Source: an uncultured bacterium
Lineage (GTDB): Bacteria > Acidobacteriota > Thermoanaerobaculia > Multivoradales > JAHZIX01
DNA length: 64,000 nucleotides
Reading direction: 5' to 3'
Assembly (NCBI GenBank): GCA_965368975.1
Contig: CBDUPA010000021.1
Coordinates: forward strand, 1 to 64,000
The position numbers and the translations under genes are program-made. Below are positions 1 through 64,000 of this stretch, piece after piece. Each line of letters starts with the position of its first letter. Positions within the stretch are counted from its first letter, which is position 1. The notes beneath the pieces are model-generated. The model made no database searches. It saw only the letters and a list, made by a program, of their open reading frames with translations, and was not told the origin of the DNA.

Positions 1-3000
1 CGCTGTAGCTGAGGTGCTGGCGTCCATGGACGAGGGCGATGCGCTCTCCGTTGCCGTGTTCCAAGGCCTGGGCCGCGACGCGGGCGGGGATCGAGTCGGG
101 ACGCTTGATGCTGACGGGTGCGGCGGCGACCGGGTTCCACTCGCGCAGCAGCTGGTGCCGCTCGGCCATACCGAGAAGGGGCAGGTCAGCCGCCGGCGTC
201 TCAGGTGCAACAACCGCGGCGCGTAGCAGACGCTCGAAGGATCGGGCCAGGCGTTGCACGGTGGTGACGTCGAAGAGCGCGGTGTCGTACTCCAGCACAC
301 CGTCGAGTCCGCCAGCGCCCGGAGCGTCCGGAGAGGTAGGCCGCAGCAGCAGGCTGAGGTCGAACTTGGAGGTACCGGTATCCGGCTCCCGAGGCCGCAG
401 CTCGACGACCTGCCGTCCGCATTCGCCGTCCCGCTCCAGACGCAGCGCCGGCATCGGAGCGTTCTGCAGCGCCAACAGGGCCTGGAACAGCGGCGTGTGG
501 GCGGTGTCGCGACGTGGAACCAGGGCCTCTACGAGTTTCTCGAACGGCACATCCTGGTGCGCGTAGGCGTCGAGCGTCCCGGCACGCGCCCGCCGCAGCA
601 GGGTGCGGAACGTCAGCCGCCCGCTGGCGTCCCCCCTCAGATCTCCCGTCAGGACCAGCGTGTTGACGAAGAGCCCGATCAAGCTCTCCGTTTCGGCCAC
701 TCGACGACCGGCCACCGGTGTCCCGACCTGGACGCGCGATTGCCCAGCGTGGCGGCCGAGCAGCACCTGGAACGCTGAGAGCAGGACCATGAAGAGGGTG
801 GCGCCTTCGCGGCGGGCGAGGGCCGTGACGTCGGCGGCGAGGGTGGCCGGTAGCTGCAGTGCGAGTGTTGCACCGTGCCCGCTGCGCGACGCCGGGCGCG
901 GACGGTCGGTCGGCAGGTCGAGGCGAGCGTCGGCGTCGAGGTGCTGGCGCCAGTAGTCGAGCTGCGCGTCCAGCACCCGGCCCCGTAGCCAGCGGCGCTG
1001 CCAGACGGCGAAGTCAGCATACTGGATCGGCAAGGGCGGCAAGGATTCACCCGCGTACAACGCCCGCAGTTCACGCAGCAGGATGCCGGTCGACCAGCCG
1101 TCGGCGACGGTGTGGTGGAAGGTCAGGAGAAGGACGGAAGACCCGCTCCCCAACACCAACACCCCCCGTACCAGCGGCCCCGTCGCCAAATCGAACGGTC
1201 GCCGACTCTCCTCCCGCACGATCTGCTCGACGACTCGCTCCTCCACGGACGACTCCCCCGCCTCCACGATCTCCAGCCGGAACGCGGCTTCCCCCACTGC
1301 CTGGTAAGGCCGCTCGACACCGTCCTCCCCCACTTCGACCGGGAAGTGCGTGCGCAAGACTTCGTGGCGTTGCACCAGCGCGGCCAGCGCGGTCTGGAGG
1401 GCCTCGACGTCTAGCCCCCCCGGCAACTCGCCCCGCAGCTCCACCGCGATCGGGATGTTGTAGGCCGGCGAGCCGGGATCGAGACGATCGAGCAACCACA
1501 GACGCTGCTGGGCGAAGGACAGGGGCGGCCGATCTCCAGCGAGGTCCCCAGCGAGACCGGGCAGCAGCGGCGGCAACTCGACGCTCCCTGCGGCGGACGA
1601 CTCGACGGACTGCTCGGCGACGGCGGCGGCTAGTTCCCCGACGCTGGGTGCTTCGAACAGCCGGCGCAGCGGTAGCTCGACACCGAAGGCGGCGCGCAGG
1701 CGCGACGTCACTTGGGTGGCGAGCAGGGAGTGACCACCGAGGGTGAAGAAGTCGTCTTGGCGCCGGAGGGTGGCGGCGTCGACGTCCAGGACTTGGGCGA
1801 AGATACCGGCGACGATCTGCTCGTGCGGGCTCAATTCGACGGCATCTCCAACCTCGGATGTCTCAGCCAGGCGCTGCGACGCTTCCGCCGCCAGGGCGCG
1901 CCGATCCGGCTTACCACCCGCTCCGGCGGCAGCCAGCCGGGGCAATGCTTCGACGCACCACAACGCCGACGGCACGGCTGCTTGCGGCAGGTGCTGGCGG
2001 AGGTAGGCGCGCAGCTCGTCTGGCTGCAAGTTCGATTGGCAGCTCGACTCGACGAAAGCGACCAGCTGGTCGGGATCGTTCACCCCGCGTCGTGCCACCA
2101 GGGCGACGGCGTCGCGAACCTGCGGGTGAGCCTGCAACTGCGCCTCGATCTCACCCAATTCCAGGCGTAGACCGCGCAGCTTGACCTGGTGGTCGAGGCG
2201 GCCGAGGAATTCGGGCTCGGCAGGGTTATCGGGGCCGAGGCGACGCCAGCGGACGAGGTCACCGGTGCGGTAGAGGCGAGCGCCGGAGACCGGATCCGGG
2301 ACAAACCGCTCCGCAGTCAAACCCGGACGCCCCAGGTAGCCACGCGCGACGCCGGGACCACCGATGCACAGCTCCCCCGGTACGCCCTCGGGCAGCGGCT
2401 CGACCATCGGCACCTCCATTCCGGCTGGACGCAGCACGTGAAGACGCAGGCCGGCGGCAGGGCTGCCAAGGGTTACGGGCACGTCAGCACTCAGGACGTG
2501 GGCGGCGGATGCGTTCGCGGTCGTCTCAGTGGGACCGTAGAGATTGACGATCTCGACCGCCGGCAGCAGCGTACGCGTGCGCCGCACCAGGTCGGGTGTG
2601 AGGGCTTCGCCGCCCAGCAGCAGGCGTCGCAAGCTGATCGGTGCCGGTCCGTCGCCCGCTTCGGCAGCCAGCAGCAAGGCGCGCCACACCGACGGCACGC
2701 TGTTGAACCCGGCAGCTCCCGGCACCGCCGCCAGAGCCGTCAGAGCTCGCGGCGGATCCTGCACCAGCTCGGACGGCCACAGGGCGACCGTGCCTCCCTC
2801 GACCAACGGCACGAAGAGCTGCTTCCAGGCGGCATCGAAGTTGAAGCGCGTGGTCGCCGGCAGCACGTCGATCCCGTCGAGCAGGGCGTCCGCGGCCCAT
2901 AGGACGTAGTCCGCCAGCGCACCGTGGTCTACAGCCACGCCCTTCGGGCGACCAGTGGAACCGGAAGTGTAGAGAACGTAGGCCAGGTGGTGGCGCTCCG

Positions 3001-6000
3001 GCTTCTGGGTAGGGGTACCCCCATGTGGGTACCCTGCGGGGTGGCGGGCAGATTCCGATCCGGTCGCCCTGACCACCGGCATCTCGACATCCAGCGCGGC
3101 CAGGACTTCCCCGGCTTCGCCTACCGTCACCAGCACCACCGGTGCCGCGTCCGCCAGCACGTGGCGCAGGCGCTCCGGCGGGTCGGTCGGGTCGAGCGGC
3201 AGGAAGGCAGCGCCGGTGCGCCAAACACCCAGGATTGCCGCCAGCGCCGCCGGCACTCGCGACGCCAGCACGGCCACCAGCGTCTCGGGACCGGCGCCGT
3301 GGGCGCGCAGGCGCTCGCTCAGCTCGGCTGTACGAGCGTCCAGTTCGGCGTAGGTCAGGCGCTCTTCGGAACCTTCCAGGACCACCGCCAGCGCCTCGGG
3401 CGCGCGCCGGATCTGCGCCGCGATCCAGGCCGGAACGGTGACGGCTTCCGGCAACGTATCCAGCACGTCTGCGTGCTGGCGGCGCGCGGCGCCCCAGCTC
3501 AGCACCTCGACGCGCTCGGCGTCGCTGAGCATGGGCAATGTCGACAAGCGGGCTCGCGGCGAGGCCAGCGCGGCGGTCAGCAGGCGCTCGAAGTAGCGGG
3601 CCCAGCGTTCGGCGGTGGTGCGCTCGAAGAGGTCGGTGGCGTAGCCAAGGATTCCTTCGATCCCTGCCTTTGCCTCACCCGGACCGGACCTCTGCCACAG
3701 CGACAGCGTCAGGTCGAACTTCTGCGTCACCGTTTCCGACGCGCTCGCCTCGACCTCGAGGCCCGGCAGGTCCGGCGCTACGAAGGGCGCGTTGTTGAAC
3801 GCCAGCATCACCTGGAAGAGCGGTGTTCGGCCGAGATCGGCCGCCGCCGCGACCTCGTGTACCAGCTGCTCGAAGGGCACGCTCTGGTGCGCGAAGGCCC
3901 CCAACGCCGTCACGCGAACCTGGTCGAGCAGATCGGCGAAAGTCGGGTCGTGCCGCAGGTCGGCGCGCAGCACCAGGGTGTTGACGAAGAAGCCGATCAG
4001 GGGCTCGGTGTCCGGGTGGACACGACCGGCCGTCGGAATACCGATCGCGACATCCGCCTGGTTGGCCAGGCGTGCGAGCAGGACCTGGAAGACCGCGCTG
4101 AGAGTCATGAAGAGGGTGGCCCCCCCTGGAGACGCAGCCCCTCCCAGCGCATCGACCGACTCGGCGTTCAGACGGACGGCCACGGCGTCGCCGCGATAGC
4201 TGGGGGTTGCGGGGCGCGGGCGATCCGTGGGCAAGGCCAGCATCTCGACGCCGTCGAGCCGCCGTCGCCACCAGGCCAGGTCGGCCGCCACCGCTTCCGA
4301 AGTCTGCACGTGGTCCAACTGCCAGGCGGCGAAATCCGCGTACTGGATGGGTAGGGGCGGCAACGTCTCGCCACGGTAGAAAGTGCCGAGCTCTCGCGCC
4401 AGCACGCCGAGGGACCAGCCGTCACCCGCGATGTGGTGGAGGGTGAGGAGCAGGTCGGCACGCGTCTCCGCGGAAAAGCTCCTCACCACCAGCAGCCAGC
4501 GCACGACGGGCCCCGCTTCCAGGTCGAAGCCCCGCAGCGCCTCGGCTCGCGCCAGCCGCTCGGCTTCCGGCTCCTGCTCTGCCGGCGGCAGGCGGCCCAG
4601 ATCCACGACCGGCAACCTCACCTCGACCTGCGGCACGATGCACTGCCACGGTTCGCCGTCATCGCCGACCGGGTAGACGGTGCGCAGGACTTCGTGGCGC
4701 TCGACGAGGGTGCGCAGTGCCCGCGCCAGCTGCTCGACGTCCAACGCTCCGCCCCTTGTGCCACTCAACCTCAGGCGGCCGGGCACGTTGTAGGCCGGGT
4801 TTCCCTGCCGTGCGTCTGGCTGCAGACGGTCGAACAGCCACAGCCGGTACTGCTGCGGCGACAAGCGGAGCGGAGCGGCGCGCGGCACGGGTTCGATGTG
4901 CGCGGCAGCGCTGGAAGAGGTGGCGCTGGAAGACGTGTCCGGCGACAGACGCTCGACAGCCGTGACCAGTTCGGCCAGCGTCTGGGCTTCGAAGGGCAGC
5001 GTCAAGGGGGCTTCGACACCCAGCTCGCTACGCAGGCGCGCGGTCAAGCGGGCGGCGGCCAGGGAGTGGCCACCGCGGGCAAAGAAGTTGTCTTCCAGGT
5101 AGATGCCATCGGCGTCGAGATCCAAGATGTCCGCCCACAGCGTGGCTAGCTTCTGCTCCGTGGCGGTTGAAGCTGGTGTGCCCGCCCCGCCGGAGGCCAT
5201 GGCGCCCTCTAGCTGCCCATCTAGCTTCTCGGCTAGTTGCTCAAAGAGGACGCGACGGTCGATCTTGCCGTTCGGCGTGTGCGGCAACTCGGCCAGCTCG
5301 ACGATCAGCGTCGGCACCATGTAGGCGGGCAGGCGCTGTGCGAGGTGAGCTCGCACGTCGTCCCGGCTGTCCAGTGCATCGCTGGTGACCGCGACGGCGG
5401 CGACGAGCCGAGCTTCGGCCGTGCCTTGCTGCACCAGCACCGCCGCTTCCTGCACGCGCGGATGCGCCACCAGGCAGGCTTCGATCTCGCCCAGCTCGAT
5501 GCGGAAGCCGCGTAACTTGACCTGGTGATCGAGGCGGCCGAGAAACTCGAGCTCTCCGTCGCGACGCCAGCGGGCGAGGTCACCGGTACGGTAGGTCCGG
5601 CTACCGGGCGCATAGGCGTCATTGGGATGGGCATCCGGACGCCCTTCGGGACGAAAGCGCTCCGCCGTCAGCGCAGGCCGCCCGAGGTAGCCACGCGCCA
5701 GACCGGCACCGGCGAGCACCAGCTCTCCCGGTACTCCGAGTGGCTGCGGTTCGTGCAGCGCGGAGTCCGCGCGACCGAGCACGTAGGCGCGCGTGCCATC
5801 GATCGGCCGGCCGATGGTCGGCGGCTCGTTCCGCGCTTCGGGTCGTGGCACGCGCGTCCAGGTCGAGTAGGTGGTGTCTTCGGACGGTCCATAGAGGTTG
5901 TAGACCGCCGCGACCCGCGGCTTAGCATAGAGCCCCTGGGCCAGGGCCGCGGTCAGGGGCTCGCCCGCCAGGTTGATAGTCACTGGTGGCCCCTCGTCGC

Positions 6001-9000
6001 AGAAGGCAGCCAAGCGCAGCAGCTCCGTCATTGCTGACGGCACGGTGTTGACCAGGGTCAGCTGACGGCGCTGGTCCTCGGGGAGCGTCGCCAGCGCCAG
6101 CGCGTTCGGCAGCAACAACACGCGGCCGCCGGTGGTCAGGGGCAGGAAGATCTCGAAGACCGAGAGGTCGAAGCACACGGACGTCACGGCGGCGACGGTG
6201 CGCAGCACGGACGGCGGGAAGACTCCGCGCGCCCAGTCGAGCAGCGCGAGCGCCGAACGATGCTCGATCGCCACGCCCTTGGGCCGGCCGGTGGAACCGG
6301 AGGTGTAGATGAGGTAAGCGAGGTGCCCGGCGAAGCGGCTGGAGACTCCTGGCTTCTTTCCGAAAGAAGCGCCGCCAGCGCGTTCCTCCTTCATGGCGTC
6401 CAGCTCGACGACTGTAATCCCCGCTGGCGCGACCGGCAGCCCTTCAGGCACGACATCGACCGGCAGCCTCTGCCGCAGCGCGCGGGTGGTGACCAGCAAG
6501 GGCGCCCCGGCGTCGCGCAGGGTGAAGGCGAGGCGGTCGGCGGGATAGGCGGGATCGAGCGGCAGGTAGGCGGCACCGGCGTCGAGAACGGCGAGCAGAA
6601 CGGCCAGCAACTCGGAACCGCGCGGCAGCAGCACGCCCACCACGACTTCAGGCCCGGCACCGAGGGCGCGCAGGTGCTCGGCTCGGCACTGAACGTCCTC
6701 GGCCAGCTGCGCGTAGGTGCGTGTCTGCACCTGACCCTGCGCGTCGACACTGCACACGGCTTCAGCGTTTGGGGTGCGCGCGGCGGCGGCAAAGAAACGG
6801 GTGGCGAGGTCGTCTAGGGGCTGGGAGTCCGGCGTGGAGAGGCACGGCAGGCACGGTGCGGACGCGTACTCGACACACAGCTGCTGGCGCTCGGCGGGGC
6901 TCAACCAGGGCAGGGCTTCGACAGGGCGATCCGGCAACGCCACCGCGGCCGCCAGGAAACGAGCGAGGCTGTGCAGCCAGCGCTGGGCGGTGGTGGCGTC
7001 GAAAAGGGCGGCGGCGTATTGCAGGGACAGCAGGAGCGAACCGTCCGCCGTCGCGGTGCCACTCAGCTCAGCGGCGCGCAGCGTCAGGTCGAACTGCGAC
7101 CAGCGCTCCGGCAACTCGACGCTCTCCAGCCGCAGACCGGCCACGCGCAGCTGGGCTCCCGGCCAGCCGAGTGCGAAGGCGCCGAGCGGTGCTTCCTCCG
7201 GCCGCGGCGCACGCTGCACGACCAGCATGGCCTGAAAGACGGGTGAGCGGCTGGCGTCGCGCCGGGGTTGCAGACGCTCGGCCAGGCGCGGGAAGGGTAG
7301 GCCGGTGTGGGCAAAGGCGTCGAGCACACGGCGACGGCTGGCTACCAGCAGGTCGGTGAAGGTAGCGTCGGGCGTCACTGTGGCACGCAGCACGAGCGGG
7401 TCGACGCAATAGCCGACCACGCCCGCCAGGTCCACCGAGTCGCGCCCCGCCCACGGCGTCCCCACGAGCACGTCGCGCTGCCCGCTCAGCCGCGCCAGCC
7501 AAGCTTGGTAGAGCGCCAGCAGGGCCTGGAAGCGGGTAGCACCCCCTCCGGATGGCTCTCCGGAGGAGGTCGAGCGAGCGAGCTGATCGAGCGACGCCAG
7601 TAGCTCACGGTCCACCACCCGGCTCACCGCGCCGCCATGGAAATCCTGGCGCGCTGGTCGAGGCCGGTCGGCAGGCAGATCGAGGGCCAGTGGTGCCTGT
7701 GCCAATTCGTGCTGCCAGAAAGTCCACAGGTGTTCTTCTTCGACCTGCAGACGCACCTGCTGCCGTGCAACGAAATGCTGGTAGTCGCCCGTCCCTGTAT
7801 CGATTGGCGGTGCACCTGGCGGTGCACTAGAAGGTGCATCCGCTGGCACTACATCAGCTGGCACTGGGTCCTGCTCGGACAGCAACGCGCCCAGCTCGCG
7901 CAGCAGGACCCCGAGCGACCAGAAGTCCGCGACGATGTGGTGCACCACTACTAGCAGGACGGGCGGCGGCGCGGGCTGTACCCCGGGCGGATCACTGCGC
8001 TTGCCGGCTGCGGAGCGCTCGAACCAGCGCACACGCAACAGCGGTCCGGTGTGCAGGGAGAAGGGAGCCCAGGCCGCGGCGTCCAGCTGCTGCCGTAGGG
8101 CTTCGTCGTCGGCCACCGGCACGACCCGCCAATCGCAGGTAGCGTCGAGCGACGCTGGACCGTCGTGGCGTCGCAGGCGCGGCTCGCCCCCGTCGGCGTC
8201 GAAGGTGCTGCGCAGCGCGTCGTGGCGCGCAACCATAGTGTGCAAGGCGGCGCGCAGTCGGGTAGGCGACACGTGGTCACCGAGCACGTGCGCCGCGACG
8301 GCAATGTTGTAGGCACCACTGTCCGGTGCCAGGCGGTGCAGGAACCACAGGGCGCGCTGGCCGTCCGACAGCTGGAGCCCCTCCCCCTGTTCCGCCGGTA
8401 CCTGCGGCGGTGACTCCGAGGTGGGCGAGGCCAGGCGTGTCGCTAGCCCGGCCAGCGTCACCCCTTCGAGCAGCGCGGCCAGGTCGAGCCGCGTCTCCAG
8501 ATCGCTCTCGACGCGGTGCTGCAGCTCGACGGCGGCGAGGGAGTCGAGGCCGAGGCGCGGCAACGGCGCGTCGAGCGGCACCTGCTCGACGGCGAGGCCA
8601 CAAGCGCGCGCCGCCACGTGCCGCAGGTAGGTTTCCAGCAGTCGACGGCGGGCCGGAGCGTCGAGACCCTGCAGGGCTGCCCGATTCAGCGTCTCCCAGC
8701 TGACGGCCTCTGTATCGGCGTCATGGTCCGCGTCACGTTCCCTGGCTTCCCTGGCTTCCGGGAGCGAGGCTCTCCGTCCGCTGCGCGCGACGACGGTCAG
8801 TGTGTCGTCCAGGTAGGCTTGACGCGCGGCGTGGCGCTGGATCTTGCCGCTGGTGGTCTTGGGCAGGGTGCCGGCACGCAGCAACACGACCTCGTGCACT
8901 GCCAGCTCGTGCGCCTCGGATACCGCCTGGTGCACCGCTTCCAGCGCGCCGTCGGCCTCGTCCTCGCGACGCCGTTCGAGCTCCTGCACCACCACCAGCC

Positions 9001-10606
9001 GCTCTTCGCCGCCGGCCTCGACCGCGAAAGCGGCGCCGCAGCCGGCACGCACGGCTGGGTGCGCATCGTCGAGGGTCAATTCGATGTCCTGCGGGTAGTA
9101 GTTGCGGCCGCGCAGGATGATCAGGTCTTTCAGACGGCCGGTCACGAACAACGAGCCATCCCGCAGAAAGCCGAGATCGCCCGTCCGCAGGTAGCGCCGC
9201 GTCACCTCCTCGCCCTCGATCACGGCCTGAAAGTCGCGGCGCGTGCGCTCCTCATTGCCCCAGTACCCTTGCGCGACGCTCGGTCCGTGGACCCAGATCT
9301 CACCGACGCGGCCGGCGCCGGCGCGGCCGTGAGGAACGCGCTGGTGCGTCTCGGGGTCGACGATGGCGATGTCGAGCGCAGCGACACCAGGCGCCGACCA
9401 GCTGCCACCGGAGGCGACCAGCTGCCGGCTCGCGGTCGAAGATGCGTCTTCGCTCTGCAGCTCGCGCGCTTCGTGGCGGCCGAGCGCCGCGTCGTCGAAG
9501 CTCGCGATCACCGCACCCTGACCACCAGTTCCCCGCGCCGGCACACCGCCAGTGACGAACAGCGTAGTCTCGGCCAGGCCGTAGCAGGGGAAGAAGGCCT
9601 TGGCGTCGAAGCCGCAAGGCTCGAAGACCTCGGCGAAACGTCGCAGGGTCGACGCACGGATCGGCTCGGAACCGTTGAAGGCGACGGTCCAGCGCGACAG
9701 GTCGAGGCCGTCGAGGTCTTCCGGCGTGGCGCGCCGGGCCGCCAGCTCGTAGGCGAAGTTGGGACCACCGGACGTCGTGTCGAGGCCCAGCCGGCAGCCC
9801 CAGTCGCTGATCGCGCGCAGCCAGCGCAGCGGTTTCTGCAGGAAGGACATCGGCGCCATCAGCACGCAGGTGGTGCCGAGGAAGAGCGGCTGCAGGATAC
9901 CGCCGATCAGGCCCATGTCGTGGTAGAGCGGCAGCCAGCTCACCACGCGCGTCGCGTCATCGTGGCCGAAGGCGGTGCGGATCAGCGTCTCGTTGTGGAT
10001 CAGGTTGCCGTGACTGACCATCACCCCCTTGGGCAGCGAGGTCGAGCCGGAGGTGTACTGTAGGAAGGCGAGATCGTCGCCACGCAGATCGGGGTGTGTC
10101 CAGGCTCTGGCAGCGGCGTCTGCCTCGGCGCCGGCCAGCCAGCCGCCGTCGGTCGACCACCACTGCAGGTGCGACGCTTCTGGTACGTGGCGCGCCAGCA
10201 CGTCGACACGGCGGGCGATGCTGTCGACGGTCAGTGCCAGCGTGGGGCGGGCGTCACGCAGGATCGAGCGCAAGCGCGGCTGCGGCCGGTTGAAGCGCGG
10301 CGGGTAGGCCGGCACCGCCACCGCGCCGGCGTAGAAGCACGCCAGGTAGGCGCGGATGAAGTCGAGGCCGGGTGGGTAGACCAGCAGGACGCGCTCGGGT
10401 CCGTCGTCGCGACCGCGCAGGTGGCCCATGCTGCCGTACAGATGCCTTCGCAGACGCTCGCCGAGAGCTCGCGCGTCGCGGTCCAGCTGGCCGAAGGTGA
10501 GTCGCTCGCCGACGCGATCTCCGTCGGCGAGGAAGACGTAGGCCTCACGCTGCGCTGAGGTTTCGGCCCGCGCCCGCAGGACGTCGAGCAAGGTGGCAAA
10601 CGGCAT
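1..10606 (-). CDS. Multimodular NRPS with FAAL-ACP starter (lipopeptide synthetase), 3'-partial, at least 3535 aa: FAAL-ACP-C-A-PCP-C-A-PCP-C-A(partial)
   Basis: Translated by hand. ATG 10606 follows GGGAG (alternative ATG 10618); the start and the window-end A domain share one frame and the track lists no NRPS-like stopped ORF here. FAAL: AFLQYTSGSTSLPKGVMVSHGNL, WLPLYHDMGLIG, TTSGKIQR. ACP: LGLDSLAA (~8540). C1: HHIVADFWS (~7930). A1: YTSGSTGRPKG (~6290). PCP: FFARGGHSLAA (~5070). C2: HHIAGDGWS (~4425). A2: YTSGSTGRPKG (~2955). PCP: FFTLGGHSLLA (~1735). C3: HHTVADGWS (~1105). A third A domain (IALVHGRQHLSYS) runs off the window. Confidence 0.95.
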   Translation of the reverse strand, partial: MPFATLLDVLRARAETSAQREAYVFLADGDRVGERLTFGQLDRDARALGERLRRHLYGSMGHLRGRDDGPERVLLVYPPGLDFIRAYLACFYAGAVAVPAYPPRFNRPQPRLRSILRDARPTLALTVDSIARRVDVLARHVPEASHLQWWSTDGGWLAGAEADAAARAWTHPDLRGDDLAFLQYTSGSTSLPKGVMVSHGNLIHNETLIRTAFGHDDATRVVSWLPLYHDMGLIGGILQPLFLGTTCVLMAPMSFLQKPLRWLRAISDWGCRLGLDTTSGGPNFAYELAARRATPEDLDGLDLSRWTVAFNGSEPIRASTLRRFAEVFEPCGFDAKAFFPCYGLAETTLFVTGGVPARGTGGQGAVIASFDDAALGRHEARELQSEDASSTASRQLVASGGSWSAPGVAALDIAIVDPETHQRVPHGRAGAGRVGEIWVHGPSVAQGYWGNEERTRRDFQAVIEGEEVTRRYLRTGDLGFLRDGSLFVTGRLKDLIILRGRNYYPQDIELTLDDAHPAVRAGCGAAFAVEAGGEERLVVVQELERRREDEADGALEAVHQAVSEAHELAVHEVVLLRAGTLPKTTSGKIQRHAARQAYLDDTLTVVARSGRRASLPEAREARERDADHDADTEAVSWETLNRAALQGLDAPARRRLLETYLRHVAARACGLAVEQVPLDAPLPRLGLDSLAAVELQHRVESDLETRLDLAALLEGVTLAGLATRLASPTSESPPQVPAEQGEGLQLSDGQRALWFLHRLAPDSGAYNIAVAAHVLGDHVSPTRLRAALHTMVARHDALRSTFDADGGEPRLRRHDGPASLDATCDWRVVPVADDEALRQQLDAAAWAPFSLHTGPLLRVRWFERSAAGKRSDPPGVQPAPPPVLLVVVHHIVADFWSLGVLLRELGALLSEQDPVPADVVPADAPSSAPPGAPPIDTGTGDYQHFVARQQVRLQVEEEHLWTFWQHELAQAPLALDLPADRPRPARQDFHGGAVSRVVDRELLASLDQLARSTSSGEPSGGGATRFQALLALYQAWLARLSGQRDVLVGTPWAGRDSVDLAGVVGYCVDPLVLRATVTPDATFTDLLVASRRRVLDAFAHTGLPFPRLAERLQPRRDASRSPVFQAMLVVQRAPRPEEAPLGAFALGWPGAQLRVAGLRLESVELPERWSQFDLTLRAAELSGTATADGSLLLSLQYAAALFDATTAQRWLHSLARFLAAAVALPDRPVEALPWLSPAERQQLCVEYASAPCLPCLSTPDSQPLDDLATRFFAAAARTPNAEAVCSVDAQGQVQTRTYAQLAEDVQCRAEHLRALGAGPEVVVGVLLPRGSELLAVLLAVLDAGAAYLPLDPAYPADRLAFTLRDAGAPLLVTTRALRQRLPVDVVPEGLPVAPAGITVVELDAMKEERAGGASFGKKPGVSSRFAGHLAYLIYTSGSTGRPKGVAIEHRSALALLDWARGVFPPSVLRTVAAVTSVCFDLSVFEIFLPLTTGGRVLLLPNALALATLPEDQRRQLTLVNTVPSAMTELLRLAAFCDEGPPVTINLAGEPLTAALAQGLYAKPRVAAVYNLYGPSEDTTYSTWTRVPRPEARNEPPTIGRPIDGTRAYVLGRADSALHEPQPLGVPGELVLAGAGLARGYLGRPALTAERFRPEGRPDAHPNDAYAPGSRTYRTGDLARWRRDGELEFLGRLDHQVKLRGFRIELGEIEACLVAHPRVQEAAVLVQQGTAEARLVAAVAVTSDALDSRDDVRAHLAQRLPAYMVPTLIVELAELPHTPNGKIDRRVLFEQLAEKLDGQLEGAMASGGAGTPASTATEQKLATLWADILDLDADGIYLEDNFFARGGHSLAAARLTARLRSELGVEAPLTLPFEAQTLAELVTAVERLSPDTSSSATSSSAAAHIEPVPRAAPLRLSPQQYRLWLFDRLQPDARQGNPAYNVPGRLRLSGTRGGALDVEQLARALRTLVERHEVLRTVYPVGDDGEPWQCIVPQVEVRLPVVDLGRLPPAEQEPEAERLARAEALRGFDLEAGPVVRWLLVVRSFSAETRADLLLTLHHIAGDGWSLGVLARELGTFYRGETLPPLPIQYADFAAWQLDHVQTSEAVAADLAWWRRRLDGVEMLALPTDRPRPATPSYRGDAVAVRLNAESVDALGGAASPGGATLFMTLSAVFQVLLARLANQADVAIGIPTAGRVHPDTEPLIGFFVNTLVLRADLRHDPTFADLLDQVRVTALGAFAHQSVPFEQLVHEVAAAADLGRTPLFQVMLAFNNAPFVAPDLPGLEVEASASETVTQKFDLTLSLWQRSGPGEAKAGIEGILGYATDLFERTTAERWARYFERLLTAALASPRARLSTLPMLSDAERVEVLSWGAARRQHADVLDTLPEAVTVPAWIAAQIRRAPEALAVVLEGSEERLTYAELDARTAELSERLRAHGAGPETLVAVLASRVPAALAAILGVWRTGAAFLPLDPTDPPERLRHVLADAAPVVLVTVGEAGEVLAALDVEMPVVRATGSESARHPAGYPHGGTPTQKPERHHLAYVLYTSGSTGRPKGVAVDHGALADYVLWAADALLDGIDVLPATTRFNFDAAWKQLFVPLVEGGTVALWPSELVQDPPRALTALAAVPGAAGFNSVPSVWRALLLAAEAGDGPAPISLRRLLLGGEALTPDLVRRTRTLLPAVEIVNLYGPTETTANASAAHVLSADVPVTLGSPAAGLRLHVLRPAGMEVPMVEPLPEGVPGELCIGGPGVARGYLGRPGLTAERFVPDPVSGARLYRTGDLVRWRRLGPDNPAEPEFLGRLDHQVKLRGLRLELGEIEAQLQAHPQVRDAVALVARRGVNDPDQLVAFVESSCQSNLQPDELRAYLRQHLPQAAVPSALWCVEALPRLAAAGAGGKPDRRALAAEASQRLAETSEVGDAVELSPHEQIVAGIFAQVLDVDAATLRRQDDFFTLGGHSLLATQVTSRLRAAFGVELPLRRLFEAPSVGELAAAVAEQSVESSAAGSVELPPLLPGLAGDLAGDRPPLSFAQQRLWLLDRLDPGSPAYNIPIAVELRGELPGGLDVEALQTALAALVQRHEVLRTHFPVEVGEDGVERPYQAVGEAAFRLEIVEAGESSVEERVVEQIVREESRRPFDLATGPLVRGVLVLGSGSSVLLLTFHHTVADGWSTGILLRELRALYAGESLPPLPIQYADFAVWQRRWLRGRVLDAQLDYWRQHLDADARLDLPTDRPRPASRSGHGATLALQLPATLAADVTALARREGATLFMVLLSAFQVLLGRHAGQSRVQVGTPVAGRRVAETESLIGLFVNTLVLTGDLRGDASGRLTFRTLLRRARAGTLDAYAHQDVPFEKLVEALVPRRDTAHTPLFQALLALQNAPMPALRLERDGECGRQVVELRPREPDTGTSKFDLSLLLRPTSPDAPGAGGLDGVLEYDTALFDVTTVQRLARSFERLLRAAVVAPETPAADLPLLGMAERHQLLREWNPVAAAPVSIKRPDSIPARVAAQALEHGNGERIALVHGRQHLSYS

Positions 10607-10708
10607 AGACGCTCCCATGGAACGAGAAGAGATGCGGCACGCGACCGGCGGCGCGCAGCGTGCCGCGAGTATGCCGGAGGCGGCGGCAAATCCCAAACCC
10701 GAAGAACA

Positions 10709-10742
10709 GTGAAAGCCGATCCCGCGCGGGACCGGCTTTCAC
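10709..10742 (-). terminator. Hairpin, likely intrinsic terminator of the M16 peptidase operon
   Basis: GTGAAAGCCGGTCCC-gc-gc-GGGATCGGCTTTCAC inverted repeat on the minus strand, followed by T-rich TGTTCTTCGGGTTT. Confidence 0.6.
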
Positions 10743-10769
10743 CTCCGAACGATTCGAGATGCCGCGTGC

Positions 10770-12407
10770 CTAGAGAGCCGGCTCCCCGCGTAGCGCCCCA
10801 TCCAGCTCCACAGCCAGCTGGTCCACAGCCAGCTGGTCCACAGTCAACTGGTCCACAGTCAACTGGTCCACAGTCAACTGGTCCACGGCCAACTGGTCCA
10901 CGGGCGCACGGCGCAAGCCCTCGCGCAGCAAGTCGACCTCGGCGAATGGGATCACCTCGATGTCGGCACGCTCTCCGAGCGTCGCCTTTAGCTCTTCCAG
11001 GAAGCCGCCAGCATTGCCCGCCAGCACGACCACCGCGCGCTCCGGATGGATGCGCTTGCGGGCGAACTCGCGCAGTTGCTCGGGCGTAATGGCGTTGAGC
11101 TGATCGCGGTAGGAGTCGAGGTAGGCCCGGCCGCGACCGTACATCAACGACTCCAGGACGCGCGAAGCGATACCGTTGGGCGTCTCGATCTCGAGCGGGA
11201 AGACACCCGTCATGTAGCGCTTGCGGCCGTCGAGCTCGTCGGTCGGGACCAAGTCCTTCTCCATGCCGTCGAGCACGCCGAGTACCAGGGACAGCACCTC
11301 GACCGTGGTCTCGGTCTTGGTGAACGTCTGCGCACGAAACACGCCGCCGACCAGCTGATCTTGCAGTCCACTGCCGGCTCCGTAGCTGAGGCCGCGCTTG
11401 CGCCGGATCTCCTCGTACAGGCGAGCACTGACGCCGCCTCCAACGACCGCGTTGTAGAGGCGGCCGGCGAAGAGATCTGGATCTTTGTGCGCCAGAGCGA
11501 GCTGTCCAACACGCACCTGCGTCTGGACGGCGTCGGGCTTGTCGAGCACCAGCACCCGCATCTTCTCGGGTAGCTGCGCCTCGATCGCGGGTGCCTTGGG
11601 CGGCGTGCCCTTCTGCCAGCCACCGAATGCCTTGCGCACCGCGACCATCACGCGCCGCGGCTGCACATCGCCGACCACGGCCAGGAAGGAACCGTTGGGC
11701 ACGAAGGTCGAGCGGTGGTAATCGACCACCTGCTGGCGCGTCAGGGACTCGACGGTCTCGGGCGTGCCACTGGCGGGACGACCGTAGGGGTGATCCCCGT
11801 ACACTGCGCGATCAAAGGCCGCACCGGCCAGGAAGGCCGGGTCGGTCAGGTTGACCTGCAGGCTGCCCAGCGTCCGCGTGCGCCAGCGCTGCAGCTCTTC
11901 CTCCGGGAAGCTGGGCCGCAGCATGACGTCGGAAAGCAGATCGAGGGCCAGGTCGAGCTGGTCGGAGGTGACGGACACCGTGCCGAGCACGAAGTCGTCT
12001 CCACCGCCGGTGCCGAGCGAACCGCCAACGAAGTCGATGGCCTCGGCAATCTCCTGTGCCGAGCGGCTAGCGGTACCCTGGTCCAGCAGCGACGTCATCG
12101 CCTGCACCAGGCCGGGGGACGACGCTGGCTCGTAGAGGCGGCCGGCCGGCACCATCAAGCGCATCGATACCGCCGGCTGCTCGTGGTGCTCGACGATCAC
12201 GACCGTCAAGCCGTTGTCGAGAGTCTCTACCAGAAAGTGCGGGAAGCTCAGGTCCGAGGCCGGCCCCGGTTCCGGGCGTGGGGCGGCCTCGGCGGCGCCG
12301 AGGCTGGGGAGTAGCAGACCAGCGCTCAACGCCAGCGCCAACGCCAGCACTGGTACTCGGGCAGCAGCACGCCGCAGGACGTGCGTAGTGAGAGTCGGGC
12401 GATTCAT
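10770..12407 (-). CDS. M16 (pitrilysin) family peptidase, non-catalytic-type subunit
   Basis: TLDNGLTVVIVEHHEQPAVS start, HPYGRP, and RLYEEIRRKRGLSYG (R/Y motif). No HxxEH. Signal-peptide-like N-terminus. Start overlaps the upstream stop (TGATG). Confidence 0.9.
   Translation of the reverse strand: MNRPTLTTHVLRRAAARVPVLALALALSAGLLLPSLGAAEAAPRPEPGPASDLSFPHFLVETLDNGLTVVIVEHHEQPAVSMRLMVPAGRLYEPASSPGLVQAMTSLLDQGTASRSAQEIAEAIDFVGGSLGTGGGDDFVLGTVSVTSDQLDLALDLLSDVMLRPSFPEEELQRWRTRTLGSLQVNLTDPAFLAGAAFDRAVYGDHPYGRPASGTPETVESLTRQQVVDYHRSTFVPNGSFLAVVGDVQPRRVMVAVRKAFGGWQKGTPPKAPAIEAQLPEKMRVLVLDKPDAVQTQVRVGQLALAHKDPDLFAGRLYNAVVGGGVSARLYEEIRRKRGLSYGAGSGLQDQLVGGVFRAQTFTKTETTVEVLSLVLGVLDGMEKDLVPTDELDGRKRYMTGVFPLEIETPNGIASRVLESLMYGRGRAYLDSYRDQLNAITPEQLREFARKRIHPERAVVVLAGNAGGFLEELKATLGERADIEVIPFAEVDLLREGLRRAPVDQLAVDQLTVDQLTVDQLTVDQLAVDQLAVELDGALRGEPAL
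10807..10902 (-). repeat. 15-nt tandem repeat, about 6.4 copies, encoding (VDQL[A/T])6
   Basis: Plus-strand units tccacagccagctgg / tccacagtcaactgg / tccacggccaactgg. Confidence 0.95.
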
Positions 12408-13891
12408 CAGCGTCCCTCCTGGCTGGCTTCGTCGGCGGCCTCGGTCGGCGCCGTCTCTGAGTCACCGTCTGCTGGTTGCGAGCCGCCTGCCGGTTGTGGA
12501 CGGAGCCGCTCGGGCAAGAAATGGATGGCGGTCAGGTTGTTGTCGGTGAAGTACTTGCGGGCGACACGCTGGATGTCGGCGGCGGTCACGGCCTGGAACT
12601 GTGCCAGTTCACGGTTGACCATCTCGACATCCCCCAGGATGACCGCGGCGAAGCCGATCGCGTTGGCCTTGGACATCACCGTCTGGCGCCCGAAGACCAG
12701 CTGCGAGATGAACTGGTTCTTGGCCTTGGTCAGCTCGCCCTCGGCGACCGGCTCGGTCTTGAGTCGTTCGACTTCGGACGACAGCGCGGCCTCGACCTCT
12801 TCGGCCGCGTGGCCCGGGTTGAGCATGGCAAAGAAGCCGAACAGCCCCGGGTGCTCGGAGATCAGCGCTTGGCCACCGGCGAAACGCACCAGCTGTTCCT
12901 CGTAGACCAGCCGTCGGAAGATGCGGGAACTCTGTCCCTCGGACAGGATGTTGCTCGCCACCTCGAGCGGGTACAGGTCCGGATGGCCGGCCTCCGGGAT
13001 GTGGTAGGCCAGGATCACCGCTGGCAGCGGCGCGTTGACATCGTAGTGCGTGACGCGCCGCAGCTCTTCCTGCGGCGGCTCTTCGAGGGTCACCCGCGGC
13101 ACCTCTTCGCCACGCGGGATGGAACCGAAGAACTCCTGCACCCACTGCATCACCTGCTCGGAATCGAAGTCGCCGGCAACGACGAGCGTCGCGTTGTTGG
13201 GGACGTAGTACACCTCGTGGAACTCGCGCACGTCCTCGATGGTGGCGGCGTTGAGGTCCGCCATGGTGCCGATGGCACTAATGCGATAAGGGTGACGGGT
13301 GTAGGCACTGTCCAGGATGACCTCGAACATGCGGCCATATGGTGGGTTGTCGACCCGCACGCGGCGCTCTTCTTTGACCACATCGCGTTCAGACTGGAAG
13401 TTGGCCTCGGAAACGTGGAGCGAGCGCAAGCGATCCGCTTCCATCCACAGAAGGCGTTCCAGGTAGTTGCTCGGGACGGTCTCGAAGTAGAGCGTACGAT
13501 CTTCGTCGGTCGTGGCGTTGTAGCGGCCACCGATGTTCTGGACGTAGGCCTTGTGCTCTTCCGGCGCGACGTTGTCGGAGCCCTTGAACATCAGGTGCTC
13601 GAACATGTGCGCGAAGCCCGAACGACCAGGTTTCTCGTCCTTGGAACCAACGTGGTACCACATCTGGATCGTCGCCACGGGCACCGAGTGGTCCTCGTGC
13701 AGCAGCACTTTCAGCCCGTTGGCCAGCTGGTGCTGCGTCACTTCCAGCGCTGGCGGCAGCACTTCCACGGACGCTTGCGCGCCGCTCGGCAGCCACAGCG
13801 CGAAGCTGCACAGCGCCAGCAGGACCCACGGTGGTGCCATTGAGGGCGCCACCAGCCCGCGTCCGCGCAGGCTCCTGGTCAGATGATGCAT
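12407..13891 (-). CDS. M16 family zinc peptidase, catalytic subunit
   Basis: GFAHMFEHLMFKGS (HxxEH), YNATT, ERDVVKEERR; signal peptide. Confidence 0.93.
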   Translation of the reverse strand: MHHLTRSLRGRGLVAPSMAPPWVLLALCSFALWLPSGAQASVEVLPPALEVTQHQLANGLKVLLHEDHSVPVATIQMWYHVGSKDEKPGRSGFAHMFEHLMFKGSDNVAPEEHKAYVQNIGGRYNATTDEDRTLYFETVPSNYLERLLWMEADRLRSLHVSEANFQSERDVVKEERRVRVDNPPYGRMFEVILDSAYTRHPYRISAIGTMADLNAATIEDVREFHEVYYVPNNATLVVAGDFDSEQVMQWVQEFFGSIPRGEEVPRVTLEEPPQEELRRVTHYDVNAPLPAVILAYHIPEAGHPDLYPLEVASNILSEGQSSRIFRRLVYEEQLVRFAGGQALISEHPGLFGFFAMLNPGHAAEEVEAALSSEVERLKTEPVAEGELTKAKNQFISQLVFGRQTVMSKANAIGFAAVILGDVEMVNRELAQFQAVTAADIQRVARKYFTDNNLTAIHFLPERLRPQPAGGSQPADGDSETAPTEAADEASQEGR

Positions 13892-14035
13892 TCCTTACCT
13901 CCTTCGACATTACTTTGTAGCGTCAATTTTGTTTCCCGCACATCGTATCGGATTCAGGTGCTCGCGGGACACACCCCCGCACTGTATACGCGCGGCGGCG
14001 CGACCGGTTAGCTACCATGCTAGGATCTCGCGGCT

Positions 14036-16513
14036 GTGCTCCAGGATCTTCGCTTCGCGATTCGCGCCTTGCTGCGGCGGCCGATACTCAGCGGCATCGC
14101 CGTCCTCACGCTGGCTCTCGGGGTCGGTGCCAACAGTGCCTTGTTCGGCGTTGTGCAGGCGGTGCTGGCCCCGCTGCCCTTCGAGCGACCAGCCGAGTTG
14201 ATGGCACTGTGGAAGGTCAATCTGGAAGAGGGATCGTTGCGCGACGACCTGCCGTATCCCAACGTCCGCGACCTGCGCGAGCGCAGCCAAACCCTCGCCG
14301 ATGTCGCCGCATTTGCCAACGGCAACCCCACCTACACCTGGCTGTACGACGGCGAGCCGATCGTGCTGACCGGCATGGCGGTTTCCCACGGCTACTTCGA
14401 CCTGCTCGGTATCGAACCCCTGATCGGCCGCGGCTTCCGCGCCGAAGAAGACCAGGTGAGCGCGCCGCGTGTCGTCGTGTTGGGTAACCGCTTCTGGCGC
14501 GAGCGCCTGAGCGGCGACCCGGACATCCTGAGCCAGCAGCTGGTGCTCAACGGTGAGAGTCACACCGTCCTCGGGGTGCTGCCAGCGGGCTACCTGTATC
14601 CAGAGATCAATTCGGAAGAGATCGACCTGTGGTTGCCGCTCGAACCCTGGCTCGGCAGCGAGGTAGAGAACCGCGGCATCAGCCTGGCACGTGCCCTGGC
14701 ACGCTTGGCGCCCGGCGTCACCCAGGTGCAGGCGCAGGCCGAGCTCGACCGTCAAGCCGAGCAGCTGCGGCTCGAATATCCGGCCTTCAATCGACAGATC
14801 GGACTGAAGCTGCGTTCGCTGAGCGAGGTATTGCTGGGCGATGTGCGGCCGGCACTACTGCTGTTGCTCGGAGCCGTCGGGCTGGTGCTCCTGGTTGCCT
14901 GTGCCAATGTCGCCAGCCTGTTGCTGGCAGCGGCGGCAGCGCGGCGCGGCGAGCTGGCGGTACGGCGTGCTTTGGGAGGCAGCAGCGGCCGCTTGATGCG
15001 CGCCGCGCTGGCCGAGGGATTGGTCCTGGCGGCCGCCGGTGGTGGACTCGGCCTGGCCGCGGCCTACGCCGGCATGGGCGTGCTGCGGGCCAGTCTGCCG
15101 GTCGATCTGCCCCGCGCTGCCGAGTCGGGCATTGATCTGGGCGTGCTGACCTTCGCGGCCTGCGCCTGCTTTATCGCTTCGTTGCTCATCAGTCTGCTGC
15201 CAGCCCTCTACGCCCTGAGCGTGGCACCGGTGGAGCTGGGCCGCGAGAGCGGTGGCCGCGGCAAGACGGAAGGCCCCGGCAAGGGCATGCTGCGCGGCCT
15301 GCTCGGCGGCTGGCACCGCGGTGGCCTGGTAGCCGCCCAGATCGCCATCGGCTTCGTGGTCCTGACTGGCGGAGCGATCCTGCTCGCCGGCTTCCAGCAG
15401 CTCGCCGCCATCGACCCCGGCTTCGATGCATCCGGCAAGACGATGATGTTCAGCTTGATGCCTCCGGCGGTGCAATACCCCGATTTCGAGTCGCAGATCA
15501 AGCTGCACCAGCAGATCCTCGAGAACGTGCAGACGCTACCCGGCGTCGAGGCCGCCGGTGTCTATCTACAACGACCGCTGCACGGCCCGGTCGGCTTCGA
15601 TCTCTACATGAGTGTCGAAGGGCAGACCTTCGAGGAATTCCAGCGCAATCCACTGTTCAACTACCAGACGGTGACCCCCGGCTTCTTCCCTGCCATGGGT
15701 ATCCGGCTGTTCGACGGGCGCATGTGGTCCGAGTACGAGGGCGAGCGGGAAGGCCGTCCGGTGTTGATCAGCCGCAGCGTCGCGGACCGCTATTGGCCCG
15801 GCGAGAGCGCCCTGGGCAAGCGACTCAAGTGGGGGCGACCGGACAACCAGCGCCCGTGGCTGACCGTCATCGGCGTGGTCGAGAACGTCCGTCACCGCTC
15901 GCTGAACAGCGCGAGCCCGGACGTCTACGAACCCTTCCCCACCAACATCTTCGCGCCCTGGACCCCAGGTCTGCAGTACGCCGTGCGCGCCTACGACGAT
16001 CCGATGCAGCTTCGACGGCAGGTGCGCGAAGTCGTGCAGGACTTCGAAGCCCAGCTGCCGTTGACCGACATCCAGACGACCGCCGAGTTGCTCGACGGGG
16101 AGTTGGCCCAGGCGCGCTTCCAGATGCTGCTGATGCTGCTCTTCGGCGCCTTGGCCCTGATCCTCGCGGCCGTTGGACTTTACGGCCTCAGCGCCTACGA
16201 CGTGACGCGCCGGCAACGCGAGCTGGGCATCCGTCTGGCGCTCGGTGCCAGCCAGGAACGCGTGCTGCGCGGTGTGCTCGCCCGAGGCCTGGGGTTGACC
16301 GTCATCGGCCTGGCCCTGGGCCTGGGCACTGTCTTCGCTCTCGGCCGCTGGCTGCAGAGCGAGCTGCCGTTCCTGAGTGGTGTCGACCTGCTGGAACCTC
16401 AACGGCTCGTGACCTGTGCCCTGATTCTCACCGCTATCGCGCTGCTGGCCTGCTTGCGACCGGCACTGCGGGCAGCGGCAGTCGACCCGGCCCTGTCGAT
16501 TCGGGCGGAGTAG
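14036..16513 (+). CDS. ABC permease of duplicated MacB/FtsX type (ADOP-like, no adjacent ATPase)
   Basis: LQDLRFAIRALLRRP, TLALGVGANSALF, LLVACANVASLLL, RRQRELGIRLALGA, VDPALSIRAE. Confidence 0.9.
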   Translation: MLQDLRFAIRALLRRPILSGIAVLTLALGVGANSALFGVVQAVLAPLPFERPAELMALWKVNLEEGSLRDDLPYPNVRDLRERSQTLADVAAFANGNPTYTWLYDGEPIVLTGMAVSHGYFDLLGIEPLIGRGFRAEEDQVSAPRVVVLGNRFWRERLSGDPDILSQQLVLNGESHTVLGVLPAGYLYPEINSEEIDLWLPLEPWLGSEVENRGISLARALARLAPGVTQVQAQAELDRQAEQLRLEYPAFNRQIGLKLRSLSEVLLGDVRPALLLLLGAVGLVLLVACANVASLLLAAAAARRGELAVRRALGGSSGRLMRAALAEGLVLAAAGGGLGLAAAYAGMGVLRASLPVDLPRAAESGIDLGVLTFAACACFIASLLISLLPALYALSVAPVELGRESGGRGKTEGPGKGMLRGLLGGWHRGGLVAAQIAIGFVVLTGGAILLAGFQQLAAIDPGFDASGKTMMFSLMPPAVQYPDFESQIKLHQQILENVQTLPGVEAAGVYLQRPLHGPVGFDLYMSVEGQTFEEFQRNPLFNYQTVTPGFFPAMGIRLFDGRMWSEYEGEREGRPVLISRSVADRYWPGESALGKRLKWGRPDNQRPWLTVIGVVENVRHRSLNSASPDVYEPFPTNIFAPWTPGLQYAVRAYDDPMQLRRQVREVVQDFEAQLPLTDIQTTAELLDGELAQARFQMLLMLLFGALALILAAVGLYGLSAYDVTRRQRELGIRLALGASQERVLRGVLARGLGLTVIGLALGLGTVFALGRWLQSELPFLSGVDLLEPQRLVTCALILTAIALLACLRPALRAAAVDPALSIRAE

Positions 16514-16524
16514 AGACGAAGGAG

Positions 16525-18837
16525 CTACACGCCTTCGGCGATCAACGGCGCAAAGTCGCCAGAGATACTCTCGACATCGACCACCGGCTCGACCCGATTG
16601 CGACCGCCACGCTTGGCTTGGTAGAGGAAGGTGTCGGCCAGCGCAATGAGATCGCGTGTCGTTGGATTGCCGGGCAACGAAGCATCGTCGACGCTCGCCA
16701 GGCCGAACGAGACGGTCACCGACAGGCGGCTGCCGTCCTCCAGGCCCACCGACAGGCCGAGTACACGTCGACGTAGCTTCTCGGCGACCCAGGCCGCCTG
16801 CCGCAGCCCCGTCTCGGGCATGATCAGCAGGAACTCTTCACCACCGTAGCGGCCCAGGAAATCGGTGCTGCGCAGCTCGGCGCTCAGGCCCTGGGACACC
16901 CGCTTGAGCAGAGCATCGCCCGCCAGGTGACCGTGACGGTCATTGACGTCCTTGAAGAAATCGAGATCGGCCAGCGCGACGGTCAAGGGCCGCCGGTAGC
17001 GGCGCGCACGCTGCAGCTCCTGCTCGAGCTGCTCGAGGATCGCTTCACGCCGCAGCAGACCGGTCAGGCCTTCCATCGTCGCCGACTCATACAGGCGCAC
17101 GTTCTCGAACGCACCGCCGGCATTGTGCGCCACCAGCGCGAGCAGCTCGAGTTCCTCCGCCACGTAGCGATCACCACGCTTCTTGCTGCTCAGCAGGAGC
17201 AGGCCGACCAGGCGCTCTCCGCTGGTCAGCGGCACCACGATCTCGGCTTCGAACACCATCAGGCGCTGGCACAGACCGACACTGTCGTCCGCCACCTGGT
17301 CCGCCGCCATGGGCTTGCGGTACTGCAGCAGGTGTTGCACACCGGCATCTTGCAGGGACAGCAGGAAGGTCTCCTCGAACTCCTTCTGGAACTGTGGATG
17401 CGTCGAGGCAGCGGTGATCAGTAGGCTGCTCTTGGGATCCGCCAGCAACAGCGTCGCCGACCCGAGGTGGAAGATCTCAGAAAGCCGCTCGACCAGGTGC
17501 CTGGCCATGAGCGGCACGCGCCCCTGGCTCGGCAGCTCCGCCACCAGCTCGGTCAAGCGCTTGCGCAGGGCCACGCGCTCCGGAAAGAAGCACCGGTCGA
17601 TGAAACGCCGGATCTTGTCCAGCACGGGGGAGAAGCACAGCCCGAGCACCAGGCAAGCGGCACCGGTCAGCCACACCGAAGTCTGCACGCTGACGCCGAA
17701 GTACTTGAGCAGCGTGCCGCCGGCACCGAGGACGAAGTACGCGCTGACCATCAGCAAAGACGTCAGCACCGCGTAGAACAAGCTACGGCGCACCATCAAC
17801 TCGATGTCCAGCAGGTGGAATCGGAAGATCGCAATGAAGATCGCCAGCGGGAAGCACAAGAGCGCGAAGTTCTGCACCGTCTCGATCCACCCGGGCACCG
17901 TCAGTCCGACCAGCTCGACCAGCGTCCACACCCAGATCAGGACCGCCCACGGCAGCACACCCGCCAGGACCAGTCCCGCCTGGTGACGCCCCTGCGGTTC
18001 CGGATAGCGCAGGGCCTGGACGCCCCAGATCGCGATCAAGACGGCGGCCCACAGCGGCATCACCCAGTTGAAGTAGATCCGGTCCGCCATCTCGGTGCTG
18101 ATCGGCGCCCACAACTCGTTCAGATAGGCGATCCACGACCACGTGAGGGCAATCGAAATCAGCGCGCCGACGCTGTAGGCCGCCGGTACCAGCCAAGGCC
18201 GGTTGCGCAGCCATGGGTGGCGTCCCGGGACGATCACTCCCAGGTGAAGTTCCACCGCGATCTGCAGCCCCGAGAACAGCTGGAGCACCCCGATCGAGGT
18301 CGCGTAGACGTAGCTCGGCAGACCATATGCCGGTGGCACAGCCATTTCATAGGCCACCATGGCGCAGAAGCTGAACAGCAGATACCGCGGCAAACGTCGG
18401 CCACCCTGTACCATCGCCAGGAGCGCGATCCCCAGGTAGGCGAGCGATACCAGCGACGTCATGAGCCGGGAGATCCAGGGGAACTCCATCCCAGGCCGCA
18501 CTTCAACCAGGACTCGGCGACCCTCGCGCAAGACCTCGAAGACGTGAGCTTCGCCCCGGCGGAACAGAACCGCGTGATCTTCGAAGTCCCGTTCGCTACG
18601 AACCGGCCTCCCATCAATGCGGATGATGTCGTCGCCCGCTTGCAGACCGGCCCGCTGGGCTGGAGAGTCCTCGTCGACAGAATCGACGCCGACGCCGACC
18701 GTACTTCCCGCGTACACGAACCCGACCCGCCGTTCCTGGAACCTGAACTCGGCAAACCACCCGAGCACCAACAGGCTCAGAATGACGATCGCCAGCGTGA
18801 GAGCCAATAATGCTCTCAGAGAAGATCTTTTGTCCAC
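16525..18837 (-). CDS. Membrane diguanylate cyclase: TM-PDZ-multi-TM-GAF-GGDEF (770 aa)
   Basis: PDZ SPAQRAGLQAGDDIIRIDG; GAF VPLTSGERLVGLLLL; DLDFFKDVNDRHGHLAGD; I-site RSTD then YGGEEF. Start reassigned to GTG 18837 after GAGG; the track's longer N-terminus is antisense to the tricorn gene. Confidence 0.88.
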   Translation of the reverse strand: MDKRSSLRALLALTLAIVILSLLVLGWFAEFRFQERRVGFVYAGSTVGVGVDSVDEDSPAQRAGLQAGDDIIRIDGRPVRSERDFEDHAVLFRRGEAHVFEVLREGRRVLVEVRPGMEFPWISRLMTSLVSLAYLGIALLAMVQGGRRLPRYLLFSFCAMVAYEMAVPPAYGLPSYVYATSIGVLQLFSGLQIAVELHLGVIVPGRHPWLRNRPWLVPAAYSVGALISIALTWSWIAYLNELWAPISTEMADRIYFNWVMPLWAAVLIAIWGVQALRYPEPQGRHQAGLVLAGVLPWAVLIWVWTLVELVGLTVPGWIETVQNFALLCFPLAIFIAIFRFHLLDIELMVRRSLFYAVLTSLLMVSAYFVLGAGGTLLKYFGVSVQTSVWLTGAACLVLGLCFSPVLDKIRRFIDRCFFPERVALRKRLTELVAELPSQGRVPLMARHLVERLSEIFHLGSATLLLADPKSSLLITAASTHPQFQKEFEETFLLSLQDAGVQHLLQYRKPMAADQVADDSVGLCQRLMVFEAEIVVPLTSGERLVGLLLLSSKKRGDRYVAEELELLALVAHNAGGAFENVRLYESATMEGLTGLLRREAILEQLEQELQRARRYRRPLTVALADLDFFKDVNDRHGHLAGDALLKRVSQGLSAELRSTDFLGRYGGEEFLLIMPETGLRQAAWVAEKLRRRVLGLSVGLEDGSRLSVTVSFGLASVDDASLPGNPTTRDLIALADTFLYQAKRGGRNRVEPVVDVESISGDFAPLIAEGV

Positions 18838-19014
18838 AAGCTCAACCTCTACAAGACGATTGCATTGTACGTGACCCCTCCTACAGAAATCCAATGCATG
18901 AAACGGAATAAAACGGGACAACAAATCAGGCCTTTGTCGGAACTTAGAGACAGGTTCTACATCCAGATCCGCAAGCTCTTGGGGTACGCTTGCCCGGAAA
19001 GGGGATCGCGATCC

Positions 19015-22000
19015 ATGGCCACATTCCACGACGTCCAGACCCGCCTGAACCACTTGCGGCACGCCACCACCTCCACCCTCTGCTACACGCTGGTGCTGCT
19101 GACCGTCGCGGCAGCCGTGCCCGGGCCACCAGCAGCCCAGGCCACCGAACCGGGGTATTTCCGCTTCCCGGCCCTGCACGCTGACACCATCGTGTTCACT
19201 GCCGAAGGGGACCTGTGGCGCATCGGGCTCGATGGCGGCAGCGCGCAGCGACTGACAAGCCACCCGGGCCAGGAGACGCTGGCTGCGATCTCGCCCGACG
19301 GCCAGAAGGTCGCGTTCTCGGCCGAGTACGAGGGGCCGATGGAGGTCTACGTCATGCCGCTGACCGGTGGCCTGCCCGAGCGGCTGACCTGGGAAGGCGA
19401 GCGCGCGAAGGTGGTCGGTTGGACGCCGGCCGGCGAAGTGCTCTATAGCACCCGGCACTTCGCCACGCTGCCCGACCGACAGCTGATCGCGATCGATCCC
19501 AGCACGCACGCACAGCGACGGCTGCCCCTGACGCCGGCGACCGAGGGTTGCTTCTTCCCCGAAGACGAGACCCTGTTCTTCACCCGCCAGAGCAGTCAGA
19601 CCAGCTTCACCAAGCGCTACGTCGGCGGCACGGCGGCCGAGCTGTGGCGCTTCACCCCCGGCACCGAAGCCACACCGTTGACCGCCGACTTCCCGGGCAC
19701 CAGCCACCAGCCCCAATGCGGCGACGACGGCCGCCTCTACTTCGTCAGCGACCGGCCGCTCGCGTGGACGCCGCCGGAACTCGACGCGCGCGTCGACAAC
19801 CGGCTCCTGAGCCACCTGCAGCTGTGGTCGATGCAGCCGGACGGCAGCGACTTGCGCCGCCACACGAATCACCAGGGCTGGGACGTCAAACGCCCGAGCC
19901 TGCAGGGCGGACGCGCCACCTACCAGCTGGGCGCCGACCTCTACGTGCTCGATCTGAACGCTACCGCCGGTAGCGAGCCGCGCAGGGTGGACATCCGCCT
20001 CAGCAGCGACTTCGACCAGATGCGCGAGACCTGGCAGGATGACCCCGCCGACTACCTGACCTCCACCGAGCTGTCCCCCAACGGCGACCGCGTAGTTCTG
20101 ACCAGCCGCGGCCGGGTGTTCGTGGCACCGGTGAAGTCGGGACGCCTGGTCGCCGCCGGCCGTGACACCGGCGTGCGCTACCGGCAAGCGAACTTCCTGC
20201 CAACCAAGAAGGGCGATCCGGCCCTGGTCGCGTTCTCGGACGCCGACGGCGAGGTCGAGCTGTGGCGCCTGGACGCACGCGGCGTCGAGCCACCGGCACA
20301 GATCACCGATGGCGGTAGCAACCTACGCATGCAGCTCTATCCGTCACCGGACGGCCACCGCGCCGCCATCGTCGACCGCGCCAGCCGCCTGGTGATCGTC
20401 ACCATCTCTGGCGATGACGGACCGGAAGGTGATGCTCCTGGCACCGAGCAAGCTGTCACGATGTCGCCGTACTTCGGCTTCAGCGGCATCGAGTGGTCTC
20501 CGGACAGCCGCTGGCTCGCCTACGCCATGCCCAACGAGGGCAACACCTTCTCGCAGATCTACGTCTACTCCCTCGACACCGGTACCTCGACCGCCGTCAC
20601 GTCGGATCGCTACCCCAGCGCCTTCCCGACCTGGAGCCTCGACGGCCAGTGGCTCTACTTCATCTCGGCACGCCATCTCGAGTCGAGCGTGCGCAGTCCT
20701 TGGGGCTACTTCAATCCCGCGCCTCACCTCGACAAGACGAGCAAGATCTACGCCCTCGCCCTGCAGCCCGGCCAGCGCTTTCCGTTCCGCGCTCCTGATG
20801 AACTGAGCGCCGCGCAGGACGAGACCAGTGACGAGGATTCAGACAAGCCCACCAACGGCGAAGACAAGGAAGACAAGAAGGACAAGGACAAATCGGGCGT
20901 GCGTGTCGACATCGACTTCGACGACCTGTCCAGTCGCCTGTTCGAGGTTCCGATCGCCCCCGGCAGCTACGACGTCCTGGCAGCCACCACCAAGCACCTC
21001 TACTTTTTCAGCGATCGCAACCTGACGGCGCTACCGATCGGTCACGAAGACATCGAGCCGGTTTCCATCTTCGAGGGAGCCAGCTTCTACGACCTTTCGG
21101 CCGACGGCAAGAAGCTGCTCGTGCGCCAGGGCGAGACCCTCTTCGTCGGCGACGCCAACGGCAAGAAGCTCGACCGTGGCGAGACCAAGGTCTCCCTCGA
21201 CGGCTGGACCTTCCCGATCGATCCACGCGAAGAGCGGCGGCAGATGTTCGTCGAGGCCTGGCGCCTGGCGCGCGACTACTTCTATGACCCGTCCATGCAC
21301 GGGATCGACTGGCAAGGCGTGCTCGACAAGTATCTGCCGGTATCCGAACGCGTCACCGACCGCGCCGAGCTGAGCGATCTGTTCGGCGACCTGATCGGAG
21401 AGCTGTCCGTGCTCCACGCCTACGTGCGCCGCGGTGACTTCCGCGAAGGCCCGGACGACATCGCCCCCGCCTTCCTCGGCGCCCGCCTGGAACGCGACGA
21501 AGCCGGCCCTGATGGTGGTGGCTATCGCGTCGCCCAGATCTACCGCACAGACCCCGACCGTCCCGACGAGGCCGCACCGCTGACCCGCCCCGGCGTCGAC
21601 GTCCAGGAAGGTGATCTGCTGCTGTCGATCAACGGCATCCGGCTCAGCGAGTCCAACCCCGGCACTGTGCTGCGCAACCAGGCCGGCAAGCAGGTGCTGC
21701 TGGAAGTCCTCCCAGCTGGCCAGCAGGAAGGCGCTCATGAGACGCGGCGCGTGATCGTCGAGCCGATCAACATGCGAGCCTTCAACGAGTTGCGCTACGA
21801 CCACTGGGAGTACGAGCGCCGCCTGCAGGTCGAAGAGTGGAGCGGGGGCAAGATCGGCTACGTCCACCTGCGCGCCATGGGCGGCGGCAACTACAGCGAG
21901 TGGGCGCGTCACTTCTTCCCTGTCATCCACCGCCAGGGCCTGATCGTCGACGTCCGCCACAACCGAGGCGGCAACATCGACAGCTGGATCCTCGGCAGCC

Positions 22001-22461
22001 TGCTGCGGCAACCCTGGATGTGGTGGAAGCCCGCGAACGGCATGCCTTACAGCAACATGCAGTACGCCTTCGGCGGCCACGTAGTGACCCTGAGCGACGA
22101 GACCACCGCCTCAGACGGCGAAGCTTTCGCCGAGGGCTTCCGCCGTCTCGGCCTGGGCGAGGTGATCGGTGTGCGCAGCTGGGGCGGGGAAGTCTGGCTC
22201 ACCAGCTCGAACACACTGGTCGACAACGGCGTCGTGACGGCGCCCGAGTTCGGCGTCTACGGGCCAGAAGGTGAGTGGCTGATCGAAGGCCACGGCGTGG
22301 TCCCCGACCAGGTGGTCGAGAACCTGCCGCACGCGACCTTCCAGGGCGAGGACGCCCAGCTACGAGCCGCCGTGGACCACCTGCTACGCCTGATCGAGAA
22401 AGATCCGCCGACCGTCCCGGAGCCGCCCCCGTTTCCAGACATGGCACCGCACACTCCCTGA
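19015..22461 (+). CDS. Tricorn-like S41 serine protease with beta-propellers and PDZ
   Basis: [24 protein letters not shown]40-like SPDG repeats, [19 protein letters not shown], catalytic [14 protein letters not shown]. Start ATG 19015 after AAGGGG. Confidence 0.92.
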
Positions 22462-22637
22462 CGAATTGCCTGCTGCAGATCCGAACAGCACGGCCAAGCG
22501 TACCTCCTGATACGGCTCCAAGACGGCGCGAAGACGAGCCCGGAGATCCATTTCCGGATGCTACCACTGACCGTACGGGAGCCCGCGATAGACTCCAACA
22601 GCATCCACGAAGAAACCGACAATGGAGAGAGTCTGCC

Positions 22638-23039
22638 ATGACGGACAAGTTGCACAAGAGTGACGAAGAGTGGCGCGGGGAGTTGACGCCGGAGCAGTTT
22701 CGGGTGGCGCGCAAGCACGGCACGGAGCGTGCGTTCACCGGCGAGTACAACGACTGCAAGGAAGCCGGCGTGTACCGCTGTGTCTGCTGCGGCCAGGAGT
22801 TGTTCGACTCGAACGCCAAGTTCGACTCCGGCAGCGGCTGGCCGAGCTTCTACGCACCGGCCGGCGAGGACGCGGTAGAGATGAACCGCGACACCAGCCA
22901 CGGCATGATCCGTACCGAGGTGCACTGCAGCCGCTGTGAAGCTCATCTCGGACACGTCTTCCCAGACGGCCCGAAGCCAACCGGCGAGCGCTATTGCATC
23001 AACTCGGTGTCGCTGAAGCTGGAGCCACGCGACGCCTGA
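22638..23039 (+). CDS. msrB: Peptide-methionine (R)-S-oxide reductase
   Basis: GTERAF, CVCC and CSRC zinc ligands, [21 protein letters not shown]. Confidence 0.97.
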
Positions 23040-23069
23040 TTCTCATGGGGGGGACCGCGGGTGTGCGAA

Positions 23070-24629
23070 CTATGCGAAGAGTTCTCGCACCCGCGGTTTG
23101 ACCACCTTGCCGAGCGCGTTGCGCGGCAGGTCGTGGACGATGCGCAGCCGGGTCGGTAACTTGTAGGGGGCCAGCCTCGAACGTCCCCAATCGCGCAAAG
23201 CGTCCAGGTTCAGCGACGTGCCCGGACGCAGCAGCAACGCGGCGCCGACGCGTTCACCCCACTCGGCGTCCGGCACGCCGACGACGGCGCAATCGTCCAC
23301 GTCGGGATGGCGGCGCAGCTCGGCTTCGATCTCCAGCGCCGACAACTTGTAGCCGCCGCTCTTGAGAATGTCGACACTGCGACGACCAAGGATCCGGTAG
23401 CCCTGCTCCGTCTTCACCGCCACGTCGCCGGTGACGAACCAGCCGTCACGGAAGGCGGCAGCGGTGTCGTCGGAACGCTGCCAGTACTCGCGGAAGATCC
23501 CCGGACCGCGCACCCAGATCTCGCCGGAAACGACCTCGCCGGATTGGCTCTCTTGGATGTCGCCCCCGCCCTCGTCAAACCCGTTCTCGCCAACCAAGCG
23601 CACCTCGACACCGGGCATCGGCCAGCCGACGTGACCGGGCACGCGTTCGCCGTCGAGCGGATTCGACAGCGCCATGCCGATCTCGCTCATGCCGTAACGT
23701 TCGAGCAGCGCATGGCCGGTGACCTGGTGCCAGCGCTCGAAGATATCGGCGGGCAGTGCAGCCGAGCCGGAGACCATCAGCCGCAAACGTGCCGCGGCCT
23801 GTGACCAGGCGCGCCGCTGCGACGGCGGCGCGGCGTCCCATGCGGCGAGAAGACGCACGTAAACGGTGGGGACGGCCATGAAGACGGTGACGTCATCGTG
23901 CAAGCGGCCGGGCTTGCCTCCGCGCTCGAAGGAGCGCCAGACCGCTTCGGCATCGAACCTGGGCAATGGCTGCCACACAGCCCCATTCCACAATGCCGTG
24001 GCCTGCACGTTGACCAGGCCATGCACGTGGTGCAGCGGCAGCACGCCGAGGACGTGATCCTCGGCGGTCCAACCCCAGGCGTCGGTCATTGCCTGCATCT
24101 GGACCTCGAGCATGCCGTGGTGCCACACGACGCCCTTGGGCTTGCCGGTGGTACCGCTGGTGTAGATCAGCAAAGCGCGGCGGTCGGCATCGAGTTGCGG
24201 AAGATCTTCGCTCCGCTCACGGGTAGCGTCGAACAATTCCGCGGGCATGACTCGCCGCAATCGGTCGACGTCCAACTCTCGGGCCACGTCCGCCAAGTCA
24301 CCCGACTCAGGCGCAATCAGTACCGAGGCCCCAGAATCCCGCAGCACGTGCTCGAGCTCCGGCCGCGGGTGCGACAAGCACAACGGCACCGCGATGCCGC
24401 CGGCACGCCAGATACCCCAAAGTACAGCCACGAACTCTCGACTCGGTGGCAACAGCACGGCAACGCGGGCTTCGGCCAGATCGCAGCAAGCTCCGGAGCG
24501 GGTCAGCAACAGATGCCTGGCCACCCGGGCGGAAGCCTGCAGCAGGTCCGCGTAGGTCCAAGCTCCCTGCTCCTCGACAATCGCTAGCCGGGCAGGGCAA
24601 GCGTCAGCACGGCGAATGAGTTCCAGCAT
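23070..24629 (-). CDS. Acyl-CoA synthetase, malonyl-CoA synthetase (MatB/ACSF3)-like
   Basis: YTSGTTGKPKG, LPLHHVHGL, LERYGMSE, TGD, LPRNALGKV. Confidence 0.85.
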   Translation of the reverse strand: MLELIRRADACPARLAIVEEQGAWTYADLLQASARVARHLLLTRSGACCDLAEARVAVLLPPSREFVAVLWGIWRAGGIAVPLCLSHPRPELEHVLRDSGASVLIAPESGDLADVARELDVDRLRRVMPAELFDATRERSEDLPQLDADRRALLIYTSGTTGKPKGVVWHHGMLEVQMQAMTDAWGWTAEDHVLGVLPLHHVHGLVNVQATALWNGAVWQPLPRFDAEAVWRSFERGGKPGRLHDDVTVFMAVPTVYVRLLAAWDAAPPSQRRAWSQAAARLRLMVSGSAALPADIFERWHQVTGHALLERYGMSEIGMALSNPLDGERVPGHVGWPMPGVEVRLVGENGFDEGGGDIQESQSGEVVSGEIWVRGPGIFREYWQRSDDTAAAFRDGWFVTGDVAVKTEQGYRILGRRSVDILKSGGYKLSALEIEAELRRHPDVDDCAVVGVPDAEWGERVGAALLLRPGTSLNLDALRDWGRSRLAPYKLPTRLRIVHDLPRNALGKVVKPRVRELFA

Positions 24630-24833
24630 CCCGTCATCCTACCTGGCATAGCGCGGCCCATTCGACAAACCATGGCAAATACTGCATATATCCCTTTTCT
24701 TACTGATGCTTTCCTGACCCAGGAAACGCAATTCTAGCCTTGAGCTAGCCTTGCTTTGCTCGTCTTATATCTTGCCAGAAGATCTTGCCATTTCATTCCG
24801 ATGCGGCTTCGGCCGCCACAGCAAGGGCTTCCC

Positions 24834-26030
24834 ATGATCAGACTACAGCTCTTTTCGGCTCCCCTTCGAGATCTCGCGAACTCGACCTCTCACGGCTGGA
24901 ACGCACTCAGCCGCAGCCTGCTCCTCGCCGTGCTGATCCTGAGTGCGACTTTGCCTGCCCCGCTCGCCTGGGCTTCTGAAGGCAGCCCGAGTCTCGGTGA
25001 TCGATTCGAGATCTTCGGTTTCCTGACCCAAGGCTTCGCCAAGAGCGATGGCAACCAGGTCTTCGGCATCTCGAAGGACGGTACCAGCGACTACCGCAAC
25101 CTCGCGCTGCAGTTGCGCTTCACGATCAGTGATGCGGACCTTGTCGTGGTGCAACTCAACCATGAGACGATCGGTGACTCTCCGGGTTCGGATTTGCAGG
25201 ACGACATCGAACTCAATTGGGCCTTCTACCGCCGAACTTTGGCGGACAACACCTACATCAAGGCCGGACGCATGCCCATCCCCGTCGGACTGTACACGGA
25301 GATCCGCAACGTAGGCACGGTATTGCCCTTCTACCGGCCGCCGGAAGCTCTCTACGGAATCGCCGGACAATCGGCCTTTATCCTGGAGTCTCTGGACGGA
25401 GTGATGCTCAGTCACTCGTTTTGGCCCAACAAAGACTGGAACCTAGATGCCGAGGTTTATTACGGCGGCTGGGACTTCCTCGAGCGGAGCCGCACTACCG
25501 GTGACTTCATCGAGACCCGGGCGGAAGACGCCGTCGGCGGCTCCTTGTGGCTCAACACCCCTTGGGCCGGTGTACGCGCAGGTATCAGCGGCGTACGCTT
25601 TGATACCGACAACCTTGATGGAACCACGAGCACAAACGAACAGTGGGTTTCGTCCGTCGAAGCCGCCTGGAACCGTCTGCTGGTCAGAGGGGAGTACATG
25701 GACTATGACCTGCGCTTCTTGGGCAGCGATGTCAACTACGAGGCCTTTCACGTCCAGCTCGGGTTCCAGCTCAGCGAACAATGGCAAGTCTGGGTACAGC
25801 ACCAGGAAAGCCAGCTGCAGACCAACATTCCCTTTGTGGGCAGAGTCGATGCCGATTTCATCCAGGAAGAAGCCGTAGCTGTCCGCTACAGCTTCTCTCA
25901 ACAGAACGTAGTGCTACGCCTTGAATGGCATGACCAAGAGAGCGTGGCCGTTGAGAATCGAGCATTCGATTTGCTCGCCCCGGCCTACGACACGAAGTAC
26001 AGCATCCTGAGCGTTTCGGTCAGCTTCTGA
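24834..26030 (+). CDS. Outer-membrane beta-barrel (porin-like) protein, paralog 1
   Basis: Signal peptide ending APLAWA, amphipathic strands, C-terminal YSILSVSVSF. Start codon uncertain (24801 or 24834). Confidence 0.8.
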   Translation: MIRLQLFSAPLRDLANSTSHGWNALSRSLLLAVLILSATLPAPLAWASEGSPSLGDRFEIFGFLTQGFAKSDGNQVFGISKDGTSDYRNLALQLRFTISDADLVVVQLNHETIGDSPGSDLQDDIELNWAFYRRTLADNTYIKAGRMPIPVGLYTEIRNVGTVLPFYRPPEALYGIAGQSAFILESLDGVMLSHSFWPNKDWNLDAEVYYGGWDFLERSRTTGDFIETRAEDAVGGSLWLNTPWAGVRAGISGVRFDTDNLDGTTSTNEQWVSSVEAAWNRLLVRGEYMDYDLRFLGSDVNYEAFHVQLGFQLSEQWQVWVQHQESQLQTNIPFVGRVDADFIQEEAVAVRYSFSQQNVVLRLEWHDQESVAVENRAFDLLAPAYDTKYSILSVSVSF

Positions 26031-26234
26031 GTCGGCCGCGCCAGGGCGGAAGTCTGCGCACCACGCCGCGAGGATCACCAACTGGTCCTTATGCGCAAGC
26101 AACTCCGTATTTCCTGATGTTCCCCTGACTTGGCGGGCTTGATACTTCCGTTGAAATGAGAGCAACTCTGCTCTTCCAACGTCTCGACAGATCTACTTCA
26201 ATGCGGCTTTGACCGTGCCTACAGAGGTCCCCCC

Positions 26235-27428
26235 ATGAAGAACTCCGAACTCCGAGTGAATGCGGTGCACATGGCCGCGCAGCCCCAGCGCTGGTTGCCT
26301 TGCGCCAGCCGCTACCTGCTTCCCGCCATTCTGCTCTTGGCGTCAACCCTACCGGCACCGGCAGCTTGGGCTTCCGACGATGGACCGAGCCTCAGTGATC
26401 GATTTGAGATCTTCGGTTTTCTGACCCAAGGCTTCGCCAAAAGCGATGGCAATCAAGTCTTCGGAATCTCGGAAGACGGCACCACCGACTACCGCAACAT
26501 CGCGCTGCAGCTCCGCTTTACGATGACGGAAGCAGATCTCATCGTGGTGCAGCTGAACCACGAAGCCGTGGGTGAGGCGCCCGGCTCCGAGTTGCAGGAC
26601 GACATCGAACTCGACTGGGCCTTCTACCGCCGAACCCTGGCACCGAACACTCACGTCAAGGCCGGGCGAATGCCCATTCCACTAGGCATCTACACGGAGA
26701 TCCGCGAGGTCGGAACGGTACTGCCTTTCTATCGACCACCAGAGGCACAGTATGGTTTCGCCGGTCAGTCCGCCTTCACGCTGGAGGCCGTCGACGGCGT
26801 GATGCTCAGCCGCTCCTTCTGGCCGGATCGCGACTGGAGCGTCGATGCCGAGATCTACTACGGCGGCTGGGATTTCCTCGAGCAGGACGGCACGACCGGC
26901 GTGTTCTCGGAAACCCGGGCAACCGACGCCTTCGGGGGCTACGTCTGGCTCAACACTCCCTGGCCGGGAGTCCGCTTCGGTTCAGGCGGCGTTCGCTTCG
27001 AGATCGAGGGCCTCGACGGCATCACGAGCACCAACAAAATGTGGGTATCCTCGCTCGAAGCGGCCTGGAAACGATGGCTCCTGCGCGCAGAGTTCATGGA
27101 CTACCAGCTCCGCTTCCTGGGAAGCGACGTCGACTACGGAGCCTTTCACGTGCAACTCGGCTTCCAGATCAACGATGCCTGGCAACTCTGGGTCCAGCGC
27201 CAGGAGAGTTCCTTTGACACTGAGATTCCTTTTATCGGCACCATTGACAGAGACTACCTGGACGAAACGGCCATCGCTCTGCGCTACAGCTTCTCCAACC
27301 AGGATGTAGTGGTGCGCTTGGAATGGCACGATCAGGAGGCATTGCAAGTCGACAACCTGCCGATCAATATCTTCGGCAAGCCTTTCGAAACGAAGTACAG
27401 CATCCTGAGCGTTTCGGTCAGCTTCTGA
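26235..27428 (+). CDS. Outer-membrane beta-barrel (porin-like) protein, paralog 2
   Basis: Colinear with paralog 1 (DRFEIFGFLTQGFAKSDGNQVFGIS shared), same C-terminal YSILSVSVSF. Confidence 0.82.
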   Translation: MKNSELRVNAVHMAAQPQRWLPCASRYLLPAILLLASTLPAPAAWASDDGPSLSDRFEIFGFLTQGFAKSDGNQVFGISEDGTTDYRNIALQLRFTMTEADLIVVQLNHEAVGEAPGSELQDDIELDWAFYRRTLAPNTHVKAGRMPIPLGIYTEIREVGTVLPFYRPPEAQYGFAGQSAFTLEAVDGVMLSRSFWPDRDWSVDAEIYYGGWDFLEQDGTTGVFSETRATDAFGGYVWLNTPWPGVRFGSGGVRFEIEGLDGITSTNKMWVSSLEAAWKRWLLRAEFMDYQLRFLGSDVDYGAFHVQLGFQINDAWQLWVQRQESSFDTEIPFIGTIDRDYLDETAIALRYSFSNQDVVVRLEWHDQEALQVDNLPINIFGKPFETKYSILSVSVSF

Positions 27429-27471
27429 GGCGACGTTACGATGGCCAAGGGCAAGGTCTACAATACCTGCC

Positions 27472-30400
27472 ATGGCCAAACTCCCCGCATCTCTGGATTC
27501 GGCCGGTCACCTAGGGTCGCGCTGGCCCCCTCTGAGCCGGGCCTCTTCTTGCTGGGCCCTCTTGTGCTGGGCCCTCTTGTGCTGGCTGGGCACCTTTCCG
27601 CTGGGAGCAACCAGCACTCGTACCGGCATCGGAGGTTCAGCCACAGGCGGCCCTGAAGGACGCACCGCGACGACGCCACGCGTTACCGGTCACCTGGTCG
27701 ACGGCCAGGGGCGTGATGTCGCCGGTGCCCACGTCTCGTTGCTACCCTGGATCTCGCCGTACGAGCAGGCGCTGCTGGAGCTGAACCAGCAGAACGACCC
27801 CGCACCGGTGGTCCGCGCCGTGAGCGGCCGCGATGGTCTCTTCGACCTGCAAGCGCCGGCAGGGGGACCGACCACCCACCTGTGGCGGCTGCGGGTGGAC
27901 GCCGCGGGCTTCGTGCCACAGGAGCGACCGCTCTTGCCCTGGCTCGACGACCTCGACTTACCAACGCTGCGCCTGGAACCCGCCGTCCCGCGGCGTGTGC
28001 AGCTGCGTGGCAGCGACGGGCGAGCCCTACGCGGTGCACGCATCGTGCTGCAGAGCCAGGAGGTTCGGCAGGCCTGGACGCGGGCGGTACGCAGCGGCTG
28101 GACCGGGCGCGGCGGGCGCCTGCGACTGGACGCAGGCTTGGGCGAATCTCTGCACTTGGCGGCCTGGGCCAAGGGCTTTCAGGAGACGGTTCTCACCTAC
28201 AATGGCGAGACAGGACATATCAACGGTCGCCTGCAGCCGGCCGTACCACGTGGCCTGCGCGTGCTCGACCCGACAGGCAGCCCAGCCGCCGCGGTCGTCG
28301 TACGTATCGGAAGCGGCGAATGGCCGACAGGTATCACGGATGCACGCGGCTACCTGCGCCTATTCATTGCTATCGATGGCGAAACTCCTGTGCTGGTCGA
28401 AGACGCCCACGGTCGCAGGGCACGCGGTCTGCTGCAGCCGGCGCCGGACAAAGCAGGCATCGAGACGCCGCATACCCTGACCCTCGAAGCACCCTGGGTC
28501 GTCTCGGGCCGCGTTCTGGACGCGCGAGGAGTCCCGATCGCTGGCGCGTTGGTGTGGTCGGCGGCCTTGCCGGCATTCAGCACTCGCAGTGGCGGCAAGG
28601 GCGATTTCCAGCTACCAGTACCGCGACGCCCTGGCAACGTCACCACGGTGTTCGCCGCCGCCACAGGCTTCCGCCCCCGGCGCGACCAGGTCCAACATGC
28701 CCCCGCGGCGGACGGAGCGCCTCGAGACCCACCGCTGGAGCTGCGCCTGCACCCCAGCCGCTCGGCCGAAGGCGTGGTGGTCGACGCCGACGGCACTGGC
28801 ATCGCCAACGCCAGCGTCTATGCGCTTCGCACCGTCGGTAACCTGGACCAGCAGGCAACGCGCAGCCTCGACGGCGGCATCTTCCGGCTCACCGGACTGC
28901 ATGCCGAAGGTAGCTACGACATCGTCGCGCAGGCTCCCGGCTACGCACGTGCTCTCGCCGTGTTGCCTTCCCCACGTGCCCAGGCTAGGCAACCAACGCT
29001 AAGGCTGGTGCTGCGGCGCGGCTTGCGGGCGGTCGGTACAGTCGCCGACACGGACGGTCTGCCGATCCCGGACGCCGAGGTCCGGTTGCGGCCGAACAGC
29101 GGTACCCCGGCTGTCCCGAGCTGGGGGCAGGGACGCGCTGGCTCGGCGTACCGGGCCTCGACGGGTGAGCAAGGTGCTTATCAATTCCAGCACCTGAACC
29201 CCGGCCGCTACAACTTGGAGGCCGACGCCCCCGGCTACGCACCGACGCGCGTGCGCGGCATCGAGATCCCCGAAGGTCAGGAGGTCAACGACCTCGGCAC
29301 CATTCTGCTCGAACCCGGTGTGACGCTCTTCGGCCGCATCGTCGATATCGACGAGCAACCGCTGGCCGGCGTCAGCATCAAGGCCCACGCCGCGTCGAGC
29401 TTTCGGGCCAAGGACCAGCGGGGCAACTTCCTGACCGACGAAGATGGCCGCTTCCGCTTCGACGACCTGCGAGCCGGCGAGCGCCTGGATCTGCAGATCG
29501 AGCGCAACGGCTACCTCGACGAGACCGTGCACGGGGTCGAAGTGCCACTCGACGCCACCCTCGAGGTCACGCTGCGGCGTTCGCGCTACCTCACCGGCCG
29601 TCTGCTCAGCACCGACGGACAGCCGATGCCGGACGCCACCGTCCTGCTGGCACCGCTCGAGGGCACCTTTATCGTCGGTCGCCAGCCAATCGGCGTCGCG
29701 ACGCGGCACGGGACGGCGGACGAGGAGACAGGCCTCTTCGAGGTCTCCGATCTGCTACCCGGACGCTATCAGCTGCGCGCCAGTGCACCCGGCTACCTGG
29801 AGCGCGAGCAGGACGTCGAGATCCCTGCCGAGGGCACCGCCGAGCACCTGGAGCTGCGGCTGGACCGGGGCGCCACCCTCACCGGTACCGTGCGCAACGC
29901 CGACGGTCTGTCCCTCCCCGGCATTCTCGTGCAGCGACTGGGTGACGGCGGTCCGCCCTCGCCATTCGACAACGACGCACGCCAGCGCTCCGGCGAGGAC
30001 GGCAGCTACAAACTGACTGGCCTGGCCGCCGGCCGTCACGAGGTCGAGGCCAGGCACGGTAACTTCCTGCGCAGCGTGCACGAGGTCGAACTCTCGCCCG
30101 GCGGCGTGCACCACCTCGACTTCGAGTTGCGCGCCGGTGCGTCCCTGTCCGGCGAGGTGACCGACGAAGCCGGTACCGCGATCTCCGGCGCTCACCTGCT
30201 GATCTCCGGTGCCAGCAACTACAAGGTGGTCTACAGCGACGCCGAAGGACGCTTCCAGGTGTCCGGCCTGGGCGAAGGCGACTTCAGGGTCCGCGGCAGC
30301 CATCCCGACTATGCCACCACGGAACTGCCACAGCCGGTCCAGCTGCGCGGCGCCTCGGTCGACGGCATCACCCTGGTGCTGCAGCGCGGCGGCAGTGTGC

Positions 30401-31656
30401 GCGGCCAGGTGCTGGGCCTCGGCTTCGATGAGTTGGCAGACACCAACGTCTGGGCCACCGGCCCAGGCGGCACCATCGCCGGCTCGATGGATTTCGAGGG
30501 TCAGTACCGCATCGAGGCCCTGTCCGCCGGGGCATGGACGGTGATGGCGTCGGTGGCCGGAGATCAGCGCTACGCGTCGGCGCGTATCGAGCTGGTGACA
30601 GGCGAGGAGGGCTACGTCGACATCGAGTTCAAGGCCGGCTTCGTGGTCAGCGGACGTGTGATGCACAGGGCTCAGCCGGTCACCGGCGCTCCGATCCGTC
30701 TGTTCAGTGACGACGATGTCTTCTCCGGTGGCACCGCGGTGACCGACTACCAAGGGCGCTTCGCCGTCGACCATGTCGAGCCCGGTGTCTACCAGCTGCG
30801 CGTGCTGCACACCGGCGAGGGCTTGAATTACTCGGAAGGTATCGACGTCTTTGGAGATCTCGACCTGGAGATCGAGGTCCCCGACCAGAAGCTACGCGGA
30901 CGCGTCGTCGACGCTACCGATGGACGCCCGATCGACCGCGCGCTGCTGCGGCTGAGCCAGATCGGTGGCCGCCCGAGCAATGTCTTTCCGAGTGCCTACA
31001 GCGGCCCGGACGGCAGCTTCGAGATCAGCGGACTGAGTGCCGGCGACTGGCGCTTGCAGGCGGACCGGGACGGCTATGCCAGCGCTTCCGTCGACGTAGA
31101 GATCGGCCCCGGCTTCGACACGGAAGGCCTGGAGCTGCGCCTCGGTCCCGCTAGCGGCCTGACACTGCGCATCCTGCTGCCTACCGGCCGGCCGGCGGAC
31201 TATGCCGCCGTCGCGCTGCTCGACGCCCAGGGCAGACCCGTGAGTGCTGAGGCCCGCAACACAGGGGAGAACGGACGCTTCCACCTCGAGCGCGCACCGG
31301 CCGGCACCTGGACTGTCGTGGTCACCAGCTACGGCATCTCGACGGTGGTCACCGCCACGGCCCCAGGACCGGTCGTGCCGGTAGACCTGCCGGCAGCCGG
31401 CAGTCTAGAACTACGCGTCCCGTCGCTCGAGGACAGCCAGGCTCTGCTGCGCCTGCGCGGCGCTGATGGCCAGCCGTTCCGCACCGCCTCCGCCAGCGGC
31501 GTGCGCGACCACTGGCTGCTGCGCCAGGGACGCCTGAACCTCAACGGAGTTCCGGCCGGCACCTGGATGCTGGAGATCTCCACTGCCGACGGCACCACCC
31601 GCACGCACACCGTGCAGTTGAGGGCTGGTGAGCGACAGAGCGTCGAACTGCCTTGA
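27472..31656 (+). CDS. Large secreted carboxypeptidase-regulatory-like repeat protein (1394 aa)
   Basis: Many GxVxDxxGxPIxGAxV...TDxxGxFxxxxLxxGxYxLxAxAPGY modules. Confidence 0.8.
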   Translation: MAKLPASLDSAGHLGSRWPPLSRASSCWALLCWALLCWLGTFPLGATSTRTGIGGSATGGPEGRTATTPRVTGHLVDGQGRDVAGAHVSLLPWISPYEQALLELNQQNDPAPVVRAVSGRDGLFDLQAPAGGPTTHLWRLRVDAAGFVPQERPLLPWLDDLDLPTLRLEPAVPRRVQLRGSDGRALRGARIVLQSQEVRQAWTRAVRSGWTGRGGRLRLDAGLGESLHLAAWAKGFQETVLTYNGETGHINGRLQPAVPRGLRVLDPTGSPAAAVVVRIGSGEWPTGITDARGYLRLFIAIDGETPVLVEDAHGRRARGLLQPAPDKAGIETPHTLTLEAPWVVSGRVLDARGVPIAGALVWSAALPAFSTRSGGKGDFQLPVPRRPGNVTTVFAAATGFRPRRDQVQHAPAADGAPRDPPLELRLHPSRSAEGVVVDADGTGIANASVYALRTVGNLDQQATRSLDGGIFRLTGLHAEGSYDIVAQAPGYARALAVLPSPRAQARQPTLRLVLRRGLRAVGTVADTDGLPIPDAEVRLRPNSGTPAVPSWGQGRAGSAYRASTGEQGAYQFQHLNPGRYNLEADAPGYAPTRVRGIEIPEGQEVNDLGTILLEPGVTLFGRIVDIDEQPLAGVSIKAHAASSFRAKDQRGNFLTDEDGRFRFDDLRAGERLDLQIERNGYLDETVHGVEVPLDATLEVTLRRSRYLTGRLLSTDGQPMPDATVLLAPLEGTFIVGRQPIGVATRHGTADEETGLFEVSDLLPGRYQLRASAPGYLEREQDVEIPAEGTAEHLELRLDRGATLTGTVRNADGLSLPGILVQRLGDGGPPSPFDNDARQRSGEDGSYKLTGLAAGRHEVEARHGNFLRSVHEVELSPGGVHHLDFELRAGASLSGEVTDEAGTAISGAHLLISGASNYKVVYSDAEGRFQVSGLGEGDFRVRGSHPDYATTELPQPVQLRGASVDGITLVLQRGGSVRGQVLGLGFDELADTNVWATGPGGTIAGSMDFEGQYRIEALSAGAWTVMASVAGDQRYASARIELVTGEEGYVDIEFKAGFVVSGRVMHRAQPVTGAPIRLFSDDDVFSGGTAVTDYQGRFAVDHVEPGVYQLRVLHTGEGLNYSEGIDVFGDLDLEIEVPDQKLRGRVVDATDGRPIDRALLRLSQIGGRPSNVFPSAYSGPDGSFEISGLSAGDWRLQADRDGYASASVDVEIGPGFDTEGLELRLGPASGLTLRILLPTGRPADYAAVALLDAQGRPVSAEARNTGENGRFHLERAPAGTWTVVVTSYGISTVVTATAPGPVVPVDLPAAGSLELRVPSLEDSQALLRLRGADGQPFRTASASGVRDHWLLRQGRLNLNGVPAGTWMLEISTADGTTRTHTVQLRAGERQSVELP

Positions 31657-31679
31657 CGCCCGAACGGACGATTCTCAGG

Positions 31680-34600
31680 ATGCCACTGCGCCACCGCCTC
31701 TCCACCCTCCTGCTCTTCATGGTGCACCTGCTGGCCACCAGCGGAGCCGGCTGGGCTGAAGCGCCGATCATCTCCGGCCGCGTGCTGGACGCCAGCGGAC
31801 AGCCACTGGCTGGCGTGACCGTCACGCTGCTGCCGGTACCCGGGCTCTACGAGCAGAGCTTCCTCGAAGCGCAGCGCCACACCCGTCCACCAGCCGCGGC
31901 GGTGAGCGAAACGGATCTAGACGGAGGCTTCCAGCTGCGGGCGCCGGACGTTGGGATGTGGCGCCTCGAAGTCGGGGGCCGCGGCCGAGAAGTGCGCACC
32001 TGGCCGCTGTACCCACTCACCGGCGACGTGCGGTTGCCGCCCGCTCACCTGCGCCCGGTGCAGTCCCTGGAAGTCCAGCTGCTGAACAACGAGGGTGTGC
32101 GCCCCCTCGACGGCCTCGTACTCGTCTCGCCGCTCGGCAAGGACGCCCGTGCCTGGCTGCCGGCTCCCAACGGCGGCTGGCCCGACGTCGACGGACGCAT
32201 CCTGCTCAACGTCGATCGTGATCGCTCCTTGCAGCTCCTCGCCTGGGCACCGGGGCACCAGGAAGTCGAAACCCGCCTCGAAGCTGGCACGAGCTTCCAT
32301 CTACAGCGGCTGTCGACCGCGCGCCGCGTGCTGCTCGAAGTGCAACAGGCCGCGCCGCCGGATACTGGGCCGGACACCACGGCAACCGCCACCACGGTAG
32401 CAAGCACCAGCGCGGCAACGGACACCAGCGCAAGTGCCCTTGCAGCCTCGTCGGTCGCTGTGCGAGCCGGCAAGACCAGCTGGTTTGTCGGCCACACCAA
32501 CCTCGGTGGCCAGCTCCGTGCCGCCGCGGCCCCCGACCACCGAGCGCCCCTGTGGCTCCAAGCCGAGGATGGCTCCGCACTCTCGATCCGGCTCCCTGTC
32601 GTCGACCCCCATCGTTCTGCACAGGCCGTGCCCCTCCAACTGCAGCCTCCGTGGCGCGTCCGCGGCCGAACCATTGATGCCAGCAGCAGCACTCCCGTGG
32701 CCGGGGCCTGGATCTGGTTCGAAGACGACCCCGGAGCCGCGGTGCAGAGCGGAACGGACGGCAGCTTCGAACTGGTGATCCCGTCCACCGACCAGGCCAC
32801 ACGCCGCGTGCGAGTTGGCGCCGACGGCTACACACCGGGGATCGAGGACTTGCGTCAGGCACCGACAGACTGGACCTTGAGCCTGCAGCGCAGCCTGACG
32901 TTCGGTGGTCGCGTGGTCGACGCTGGCGGCCAGCCGGTCGCAGGGGTTGACGTCTACGCCGTCGACCCTCAGCACCAGGCGCCGCTGACCTACGCCGAGA
33001 GCGGCGTCGACGGCCGCTTTGCACTTTCCAACCTGGCTGCCAGTACTCGCTACCGTCTCCACGCCAGCCACCGCGAGCACAGCGCCGTCCAGACCGAGTC
33101 CAACACCGGCACTTGGCCACGCGACCTGGTACTGCAGCTCGGACCAGTACGACAGCTGGTCGGTCGTACCCTCGACGCCGCGGGCAACCCGCTCGGCGGG
33201 GTCGAGGTCACGCTCTTCACGCTGCAACCGCGCCTCGTCGGCAGCGATGTCTTCCACGGCGAGTCCGACGCCGACGGCCGCTTCGGGCTGACCAGCATCC
33301 CGGACGGCGAATACCATCTGCGAGCCCAATTACCCGGCTACCTGCCGGCGCAGCGTGAAGGTCTGCACCTGGCGGCAAACAGCGACCCAGAATCCGGCCG
33401 CCGCGACGTCGGCACCCTGGTCCTGCACCCCGCCACCAACCTGTTCGGCCAGATCACCCGCGAGGGCAACAGTCCCGTGCCGGAGGTCGAGATCCTGGTG
33501 GTCGACGACGAGACCGGACGTGAACTCGCCAAGGGCCGCTCCGACACCGGCGGCGGATACGAGATCCTGAGCTTGCCGACCGGCCGCCTGGTCACCGTCG
33601 AGCTGGTGTGCGACGGCTTCCTCCCCGCTCGCTTCACCGGAATTCCCTTGCCCCACGATGGCGCCCTCGACCTGCAGCTGATTCCCGAGAGTCGACTCAG
33701 CGGCTCCGTCATCGACCACCGAGGCCAGGCCCTCCCCGGCGCCTCCGTGCGTCTGCTACCCGCGAACACCGAGACGCCAGCCGCTCGGCTGCGCCGCGGC
33801 TACTTCCAGCGCCCGCGAGAGCAGACCTCGAATGCCGAGGGCAACTTCCGCTTCGTCAACCTGCTTCCGGGCTCCTACCGGTTGCAGGTACGCCTGCGCG
33901 GTTACAAGCCCTTCGAGGGCAACGTGGTACTAGCACCCGGCGTACACCGCGAGGACGTGCGCCTACCCTTGGAAACCGGTGCCGTGCTCGAGGGCCGGGT
34001 CCTCTCAGCAGACGGTCAGCCGATCGAATCGGCGGAACTGCAAGTCGTCCCCGGCCGCGCGGACCTCGTAGCCGCCGCGAACTCCTTGGTCACCTACAGC
34101 GGCCCCGGCGGCATCTATCGCTTCGACGAGTTGCCCATCAACCGCGTCGCCGTCACAGTGCAGCATCCAGAGCACCCGCCCCTGACCGAGATCATCGAAC
34201 TAGCCGGTGAGGCCCAGACCCACGATTTCGTCATGGGCGAGGTGCTGCACATCAGCGGCACCGTGCTGCTGCCCGACGGTAGCCCAGCCATCGGCGCCAA
34301 CGTCCTGGCCGCCAATCGACGGCTCGAACGGGCAGCGACCTCCGGAAGTCCAGACGGCCGTTTCCGCGTCGACGCGCTGGGTGCAGGCACCTACGAACTC
34401 GTCGCTTCCCTGCCCGGCTACCCGCTGGCACGCCTGGAGGATCCCGTGGAACTGCTCGGCAACTCGGAGGAGGGTGTGCTACTGCGCCTCAGCGCCAGCA
34501 CGCGGGTGAGCGGACGCATCTTCGGCCTGCAGCCGGAAGAACTGTCCGCTCTGCGCATCCATGCCAGCTCCGGCGTCCTCCATGCCGAAGGTCGTTTGGG

Positions 34601-35267
34601 TGCGGACGGCAACTACGAGATCGAAGACCTGACCACCGGTACCTGGCGTATCGAAGCGTGGCAGATGGAAGACGGCCGGCGCGTCCACGAAGACCTTGAC
34701 CTCTTCGAGGGCGACGACAAGACCCTCGACTTGACCTTCCCCGCAGCCTACAGCATCTCCGGACGCGTGCTCTACCGCGGAGAACCAGTGCCCGCGGCCC
34801 TGGTCGGCGTGCTCGGCTCCGAGACGCGTACCGAGACCGACTACCTGGGCCAGTTCCACCTGCCCAAGGTGCCGGAAGGCGAGCGTGCACTGACCGTCTT
34901 TGCACCCGCACGGGGTCTCGAGCACCGAGAAGAACTTCAGGTCGACCGCGACCTCCAGGTGCAGGTAGTTCTGGCTTCGCAGCAGGTCATCGGCCAGGTT
35001 CTCGACGCCACCACGGGTGAACCGCTCCGCGGTTTCCCGGTCTACCTGCAGTGGAACGGCGACCCGTCGTCACCGTGGAACGAGGTACGACCCAGCGCCA
35101 CGACCAACGCCGCCGGCAACTTCCGGATCACCGGTGTACCTCCTGGCTCCTGGGGCGTCGTCGGCTGGCATCCAGCGTATCTGCCGGAGGTGCTGCAGAT
35201 CGAAGTACGGCGAGGCAACGATGTTTCGGGTTTGACGCTCCAGATGCGCCAACCTGCACAGCGCTGA
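31680..35267 (+). CDS. Second carboxypeptidase-regulatory-like repeat protein (about 1195 aa)
   Basis: Signal peptide ending GAGWA; same repeated modules (SGRVLDASGQPLAGVTV; SDADGRFGLTSIPDGEYHL). Start ATG 31680 or TTG 31653. Confidence 0.8.
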   Translation: MPLRHRLSTLLLFMVHLLATSGAGWAEAPIISGRVLDASGQPLAGVTVTLLPVPGLYEQSFLEAQRHTRPPAAAVSETDLDGGFQLRAPDVGMWRLEVGGRGREVRTWPLYPLTGDVRLPPAHLRPVQSLEVQLLNNEGVRPLDGLVLVSPLGKDARAWLPAPNGGWPDVDGRILLNVDRDRSLQLLAWAPGHQEVETRLEAGTSFHLQRLSTARRVLLEVQQAAPPDTGPDTTATATTVASTSAATDTSASALAASSVAVRAGKTSWFVGHTNLGGQLRAAAAPDHRAPLWLQAEDGSALSIRLPVVDPHRSAQAVPLQLQPPWRVRGRTIDASSSTPVAGAWIWFEDDPGAAVQSGTDGSFELVIPSTDQATRRVRVGADGYTPGIEDLRQAPTDWTLSLQRSLTFGGRVVDAGGQPVAGVDVYAVDPQHQAPLTYAESGVDGRFALSNLAASTRYRLHASHREHSAVQTESNTGTWPRDLVLQLGPVRQLVGRTLDAAGNPLGGVEVTLFTLQPRLVGSDVFHGESDADGRFGLTSIPDGEYHLRAQLPGYLPAQREGLHLAANSDPESGRRDVGTLVLHPATNLFGQITREGNSPVPEVEILVVDDETGRELAKGRSDTGGGYEILSLPTGRLVTVELVCDGFLPARFTGIPLPHDGALDLQLIPESRLSGSVIDHRGQALPGASVRLLPANTETPAARLRRGYFQRPREQTSNAEGNFRFVNLLPGSYRLQVRLRGYKPFEGNVVLAPGVHREDVRLPLETGAVLEGRVLSADGQPIESAELQVVPGRADLVAAANSLVTYSGPGGIYRFDELPINRVAVTVQHPEHPPLTEIIELAGEAQTHDFVMGEVLHISGTVLLPDGSPAIGANVLAANRRLERAATSGSPDGRFRVDALGAGTYELVASLPGYPLARLEDPVELLGNSEEGVLLRLSASTRVSGRIFGLQPEELSALRIHASSGVLHAEGRLGADGNYEIEDLTTGTWRIEAWQMEDGRRVHEDLDLFEGDDKTLDLTFPAAYSISGRVLYRGEPVPAALVGVLGSETRTETDYLGQFHLPKVPEGERALTVFAPARGLEHREELQVDRDLQVQVVLASQQVIGQVLDATTGEPLRGFPVYLQWNGDPSSPWNEVRPSATTNAAGNFRITGVPPGSWGVVGWHPAYLPEVLQIEVRRGNDVSGLTLQMRQPAQR

Positions 35268-35326
35268 CGGTCGCCCTTGGAAGAGCACCCCTATGTAGTC
35301 TGGAGTGGTCCCGGCCTCGGAATTAC

Positions 35327-35355
35327 TTGACCAGAAATCATATCTATTCTAGTCT
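35327..35355 (+). promoter_or_regulatory. Sigma70-like promoter of the TA operon, possibly leaderless
   Basis: TTGACC-17 nt-TAGTCT; ATG 35362 lies 6 nt after the -10 box, with no Shine-Dalgarno. Confidence 0.45.
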
Positions 35356-35361
35356 CATTTC

Positions 35362-35769
35362 ATGGACATGAAAGATCGACCCTATGATCTGACCCCACCC
35401 AAGGCCAACCTGGTGAGCGACGCGCGCTCTGGTTCTTCCTCCGGCGTTCGTCCAGCTGCTCCGACCTGGAAGGAAGACACGAGCTGGCAGGAAAACACCG
35501 CCTGGAAGGTCGGGCAGGCCAAGCAGCACTTGCCGGAACTGCTGCGCCGTGTCGAGGAGGAACCCCAAGTGATCTGTAAACGAACCACTCCTGTTGCCGC
35601 CGTCGTGCGCTATGACGACTTCCTGGAGTTCCAAACCTGGAAGCAGAAGCACCAGAAGCGCCCCCTGGCCGCGATCATTGAGGGCCTGACCGCCGCTTGC
35701 GCCGAAGCGGACTTCACGCTGGAAATCCCCGAGCGCCGCAACCGACTGACACCCTTCGACGAGCTATGA
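35362..35769 (+). CDS. Phd/YefM-family antitoxin with N-terminal extension
   Basis: WKVGQAKQHLPELLRRVEEEPQVICKRTTPVAAVV; ATGA overlap with the PIN toxin. Confidence 0.8.
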   Translation: MDMKDRPYDLTPPKANLVSDARSGSSSGVRPAAPTWKEDTSWQENTAWKVGQAKQHLPELLRRVEEEPQVICKRTTPVAAVVRYDDFLEFQTWKQKHQKRPLAAIIEGLTAACAEADFTLEIPERRNRLTPFDEL

Positions 35770-36170
35770 GCTTCCTTTGTGACACCAACGTGGTCAGTGA
35801 GCTGGCCAAGCCACGACCGCATGCCGGCGTGGTGCGCTGGATGCAGGACTTGCCCGTCCTTTTCCTGAGCGCCATCAGCGTCGAAGAAATGAGCTACGGC
35901 CTGCAGCGACTGCCCGCAGGTAACTCGAGCCAGCGCATCCGCGTCTGGCTCGAACAGCTCCTCGACGCCGCCGAGATCCTCCCGATCACCGCCGACATCG
36001 CCCGCCGTGCCGGTCACCTACGCGGCCGCTTCGCCGCCCAAGGCCAGACCCGCAGTCAAGCCGACCTGCTGATCGCCGCCACCGCCCAACTCGGCTCGAT
36101 GACCGTCGTAACCCGCAACACTCGGGACTTCGAAGGCTGTCAGGTGCCGGTGTTCGATCCCTTCGACTGA
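35766..36170 (+). CDS. vapC: VapC-family PIN-domain toxin
   Basis: FLCDTNVVSEL, SAISVEEM, DLLIAATA, VVTRNTRDF. Confidence 0.92.
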   Translation: MSFLCDTNVVSELAKPRPHAGVVRWMQDLPVLFLSAISVEEMSYGLQRLPAGNSSQRIRVWLEQLLDAAEILPITADIARRAGHLRGRFAAQGQTRSQADLLIAATAQLGSMTVVTRNTRDFEGCQVPVFDPFD

Positions 36171-36199
36171 CTCACGAACCCGTTCAAGTCAAAACTGGC

Positions 36200-36850
36200 T
36201 CAGCGGCTCCGCATTCCGACCACATAGACACCGGCAGCAGCCAAATCCTCGTGCGCCCGCAGTTCCCTCGACTGCTGCTGATGCCGGTAGCGGTAGCCCA
36301 GACTCGGTAGGCGATCTCCGGCCAGCTGCAAGTAGACGGGCTCCGCAGTGTCTTCCAGCGCTGCGGCCAGCAAGTGCAGGCCATCGTATAAGTCCTGAGT
36401 GTCTTCGAGGGCTTGTGCATCCGGCAGCAACTCCCGTAAAAGAACGGTGCCATCCCCCGGTACCGAATCGGACGTCTTGCCGAGATGAGAGCGCTCGACG
36501 GCTTCCCACAGTGAGTCAGGGTCGCGGGTGAAATCCTGCACCAGCTCCAGATGGCCGCGGAAGGCCAAGACAGCGATCCGCTCGTCCTCTTTGAGGCCAC
36601 CGATCATGCCCAGCCAGCGATCGCGCTGGCGCTGGAAGGCTCGAATGCGCTCCTCGCTGACGGGACCGTCTTGGACGACCAAGACGATCACGTGTTTGGC
36701 TTCCGGAATCCCGTCGGCACGCACCGGTACATCCTCGGTATCCTGATCTGCGCTCACCACCGACGCCAGGGCCAAACCGAGCCCCAGACCAAAACACACC
36801 AGTGCATGACGCGCGAGGCGGCGAAAACGAGGTCCGAGGTGCTTGTGCAT
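36200..36850 (-). CDS. Secreted protein with partial VWA-related domain
   Basis: Signal peptide; ERIAVLAFRGHLELVQDFTRDPDSLWEAV resembles acidobacterial VWA-related proteins. Confidence 0.55.
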   Translation of the reverse strand: MHKHLGPRFRRLARHALVCFGLGLGLALASVVSADQDTEDVPVRADGIPEAKHVIVLVVQDGPVSEERIRAFQRQRDRWLGMIGGLKEDERIAVLAFRGHLELVQDFTRDPDSLWEAVERSHLGKTSDSVPGDGTVLLRELLPDAQALEDTQDLYDGLHLLAAALEDTAEPVYLQLAGDRLPSLGYRYRHQQQSRELRAHEDLAAAGVYVVGMRSR

Positions 36851-36894
36851 GTTCGATTCCCTTTCGTACCGCCTCGAAAACGTCGCGGCGGCGG

Positions 36895-38286
36895 TTACAG
36901 GCGCCAGCGGAGGGTGGTGAGGAACTCATCGAGTTCGAACTCTCCACCTTTAGGGGTGATCGTGGTGACATCCGCATACTCGACGGTGATGTCGATACCT
37001 TCGATGACTGTCAAGCGCAGGCCGTAGTCCAGCTTCTCCCAGTCCCAGCGAAGGACTATCGCCGGATTGGGACGGTTCGATATGGCTGTGCCGATCGGGC
37101 CGACATCCATCTCCGAGTAGCGCAGCGTTGGCGCCAAGAACGGAAACAGCTGGCGGCCAGCCAGAGACCACCGTAGCGGGAACTCGAATCGGTAGCTCAG
37201 CTCAACTTCCCAGCCGTCACGTTCGATGCCAGCGACTTCCTGATCAGCATACTGACCGAAGAAAGTCAGCTGGTCCCAGTACAACCAGAGATTGACCCCG
37301 GTTTCTTCCTTCTCATCGCTAGTGAGCAGGAATGAGAACGGAATCCCGGTGTCATCCAATTCCGGACCATCGAGCAGATCGAGGTCACCGCCGTAGAAGG
37401 TCCCCTTCAAGGGCACCGTCTCGGCAAGATTTCGCTCGTAGTGCCACAGCAGGAAATCTCCCGTACGGCGGCCATCGGAGCTACCGAACCTCACTCCCAG
37501 CCCGTAGCCGACTTCCAGATCGCCATCGACATCGAGGTTCTCGACTTCGGCATCGTAGAGAAAGTGAAAGCCCGAACCCAAGGCATCTTCCGTCTCATCT
37601 TCAAGACCATTGTCACCGGCAAGAGCGTTGACATCACGGAAAAACAGCGGGTTTCCCTGCGTCAGCGAGACCTTGGCGTAGAGGTACCGGCCCAGGTCGG
37701 CACCCACTTCGAGCCCCGTGTCCTCGAGCCGATTGAACGCCGTGGAGATTAGGCCATAGCTCTCCAGATGGCGATCATCCTGACGTTCGAAGTGAGCGAA
37801 CTTGCCGATCTTCACGTAGTAGCCAGGACGCTCTGGAATCACCGCCGGTTCCGTCTCCCGCCCAAAGCGTAGCCATAGCTCATCGACATCGACCTCACGG
37901 TCACCAGAGGTCGGATTGCGCTCGTAAAGGTCGATGACGTCCACCTTGGCATGAGCCGTCACCGTGTCGGCCCACTCCGCGGTGAACAACAAGGAGAGCA
38001 ACGAAACCTCGAAACTACTGCCTGGGTCGACGGTCTCGATGGGTAGCGCTCTACCAGCTAGATCCGAGGGGGCGTCGCTGGGAAAGACAAAGGCGGCCGA
38101 CTCGGCCTCGCTATCCCGGAAGTGTGTTTTCGCTTCCACCCCCCAGGTCAGCCGCACCTCCGAGGCTCCCTCGGCCGAAGCACCCTCACCCTCTTGGAAG
38201 TACTCCGGCTCCTGCGCGACGGCGGCCAATACCGTCAGCGCCATGACCACGACGCTTACAATCCAACTGCGCATGCAGATCATCAT
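36895..38286 (-). CDS. Outer-membrane beta-barrel protein
   Basis: Start at MMICMRSW after GAGAGAGGA; signal peptide; VDELWLRFG and VKIGKF porin-like strands; C-terminal TTLRWRL. Confidence 0.7.
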   Translation of the reverse strand: MMICMRSWIVSVVVMALTVLAAVAQEPEYFQEGEGASAEGASEVRLTWGVEAKTHFRDSEAESAAFVFPSDAPSDLAGRALPIETVDPGSSFEVSLLSLLFTAEWADTVTAHAKVDVIDLYERNPTSGDREVDVDELWLRFGRETEPAVIPERPGYYVKIGKFAHFERQDDRHLESYGLISTAFNRLEDTGLEVGADLGRYLYAKVSLTQGNPLFFRDVNALAGDNGLEDETEDALGSGFHFLYDAEVENLDVDGDLEVGYGLGVRFGSSDGRRTGDFLLWHYERNLAETVPLKGTFYGGDLDLLDGPELDDTGIPFSFLLTSDEKEETGVNLWLYWDQLTFFGQYADQEVAGIERDGWEVELSYRFEFPLRWSLAGRQLFPFLAPTLRYSEMDVGPIGTAISNRPNPAIVLRWDWEKLDYGLRLTVIEGIDITVEYADVTTITPKGGEFELDEFLTTLRWRL

Positions 38287-38347
38287 TGAATCCTCTCTCT
38301 CCGTACCGTTTCCCGAGCGCTCGGACCTATCTGACCAGTGGATCCGC

Positions 38348-39199
38348 TCAGCGCCCGGTGAGCACGAACTGCAGCGCCCGATCCGGGTTGCTCCACTGTC
38401 CACGCTCCAGCCGGCCAACTTCCTTGCCGCGCACGTAGACAATACCGGTCGGAACTCCGGTGATACCGTTCTTCTTGGCTTCCGGCTCGTCCGTGAAGCC
38501 CTGCGGCAAGCCGTAATAGTCAATGTCGATGTTGGGGTTGTTCAGCTCGTCCTCTACCTTCAGCAGGCGCGGCACGAAGCGTTTGCAGAAGTCGCACCAA
38601 GAGCCGAAGTACACGACCACGCGTACCTCGTAGTCGAAGCTCTCCAGCACCGGCAACGCCGACGGATCTGGCGTGTAGTCTTCAGCCGTGCGGCCGTAGG
38701 CCGGGTTGTACGACAGCAGATCCGAACGCTCCTGCAGACCCAGCAAGGGCGGCTTCTCGCGCAGCAGCACGGTACGGCCACCAGCGGTGAAAGTGATGCC
38801 CCCCTCACCAAAGTCGAAGGCCCCGACCGGGATCAACTGTGCTTCGGCAAGCACGTCGATCGAGCCCGTGGGACGCACGGCCAAGTTCATGAAGCTGACC
38901 GACGACACGCTGCCCGTGCGCGGACTGACGATCATCGGTGCTTCGAGACTGGGGGACTGCACCATGAGGGCACCCGCGGAACGTGAGCTGAAGACCTTGG
39001 CCGCCGAGTCGGCCTGGCCGTCGATCAACACGTCGAAGTCACCGATCGGCACGAAGTCGCGCAGCACCGGGTCGGCTTCCCCCTGGGCGAGGACCGGGGA
39101 AGCACTCGACAGAGCGACGGCCAGAGCAAGGGCGGCCAAGCCGAGAAGAGCGGCAGCAGAGAGAGAGAGAAGGGAGGCGGAAACGGAACGAGGAGTCAT
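38348..39199 (-). CDS. Exported thioredoxin-family protein
   Basis: Signal peptide; YFGSWCDFC and cis-Pro GVPT in the C-terminal domain. Confidence 0.85.
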   Translation of the reverse strand: MTPRSVSASLLSLSAAALLGLAALALAVALSSASPVLAQGEADPVLRDFVPIGDFDVLIDGQADSAAKVFSSRSAGALMVQSPSLEAPMIVSPRTGSVSSVSFMNLAVRPTGSIDVLAEAQLIPVGAFDFGEGGITFTAGGRTVLLREKPPLLGLQERSDLLSYNPAYGRTAEDYTPDPSALPVLESFDYEVRVVVYFGSWCDFCKRFVPRLLKVEDELNNPNIDIDYYGLPQGFTDEPEAKKNGITGVPTGIVYVRGKEVGRLERGQWSNPDRALQFVLTGR

Positions 39200-39241
39200 G
39201 GCATCTCCTATCGATGAGATGGTTCGGTTCAGCTGGAGGGA

Positions 39242-40282
39242 TTAGCCCTGAGGAACCGGCGTGCCGGATTCCGAGGCCAGATGGTCCAAGGGTGGCAGGC
39301 CAGACCAGGTCTTGACGACGCGGCCGTCCTCGACCAGGAAAGATCTCGGCAGGCGCCGGTACAGCGGTGTCAACAACGCGGACGGCGCTTCGCGAATTTC
39401 GAACGCGGGTCCCCAGCTCCAGAAGAAGGTGCGCTTCTGTTCGGGCGTCGCGGCCGAGACCACCCAAGGGTGTGGCGGCGCTGGGTCCTGCACTTCTTGC
39501 AGCAAGGCGTAGTCGTTGAGCGCCTCGACGCCGGCCTCGAAGGCCGGATCCTCGAGCTCGGCCAGGATCACCACGTGTCGGCCGGACGCCAGTTCCGGGA
39601 CGACCAGGTCGAAGCAGATCTCTTCACCTTCGCTGCCGGCACAGATGGAGGCGGTCTCGACCCCGGGCTTGAGACGGGTGGCGAGATCGTCGAGTGGCAG
39701 GTCGGGAGCTTTCCAGGCGAGCAGCAGCACCGCGACGGTCAGCACGGCGACCGCAACGGTCCGCGGCGATTGCCAGCGCTGCGAGCCCCAGCGCCAGGCG
39801 AGACAGGCGAGTAGGAAGGGCGGCAGCAAGAGCAGCAAGTCTTGCCAGAAAGCCTCGGCCGGCGTGCGCTGCACCAGAGCACCGAAGCAGCCGCACTCGG
39901 CGTCATCTTCGAGCAGCCCTTGGGTCCAGCGCCAGTAGTTGCGACCGTTCAGATAGAGAAAGAAGGCCACCAGCAGTCCCGACGGCCACAGCACCCAGGG
40001 CCGGCGCAAGCCGAGCACCAGGGCGGCCCCCAGGGCGACTTCGAGCGCAAGCGCGATCATCGCCACGGTCGGCGCCGAAAGCAGGAAGTCCAGACCCTCG
40101 CGCGCGATCTGCTCGCTGAAGGCTACCGGATGGATCGCCTTGGCCCAGGCCGCGACGAGCAGTACCAGGCCGAGGATCAGCCCTCCTAGGTAGCCCAGCC
40201 ATCCCAACCAACGCGGCGTCTCGCGCGGTGGCGGCGTGTCTGGAACTTGGGTGGAGTCGGGAGTCGTGGCAGCGTCCTTCAT
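39242..40282 (-). CDS. MauE/DoxX-family redox-associated membrane protein
   Basis: LVAAWAKAIHP, ALEVALGAALVLG, ECGCFG; C-terminal thioredoxin-like tail (LPRSFLVEDGRVVKTW). Confidence 0.8.
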   Translation of the reverse strand: MKDAATTPDSTQVPDTPPPRETPRWLGWLGYLGGLILGLVLLVAAWAKAIHPVAFSEQIAREGLDFLLSAPTVAMIALALEVALGAALVLGLRRPWVLWPSGLLVAFFLYLNGRNYWRWTQGLLEDDAECGCFGALVQRTPAEAFWQDLLLLLPPFLLACLAWRWGSQRWQSPRTVAVAVLTVAVLLLAWKAPDLPLDDLATRLKPGVETASICAGSEGEEICFDLVVPELASGRHVVILAELEDPAFEAGVEALNDYALLQEVQDPAPPHPWVVSAATPEQKRTFFWSWGPAFEIREAPSALLTPLYRRLPRSFLVEDGRVVKTWSGLPPLDHLASESGTPVPQG

Positions 40283-40394
40283 TGCACGCGCATCCTAGCA
40301 GCTTGCGAAGCCCCAGGCACCCAGCCCCAGTAGCACTGGCAGAGCGCAACACCAAGAGCACGACGATAGAATCGAGCGCAAGGAGAAACCCGAG

Positions 40395-40853
40395 ATGACA
40401 TCGCGCAAGCAGAAGACCCTGATCGCCCTGGCCGTCCTGGGCCTCACCCTGCAATTCGTCCCCTACGGCCATGGCCGCGACAACCCGCCGGTGACGCAAG
40501 AGCCCCCTTGGGACTCGCCACGCACGCGTGAGCTGGCTGTGCGCGCCTGTTTCGACTGCCACAGCAATGAGACGCGCTGGCCCTGGTACGGCTACGTCGC
40601 ACCCATCTCGTGGCTGCTCGTCCACGACGTCGAGGACGGCCGGCGTCACCTCAATTTCTCCGAGTGGCAACGCCCACAGCGCCATGCACACGAGGCTGCC
40701 GAGGAGGTCGTCGAGGGCGAGATGCCGCTGTGGCAGTACGAGTTGCTGCACGGCGAAGCACGCTTGACGGAAGCTGAACGGGGAGAGTTGGTGCGCGGTC
40801 TGCAAAGGACCTTGAGCCTCCGTTCCCGACGGAGCGGCGAGTCAACAGACTGA
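40395..40853 (+). CDS. Heme-binding-domain c-type cytochrome
   Basis: RACFDCHSNETRWPWY, HLNFSEW, GEMPLWQY. Confidence 0.88.
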   Translation: MTSRKQKTLIALAVLGLTLQFVPYGHGRDNPPVTQEPPWDSPRTRELAVRACFDCHSNETRWPWYGYVAPISWLLVHDVEDGRRHLNFSEWQRPQRHAHEAAEEVVEGEMPLWQYELLHGEARLTEAERGELVRGLQRTLSLRSRRSGESTD

Positions 40854-43738
40854 TGCCGGACGGAGGTGCCGCGACCACGGACTCGACCGGTAGCTCGATC
40901 GGCGCGCTACTGCGCTTCTTCGAGCGCTGCTACCACGCCGACAACCGCGAGACCTCGCTGCTCGACATCTTCGCGCGCCGCGTCGAGTTCCGGCAGTTTC
41001 TGGCCGGCACCCAGGATCTGCTGCAAGGCGACTATCCGCAGATGCCGGTGGCGGCGAACCCGGAGCACATCACCGCGATTGGACAGATCGCCCGCTACCA
41101 GCGCACCGAGAAAGCGTTGCTCCTGGCAGCGGTACTGGTCATCGGACGGTGCACCGACGAAGAGGGCAAGGCACACCGTCTGTGCGCTCCCGTGTTCCTC
41201 TTGCCGGCGCACATCGAGAGCAACGAGTACGCGCCCATGCTGCGGGTCGAGCTGGAGCGCTCACGCGTCAACTATCCACTGTTGCAAGCTCTCGGCGACC
41301 AGCACGATCTCGACGCCGAGCAGGTCCAGGATCTGGCAGAAGAGCTGCCCGCACCGCCTTGGCACCTGGGTCATCTCAGCCGCATCGCCGACCTCCTGGA
41401 GACGAGCTTTCTCGGTCTCGACGCTAGCGGCTTGCGGCTCTTCCCACGGCAAGAAGACGAGAAGAACATCGAGCGCTGGCGCCGCAGCAAAGCCTTGCGG
41501 GCCATCGTCGCGACACCGCTGGTGTTGCTCCCTCGCTCGCCGGATACCCGCGGCGTGCTCACCGAGTTGCATCGGCTCAGCAGCACTGGCGATGGCGGCG
41601 GCCCGACACCGGAGCTCTCCGCTCCGCTGCGCCTGCTGCTGCGCGACGAGACCGCCGGCGCGGCATCGCGACCGCCCTCAGCCTCTTCCCACGAAGCTGC
41701 TTTTGAAGAGCACGTCCCGGCCCTGCTCAGCGACGCGCAACACCGCGTCCTCGTCAACTCCGTCCGGCAACCGCTGAGCGTCGTCATCGGCCCGCCGGGG
41801 ACGGGGAAGTCTTTCACCATCGCCGCCATCGCGCTGGAAGCCGTCTACCGTGGCGAGTCGGTGTTGGTGGCGGCCCAGCGCGACCAAGCCGTGGACGTCG
41901 TCGCCGACAAGATCGAGCAACTCGGCGGACCTCACGAACTGATCCTGCGCACCGGCCGCAGCGAGTACCGACGGCAACTGCGGCAGACCTTGCGGCAGCT
42001 GCAGCGCGGTGTCCTGCCCTTTCCCCCGCTGCCACTCAACGCGCGGCAGGCCAAGGAGCGCGAACGCGACGACCTGCGCAGGCGCCTGCAGCAACGCGAA
42101 CAAGAGCTGACGGGGCGCAGCGAGCGTGAGCAGCGCTGGGGTCGCTGGCAGGTCGAGGCCGAGAATGCCCCGTGGTGGCAGCGCTGGCCACGGCGCACCG
42201 CCACCTGGACGCTTGGCCAGACGCTCACCGGCCCGCTCGCAACACCGTACTGGCAGCTGATGGACGGCTACCAGCAGCTCACCGAACGTTACCTGGAAGT
42301 GACGCTCGAACTGCTGCGCGACGCCTTCGTGCAGCGACTCGAACGCCATCGACCGCTGGTGGCCCAGCTGGACAAGGTGCTGCGCACGGTCGTCGAGAGC
42401 TTGCGCCGCGAGCGCTTCGATCAGCTCGACAGCGAGACGCTCTTCCGAGTGTTTCCGATCTGGATGTGCCGCCTGGCCAACCTGAACCTGACCTTGCCGA
42501 TGCACCCCGAGATGGTCGATCTGCTGATCCTCGACGAAGCCACACAATGCGACATCGCCAGCTGCCTACCCGCCTTCCAGCGCGCGCGGCGCGTCGTGGT
42601 GGTCGGCGATCCGGAACAGCTCCGGCACCTGAGCTTCCTGTCTCGGCATCGCCAGGAAGGCATCGCCCGCGAGTTGGGTCTGGAACCCAGGACCGTCGAA
42701 CGCTTCGACTACGCCCGGCACAGCATCCTCGACCTCGCCGAGGATCAGCTAGATGGGCAAGCAGGGGTGTTTCTGGACGAGCACTTCCGCAGCACACCCG
42801 AGATCATCGGCTTCAGTAATCAGAATATCTACGGCGGCACACTGAAGGTGATGCGCGAGCGCCCGCCACTGAGGGAACCCGAGTCGGCACAGGCCGAGTC
42901 GACACAGGCCGAGTCGACACAGCCGGCGCTCGAACTGCGACGCGTCGAGGGCCGGCGCGAGGACAGCGGCGCCAACCCGGCCGAAGCCGAAGCCCTGGTC
43001 GAGGCCCTGCTGTCGCTGGTGCGACCCGCGGAGCCGCTCAGGGCATCGATCGGTGTCCTGTCACCGTTTCGCGCCCAGGTCGACCTGCTCAGCGAGCTGC
43101 TGAGCCGCCGGCTGACGCCCGACGAACAAGAGCGCCACGACCTCCTGGTCGGTACGCCCTACGCCTTCCAGGGCGAGGAGCGCGACGTGATGCTGCTCAG
43201 CCTGGTGGTAGACGATGCCGTGCACGCCGGCTCCCTGCGCTTCCTGGCGCGCCGGGACGTGCTCAACGTCGCGGTCACCCGCGCGCGCAATCGGCAGATC
43301 GTCTTCAGCTCGCTCACCGCGGGTGGCGCTCGGCGCCTGCCGGACTTGCTGCGCGCCTACCTGCGCTACCTGGAAGCTCCGCCCGTGCCGCCCGTCGTTG
43401 CCACCTCCTCCCCTCATGCGACCACCGGGGCATGGCGACAGGAGACCTTCTTGCACCAGGTCAGCCGCGCCTTGCACGAGCGCGGCTGGCAGGTGTGGCC
43501 AGCGCAGCCGATCGCCGGCTTCACGGTCGACTTGGTGGTGCGCCGGGGCACGACCACGCTCGGCCTCGACCTGGTTGGACACCCGGGCCGCTACGCCGGC
43601 AGCTTCGCGACCGAGCGCTATCGCCTGTTCCGGCGCGCCGGGCTGCACATCCTGCCGCTGCCCTGCTCTGCCTGGGTTCGCTCGCCCGAAGCCTGCCTCG
43701 AGGCTGTTGAGCGGGTAGGGAGACTGGCGAGCGGGTAA
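40853..43738 (+). CDS. Superfamily 1 (Upf1/Dna2-like) helicase with C-terminal restriction-endonuclease-like domain
   Basis: GPPGTGKS, DEATQ, VGDPEQL, EHFRS, FQGEERD, NVAVTRAR; C-terminal QPIAGFTVDLVV. Confidence 0.85.
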   Translation: MPDGGAATTDSTGSSIGALLRFFERCYHADNRETSLLDIFARRVEFRQFLAGTQDLLQGDYPQMPVAANPEHITAIGQIARYQRTEKALLLAAVLVIGRCTDEEGKAHRLCAPVFLLPAHIESNEYAPMLRVELERSRVNYPLLQALGDQHDLDAEQVQDLAEELPAPPWHLGHLSRIADLLETSFLGLDASGLRLFPRQEDEKNIERWRRSKALRAIVATPLVLLPRSPDTRGVLTELHRLSSTGDGGGPTPELSAPLRLLLRDETAGAASRPPSASSHEAAFEEHVPALLSDAQHRVLVNSVRQPLSVVIGPPGTGKSFTIAAIALEAVYRGESVLVAAQRDQAVDVVADKIEQLGGPHELILRTGRSEYRRQLRQTLRQLQRGVLPFPPLPLNARQAKERERDDLRRRLQQREQELTGRSEREQRWGRWQVEAENAPWWQRWPRRTATWTLGQTLTGPLATPYWQLMDGYQQLTERYLEVTLELLRDAFVQRLERHRPLVAQLDKVLRTVVESLRRERFDQLDSETLFRVFPIWMCRLANLNLTLPMHPEMVDLLILDEATQCDIASCLPAFQRARRVVVVGDPEQLRHLSFLSRHRQEGIARELGLEPRTVERFDYARHSILDLAEDQLDGQAGVFLDEHFRSTPEIIGFSNQNIYGGTLKVMRERPPLREPESAQAESTQAESTQPALELRRVEGRREDSGANPAEAEALVEALLSLVRPAEPLRASIGVLSPFRAQVDLLSELLSRRLTPDEQERHDLLVGTPYAFQGEERDVMLLSLVVDDAVHAGSLRFLARRDVLNVAVTRARNRQIVFSSLTAGGARRLPDLLRAYLRYLEAPPVPPVVATSSPHATTGAWRQETFLHQVSRALHERGWQVWPAQPIAGFTVDLVVRRGTTTLGLDLVGHPGRYAGSFATERYRLFRRAGLHILPLPCSAWVRSPEACLEAVERVGRLASG

Positions 43739-43747
43739 GATAGCCCC

Positions 43748-45079
43748 ATGTCCAAAGGCCGCCTGCTCGTCGTCGAGGACCGCGACTCGCTGCGCAAGAT
43801 GCTGTGCCATGCCCTGCAAGCTGACGGTTTCGACGCCGAAGCCGCGGCCGATGGTACGCAAGGCATGCGCCTGGTACGTGAGCGCGCCTATGACCTGGTG
43901 TTGACCGACCTGCAGCTACCCGGCGCTTCAGGCCTGGAGGTGCTGGCCGCCAGCCGGGAGGCCGATCGCATGCGGCCGGTGCTGGTACTCACCGGCTACG
44001 GCACCGTGGCACGCGCCGTCGAGGCGATGAAGCTGGGCGCTTTCGACTTCCTGGAAAAGCCGGTGGAGATCGACGATCTGCTACGCCTGATCCAGACGGC
44101 GATTGGCAGCGCCCGTGCCGGCAACGGCAGCGACGCCGTCTTCCAGCCGCCCGGCGACGCACCCGTCATTGTCGGCCGCCACCCCAGCCTGCGCGCCGCG
44201 CTGCGCCTGCTGCAACGCGTCGCCGTCACCGACAGCACCGTGCTGTTGACCGGCGAGAGCGGCACCGGCAAGGAGCTCTTCGCGCGCGCGCTGCACGCCC
44301 TGTCCAAGCGCCAGGCAGGTCCCTTCGTGGCGGTCAACTGCGCCGCCATCCCCGAATCCCTGATCGAGAATGAGCTGTTCGGCCACGAGCGCGGCGCCTT
44401 CACCGGTGCCGACCGGCGCCAGACCGGCCGCTTCGAAATGGCGGGCGGTGGCACCCTGCTACTCGACGAGGTCGGCGAGCTGCCGCTGAGCGTCCAGAGC
44501 AAGGTGCTCCGCGTGCTCGAAGACCGCCGCTACGAGCGGGTCGGCGGTAGCCAGACACTCGACGCCAACGCCCGCGTGGTCGCGGCGACCAACCGGCCGC
44601 TGCAACAGATGGTCGACAACGGCACCTTCCGCGCTGACCTCTACTTCCGTCTCGACGTCTTCCCCATCGAACTGCCCTCTCTGCGCGACCGCGCCTCGGA
44701 TGTACCGTTGCTGGCGCACCACCTGCTGCACCGCCTGGCCGCGCGTCACAATCTCGACGCCCCGCAACTGACGCCGGACACCGAGGAGTGGCTGCGCGAA
44801 CAACCGTGGCCAGGCAACGTGCGCGAGCTGTCCAACCTGCTGGAGCGCGCCGTCATCGTCGCCGATCGTGGCCAGTTGCGGCCCGCCGACCTGCACGCTC
44901 TGCAGCGGCGGGAATCCTCACCCGACCTCAACAGCGATGAGCTGACCGAACTGCGTCGCGCGCTGATCAAGACCGACGGCGACAAGAAGCAGGCGGCGAA
45001 GATGCTCGGCATCAGCTATAGCACGCTCCAACGTCGCATCCGCCAGCACGACCTCGAAGGCTTTCCGCGCTACCGATGA
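43748..45079 (+). CDS. Sigma54-dependent response regulator (REC-AAA+-HTH)
   Basis: VEDRD, TDLQLP, GESGTGKE, GAFTGA, LDEVGE, WPGNVREL, Fis-type HTH. Confidence 0.95.
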   Translation: MSKGRLLVVEDRDSLRKMLCHALQADGFDAEAAADGTQGMRLVRERAYDLVLTDLQLPGASGLEVLAASREADRMRPVLVLTGYGTVARAVEAMKLGAFDFLEKPVEIDDLLRLIQTAIGSARAGNGSDAVFQPPGDAPVIVGRHPSLRAALRLLQRVAVTDSTVLLTGESGTGKELFARALHALSKRQAGPFVAVNCAAIPESLIENELFGHERGAFTGADRRQTGRFEMAGGGTLLLDEVGELPLSVQSKVLRVLEDRRYERVGGSQTLDANARVVAATNRPLQQMVDNGTFRADLYFRLDVFPIELPSLRDRASDVPLLAHHLLHRLAARHNLDAPQLTPDTEEWLREQPWPGNVRELSNLLERAVIVADRGQLRPADLHALQRRESSPDLNSDELTELRRALIKTDGDKKQAAKMLGISYSTLQRRIRQHDLEGFPRYR

Positions 45080-47712
45080 CCTCCGAGACACCGCCCGCCG
45101 AGACCCAGCGCGTCTTCCGTGGCCTGCTACTGCTACTCCCGCTGCTCGGCGTCGCCGCCTGGATGCTGCTGCTCCGGCAACCCGAGATGCCTTATCTCGA
45201 CGGCGGCCCCGGTCCCTGGATCACCGCGCCGCTGGCCCCGCGCGCCGAGGCCCGCATCTCCGGCACTCTGGAAGCCACTTTCGAACACACCTTCACCCTC
45301 GACGGCGCGCCCGGCCGCGCCGAACTCTTCGTGCGCCTCTTCGAAACAGGCGAGGTGCGGCTCAACGGTCAGCCCGTGGCACGATCCGAACAGCCAGCCC
45401 ACTGGAAAGACATGCAGACCGCCAAAGTCGGCAACCTGCTGCTCGATGGCCCCAACGTGCTGCAGGTCGATGTCCGACGCCACGCCGGTCCCCCCCCGCT
45501 CAGCCTCGCTCTGCGCACCGGTGGCCGGCCCTTGGTGACGACCGGCGTCGACTGGACGGTGCGCTTGGTCGGTTCGACGCCAGCCCCGGTGCAACTGGCG
45601 GCCGACCGCCCGCACCGGGACCCCGCACGCATACGCCCTGGCGCTATCGACCCTGCCGCCATCCGCGTCGGCACGGCACTGGAGGCCAGCCTGCCCGCGC
45701 TCCTTCTGATGCTGCTGGTTGCCGTCGTGCTCGTCGCTGCTCCCCGTCTTCGACCTCTGGCCCAGTACCTGGCCCCTCGCAAACATCTCGAGATTTGGGG
45801 AGTGACCGGCCTGCTCACCGTGCTCTGGATCGCGCTCTACCTCAACAATGCCGGCCGCTTTCCCCTGACGATCGGCTTCGACGCCCGAGGCCACCTGGAG
45901 TACATCGACTTCCTGCTGCGCGAAGGACACCTACCCAAAGCCGGCGACGGCTGGCAGATGTACCAGCCGCCCCTCTTCTATCTACTCTGCGCACTGCCCC
46001 TGAAGCTGTTGGGCTGGACGGCGAGCGCCCCTGACTCCAGCGCGGTCTGGGTGGTGCGTGCCATTACCTTCTCCGCCGGCCTGACACAAACACTGCTGAT
46101 CTACGCCGTCGCGCGCCAGCTGTGGCCCGCGCACCCCGCGCGGCAACGCCTGGCCCTGCTGCTGGCCGCCGGCCTACCGGTGCATCTCTACCTCTTCCAC
46201 TACGCGAGCAACGAGACCGTCGCGACAGCCTTGTCGGCAGCCGTCGTGTGGGCAGTGGTCCGCTGGCTGCGCGATGGCAGCGACAAGAACCTGATTCTCG
46301 TCGGTCTCCTGCTCGGCCTGGCGCTGCTGGCCAAGGTCACGGCGGTGCTACTCCTTGTCGCTGTCGTCGGTATCTTGCTCGGGAGAGCGTGGCTGGTCGC
46401 GCCTTCCGGGGAAAGAGTCACGCGTGCGTCAGCCCTGCGTGCAGCAAGCCTTGTCGCGGTCGTCGCCCTGCTCGTCGGCGGCTGGCACTACGGCCGCGCG
46501 GCGCTCGAATACGGCAATCCACTGATCGGCAACTGGGAGCCAGAACTCGGCTTCGCCTGGTGGCAAGACCCCGGCTACCGGAGCCTCGCCGATCTCAGCG
46601 ACTTGCCGACTCTCGGCCTCGGCACAACAATGACCGAACCCTGGTTCGCTGGCTTTGCTGGCACCGGCGCCGGTCTCACCTCGACCCTCTTCGGCGACGC
46701 CCTGGCCGGCGGCGAGGCCGAACTGCGCCTCGGTCCGCCCTGGAACCACACCTGGATGGCCGCCGGTTACGTTTTCGTGCCGCTGTGGTTGCTGCTCGCC
46801 GGCATCGGCCTGGTGAAGGTCTGCACCTTTCTCCTGGACCACGACGCCGTGCGTCACTCCCAGCGCTCCCGCAGCTTGGCTGCGGCCTGGATCTTCCTGC
46901 TCGGCACTGGCGCCCTGGTGCTCGCCGCGCTGCTCTACATGGCGCTCAAAGTACCGTCCTACGCGCAGGCCAAGGCCTTCTATGGCCAGCCTGCACTGCC
47001 CCTCTTCGTGCTCCTGGCGGCGCTAGGAGCCGAGAGCGCCTACCACTTCCTGCGGCGCCCAGCGGCACGTGCCTCGCTGGTGACCGTCCTGCTGCTCGTG
47101 TCGGGCTGGTCGTGGGCGGCCGTTTGGATCCGTCCCGACGCCCCCGCAACACAGGTGATGCGGGGCCTACAACTACTGCAAGCCACGCAGCCGGACGCTG
47201 CCGACCAGCTCTTCGAACGAGCCGCGGCGGCACGTCCCGACTGGGCCGAGCCACACCTGGGACACTACTGGGTCGCAACCGCGAGAGGTGAGACCGGCAC
47301 GCCGCGGCAAGCAGCCCGCCTCGCCCTCGACGCCGCCCCGGATCATCCCGAAGCGCTGATGGCCATGGCGCGTGAGACCAGAAATACCGACCCCGCGCGC
47401 GCCGAGCGCTGGTTGCACCGCGCCATCGACCTCGACCCGACCGATCCGCGTGGCCCGGCGCTGCTCGTCGACCTGCTGCTCTCTCAACGACGCCTGCCCG
47501 ACGCCATCAACGTCCTGCGTGGGCAGCTGCTCGCCACCCCCGACGATTCCGAAGTCCACCTGCGCCTGGCCGCCCTCTACCACGCCGCCGGCCGCGTCGA
47601 CACCGCGCGCCGTCAGCTGCAGTGGCTGGCCGACGCCCGTCCCGACGATCCCCGTGCACGCCAAGCCCTCGACGCCCTTGCCCGCAGCCCCAACGGAGAC
47701 CCCCCGTCATGA
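45076..47712 (+). CDS. Multi-TM GT-C (GT39/ArnT-like) glycosyltransferase-like protein with C-terminal TPRs
   Basis: FDARGHLEY, YQPPLFY, SNE, GLALLAK; TPR-like helices after residue ~700. Confidence 0.7.
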   Translation: MTSETPPAETQRVFRGLLLLLPLLGVAAWMLLLRQPEMPYLDGGPGPWITAPLAPRAEARISGTLEATFEHTFTLDGAPGRAELFVRLFETGEVRLNGQPVARSEQPAHWKDMQTAKVGNLLLDGPNVLQVDVRRHAGPPPLSLALRTGGRPLVTTGVDWTVRLVGSTPAPVQLAADRPHRDPARIRPGAIDPAAIRVGTALEASLPALLLMLLVAVVLVAAPRLRPLAQYLAPRKHLEIWGVTGLLTVLWIALYLNNAGRFPLTIGFDARGHLEYIDFLLREGHLPKAGDGWQMYQPPLFYLLCALPLKLLGWTASAPDSSAVWVVRAITFSAGLTQTLLIYAVARQLWPAHPARQRLALLLAAGLPVHLYLFHYASNETVATALSAAVVWAVVRWLRDGSDKNLILVGLLLGLALLAKVTAVLLLVAVVGILLGRAWLVAPSGERVTRASALRAASLVAVVALLVGGWHYGRAALEYGNPLIGNWEPELGFAWWQDPGYRSLADLSDLPTLGLGTTMTEPWFAGFAGTGAGLTSTLFGDALAGGEAELRLGPPWNHTWMAAGYVFVPLWLLLAGIGLVKVCTFLLDHDAVRHSQRSRSLAAAWIFLLGTGALVLAALLYMALKVPSYAQAKAFYGQPALPLFVLLAALGAESAYHFLRRPAARASLVTVLLLVSGWSWAAVWIRPDAPATQVMRGLQLLQATQPDAADQLFERAAAARPDWAEPHLGHYWVATARGETGTPRQAARLALDAAPDHPEALMAMARETRNTDPARAERWLHRAIDLDPTDPRGPALLVDLLLSQRRLPDAINVLRGQLLATPDDSEVHLRLAALYHAAGRVDTARRQLQWLADARPDDPRARQALDALARSPNGDPPS

Positions 47713-48752
47713 CCCTCGACCCCACCCTCAACCGTCGCGACCTCCTCTCCTGCATCGCCGCCGGCATGCTCGGTTCCAGCGCCCTCACGGCGGGCACGTC
47801 CGCTGCCGCGACGACGGAAGAGACGGCTGCTCGCGGCCTGGCCCGCTTCACACAGCCGACCGTGCGCGTCATCGGCACCGTCCAGGATGGCGGCCTGCCA
47901 CACGCCGGCTGTAGCTGCGAACGCTGCGACGCCGCCCGCGCCGACCCTGCACGTCGTCGCTACATCGCGTCGCTGGCGCTTATCCTGCCCGATGGTTCGG
48001 GCAAGGCACCGCAGATCTACCTGCTCGACGTCACTCCCGACATCCGCCCGCAGCTCGACGCCCTCGCCGACGTGCGCGACGACCCCGACGATCGCGTCGA
48101 CCGCGCCCCCATCGACGGCGTCCTGCTCACCCACGCCCACATTGGCCACTACCTTGGCCTCGCTTTCTTCGGCTACGAAGCCATCCACACCCGCGGTCTG
48201 CCCGTCCACTGCACGCCGCGCATGGCCGACTTCCTGCGCCAGAATGCGCCGTGGAGCCAGCTCGTCGAGTTCGGCAACCTCAGCCTGCGTCCCAGCGCAC
48301 CTGCCAACAGCCAGCAAGGCGCCAGCTTCCAGCTCGGCGACGTCACCGTCACCCTACTGCCCGTCCCCCACCGCGATGAATTCTCCGACACCGTCGCTAT
48401 CCGCCTGCGCGGTCCCGACAAGACCCTGCTCTACGTTCCCGACACCGACGCCTGGGCCAAGTGGCCGACCCCGTTGACCGAAGCCCTCGCCGATGTCGAC
48501 GTCGCGTTGCTCGACGGCACCTTCTACTCGCTCGAAGAACTGCCCGGCCGCGATGTGTCGAGCGTGCCACACCCGCTGATCACACAGAGCATGGACCTGC
48601 TCGAGCCGCTGGTGCGGGATGGCAAGAAGCAGATCCTCTTCACCCACCTCAACCACTCCAATCCCGCCCTCGACCCCGCCAGCGAGGCGTACCGTCAAAT
48701 CGGGGCGCGTGGTTTCCAGGTGGCGGCGGAGGGGATGGAGTTCGCGTTGTAA
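47709..48752 (+). CDS. PqqB-like metallo-beta-lactamase-fold hydrolase with Tat-like signal
   Basis: NRRDLL signal; GTVQDGGLPHAGCSCERC; LTHAHIGHY; VPHRDEFS; DGTFYS; THLNHSNP. ATGA overlap with the upstream gene. Confidence 0.82.
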   Translation: MTLDPTLNRRDLLSCIAAGMLGSSALTAGTSAAATTEETAARGLARFTQPTVRVIGTVQDGGLPHAGCSCERCDAARADPARRRYIASLALILPDGSGKAPQIYLLDVTPDIRPQLDALADVRDDPDDRVDRAPIDGVLLTHAHIGHYLGLAFFGYEAIHTRGLPVHCTPRMADFLRQNAPWSQLVEFGNLSLRPSAPANSQQGASFQLGDVTVTLLPVPHRDEFSDTVAIRLRGPDKTLLYVPDTDAWAKWPTPLTEALADVDVALLDGTFYSLEELPGRDVSSVPHPLITQSMDLLEPLVRDGKKQILFTHLNHSNPALDPASEAYRQIGARGFQVAAEGMEFAL

Positions 48753-48782
48753 GGGATCCCGCGGAACCTATTCGACCTCTGG

Positions 48783-48873
48783 GTAGGGGCAGGCCCATGT
48801 GCCTGCCCTGGGTGGGGGGCAGGGAATCCGGAGGCGGCCGCGCCGCAGGGCGGCCACATGGGGCCGCCCCTAC
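48783..48873. repeat. Inverted pair of GTAG-type REP elements (REPIN-like)
   Basis: GTAG-GGGCAGGC-ccatgt-GCCTGCCC at 48783-48808, and an inverted copy at 48848-48873 (reverse complement GTAGGGGCGGCCCCATGTGGCCGCCC). Confidence 0.8.
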
Positions 48874-48992
48874 ACGGAGATCCCGACGGCTTCGCAACCG
48901 CGCAGTCTGGTACGCTTGTCGCCGCCAGGAGCCTGCGCTCCATCTTCACACCGCACCCCAACTGCCATCCCAATCAGACCAGGAACCACACC

Positions 48993-50348
48993 ATGTCCGG
49001 AATCTTCAAGGCCTACGATGTACGCGGTCTCTACCCCGAGCAGCTCAACGAAAACCTCGCCCGCCAGATCGGCCTGGCCTTCCAGTTCGTCCTCGACGAC
49101 GAAGACCGCGCCCTCGGTAACACCGTCGTCGTCAGCCGTGACATGCGCTCGCATAGTGAGCCTCTGAGCAAGGCTTTGATCGAAGGTCTGCGAGCCGCCG
49201 GCCTCGACGTCCTCGACATCGGCCTCGCCACCACGCCGATGAACTACTTCGCCGTCGGCCATCTCAAAGCCATCGGCGGCGTCCAGGTCACCGCGTCGCA
49301 CAACCCCGCGCGCTACAACGGCCTCAAATTCAGCAAGCACGGTGCGCGCCCGGTCTCCGGCGACCATGGCATCCCACTGATGGAAGAGAAAGTCCACAGC
49401 GGCGACCTGCCCACCGCCGCCAGCGAAGGCACCCTGCGGCAAGGCGAGATCTTCGACGCCTACCAGCAGCACGTGCTCTCCTTCCTGAACCGCCCCGAAG
49501 GCGCGCGCCGCCTCAAGGTCGTCGTCGACGCCGCCAACGGGATGGGCACCATCTACCAGCCCATCCTCGAACAGCTAGGCATCGAACTGATCCCGCTCTA
49601 CTTCGAACTCGACGGCAGCTTCCCCAACCACGAAGCCAACCCGCTCAAGCTCGAGAACCTGCGCGATCTGAGCAAGAAAGTCCTAGAGACCGGCGCCGAC
49701 CTCGGCGTCTCCTTCGACGGCGACGCCGACCGCTCCGCCTTCGTCGACGAGAAGGGCGAGCCCATCGGCAGCGACCTGATCACCGCCCTCATCGGCGGCG
49801 AACTGCTCGACCGCGAACCCGGCAAGGCCGTCCTCTACGACCTGCGCTCCTCGCGCGCCGTCGCCGAATACATCCAGGAACACGGCGGCGAACCCGTCCG
49901 CGAGCGCGTCGGCCACAGCTTCATGAAGGCCACGATGCGCCAGAAAGACGGCATCTTCGGCGGCGAGCTCGCTGGCCACTACTACTTCCGCGACCACTAC
50001 ACCGCCGACTGCGCGGTCCTGGCCGTGGTCGAGATCCTGAACCTGCTGTGGCAAACCGGCAAGTCCATGTCCGAAGTCGCGGCCCCGCTCTACCGCTACT
50101 TCAAGACCGAGGAGATCAACTTCGAGGTCGAAGACAAGGACGGCAAGATCCGCGAACTGGCCGAGAAGTACAGCGACGCCGAGATCGACTACCTGGATGG
50201 CATCACCTTCGCGTATCCCACTTGGTGGGCCAATGTGCGACCGTCGAACACTGAGCCGTACCTGCGCCTGGTGCTGGAAGCGTCGACGCAGGAAGAGATG
50301 GAAGCGCGTCGAGGGGAGATCGTCGGGTTGTTGGGGGAACCGGTGTAG
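48993..50348 (+). CDS. Phosphomannomutase/phosphoglucomutase
   Basis: IFKAYDVRG, TASHNP, FDGDADR, GGELAGHYYF, VRPSNTEP. Confidence 0.95.
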   Translation: MSGIFKAYDVRGLYPEQLNENLARQIGLAFQFVLDDEDRALGNTVVVSRDMRSHSEPLSKALIEGLRAAGLDVLDIGLATTPMNYFAVGHLKAIGGVQVTASHNPARYNGLKFSKHGARPVSGDHGIPLMEEKVHSGDLPTAASEGTLRQGEIFDAYQQHVLSFLNRPEGARRLKVVVDAANGMGTIYQPILEQLGIELIPLYFELDGSFPNHEANPLKLENLRDLSKKVLETGADLGVSFDGDADRSAFVDEKGEPIGSDLITALIGGELLDREPGKAVLYDLRSSRAVAEYIQEHGGEPVRERVGHSFMKATMRQKDGIFGGELAGHYYFRDHYTADCAVLAVVEILNLLWQTGKSMSEVAAPLYRYFKTEEINFEVEDKDGKIRELAEKYSDAEIDYLDGITFAYPTWWANVRPSNTEPYLRLVLEASTQEEMEARRGEIVGLLGEPV

Positions 50349-50367
50349 GTCAAGACTGAGGGAGCGG

Positions 50368-50757
50368 CTACAAGTACCGCTCCCCCACCACCTCGACGTC
50401 GAGCGAAAACTCGTACAGCCGCATTCCACCATACAACGCCCGCACGTTCTCGTACCCCGCCTGTCGCCAAGCCCGCGCCGCTTCCGTCGCGGCACTGCCG
50501 TCCTCGTCTATCAGCACCACCTCGACTCCCGGCGTAGGGCTCCAGTGGACGTCCCCCTTCTTGCCCTCCGGCAACGGCTCCGCACCGCGTAGCCGCGTCT
50601 CGACTTCACCGGTGCGCATGTCGAACACCTGCAGAGACGCCCCCTTCTTCGCAAAGACACAGCGCAGCTTGTGCAGCAGCGCGGCGGGGGCGATGTGGAG
50701 ATCTGGGTCGAAGTCAGGGACGTCGAGGTCTCGCGGCGCGTCCACGACTTCGCTCAT
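50368..50757 (-). CDS. Rhodanese-like domain protein lacking the catalytic Cys
   Basis: VFDMR, VVLIDEDG at the active-loop position, GYENVRALYGGM. Confidence 0.65.
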   Translation of the reverse strand: MSEVVDAPRDLDVPDFDPDLHIAPAALLHKLRCVFAKKGASLQVFDMRTGEVETRLRGAEPLPEGKKGDVHWSPTPGVEVVLIDEDGSAATEAARAWRQAGYENVRALYGGMRLYEFSLDVEVVGERYL

Positions 50758-50790
50758 GGTTCGGCTAGCTACCACCCAAGTAGGGCCAGC

Positions 50791-52029
50791 TCAGGCTACC
50801 TGACCATCGTGCCCCGACCACACCAGGCCCGACACCAGCTTGGGCAGGAAGCGGGTAGCCTTGGCCGGGAGTAGATCGCCCTTGGAGATCGCTTCGCCGA
50901 AGTCGAGGGCGCTCATCGGCGGCAGGTAGACACCCCAGGTGAAGGTGCCGTCCGTGACCTGGTTGTAGAGCATGTCCGGGTTGGCGCGGTAAGTAGTGGT
51001 GCCGTCGAGGGCGGCTTCGGGGGGCATGCCGAGTTCGGGCAGCAGGTGGAAGTGCAGGTGCGCGACGGCGAGGCGCTCCGACGCCGGGGGGTTGCCAGCG
51101 GGCATCTTGGCGGGATCGAGCAGCCACAGCTCAGTACCTTGACCGTACACCTGGACGGCCAGGGCTGGTTGCTCCGCGTTGGCGACAGCGGCCGCGATGT
51201 CAGGGCCGCTCGACGCTTCCAGGTGACGGACTTCGCGCGCCAGCGGACGTAGCTTGTCGAGATCCTGCGCGGCGGCGAAGGCGCGGTGGATGGGGTCGAT
51301 CACCATGTCTTCGTCGCGCATGCTGAACAGGACGGCCATCTTGCAGCCGGCGGCGGTGCTCTGGCCAGCGTGGCCTTCCTGCTCGGCGTAGGTGCGACCC
51401 ACCTTGTAGCGATGGTGGCCGTCGGCGATGGCGGCCGTGCAGGGGCCAAGGAGTTGCTGGTATTGCTGCACGCGCGCCGGCTCATGGACGCGATAGAGAC
51501 GATGGACGTTGCCGGCATCGTCGGTGTGGGCGACCAGGGGGTCACTCGCCGTGTCTTCGGAAATCATCGCCGCCATGGAGCCGGGCTCGTCGGCCAGGAA
51601 CATGACCGGCTCGTAGTCGGTGCGCGTGGCCTTGAGCAGGTTCAGACGATCGGCGAAGGGCTTGTCGAGCGTCTTCTCGTGCGGCCGGATGACGCCGGAG
51701 CTTTCGGGCTCGACACCGACCAGCACGCAGATACCGACGCGCTGGCCTCCGCCCGCGAGGTCGACGACATACGGGTAGAGCGACGGTTCCTCGTCGCGCT
51801 GAACGGTCCCGTCGCCGCGCCACTGCTGGTGTAGGGCAGCACTATGCTGGTAGACATCGCCCTCGGGGCCGGGCACCGGCTTGGTGAGGTGGGCGAAATG
51901 GTGCGGCTGGGTCCGCTGCAGGCGGTCGCGCAGTTGGTCGTCGATCTGATCGAAGGGCGGTGCGGCCAGGGTCGCAGGATCGTTGCCCTGGGCGCTATAG
52001 CGAAGGCCTTGGAAGGCGTGGATGCGCAT
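50791..52029 (-). CDS. DUF1015 family protein
   Basis: AFQGLRY, APPFDQI, IRPHEKT, IADGHHRY, LPAKATRFLPKLVSGL. Confidence 0.88.
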   Translation of the reverse strand: MRIHAFQGLRYSAQGNDPATLAAPPFDQIDDQLRDRLQRTQPHHFAHLTKPVPGPEGDVYQHSAALHQQWRGDGTVQRDEEPSLYPYVVDLAGGGQRVGICVLVGVEPESSGVIRPHEKTLDKPFADRLNLLKATRTDYEPVMFLADEPGSMAAMISEDTASDPLVAHTDDAGNVHRLYRVHEPARVQQYQQLLGPCTAAIADGHHRYKVGRTYAEQEGHAGQSTAAGCKMAVLFSMRDEDMVIDPIHRAFAAAQDLDKLRPLAREVRHLEASSGPDIAAAVANAEQPALAVQVYGQGTELWLLDPAKMPAGNPPASERLAVAHLHFHLLPELGMPPEAALDGTTTYRANPDMLYNQVTDGTFTWGVYLPPMSALDFGEAISKGDLLPAKATRFLPKLVSGLVWSGHDGQVA

Positions 52030-52153
52030 GGGATCTCCTCGGTGGGTCGAGTCAGGTAGGTCTATCTGAGGCGACGCCGTGGAGTGCTGGATGAGCGCCG
52101 CGCCCTGATTGTACTCGGGTGTCGATCCGGATTCATCCGAGCGCCAACCAGAA

Positions 52154-52180
52154 CCCGGCCCCCGAGAGCCGGGAGCCGGG
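52154..52180 (-). terminator. Hairpin downstream of the cytochrome-porin operon
   Basis: CCCGGCTCCCG-gctct-CGGGGGCCGGG followed by TTCTGGTT on the minus strand. Confidence 0.55.
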
Positions 52181-52251
52181 CTGTGGGAAGTGAAGCCCTT
52201 CTGAGTGCAGCGCTCGAGAGCGCCGTTCAGAAGCTTGTAGATCTTCGAAAG

Positions 52252-54390
52252 CTAGAAGCTGTAGGCCAGCCCCAAGCTATAGAAGCTGACTTCGCCAGAC
52301 GTGTCGTAGAGGTACGGCGTGTCGTCCTGGAAGTCGAGATAGCGATACCCGCCGGTGACGGCCAGCTGCGCGGTGGCCTGATAGCGCAAGCGCAGCGCCA
52401 GCTCCAAGCGGGAGAGATCGAGATCGGAGTTGGTGTGGGTCAGGGTGAAGTCGTAACTCTGGTTGGGGTTGAGCAGAGTGCCGGGGACCTCGAAGTCGAA
52501 GGGCGCGAGGGCGGCTTCAGCCTCGGTCCACGCCAGATCCAATCCCAGTTCGAGTTCGTTCGTGGGCTGCCACTCGAGACCGGTGGCGATCACGCTGTCG
52601 TTGGTGTCGTAGTTGAGCAGAGTGCGTGCCGAGCCAGACTGGCCCGAAAGGATCGAGCCTGCTCAGCCATCGAAGATGGGGATGAACGATGGATACTTCA
52701 GCTCGGTATCGTGCCAGGCATAGGAGCCGTACCACTGCCAGGTCTCCGCCGGCGCCCACCAGAGAGTCGCAGTGAAGCTCTGGTGCGTGCGCGACCAGTC
52801 GGTGAAGTCGAGGTCTTCCGAGCCGTCGTTGTCACCGTCCCACCAGGTGTAGGAGGCGCTGAAGTTGCTCTTGCCGGTGGCGTACGTGCCCCCCAGCTTG
52901 ACCTCGTCCCAGCTCTCGGCGGCCGCCGTCGTGTCCGCGACGCGCGCGTCCTGGAACTCGTAGTATTGCGCCGCAGTCGGTGCGAAGGGGCTGGGAGCAG
53001 CACTCGAGACCAGGGTCGAGAAGGCACCGTCGACCGTCGCGAAGGGATGGTCGACCTGGCCGTGGCGATAGCCCGCGGACAGGCGCAGACCTTGGCGCGG
53101 CCTGGCCCACCAGCGCAGCCCCAGGACATTCTCGGTGGTGTCGGTCTCACCGAGCGCGACCTCGTAGTGATCCCGTCGTAGATCCTCGTACTCCCAGAGC
53201 AGCCGCACTCGCCCCGCCTTGCCGGGAAGCTTGGTGGTCAAGTCGAGCTTGGAGTCGAAGATCTCGCGGTCGAGGGCCGACTGTCGCAGGTAGTCTGGAT
53301 CGAAGCCGTAGACGTCACGGAAGGTACGACCAGCATGCGGCCCCGCAATGCCAGGCGGCTCGGCGATGTCGACGAAGATGTCGTCGCTGTCGATCTGCGT
53401 GTAGCGGCCACGCCAGCGCAGTTTCCAGCGCTCGTGGAAGGTGTGCACCGCGTTCACCGCATAGCCATCGTAGTGCGCCGACAACCCCGTGAGTTCGTTC
53501 TCGGTCTGCGACCAGACGCCACTGGCATCCAGGGCCAGGCCGCCGGGACGCGCGAAGCTGAGGGTCAGCTTGGCGATGTCCTTGCTGGTGTCTGGGCGCT
53601 GGTGCACCGGCTGCGGACCCTGAGCCGAGTCCCACTGCAGGCGGTTGTCGAACACCGGGACGCGCAACTCGGGTTGCAGGGCGTCGTCGAACAGAAGGTC
53701 GATATCACGCACACCTTCGCGCAGCTCGCGCCGGACATAGCTGGCGCGCAGCTGGGTGTGTTGCCAGGCATAGGAAACCTCGACACCGACGTCTTCCGTG
53801 CTCTCGTCGAGCGGCCGACTCTGACTGTAGACATGGCAGGAGTCGCAGTGCGAGATGGTGAGCGCCTGGTATTGCCCTTCGCGTTCCTGGCGACGGTAGA
53901 GCAAGGCCAGGGTGAGAGCATCCCAGTCGCGAGGTTGGAACTCGGTGCGATGCCGCAGGTCACTGTAGGTGAGCTCGTAGTCGGCAGCCGGATCCAGGTC
54001 GGTGTGATGGACGTAGCGGCCGTGATTGGTAGCCGCTTCGAGATTGGACAGTGGATCGTGACCCAAACGATGGAAGAGCTTCAGGAACTCGGTGCTCGAG
54101 CGCAGCTGACGCCCCCCCAAGTCGAACGCCAAGCGGTGCATCTGGTCGTCGTCGTCGCGCCAGTCGAGGTCGAGATCGAGAAAGCCCGCCTCCAGTGCGC
54201 TGGTGAAGCGTAGTTGCAGATCGACACCGCCATCGGTTGTCTCGTATTCACTGACCACATCGGGGGAGCCATCGACATCCGCATCCCAGACACCAACTTG
54301 CAGCTCACCTTCCTGGGTCTCCTCGGTGAAGCCCACTGCCGGCAGGACGAGCAGCATGCCCAGCAGCAAAGGGCAGAACAAGCGTTTCAT
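52252..54390 (-). CDS. MtrB/PioB-like decaheme-associated porin with a CXXCH motif and in-frame UGA (probable selenocysteine), 712 aa
   Basis: Track ORFs 52663..54390 and 52252..52593 are in one frame, separated only by TGA 52663-52665 (FIPIFDG-U-AGSILSG). Signal peptide; HCDSCH; C-terminal YSLGLAYSF is reached only by readthrough. Confidence 0.88.
52614..52665 (-). promoter_or_regulatory. Putative bacterial SECIS element
   Basis: mRNA: UGAGCAG-GCUCGAUCCUUU-CGGGCCA-GUC-UGGCUCG-GCACGCACU-CUGCUCA. A 7-bp lower stem includes the UGA; the 7-bp upper stem has a G-first loop with 23 nt between UGA and loop. Confidence 0.75.
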
Positions 54391-54405
54391 GATCTTCCTC
54401 CTCGC

Positions 54406-55359
54406 TTACCAGGTCAGGCCGCGACCCTGGCCGGGAACCGTCTGCGACGGCAGGTCCGAACCATGGACTCGGGAGTGGCACTGAGTGCAGCTGGTGGTGA
54501 AGGCGATGTTCATGCCGCGAGGGCCAAACGGGTTCTCACGCTCAAAACCGCCGATCTCCACTTCGTCACCTTCGCCGCCGCGATAGCCGGAGTGGAAGTG
54601 TGGCTCGTGGCACTGCAGGCACAGCGCCGGTTCGTTCGCCACCAGCAGGTTGTCCGCCACTGATCCATGCGGATTGTGGCAGCTCGAGCAGTCTTCTTGC
54701 ACCGGTTCGTGCTCGAAGACGAAGGGGCCTTCTTTGTCCTGGTGGCAGTCGTAGCACAGGTCGTTACTGCGCAGCGCGGTCCGTAGCTGTCCCTCGCGTG
54801 CGTTGTGCACGTCATGGCAGCTGGCGCAGTCCATCTTGCCTTCACGCAATGGATGGTGCGACGGCAGCCGGAAGCTGGCGACCACGGCGCCATGGCAATC
54901 CTGGCAACTGTCGAGTGATGCCACTCTCGTCTCGGCGCGGTGGACCGAGTGGCAGTCGGTGCAACCCACATCTTCAAGGGCGTGCGTCGAAGCGTGCCAC
55001 TGGCCCAGCCCTTTGACCTGGTGACACGAGAGGCAGGTCTTGTCGCCCCAGGTCGTATCACCAAAGCCGCCGATGCTCTCGGGCGTCATCTCATCAATGT
55101 GCACCGAGCCCGGGCCATGGCAACCCTCGCAGCCGGTCGCACGGCCTTGCACTTCAAAGGGCTGGATGCGCGCATGAATCTGCGCCAAGCCGAGCTGCAG
55201 GTCTTCGTGACAGGTTAGGCAGGTTTCGTCGCCGACGTACTCGGCGGGTATGCCATCGAGCGAGGCGCTTCCCGCCGGGGAGAGATCGGCAGGATGACGC
55301 GCCGCGACGGTCCCGAGTAGCACCAGCGACACTGAGCAGAAGAGCAGTGTGCCTCTCAC
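54406..55359 (-). CDS. Periplasmic decaheme c-type cytochrome, DmsE/MtrA family
   Basis: Ten CxxCH motifs: CLTCH, CEGCH, CLSCH, CTDCH, CQDCH, CASCH, CYDCH, CSSCH, CLQCH, CTQCH. Also GPFVFEHEPV and VHGSDLPS. Start GTG 55359 after GAAGGAGG. Confidence 0.95.
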   Translation of the reverse strand: MRGTLLFCSVSLVLLGTVAARHPADLSPAGSASLDGIPAEYVGDETCLTCHEDLQLGLAQIHARIQPFEVQGRATGCEGCHGPGSVHIDEMTPESIGGFGDTTWGDKTCLSCHQVKGLGQWHASTHALEDVGCTDCHSVHRAETRVASLDSCQDCHGAVVASFRLPSHHPLREGKMDCASCHDVHNAREGQLRTALRSNDLCYDCHQDKEGPFVFEHEPVQEDCSSCHNPHGSVADNLLVANEPALCLQCHEPHFHSGYRGGEGDEVEIGGFERENPFGPRGMNIAFTTSCTQCHSRVHGSDLPSQTVPGQGRGLTW

Positions 55360-55541
55360 GGCGGGACCTCCTTCCCTTGCTCCGCAAGTGCGAATCGCGC
55401 TCGGGAGCGAATTCATCGTCATCCCGAATTTAGCGCGACAGCGAACTACAGGCATCCACCGAGAGGAGAGTTAGTCCGCCGTCTGATCGGAGTGGTGGAC
55501 TGCCCGAAAGGGTAGCAAGAGGCGCTGCGGACTGTACCTTG

Positions 55542-56896
55542 CTACGTCACCGCGGTCTGCTGCCGGAACTCTCCTCTCCGCCACTCCTCGTCGATCATGA
55601 CCCGCCGCAGAGCTTCGACCGCATCCCACATGTCGACGTAGCGCAGGTAGAGCGGTGCCAAGCCGAAGCGCAGGACGTCTGGAGCGCGGAAGTCGCCGAT
55701 CACGCCTCGGGCGATGAGCGCTTGCACGATGGCGTATCCCTCGGGGTGGCGCAGGCAGACCTGACTGCCGCGCTGCTGGGCACCTTCAGGGCACGCCAGC
55801 TCGAGAGCGAAGTCTGCGCACCGCTCGGCAACGAGCCGCAAGAAGAGATCGCCCAACCGCATCGACTTGCGGCGCACCGCGTGCAGGTCGACGCCGTCCC
55901 AGACATCGAGAGCGGCGTCGAGAGCGGCCAGGCTGAGGATGGGGGGCGTGCCGCAGACGAAGCGCTGAATGCCGTCGGCGGGACGGTAGTCGAGGTCGAA
56001 GGCGAAGGGAGCTTCGTGGCCGAGCCAGCCACTGAGCGGTGAATGGACCCACGGCTGCAAGCGCTCGGCGACGTAGAGGAAGGCCGGAGCACCAGGCCCC
56101 CCGTTGAGATACTTGTAACCACAGCCGACGGCGAGATCGACGTTGCAGGCGTCCAGTTCGACGGGCAGTGCACCAGCGCTGTGGGCCAGGTCCCAGAGCA
56201 TCAAGGCACCCGCATCGTGGACAGCCCGGGTGACGGCTTGCATGTCGTGCTGGGCCCCGGTCCTGAAGTCGACGTGGGTCAGAGCGACGACCGCGACGGC
56301 ATCACCATGCTCGCGCAGGGCAGCGCTCAGACCTTCTGCGACAGGCTCGCGGCTGCACGGGGCGGCGTCGATCACCTGCACGCGGCATCGATCCTCCCCC
56401 AGAAGCCTTGCATGATGTAGAGGTCGGAAGGGAAATTGCCGCGTTCGGACAGGATGAGTGATAGGCCCCCTGGCTTGCCTGCGGCCCCCTTTGGCTTGCC
56501 AACAGCCCTCCCCGGCTTGCCAACAGCCCTCCCCGGCTTACCAACAGTAAAGTCGAGAGCAGCGGCGAGCAGTTTGAACAAATTGGCGGACGTAGAGTCC
56601 GCGACCATCACCTGGCCAGGTTTCGCCCCGACGAGCCGGGCGATCTTGTCGCCGGTACGGCGAGCCAGATCGATCCAGCCATGCTGATTCCAAGAGCGGA
56701 TGAGATCGTGCCCCCACTCCTGCGTGACCACCTGCTGCAGGCGCTCGGGGACCCCGAGCGGCAGGGCGCCGAGGGAGTTGCCGTCGAGGTAGAGAACACC
56801 TTCGGGCAAGGAAAACTCGAGGCGCAGGGATGCCAGGGGATCGTCGTGGTCGAGAGCGGCGCAAGCGTCGCGGCTAGCCAGGGCAGAAGCAGGCAT
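55542..56896 (-). pseudogene. kynU: Kynureninase split by a frameshift near 56400
   Basis: N-half has YLDGNSLG, LIRSWN and NFPSDLYIMQG. C-half, in another frame, has WDLAHSAG, GCGYKYLNGGPG, RGSQV and GDFRAPD. Confidence 0.85.
56464..56547 (-). repeat. 21-nt tandem repeat, about 4 imperfect copies, encoding GKPGRAV units inside kynU
   Basis: ggcttgccaacagccctcccc twice exactly (56493-56534) with degenerate flanking copies. Confidence 0.9.
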
Positions 56897-57023
56897 GGGT
56901 GATATGGTTACATACTACGAACCGTAGCAAACGGTTCCTCTGAAGCGAGTCTTGCATTGACGTCTGACGCTTTGATGTCGACTACGTCGAAGCACCCCAC
57001 CAGCAGGAGGATCTCCCAGCACC

Positions 57024-57362
57024 GTGAGCAAGTATCTGTACGTCCAGCTGTGGCGAATGAACACCGAGTGGCTGGGCCTGTCGGAGCAAGAGCGACTGGA
57101 ATTCGTCTACCAGATCGGCATCGTGATCAAGGATCTGATCAAAGAAGGCTCGGAGCTGGTGGGCTTCAGCCTCAACGATCACGACACACCGGAGCGCATC
57201 GAGTACCGCTACATGGCGGTGTGGAAGACGACGAAGGAGAACGTACAGCGCATCGACAACGCCTTCAAGGAAGCCGGCTGGAACGAGTACTTCTCTCACG
57301 TCAACGCCCGCGGTGAAGTGGTGCAGCCGCAAGAGTTCTTGCGGCACATGATCCACATCTAG
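57024..57362 (+). CDS. Small conserved protein, DUF6616-like
   Basis: GTG after AGGAGG; WLGLSEQER, NDHDTP, MAVW, AGWNEYFSHVNARG. Family recalled from memory. Confidence 0.7.
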   Translation: MSKYLYVQLWRMNTEWLGLSEQERLEFVYQIGIVIKDLIKEGSELVGFSLNDHDTPERIEYRYMAVWKTTKENVQRIDNAFKEAGWNEYFSHVNARGEVVQPQEFLRHMIHI

Positions 57363-57387
57363 CGGATACGGTGGAGGCTGACTCAGG

Positions 57388-59451
57388 ATGACCGCCCTGC
57401 CCTTCGAGTCGATTTACCGTCACGGCCTCGTGCGCGCCGCGGTCGCGATTCCGCGGGTGCGACTCGGGGACCCGTGCGCCAATCTCGACCACACATCGGC
57501 GTTGATCGAACGCGCGGCGGCGCAGCACGCAGCGCTGGTGATGTTCCCGGAGCTGGGGTTGTCGGCGTATTCGCTGGAGGATCTCTTCCACCAGCAAGCC
57601 CTGCTCGACGCGAGCGAGCAAGCCCTACGCGATTTGTTGATGGCCAGCCGTGCGTGGCTGCCGGTGGTGGTGGTCGGTGCGCCACTGCGGCATTGGGGAC
57701 GCCTCTACAACTGCGCCTTCGTGCTGCACCGTGGCCAGATGCTCGGAGTGGTCCCCAAGAGCTACCTGCCCAACTACCGAGAATTCTACGAAGGACGTCA
57801 CTTCACGGCAGGGGTCCGAGCGCCCGAGGAGAACGTACGCTTGTTCGGCCAGGACGTGCCCTTTGGCAACGACCTGCTGTTCTCCGCCGTCGACCTGCCG
57901 CTGTTCTGCCTGCACACCGAAATCTGCGAGGACTTCTGGGTTCCCCTGCCGCCAAGCACCATGGCGGCGATGGCCGGAGCGACGGTGCTGTGCAACCTGT
58001 CGGCGAGCAACATTACGATCGGCAAGGCCAGCTACCGTCACACGCTGTGCGCCAGCCAGAGCGGGCGCTGCGTCGCGGCCTATCTGTACGCAGCCGCGGG
58101 TGCCGGCGAATCGACCACCGACCTGGCCTGGGACGGGCACGCCATGATCTACGAGAACGGTGAGCTGTTGGCGGAGTCGGAGCGATTTGGACACGAAGAA
58201 CAGTTGATCTACGCCGATCTCGACCTGGAGCGCCTCGAGCAGGATCGCCTGCGCCTGACCAGTTTCCACGACTGCGCCGTCGAGCACGCCGAGGCGGTCA
58301 AAAAGCTACGCCGCATCGACTTCGGCTTCGGCCAGCTGCCGACCGACGCCCGTGGCCTGCGGCGTCCGCAGGAGCGCTTCCCGTATGTGCCCAAGGACAC
58401 CGCCGAACGCGACGCGCGCTGCTACGAGGCGTACAACATCCAGGTCCATGGCCTGATACAGCGCTTGCGCGCCACCGGTATCAACAAGCTGGTGATCGGT
58501 GTCTCGGGTGGCCTGGACTCGACGCAGGCACTACTCGTGGCGGTGCGCGCCATGGACCAGCTCGGTCTACCACGGCGGAACGTGCTGGCCTACACCATGC
58601 CGGGCTTCGCCACCTCGGACCGCACCTACGACAACGCCTGGGCGCTGATGCGAGCACTCGGTGTAAGCGGCGAGGAGGTCGACATCCGCCCGTCGTGCCG
58701 CCAGATGCTCGAAGACATCGACCATCCGTTCAGCGATGGCGAGCCGGTCTACGACGTCACCTTCGAGAACGTCCAAGCCGGCGAGCGCACGTCGCACCTG
58801 TTCCGCCTGGCCAACCACCACGGCGCGCTGGTGCTGGGCACGGGTGACCTGTCCGAGCTGGCACTGGGCTGGAACACCTACGGCGTCGGCGATCAGATGA
58901 GCCACTACAACGTCAACGCATCGGTGCCCAAGACGTTGATCCAGTTTCTGATCCGCTGGCTGATCGCGCGCGGCGATTATGGCAACGAGACCAACGTCGT
59001 GCTGCAATCGATCCTCGACACCGAGATCTCTCCCGAGCTGGTACCCACCAGCGACAACGACAAAGCCCAGCAACCCGCCCAGAGCACGCAAGAGGTCATC
59101 GGCCCCTACGAGCTGCAGGACTTTCACCTCTACTTCGTCAGCCGCTACGGCTTCCGTCCCAGCAAGGTCGCCTTCCTCGCCCACCACGCCTGGGGCGACC
59201 GCGATCAAGGCGCCTGGCCGCGCGAATTGCCGGACGACGAACGCCGAGAGTACGACCTGGCGTCGATCAAGAAGTGGCTGCGCATCTTCCTCGACCGCTT
59301 CTTCCGCACCAGCCAGTTCAAGCGGTCGGCGATGCCCAATGGACCCAAGGTGGGCTCCGGCGGCTCACTCTCCCCGCGCGGTGACTGGCGCGCACCCAGC
59401 GATGGGAACTCCGTGGTGTGGCTGGAAGAGTTGGAGAAGAACGTGCCCTGA
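57388..59451 (+). CDS. nadE: Glutamine-dependent NAD+ synthetase
   Basis: Nitrilase domain [23 protein letters not shown]; synthetase domain [35 protein letters not shown]. Confidence 0.97.
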
Positions 59452-59460
59452 ACGCACTAT

Positions 59461-59721
59461 TCAGTCGAGAGGGGCGATCTTTCCCGGAGCTTCCAAATTC
59501 TCGGCGTGGTGCCAGGCGTCGAGAAGATCGCGTTGGTGCAGCGAGGCCCACTCCGAGACCAGGCCCATCGCCCGCGGCGGCAACTTGCCGGCCAAGACCG
59601 CCAGCGAATGAATCTCGATCAGCACCTCGTGCTTGCCGTAGAACGCATGAAAGTGCGGCGGAGCATGGTCACCGAAGTACATGCGGATGACGATGCCGTA
59701 GAAACGGCACAGTTCAGGCAT
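59461..59721 (-). CDS. DUF4160 family protein (putative TA component)
   Basis: MPELCRFYGIVIRMYFGDHAPPHFHAFYG...KIAPLD. Confidence 0.85.
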   Translation of the reverse strand: MPELCRFYGIVIRMYFGDHAPPHFHAFYGKHEVLIEIHSLAVLAGKLPPRAMGLVSEWASLHQRDLLDAWHHAENLEAPGKIAPLD

Positions 59722-59998
59722 GGATGGCTGGCGGTAGACCACATTCGAACAGCACATCCGGCTGCATGCGAGTCAGCTGCAAGTAGAGGCTGTCCGCGCA
59801 CAACTCGACATCGTCTGTCCAGGCGATAGAACCATGATCGCTGACATGAACTTGTTCGAAGCAGGAGCGATCGTCCCAGATGCTGAAGACACCCTTCCCG
59901 GCGAAGGAACTGAGATCGACTTCTCCCACGATATCGTCCGCGTACCGCAACCAAATACGGTAGCCGTCGCGAGCCTCGACTTGGATTGGTCTCACCAT
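59714..59998 (-). CDS. DUF2442 family protein (putative TA component)
   Basis: VEARDGYRIWLRYADDIVGEVDLS, GSIAWTDDVELCADSLY; 8-nt overlap with DUF4160. Confidence 0.82.
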   Translation of the reverse strand: MVRPIQVEARDGYRIWLRYADDIVGEVDLSSFAGKGVFSIWDDRSCFEQVHVSDHGSIAWTDDVELCADSLYLQLTRMQPDVLFECGLPPAIHA

Positions 59999-60000
59999 AG

Positions 60001-61251
60001 TGCGGCAAGCCTATCATCCTGCTGACCAGCCTGGAGCCGGGACGCGCCTACGACGAGCAACAGCTGCGCGACGCGGTCCATCGCATCCAGCGCCTGCCGT
60101 TCATTCTCGACGCCGAGCTGGCCCTGCGTCGGGGCAGCGTGCGCGGCCAATACCAGCTGGTGATCGAGGTGCAGGAGAGCCTGCTGTGGTTCTTCGGCGT
60201 GCAGCTGCGCGGCTACGTGTTCAACGAGTTCGTGTCGCTGGAAACCGGCTTCCGAACCGAGAACGAATCGAACTGGCTGATCACCGCCGGCATGCGCTAC
60301 TTCGTCGGCACGCGTGGCATGGCCTTCGCCGCCTACGGAGGCGACAGCTTTCTGCAAGCCGGCTACACGCAGTACGACATTCTCGACCGCGGCATCGTCG
60401 GCACCGTCGCCTGGACGCGTCACGAATGCTGCCCAGTGCGAGTGTTCTCGCTCGGCCTCGACCCGACCTTCTCCAGTTGGTCTCTGCGCGATGCCGAGCA
60501 GATCGAGCTCGTGGTCGGTGCACCGCTGCGAGGCAATCAATCGCTCGAGTTCAGCCTGCTGCACCTGCAAGCCGAACACGGCCTGCGTCAACGCGCCGCA
60601 GGTAGCCTGTTCCAGCGCCGGTGGGACATTCGCGACCTCACCTACGAGCGCGCCGAACTGGATTGGGTGCACAACACCACCGACGACAACCTACTGCCTC
60701 GTCAAGGGCAGGAACTGCGCGGCGGGCTCTTTCTGAATCGCCTTCGCGGTGAACTGACACCACTGAGCTCCTTCCTCGACCCAACCGACCTGGCACTGCC
60801 ACCGCCTGTCAGCGTCGACGCCCGCCAGTTCGGCGTCGCTCTGAGCGCCAGCCGCTACTGGCCCCTCACGCAGCGCCAAACACTGTCGCTGGGTGGTCGA
60901 GCCAGCCTCGGCCGCTCGGAGGTCGGCGACCTGCCTCGAGACCAGAACCTGCTCGCGCCCCAGCCGCCCCCAGGGCTCGGGCTCGGCAACACTGACCTCA
61001 CGAGCTACGAGCTGAACCTGCGTCTCGGACATGCTGTCAGCTTGTGGTCACAAGCCACGCAGCGTCGACGGCACGGCGAGCTGCGCTTCGAAACGGCTGT
61101 CGAATGGGCGCACGAGGGAACGTCCCCGGATCTCGATCTGCCTGACAACCCTCTGCAACGTCTCGACATATCGGCCGGCCTAGTGCTGCGCAACCGCTGG
61201 GGCCTGTTCCGACTCAGCTTCTCCTACGTACAGCTGGAGGGCCGGGAATGA
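60001..61251 (+). pseudogene. 5'-truncated POTRA plus beta-barrel (Omp85/BamA-like) gene
   Basis: Frame opens right after TAG 59998-60000 with POTRA-like LEPGRAYDEQQLRDAVHRIQRLPFILDAELALRRG, upstream of the first start codon. No signal peptide. Barrel motif HNTTDDNLLPRQG. Confidence 0.6.
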
Positions 61252-61432
61252 GTCGGTTCAGTGCGCCGATGCGCCTGCTCCCGCTGCTCTGGTTGCTCCT
61301 GCTGCTACCTATCGGGTCGTTCGCGGACGAAACGCCGGCTCCTCGCTTGCAATGGGTCGAACAACAAGTACGCCTGAGCGACCTGCCGTCAATCCTGCGG
61401 CGCCCTGAGGTCGAGAAGCAGTTGGGCAGTGG

Positions 61433-61436
<4 letters not shown>
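61248..61436 (+). pseudogene. N-terminal remnant of an exported protein
   Basis: Signal peptide and LPSILRRPEVEKQLGSGL, then an abrupt join to a sigma54 regulator fragment. Confidence 0.5.
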
Positions 61437-61837
<401 letters not shown>

Positions 61838-61867
61838 ACGCGGCGGCGAGTAGCCCTGAAGTCAGGC

Positions 61868-62386
61868 TCAGAACCGCCAGCCGAAGCCGACGCTCAACTC
61901 AGTGTGCAGATCGTCTCGAGGCAGCGTCTCGATCCAGCGCACGCGTGCGTCCGGCCGGAAGTAGAAACGCTCCGTGATCGCCAGTTCCACGGCCATTCCA
62001 GCGTGCAGAGTGAACGACGAATCGTAGTCGTCGTCGAGATCACTGACCGCCAGCCAGCCCGGTCCGCCGAAAGCATAGAACCGGTGCCGAGCACCCGGAT
62101 TGAGACGGTATCGCGCCGAACCCTCGACGAACCAGGCCGTCAGGTCGCCTTCGAAGTCGACGTGCGAGAACACCCCTTCGAGCGACCAACGGTCCGACAG
62201 ACCGAACGCCAGGCGCGTCCCGAAGACGTCTTGGCGCAAGTCGCTATCGCCAAAGTCACTGTCGATGTAGAACGCCCCCGCGAACACTTCCACCGACCTT
62301 GGCTCCTCTTTCGCCTGCACCAAGGCAGGCCCCGACAAGAGCGCCAGCAGGGCCAGAATCACCGCGTGCTTGAAATCGTGCCACAT
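61868..62386 (-). CDS. Small outer-membrane beta-barrel protein (OmpA/OmpW-like)
   Basis: ATG 62386 after GGAGG; signal peptide; C-terminal LSVGFGWRF. Confidence 0.8.
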   Translation of the reverse strand: MWHDFKHAVILALLALLSGPALVQAKEEPRSVEVFAGAFYIDSDFGDSDLRQDVFGTRLAFGLSDRWSLEGVFSHVDFEGDLTAWFVEGSARYRLNPGARHRFYAFGGPGWLAVSDLDDDYDSSFTLHAGMAVELAITERFYFRPDARVRWIETLPRDDLHTELSVGFGWRF

Positions 62387-62609
62387 ATGTACCTCCCGAG
62401 GATTTCTCGTTGTTGCCGGACGGCGGTGTTGCCGGCCGGTACGGGGGTACATCGCAAGAGGCATGCCGACCCAAGTCTGGCGTACCACTGCCGCAAGCCA
62501 CTGCAAGAAGGAGACTTCTGCCAAACCAAAGGACGCAGCACTAGGGAAGAGTGAGTCGTGAGCGTCTGATTCTCCAGACACCTGTCAATGGAAGCTCACA
62601 AATACACCG

Positions 62610-62652
62610 CGAGCCGGCGACGCACCTCTTGGCAGAGGAACGGGCCGGCTCG
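62610..62652. terminator. Intergenic hairpin downstream of the DUF2090 gene
   Basis: CGAGCCGGC...CCTCT-tggc-AGAGG...GCCGGCTCG. Confidence 0.4.
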
Positions 62653-62687
62653 GCGCGAAGCGCTTCGAAGTTCGTGGAAGCAGTCCC

Positions 62688-63608
62688 TTACTTGGCCGCC
62701 TTCCAGACGTCGACGCACTCCTTGTAGTTGTCGGCGATGGCGCTGATCGCCTGCGCGTCACTGATCTCGCCAGCCAGGTACTGCGTGAGTGGTTCGCGGA
62801 AGATGGTGCGACCGACTGCGAAGCCGATGTAACCATCGACCGGGGCGGCGACGGCGAGCCACTTGTGGACGCTGGCCTTGTCCGAGCCACGACCGAGCAG
62901 GATGTTGCCGACCTTGGCACGCTCGGCACCGCGACGCGTGGCAGCAGCGACCTCGACGGCTTGCTCGCGGGTTTCGAGACCCTCGATCTTCCAGATGTCG
63001 GGCTCAACGCCAAAATCCTGGATCATGTGGATGGCGGTGACCATGTGCTTGGGGCGCAGCTCCTTGTCGTAGGCGTCGCCCATGGCCTTCTCTTCGTCGG
63101 TGAGCGCCGGTACCAGCAACTCGAACATGAAGTAATGGTCGTTGCCGTCGTGGATGTAATCCGACAACGCCTTGAGCCGTGCCAACTGCTCGCGATTGCC
63201 ACCCTCGTCGTCGTTCGGATGCAGGCGCACCAGGCACTTGACGAACCGTGGCTTGAGGAAGCGCAGGTGGTCTTGCCAGCGGCTGCCGTACTCGAAGTCG
63301 TAGAGAGGCTGACCGCTCTTCTCGGTGCACACCGCCACCGGAATTCCTTGACGCTGGGCGTCCAGGATCACCGGACCGCCGAACTCGGCGTCGACCAGCA
63401 GGCCGAGCTGATCGCGCGGTACGCCCTTGTCGATGGCCTCGAGCAGGCCGCGATAGACCAACATCTTGGCCTGGGTGACGGGCGTGCGCTCGTCCTTGCC
63501 AGCTGAGACGGCTGGCGGCCCCGACAAACCGAAGAAGCCTTTGGTGAAGCTGCCCCGGTGGTCGAAGGGTTGGACGAAAAGTGGCTTGTCGTATCCGATA
63601 TCCTTCAT
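62688..63608 (-). CDS. DUF2090 / IolC-C-terminal-like aldolase-fold protein, stand-alone
   Basis: PFDHRGSF, FVKCLVRLHP, FMFELLVP, PDIWKIEG, LLGRG, GFAVGRTIF; ATG 63608 after GGAGG. Confidence 0.8.
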   Translation of the reverse strand: MKDIGYDKPLFVQPFDHRGSFTKGFFGLSGPPAVSAGKDERTPVTQAKMLVYRGLLEAIDKGVPRDQLGLLVDAEFGGPVILDAQRQGIPVAVCTEKSGQPLYDFEYGSRWQDHLRFLKPRFVKCLVRLHPNDDEGGNREQLARLKALSDYIHDGNDHYFMFELLVPALTDEEKAMGDAYDKELRPKHMVTAIHMIQDFGVEPDIWKIEGLETREQAVEVAAATRRGAERAKVGNILLGRGSDKASVHKWLAVAAPVDGYIGFAVGRTIFREPLTQYLAGEISDAQAISAIADNYKECVDVWKAAK

Positions 63609-63693
63609 CTGTCTCCTCCGAGAGAATGGAAGTTGCTTGTGCCGGCGCAAGGCCTGGCAGTCTAGCAGATCGCCGGCGGGCCGCGACGCCGGC

Positions 63694-64000
63694 TCAGCGG
63701 TTCAGCAGCGTGGCGATCTCGGCGCGCCGGGCGTCGGCATCGCGCTCGCCGATGGCGATCAGGCGACGCAGATACTCGGGCTCGAACATCAGCATGCTGA
63801 GAAAGTCCGGGCTCTTGGTCTCGCGCGTGCCGAGGCCGCGGGTGAGGAAGCGGAAGGTCTTGGGCAGCTCCGGTTCGTGCTCGGCGGACAGGCGCCCCAG
63901 GTCTTCGGACGGACGGATCACCAGCGACTCGACGACGCGGAACGCGCCGCGCTCGTCCTCCGGCACCTTGGCGATCAGGTGGTTGATGCGCCGCAGGCGG
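63694..64000 (-). CDS. Patatin-like phospholipase family protein, C-terminal part (5'-partial)
   Basis: IRPSEDLGRL...LPKTFRFLTRGLG...FLSMLMFEPEYLRRLIAIGERDA. Confidence 0.7.
   Translation of the reverse strand, partial: RLRRINHLIAKVPEDERGAFRVVESLVIRPSEDLGRLSAEHEPELPKTFRFLTRGLGTRETKSPDFLSMLMFEPEYLRRLIAIGERDADARRAEIATLLNR

Follow-up and report, generated by a model that had tools for sequence, protein, structure and literature searches.

The window, a stretch of 64,000 nucleotides of contig CBDUPA010000021.1, comes from a probable acidobacterium, an assignment made in an earlier note on this DNA and consistent with the named relatives. On its minus strand a decaheme cytochrome gene is followed by a porin gene, and the features of this pair discussed below are the following.

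54406..55455, minus strand: gene of a decaheme c-type cytochrome (OmcK/GSU2203 type, DmsE/MtrA family), taken as the longest ORF, with TAA at 54406-54408
54397..54403, minus strand: Shine-Dalgarno-like GAGGAGG, read directly from the sequence, 6 nt 5' of the porin ATG (54390)
52252..54390, minus strand: full-length porin gene (OmcL/GSU2204 family), 712 codons plus TAG, when read through UGA576
53833..53847, minus strand: CDSCH, codons 182-186, a putative covalent heme c site, based on the invariant CXXCH and on DSSP of the model
52663..52665, minus strand: in-frame UGA, codon 576, very probably read as selenocysteine (Sec), based on a conserved TGA/Cys column and the Sec machinery
52255..52662, minus strand: codons 577-712, lost if the UGA is a stop, with the predicted last five barrel strands and the terminal Phe
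52630..52646, minus strand: SECIS-like hairpin with a 7-bp stem (52646-52640 with 52636-52630) and the loop GUC (52639-52637)
52154..52173, minus strand: terminator-like GC hairpin with a T-rich tail about 80 nt past the TAG, a weak candidate (1 site seen, 1.6 expected in shuffles)

The start of the cytochrome gene is uncertain, with the ATG at 55455 and in-frame starts further 3', e.g. the 55359 of the earlier note, as candidates. The decaheme nature of its product, claimed in the earlier note, is confirmed by 10 CXXCH motifs and by two HMMs whose curated cut-offs are exceeded: the score is 345.6 bits for NF041028 (GSU2203 family decaheme, cut-off 325) and 222.8 bits for TIGR03508 (DmsE family decaheme, cut-off 192.2), with the match starting at residue 70. 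An ORF with 10 CXXCH motifs is located directly upstream of the porin gene in 26/30 loci; two of the remaining loci have a cytochrome cut by the contig end (8 CXXCH) and two lack upstream DNA, which means that a decaheme gene is present in all 28 loci having upstream DNA. Downstream of the porin no gene is conserved beyond close kin in the aligned loci, and in the window the pair is flanked by genes for DUF1015, a split kynureninase, phosphomannomutase and NAD synthase. The window porin resembles those of MtrAB, MtoAB and PioAB in being paired with a DmsE/MtrA-family decaheme. It differs from MtrCAB in that no MtrC-like gene adjoins the pair, the immediate neighbourhood being devoid of any MtrC/OmcA-type surface decaheme gene, and this two-gene layout resembles that of MtoAB and PioAB.

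The Shine-Dalgarno-like motif is located within the 15-nt gap between the cytochrome stop and the porin ATG. The conventional porin ORF (52663..54390, minus strand) encodes 575 aa ending in FIPIFDG and is followed by the TGA at codon 576, but the frame runs on without a stop through the next 136 codons, up to YSLGLAYSF and the TAG at 52252-52254, and the read-through product therefore has 712 aa and ends in Phe. The positions and numbers that the earlier note had reported for this frame are all correct. The same TGA is found in a public run (X1), where a 508-nt contig matches positions 52252-52720 with 0 differences, although X1 is possibly the sample behind the window assembly, so that this contig is not independent support. 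The coverage of the window porin by X1 extends over 52252-52720 and 53273-53537 only. The pieces from a second run (X2) are diverged relatives or fragments, and these two contig-level DNA runs, both of one study, are the only runs found, with no RNA run listed.

The window porin belongs to the already named GSU2204/OmcL family, a predicted selenoprotein family. It matches NF041027 with 540.1 bits (E 7.4e-162, cut-off 350), and the title of this model, 'GSU2204 family CXXCH-containing (seleno)protein', is the annotation that the earlier note had mentioned. Porin residues 11-575 are aligned on model positions 3-580 of 580, and the model, labelled 'pt_1', ends at the TGA; in the genome-level search (535.8 bits) the family is present as a single copy in the window genome. 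The window copy shares with the family the CXXCH, the Sec column at the 'pt_1' end and the gene order with the decaheme upstream; there is no essential difference, except that it comes from a probable acidobacterium and not from Geobacter or syntrophic sulfate reducers.

The homologues compared here come from the genomes of the phylum, from two MAG loci and from a census of representative proteins. In the phylum, 36 matches were found in 35 of 301 genomes, and 30 of the 36 contain exactly one internal TGA and were matched over residues 1-712. Among the 30 aligned loci (23-100% identity), the Sec column is TGA in 26 and Cys in four, in keeping with the selenocysteine proposed in the earlier note, although several loci are close kin (e.g. 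L025, L026 and L028), so that these counts overstate independence. Two more MAG loci (Acidobacteriota, Thermoanaerobaculia), found with the 575-aa protein, agree on the TGA column. The motif surrounding the column in the 30 loci is [DNE]G-U/C-[AG][AG]G, with Gly575, directly before it, invariant in the alignments. Conservation extends over the C-terminal 136 residues, where G586, S655, D689 and G699 are invariant, and in the Cys-form homologues the reading frame runs continuously across column 576. An in-frame UGA that is conserved among orthologues, together with Cys-containing homologues, is the general mark of a selenoprotein, and both are found here.

As the earlier note had suspected, standard gene calling misses the C-terminal part: the database copy of the window porin (P0003) has 575 aa, and 111 of the best 150 family representatives in the census, which covered 1.84 billion representative proteins, end at the Sec column, so the OmcL porin is mostly stored in a shortened form. 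The wider superfamily of CXXCH porins comprises 287 representatives at E <= 1e-30 in the same census.

The SECIS-like hairpin spans 19-35 nt after the U of the UGA, has a G-containing apical loop and overlaps the codons of the conserved GQxGS peptide. Its stem is paired in 83.6% of the cells of the aligned loci, and the covariation score of 0.304 (shuffled mean 0.126) was reached by 0/500 shuffles, while sliding the partners as a control gave at most 0.171. Pair 20-36 is compensatory, being CG in 10 rows, GC in nine and UG in three. At least five of the seven stem positions are paired in 25/26 TGA loci, all seven in 15 of them, compared with 5, 2, 1 and 2 positions in the four Cys loci. Two exceptions are seen: in the TGA locus L039, where five codons are inserted, the consensus hairpin is missing (1/7 pairs), and the Cys locus L033 retains 5/7 pairs. 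The single-sequence fold of the window's 86 nt has no significance (z = -1.0), and no Rfam family was matched around the UGA (best E 0.31), so the SECIS form is judged from structure alone.

The machinery for selenocysteine, which the earlier note had named gene by gene, is complete in the window genome. Above the curated or gathering cut-offs are selA (445 bits), selB (344 bits) and selD (344 bits), the last of which itself has one in-frame TGA, and tRNA-Sec (selC) was found at 73 bits, also above cut-off, with the anticodon TCA. A second tRNA-Sec-like match (51.5 bits) was identified as tRNA-Ser. Among the genomes tested, selA is above cut-off in 5/5 with the TGA form and in 0/4 Cys-only genomes, the latter being 92-98% complete. 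From the aligned sequences and this gene content it is concluded that UGA576 of the porin gene very probably encodes selenocysteine, and we hold with high confidence that the locus encodes a genuine Sec-decoded porin of the OmcL type, paired with OmcK. None of the outcomes that the earlier note had named as speaking against this reading was seen.

The fold predicted for the read-through protein is that of an MtrB/PioB-type porin, as the earlier note had claimed. The AF2 model (pLDDT 93.3, pTM 0.87) contains 26 long strands and two short ones according to DSSP, and five strands, with pLDDT mostly above 90, are located past residue 576 (579-607, 613-628, 657-671, 676-689 and 699-711). In the model, closure of the barrel requires these last five strands, which only the 136 codons after the TGA would supply. 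The best structural match is MtrB (6R2Q chain B; Z 26.7, rmsd 3.0, 576/649 residues aligned), well before the next best (Z 17.3), and Foldseek gives the same chain E 2.8e-22 and TM 0.68/0.75. The two folds are collinear from the N- to the C-terminus, whereas the sequence identity is 11-12%. Pfam MtrB_PioB (PF11854) matches residues 315-690, crossing the TGA, with 30.0 bits against a gathering threshold of 23, a marginal and partial match.

Two other readings of codon 576 have to be weighed against selenocysteine. If the UGA were a true stop, the product would be the 575 aa that gene callers yield, and the 136 codons downstream would be either a small gene of their own or a remnant in decay; the first in-frame start after the TGA, the GTG at 52593, might then begin an ORF of 113 aa. 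However, this GTG is located 3' of the conserved AG..GQxGS codons and has no purine-rich Shine-Dalgarno motif, the frame, the invariant residues and the terminal Phe past the TGA are kept down to 23% identity, and both the continuous Cys-form homologues and the Pfam match cross the position of the supposed stop. Together with the model, in which the barrel is closed only by the downstream strands, this makes termination at codon 576 extremely improbable. The UGA could also be read through without selenium, by near-cognate suppression (Trp, Cys or Arg) or because UGA is reassigned, and as an open frame is expected from any read-through, its openness with TGA taken as Sec is by itself not evidence for selenium. 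Against this, many relatives use TGA as the terminal stop of the same gene, so that a reassigned UGA is rejected; where homologues have another residue, it is Cys and not Trp or Gly; the TGA forms have a dedicated hairpin with covariation 3' of the UGA; and in the tested genomes the TGA form and selA occur together. Read-through without selenium is therefore hardly credible, and selenocysteine is retained as the residue at position 576.

Sec576 is not the only conserved residue with redox potential in this porin. Cys182, Cys185 and His186 of the CXXCH are invariant in 28/28 full-length sequences and in 127/127 sequences altogether, and in the 28 full-length sequences the invariant columns of the H/M/C/K/Y type are only these three and U/C576. 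According to DSSP of the model, the CXXCH is located at the tight turn joining the long strands 159-181 and 185-209, and strand 551-576 ends with Sec576, which is found at the tip of the 551-576/579-607 hairpin. In the model both sites appear to be located at extracellular hairpin tips, a placement that for the CXXCH depends on whether two short strands, 126-131 and 452-458, are counted as parts of loops. The order of the strands puts these hairpins on opposite walls of the barrel (strands 7/8 and 21/22 of 26). In the wider superfamily, 9/14 full-length representatives have the CXXCH but Leu, Gly or Phe at the Sec column, so Sec/Cys is dispensable for the CXXCH site as such.

These observations can be combined into two proposals of different strength. 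The broader one, a serious possibility that in our judgement falls somewhat short of probable, is that the conduit would have its terminal redox site in an eleventh heme on the porin CXXCH and in Sec576, both placed at the extracellular tips of the two longest β-hairpins. The narrower one, in which the porin would be no passive sheath, the eleventh heme would be covalently bound, Sec576 would be its sixth ligand or a catalytic neighbour at the extracellular barrel mouth and OmcK with OmcL would make up a complete two-protein oxidoreductase across the outer membrane, is tentative and rather unlikely as it stands. If true, it would mean a terminal step on insoluble or extracellular substrates that uses heme and selenium, similar to MccSep and the first on a β-barrel, and the relatives with a YHHGS hairpin in place of Sec/Cys would be plain bis-His relay versions. 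Against a heme-Sec site count the opposite walls of the two hairpins, the dependence of the CXXCH placement on the two short strands, the superfamily members with the CXXCH but no Sec/Cys, and the treatment of OmcK as extracellular in the literature (PMC10553843).

The same two sites could also be connected without a heme, if the CXXC(H) and Sec576 formed a thiol/selenol redox centre that gates or regulates the conduit through selenylsulfide exchange. The CXXC is the only possible intramolecular partner of Sec in this porin, as no other Cys is invariant, and a functionally important CXXC motif is described for MtrB of Shewanella (PMC12175506). However, the motif in MtrB is N-terminal (C42/C45), whereas the window porin has its own invariant CXXCH in the barrel region, in addition to Sec/Cys. 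A plain CXXC redox motif needs no His, and the invariance of His186, which extends beyond the 127 sequences to 13/13 distant full-length relatives lacking Sec/Cys, counts against the thiol/selenol centre, which we consider very unlikely. Moreover, Cyc2-type fused cytochrome-porins make heme c on an outer-membrane barrel feasible, Cyc2 of iron oxidisers being, like the porin with the proposed eleventh heme, an outer-membrane β-barrel protein that itself carries one heme c. In Cyc2 the heme domain is N-terminal to a smaller barrel, and Cyc2 is not known to have a decaheme partner or Sec.

The two genes are best explained as a self-contained electron conduit of the outer membrane, of the OmcKL type. 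In this reading the upstream gene provides the DmsE/MtrA-family decaheme cytochrome (OmcK type) and the downstream gene a 712-aa, 26-strand, MtrB-like β-barrel (OmcL/GSU2204 family), whose UGA576 is decoded by SelB and tRNA-Sec, guided by the hairpin 19-35 nt downstream within the GQxGS codons. By its likeness to MtrAB, the decaheme may thread the porin barrel; Murali et al. (PMC10553843) treat OmcK as extracellular and not as inserted in the barrel. The Sec in the porin may be redox-active, as the earlier note had suggested, and it could ligate the porin heme axially or be a nucleophile next to it, for which the polysulfide/selenite reductase MccSep, with heme plus Sec, is a precedent. The substrates, whether they accept or donate electrons, would probably be insoluble or located outside the cell; Fe(III) oxides, S0/polysulfide, selenite and partner cells are examples.

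The comparison with MccSep (ExtKL, GSU2937-2936) has two sides. MccSep has a c-type heme with His/Cys ligation and an essential Sec after Asp-Gly on a mobile D-G-U-P loop (PMC13510729), and it belongs, like GSU2204, to the context of extracellular electron transfer in Geobacter. On the other hand, homology is not detectable (NCBIfam gave only NF041027 for the porin), MccSep is described as a pentaheme tetramer with an Ig-like domain and not a barrel, and a separate Cys ligates its heme, whereas no further Cys is invariant in the window porin. The D-G-U that both share consists of three residues and may be a chance likeness. The precedent that the earlier note had chosen in Geobacter, ExtI as a Sec porin, is wrong: ExtI is a porin but not a selenoprotein, and in that cluster it is the cytochrome ExtKL that contains Sec (PMC5877670, PMC13188914).

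The novelty implied by the earlier note was also too high, since a selenoproteome review of 2026, which attributes the family to Zhang & Gladyshev 2008, already lists it as a selenoprotein (PMC13188914). The words 'cytochrome', 'porin' and 'outer membrane' are absent from the main text of Zhang & Gladyshev 2008. OmcK and OmcL have been named a porin:cytochrome conduit with high expression in HotSeep-1 (PMC10553843). The terms selenocysteine, selenoprotein and selenium do not occur in the main text of PMC10553843, so that the electron-transfer literature and the selenoprotein catalogue are unlinked in it. As far as the available text of these sources goes, OmcKL is treated as an ordinary porin-cytochrome pair in the one literature, and the family is listed without a function in the other. 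When both are joined, the idea arises that selenium and a porin-bound heme may be needed for electron exit from the cell through OmcKL, a conduit linked to the reduction of minerals and to consortia that oxidise methane. For the window itself the outcome is mainly a correct annotation and not a discovery, and it concerns a gene that ordinary gene finders mis-call, dropping the last five barrel strands. In Geobacter, GSU2203 and GSU2204 are reported to be up 2.4-2.7-fold with hematite (PMC4070692).

The porin frame opens with an ATG at 54390 on the minus strand, preceded by GAGGAGG and the TAA of the upstream gene, and is closed after 575 codons by TGA at 52663-52665. Beyond this TGA the same frame stays open for 136 further codons, to TAG at 52252-52254, and on re-reading the sequence all porin coordinates and codon counts of the earlier note were correct. 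The features concerned are as follows.

54406-55455, minus strand: decaheme cytochrome gene with ten CXXCH motifs; its product exceeds the cut-offs of both NF041028 (GSU2203 family decaheme) and TIGR03508 (DmsE family decaheme).
52252-54390, minus strand: porin gene, read through the TGA; 540 bits against NCBIfam NF041027 "GSU2204 family CXXCH-containing (seleno)protein" (cut-off 350), with a Pfam MtrB_PioB match (residues 315-690) spanning the TGA.
52630-52646, minus strand: SECIS-like hairpin, a shared, covarying stem-loop downstream of UGA576.

The porin is a single copy in the genome, and the genes flanking the pair on either side are housekeeping genes unrelated to the conduit. Among 30 related loci compared, the decaheme lies immediately upstream of the porin in 26, is cut by a contig end in two, and the remaining two have no DNA upstream of the porin; downstream, no conserved gene was found beyond close kin. 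Judged by this gene order, porin and decaheme therefore form a two-gene module.

Searched in six frames, 301 genomes of the phylum yielded 36 porin matches, from 35 genomes; 30 run on to residue ~712 with exactly one internal TGA, and six contain none. In the column alignment, built on 30 returned loci, position 576 reads TGA in 26 loci and has Cys in the other four, the alternation that the earlier note had looked for, although several of the compared loci are close kin, which counts against the Sec case. The surrounding motif is [DNE]G-U/C-[AG][AG]G, CXXCH is invariant, and a terminal Phe closes every locus whose trimmed sequence reached the protein end; two more named MAG loci (Acidobacteriota, Thermoanaerobaculia) have the same pattern. 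One complete genome of the phylum, G182, which has selA, carries two porin paralogues (G182:C1:1587832-1589853 and 2155052-2157022), one with an in-frame TGA and the other without.

The TGA-bearing loci have in common a hairpin whose stem is 6-7 bp long and whose loop is GUU or GUC, beginning 19 nt downstream of the UGA. Over 25 aligned TGA loci (23 distinct rows; L039 omitted owing to an insertion), 83.6% of stem cells are paired, and covariation scores 0.304, where shuffling gives a mean of 0.126 and none of 500 shuffles attains the observed value; slid-partner controls gave at most 0.171. Pair 20-36, for example, is CG in 10 rows, GC in nine and UG in three. Counted position by position, at least five of the seven stem pairs are kept in 25 of 26 TGA loci, and 5, 2, 1 and 2 in the four Cys loci, where L033 retains most of the hairpin. 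Further points against Sec decoding are that the single-sequence fold downstream of this UGA was not significant, that Rfam gave no family for the hairpin, and the behaviour of L033 and L039. The TGA-form locus L039 (G042:C1) lacks the consensus hairpin (1/7 pairs); it has a five-codon insertion after Sec and a different hairpin nearer the UGA, possibly an alternative SECIS.

The genome search that the earlier note had proposed found selA, selB, selD and tRNA-Sec with anticodon TCA. The selD gene (G000:C6:48351-49277, locus L010) is a full-length TIGR00476 match with one in-frame TGA, and SelD is probably itself a selenoprotein. Above cut-off, selA is present in all five TGA-form genomes tested and in the single genome carrying both forms, and in none of four genomes with the Cys form only (92-98% complete). 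As to the reads over 52663-52665, the contig of a run that may be the source sample shows TGA. Sec decoding of UGA576 is very likely on the combined tests, the codon showing its hallmarks in both sequence and genome; selenium in the protein is predicted.

The contention that standard gene calling misses the Sec porin is borne out by the protein databases. The 103 homologues found among 5.8 billion proteins are nearly all 570-609 aa long and cover only 77-81% of the 712-aa read-through query, and are therefore cut at the same place; the last of the 580 positions of NF041027, whose name ends in "_Se_pt_1", coincides exactly with the TGA. A profile search of 1.84 billion representatives gave 287 hits at E <= 1e-30, and in a hand count of the best 150 of these, the Sec column is the end point of 111, another 14 run to full length, and the other 25 are fragmentary or stop at some other place. 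Even P0092 (from a Methylomirabilota MAG), a public record that already bears the name 'GSU2204 family CXXCH-containing (seleno)protein', stops at the Sec codon, with a stored length of 576 aa.

The read-through porin was folded with Cys in place of Sec, on an alignment of 127 rows (29 full-length and 98 truncated sequences), and the confident AlphaFold2 model (pLDDT 93.3, pTM 0.87) upholds the MtrB/PioB-type barrel expected earlier. Among solved structures, MtrB of the Mtr complex matches best (Foldseek E 2.8e-22, TM 0.68/0.75); a second comparison (VIA) gave Z 26.7 and rmsd 3.0 over 576/649 residues, collinear over 22-712, the next best Z being 17.3 for 22-strand TonB-dependent receptors. 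DSSP assigns 26 long strands and two short ones (126-131, 452-458), with five strands beyond residue 576; closure of the barrel thus requires the read-through part. The full-length product has the form of an MtrB-like barrel, and its gene invariably follows one for a DmsE/MtrA-type decaheme.

Sec576 is the final residue of strand 551-576 and is followed by a two-residue turn and strand 579-607; counting back from the periplasmic C-terminus, the model places this tip on the extracellular side. CXXCH (182-186) forms a tight turn joining long strands 159-181 and 185-209. If strands 126-131 and 452-458 belong to loops, the strand count would equal the 26 of MtrB, which the collinear 3.0-Å superposition supports, all long loops would be extracellular and all short turns periplasmic, and the CXXCH tip would be extracellular too. 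No other hairpin of the porin is as long as these two, which by strand order are separated by about 13-14 strands and stand on opposite walls.

Invariant in 28 full-length porins are R170, G172, C182, C185, H186, P240, F247, R250, R375, R406, Q475, R483, N521, W532, G575, U/C576, G586, S655, D689 and G699, many of which the model puts in long extracellular loops. This set includes just four residues of types able to ligate heme iron, C182, C185, H186 and U/C576; H107, H111, H239 and K270 each recur in 23-27 of the 28 sequences. By analogy with MtrAB, the decaheme would sit inside the barrel and carry electrons over the outer membrane. It may tentatively be proposed that the porin CXXCH binds a heme standing in for a surface cytochrome and that Sec576 acts at or next to it, a role modelled on MccSep, whose Sec works beside a His/Cys-ligated heme in polysulfide and selenite reduction (PMC13510729). 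The Asp-Gly-Sec context common to both proteins is too short to weigh. Of the 14 full-length representatives among the best 150, five have Cys at the Sec column, and the other nine, more distant, have Leu, Gly or Phe there and keep CXXCH, several of them with YHHGS on the strand that leads back from the tip of the Sec hairpin. Sec/Cys therefore marks the GSU2204 clade rather than every CXXCH porin, which argues against its being an obligatory heme ligand. Distant CXXCH-bearing MtrB-like porins with YHHGS or YHFGS on that strand, and with no Sec/Cys at the column, are P0180, P0188, P0203 and P0209. Such a His could possibly substitute for the Sec/Cys function, and the His-rich replacement is at least compatible with a Sec hairpin facing heme.

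The porin gene in this window is a real selenoprotein gene that has been mis-called, a further member of a family already catalogued. As a find it is not a new one; the predicted biology, a porin that bears selenium and probably heme, would be unusual. In the literature searched, NF041027 is mentioned only in the selenoproteome review PMC13188914, which lists the family as a selenoprotein, and GSU2204 in one further paper, PMC4070692, which reports GSU2203 (OmcK) up 2.7-fold and GSU2204 up 2.4-fold with hematite. Murali et al. 2023 (PMC10553843) describe an "OmcKL" conduit in partners of methane-oxidising archaea, with OmcL as porin and OmcK as cytochrome; in HotSeep-1 its expression is four-fold above that of OetABI. 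The main text of that paper nowhere mentions selenium. ExtI, named in the earlier note as a Sec porin, is indeed a porin but has no Sec; the selenoprotein is ExtKL (PMC5877670).

Elsewhere in the window, a kynureninase gene (55542-56914, minus strand) is split over two overlapping frames (stop-to-stop 55542-56537 and 56372-56914), the separate ORFs matching TIGR01814 positions 161-399 and 1-108; the split reflects either a frameshift in a pseudogene or faulty assembly. At 40853-43738 on the plus strand, a 961-aa SF1 helicase (AAA_11/AAA_12) with a C-terminal REase_MTES_1575-like domain matches three anti-phage helicases (ProA, PLuB and Hhe) below threshold and may act in defence.

Follow-up and report, generated by a model that had tools for sequence, protein, structure and literature searches.

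The experimental precedent nearest to the gene described here is MccSep (ExtKL) of Geobacter sulfurreducens, a heme c protein in which an in-frame UGA and a SECIS-like hairpin have been proven experimentally to join two annotated open reading frames, and in which Sec lies next to a heme (PMC13510729; bioRxiv 10.1101/2025.11.18.688581; accessible text). The present gene resembles it in combining a UGA and a SECIS-like hairpin with a heme c protein, although MccSep is a periplasmic pentaheme enzyme without a barrel and our gene encodes a predicted MtrB-like beta-barrel porin of the GSU2204 family. That family is listed in the selenoprotein tables of two reviews (PMC13188914; PMC9312934), which in those tables give neither a SECIS nor a function for it. 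GSU2204 also appears in an expression table (PMC4070692), predicted selenoproteins have been reported from Acidobacteriota in the accessible literature, and the available main text of the MccSep paper makes no mention of GSU2204 (PMC13510729). The accessible text of the Haft and Gwadz preprint does not mention NF041027, the profile of this family, and the 2008 GOS paper that both reviews cite for the family refers to neither MtrB nor a cytochrome in its main text or four supplements. A literature search that left subscription papers and bioRxiv supplements outside, where reports could be missed, returned no SECIS description or experiment for the GSU2204 family.

For the RNA element itself, the bacterial SECIS model of Zhang and Gladyshev, as given in section 5 of one review (PMC13188914), specifies a loop of 3–9 nt on an upper stem of 4–16 bp, a G in the first two loop positions that is usually followed by G or U, a distance of 16–37 nt between the UGA and the apical loop, and a free energy of −7.5 kcal/mol or lower. 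In the 64-kb stretch of DNA from an uncultured Acidobacteriota analysed here (the window), an earlier note had interpreted a hairpin after an in-frame UGA as a SECIS, and this interpretation is supported by conservation of the apical stem, by covariation, and by codon resampling. We conclude that the element is very probably a canonical bacterial SECIS in a GSU2204-family porin gene, with UGA576 read as Sec. The class is not new, because the bacterial SECIS is textbook matter and the GSU2204 family is already in print as a predicted selenoprotein; what is added is phylogeny-aware RNA evidence for UGA recoding in this family.

The porin gene and its relatives

When TGA is read as a residue, the full gene (52252..54390, minus strand) encodes, according to profile searches and modelling, a 712-aa MtrB-like beta-barrel porin of the GSU2204 family; this protein carries a signal peptide, a single CxxCH motif, U576, and a Phe at its C-terminus. 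The predicted Sec codon (52663..52665, minus strand) is in frame and is followed by 136 codons and a TAG (52252..52662, minus strand), a segment that the homologous loci and the model assign to predicted strands 22–26 and the terminal Phe. Profile NF041027 ("GSU2204 family CXXCH-containing (seleno)protein") matches at 540.1 bits against a cut-off of 350, over positions 3–580 of 580, and ends at residue 575, just before the UGA. The C, C, and H of the heme-binding motif (C182, C185, and H186; residues 182–186; 53833..53847, minus strand) are present in all 115 aligned sequences, and the model topology places the motif at the tip of the strand 7/8 hairpin. PF11854 (MtrB_PioB) gives a weak match (30 bits against a cut-off of 23) and TIGR03509 none at E 0.001, while a PDB sequence search and a plasmid tblastn search returned no match.

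An AlphaFold2 read-through model (residues 23–712, with Cys in place of Sec, built from 115 sequences, 34 of them extending over the C-terminal part) reaches a pLDDT of 92.7, and 26 strands can be counted from its secondary-structure list. MtrB likewise has 26 strands. The best structural match, over the full length, is Shewanella MtrB of the Mtr complex (PDB 6R2Q chain B, 6R2Q_B; TM 0.71; Z 27.3, rmsd 3.0, 575 residues aligned), the next entry reaching a Z of 17.0. The two also share an adjacent decaheme gene. In the window this is an MtrA-like partner, a decaheme c-type cytochrome of the NF041028 (GSU2203) family located upstream of the porin (54406..55455, minus strand; 345.6 bits against a cut-off of 325), a feature shared with the GSU2204 family, and a decaheme gene lies directly upstream of the porin in all 31 loci with enough flank. 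In contrast to MtrB, with which it has 11%–13% identity, the porin possesses its own CxxCH and a UGA-encoded residue, and no gene resembling that of MtrC was seen next to it in the window; the porin probably works like MtrB but forms a family of its own. In the model, residue 576 is the last of strand 21 and occupies the tip of a long hairpin; a stop at the UGA would remove 5 of the 26 predicted strands (22–26) and the terminal Phe. By the usual barrel topology, the hairpins that carry Sec576 and CxxCH would both face the cell exterior.

The window's clade (Acidobacteriota, mostly Thermoanaerobaculia) differs from other GSU2204-family members at one pair of residues. Cys457 and Cys569 occur together in 64 of the 115 aligned sequences and are both missing from the other 51, including the window, which has Phe at both positions; no sequence has only one. 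The pair probably forms a disulfide, and since it is absent from 51 sequences, Cys569 is not an obligatory partner of Sec. Within residues 572–576, Asp-Gly directly precedes Sec, as in the MccSep Sec peptide of the accessible preprint text (PMC13510729), which may be a coincidence.

Conservation and decoding of the UGA

The homologues came from one GTDB scan with a single peptide pattern, which yielded 38 loci, mostly from mutually related MAGs of Acidobacteriota/Thermoanaerobaculia, with pairwise protein identities of 22%–92% (median 43%). One of these (L005) ends before the site, and counts over 38 sites refer to the window and the 37 loci that cover it; the RNA alignment comprises the window and 36 loci (37 sequences), as L026 was too short to be included. 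TGA is kept at the site in all 37 loci that cover it, always in frame and never replaced by TAA or TAG, and Ala follows it directly in 36 of 37. In the 35 loci that are complete past the UGA, the frame continues for 137–139 codons to a terminal Phe in every case, and the two others run off the contig. Genome-wide reassignment of UGA was considered and rejected: the code is not reassigned because Trp is encoded by TGG (723 codons) and 18 of the 35 complete porin genes themselves use TGA as their terminator, an internal TGA occurring once per gene and only at this site.

Database entries reflect the same site. All but one of 102 other close proteins stop immediately before it, at xDG or xNG, the exception being a 401-aa fragment, and because these 101 proteins are cut off at the UGA, the porin is systematically mis-annotated. 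The best 150 of 334 representatives include 95 that end near the site, with Gly as the last residue in 93, together with 8 C-terminal fragments and 5 full-length proteins, the remainder being partial and unclassed. Two of the five full-length representatives carry Cys at the aligned position and lack, at the protein level, the GQxG motif, and the other three lack the loop. A search for a close full-length Cys form with the C-terminal region gave 4 matches among 2567 candidates, all of which end at the site.

It is improbable that a working SECIS here accompanies partial or complete decoding of the UGA as Cys by a SelC*-type tRNA(ReC). Such SECIS-dependent UGA-to-Cys decoding by tRNA(ReC) has been described in the accessible text of one paper (PMC13582414), and the two family members with Cys at the site would agree with it, as would the lack of visible Sec genes in the window: no selA, selB, selC, or selD was found in the 64 kb (48 of 53 called ORFs scanned against NCBIfam), no tRNA gene was found in the window, and no tRNA-Sec was found within the 38 loci. 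However, the tRNA(ReC)-like tRNAs of UXXU genomes occur in addition to the canonical tRNA(Sec), in approximately 17% of Sec-type genomes (PMC13582414, same text), and the retention of UGA in 37 of 37 loci with no drift to UGC or UGU fits a Sec requirement better than Cys decoding.

A further reading takes the UGA as a true stop that splits the barrel into two polypeptides, with the hairpin controlling downstream re-initiation or mRNA stability. Gene callers do report a separate downstream ORF, an ATG stands at codon +5 in 18 of 38 sites, and UGA is a normal stop in these genomes, yet the earliest available start codon lies anywhere between +4 and +52, and nothing in the downstream piece resembles a signal peptide (maximum hydropathy 1.8, against 2.69 for the real signal). 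Two separate polypeptides would also leave unaccounted for the exclusive use of in-frame TGA, the conserved residues that follow it, and the existence of full-length unsplit homologues, and we regard this reading as highly improbable. Read-through with Sec at residue 576 remains our preferred interpretation.

The hairpin and its conservation

The element lies in the coding region directly 3' of the in-frame UGA, as the bacterial SECIS model requires. On the minus strand, UGAGCAG (52665–52659) pairs with CUGCUCA (52620–52614), 38 nt further on, and encloses an inner stem of CGGGCCA (52646–52640) and UGGCUCG (52636–52630) with one G-U pair and a GUC cap (52637..52639); the loop G follows the UGA at a spacing of 23 nt in the window and 22 nt in four homologues, and the hairpin codons read AGSILSGQSGS. 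The pairing of both stems, the GUC cap, the two spacings in the window, and the encoded residues had been described in the earlier note and were confirmed upon re-reading the sequence. The apical hairpin (52629..52647, minus strand; +16 to +34 after the UGA), defined by folding and by the homologue alignment, is the conserved and covarying core, with a stem of 7–8 bp. In the window it has a 3-nt loop and 8 bp and, taken alone, an energy of −9.9 kcal/mol. The window hairpin falls within all four geometric constraints of the published model and differs from the consensus in nothing essential, although the lower stem of the family is variable and a competing hairpin occurs in the window's clade. 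Across all 38 sites the stem has 5–9 bp, and 37 reach −7.5 kcal/mol or lower in our own approximation, which is not bSECISearch; L002, at −4.5 kcal/mol, does not.

Comparison with the E. coli fdhF SECIS (NC_000913.3) shows the same position in the coding region just after the UGA, a small G-containing loop, and the letters GUCUG at the apex. The fdhF apex had been quoted correctly in the earlier note and begins 16 nt after UGA140. In fdhF, however, the first loop G is at +19, the loop has 4 nt, and the stem is bulged, whereas in the window the loop G is at +24, the loop has 3 nt, and the stem is unbulged. The likeness drawn to fdhF holds for the shared apical letters but is partly coincidental, as the GUC loop itself is found at only 1 of 38 sites, that of the window. 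The loop G(+24) is invariant (38/38) and +25 is G in 32 sites and U in 6, so the conserved loop rule is G followed by G or U, not GUC.

The apical stem is under RNA-level selection. It is paired in 94.6% of cells in the 37-sequence alignment, which establishes that the hairpin is conserved in UGA-bearing homologues, and the score of the whole structure was reached by none of 500 shuffles. Pair +17:+33 is G-C, C-G, or U-A among the homologues, and pair +18:+32 is G-C in 12 sequences, A-U in 11, U-A in 10, and G-U in 3, and is mismatched in one. Mapping onto the protein tree gives 8 changes at +18 and 8 at +32, of which 7 coincide, and this count ranks the pair first of 120,381 variable column pairs located 5–100 nt apart across the whole gene, the next best pair sharing 4. 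Testing for covariation, as had been proposed for this hairpin, thus uncovers repeated compensatory changes. In the Gly clade, +18:+32 links a synonymous position, the third of a Gly codon, with whether Phe, Tyr, or Ser is encoded five codons later, a coupling that protein selection does not explain. In L017, L018, and L022 a 7-bp stem is retained in a shifted register despite a Gly-to-Arg change. RNAalifold on the 37 sequences returned only 5 apical pairs (−0.58 kcal/mol) and no lower stem, which is weak when taken alone.

Silent sites point in the same direction. At three Gly codons of the element, downstream of the UGA, synonymous changes are absent, compared with 5–21 (mean 11.9) in 22 other conserved Gly codons; the invariant Gln codon in the element is uninformative, as other Gln codons change only 0–2 times. 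When synonymous codons were resampled with the amino acids fixed, the hairpin averaged −2.5 kcal/mol, against an actual −10.4 kcal/mol, with p<0.05 in 33 of 37 sequences and p 0.02 in the window. These per-sequence p-values are not independent, as the sequences are related, and the tree-based count is the safer figure. Codon choice alone fails to account for the hairpin.

The lower tier is less uniform. The lower stem (5' arm including the UGA, 52659..52665; 3' arm, 52614..52620; both minus strand, from folding and the homologue alignment) is paired in 76.8% of cells, has one pair with changes on both sides, and is absent from several clades, where the 3' arm is lost. The paired fraction of an 8-bp version was matched by 16 of 500 shuffles, and the lower stem beat synonymous resampling in 10 of 37 sequences, the window itself not being significant (p 0.16). 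Some selection on the lower stem is likely, because the Ala codon after the UGA is GCA in 19 of 36 sequences compared with 7% elsewhere. The lower stem is an accessory, only partly conserved feature, and the proposal of a two-tier SECIS stands for its apical tier and is overstated for its lower one. An extended 12-bp lower stem was also considered and is unconvincing at 75% paired.

A competing 7-bp hairpin (52641..52659, minus strand; +4 to +22) overlaps the SECIS 5' arm in the window's clade and wins in naked window RNA; the family as a whole retains only three of these pairs. As a conserved switch it was rejected, because it is 64% paired and 4 of its 7 pairs fail in roughly half of the sequences or more. 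Codon usage around the UGA shows two further biases against gene-wide usage: the Gly codon at +4 to +6 (52657–52659, minus strand) is GGC in 32 of 32 sequences, and the codons just before the UGA (52666–52671, minus strand) favour GAT (27/36) and GGT or GGG (34/37). Neither stem fully explains these biases, which may reflect decoding context.

Folding of the single sequence conveys much less than the alignment. The two-tier structure is the most stable one solely for the bare segment 52614–52665 (−19.6 kcal/mol); with flanks added (52590–52680), a different hairpin wins, the z value is an unremarkable −1.27, and 24 of 200 shuffled sequences are at least as stable. Of the 1257 TGA triplets on the two strands of the window, 145 (11.5%) are followed at a distance of 16–37 nt by a G-loop hairpin that reaches −7.5 kcal/mol or better, by a filter that is our approximation of the published model and not bSECISearch itself. 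Because so many triplets pass a similar filter, the feature is only about 1-in-9 unusual in the window sequence alone, and the evidence beyond chance comes from the homologues. The claim that the hairpin supports recoding independently of the protein argument is accordingly weak for the single sequence and becomes strong with homologue covariation. A further alternative, very improbable and largely refuted, is that the hairpin arises incidentally where a GC-rich genome encodes a Gly-rich beta-turn, with a changed code or a leaky stop accounting for read-through of the UGA: the residues do sit at a hairpin turn in the model, and the frequency of such hairpins and the modest z value would suit it, but the hairpin does not survive synonymous resampling, silent sites are constrained and covary, and Trp codons and terminal TGAs in the same genes speak against a changed code.

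The probability of the apical hairpin in naked window RNA is 0.39 when folded from −30 to +67 and 0.01 when folded from +1. If a ribosome at the UGA is assumed to cover 11 nt downstream, so that folding begins at +12, the probability rises to 0.99 in the window and exceeds 0.5 in 37 of 37 sequences. This result fits the established picture in which the lower region of the SECIS is unwound at the ribosome (PMC13188914, accessible text).

Searches for further elements returned little. No Rfam family reached its gathering score in the window. Covariance model R1, run over the window and the 38 loci (621,980 bases), recovered the 38 porin sites, 37 of which are its own training rows. Its best other match (L022:21393-21470, minus strand; 28.5 bits) has no UGA, lies antisense to a membrane-protein gene that we take to be nuoJ, and was judged to be due to chance. 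A motif search for other UGA-plus-apex sites in the window and loci gave 10 matches, none in a credible gene frame.

A possible role for Sec, and neighbouring genes

In the mechanism that we propose, a ribosome at UGA576 would cover approximately the first 11 nt downstream and would melt both the lower stem and the competing hairpin, leaving the apical hairpin at +16 to +34 standing, in keeping with its computed pairing probability of 0.99. By analogy with the E. coli mechanism, SelB-GTP-Sec-tRNA(Sec) would bind the G-first loop and insert Sec, and translation would go on for 136 codons to supply the last five strands and terminal Phe of the predicted 26-strand MtrB-like barrel. Without Sec insertion, the product would be a 575-aa incomplete barrel that is probably not assembled. 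The complete barrel most likely holds the upstream decaheme to form a porin-cytochrome electron conduit, with Sec and heme c carried, according to the predicted strand topology, on long extracellular hairpins. The analysis defines a minimal element for which natural compensatory variants exist, and the more interesting question becomes the role of Sec on the outside of a heme-bearing electron-conduit porin.

A tentative and, as a whole, rather unlikely answer is that Sec576 and the porin heme c, at the tips of the strand 21/22 and 7/8 extracellular hairpins, could meet over the lumen above the last decaheme heme, where, as an analogue of MccSep, they would act on sulfur or selenium species as a Sec/heme redox site at the cell surface. 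In the same tentative proposal the SECIS would also make conduit assembly selenium-dependent, because strands 22–26 and the terminal Phe would be lost on termination at the UGA; if true, assembly of the whole electron conduit would depend on selenium in these uncultured Acidobacteriota.

Several genes near the decaheme-porin pair are worth recording. A 7-CxxCH cytochrome lies upstream of the pair in seven loci (L007, at 2938–4344, and L009, L014, L024, L027, L029, and L006). This cytochrome is a relative of octaheme tetrathionate reductase (TIGR04315; 298.8 bits, short of the cut-off of 375), and a small monoheme protein occurs near the pair in seven partly different loci; these neighbours hint at sulfur-compound respiration. 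Downstream of the porin, ORFs with 23 CxxCH motifs are found at L016:3761-6940 and L032:5994-9176, the former also having a cytochrome b (formate dehydrogenase gamma-like) part.

Elsewhere in the window, a kynureninase-like gene (55542–56896, minus strand) lies in two frames, its downstream part corresponding to TIGR01814 positions 161–399, with a short repeated Gly/Lys/Pro-rich insert before the break, which may be a frameshift or an assembly error. A short ORF followed by a second one, presumably only the C-terminal part of a sigma-54 response regulator, at 61248–61837 (plus strand) may represent a broken or mis-assembled locus. Two small overlapping ORFs at 59461–59998 (minus strand) are presumably a DUF2442/DUF4160 pair, and a Phd-family antitoxin is paired with a VapC-like toxin at 35362–36167 (plus strand).
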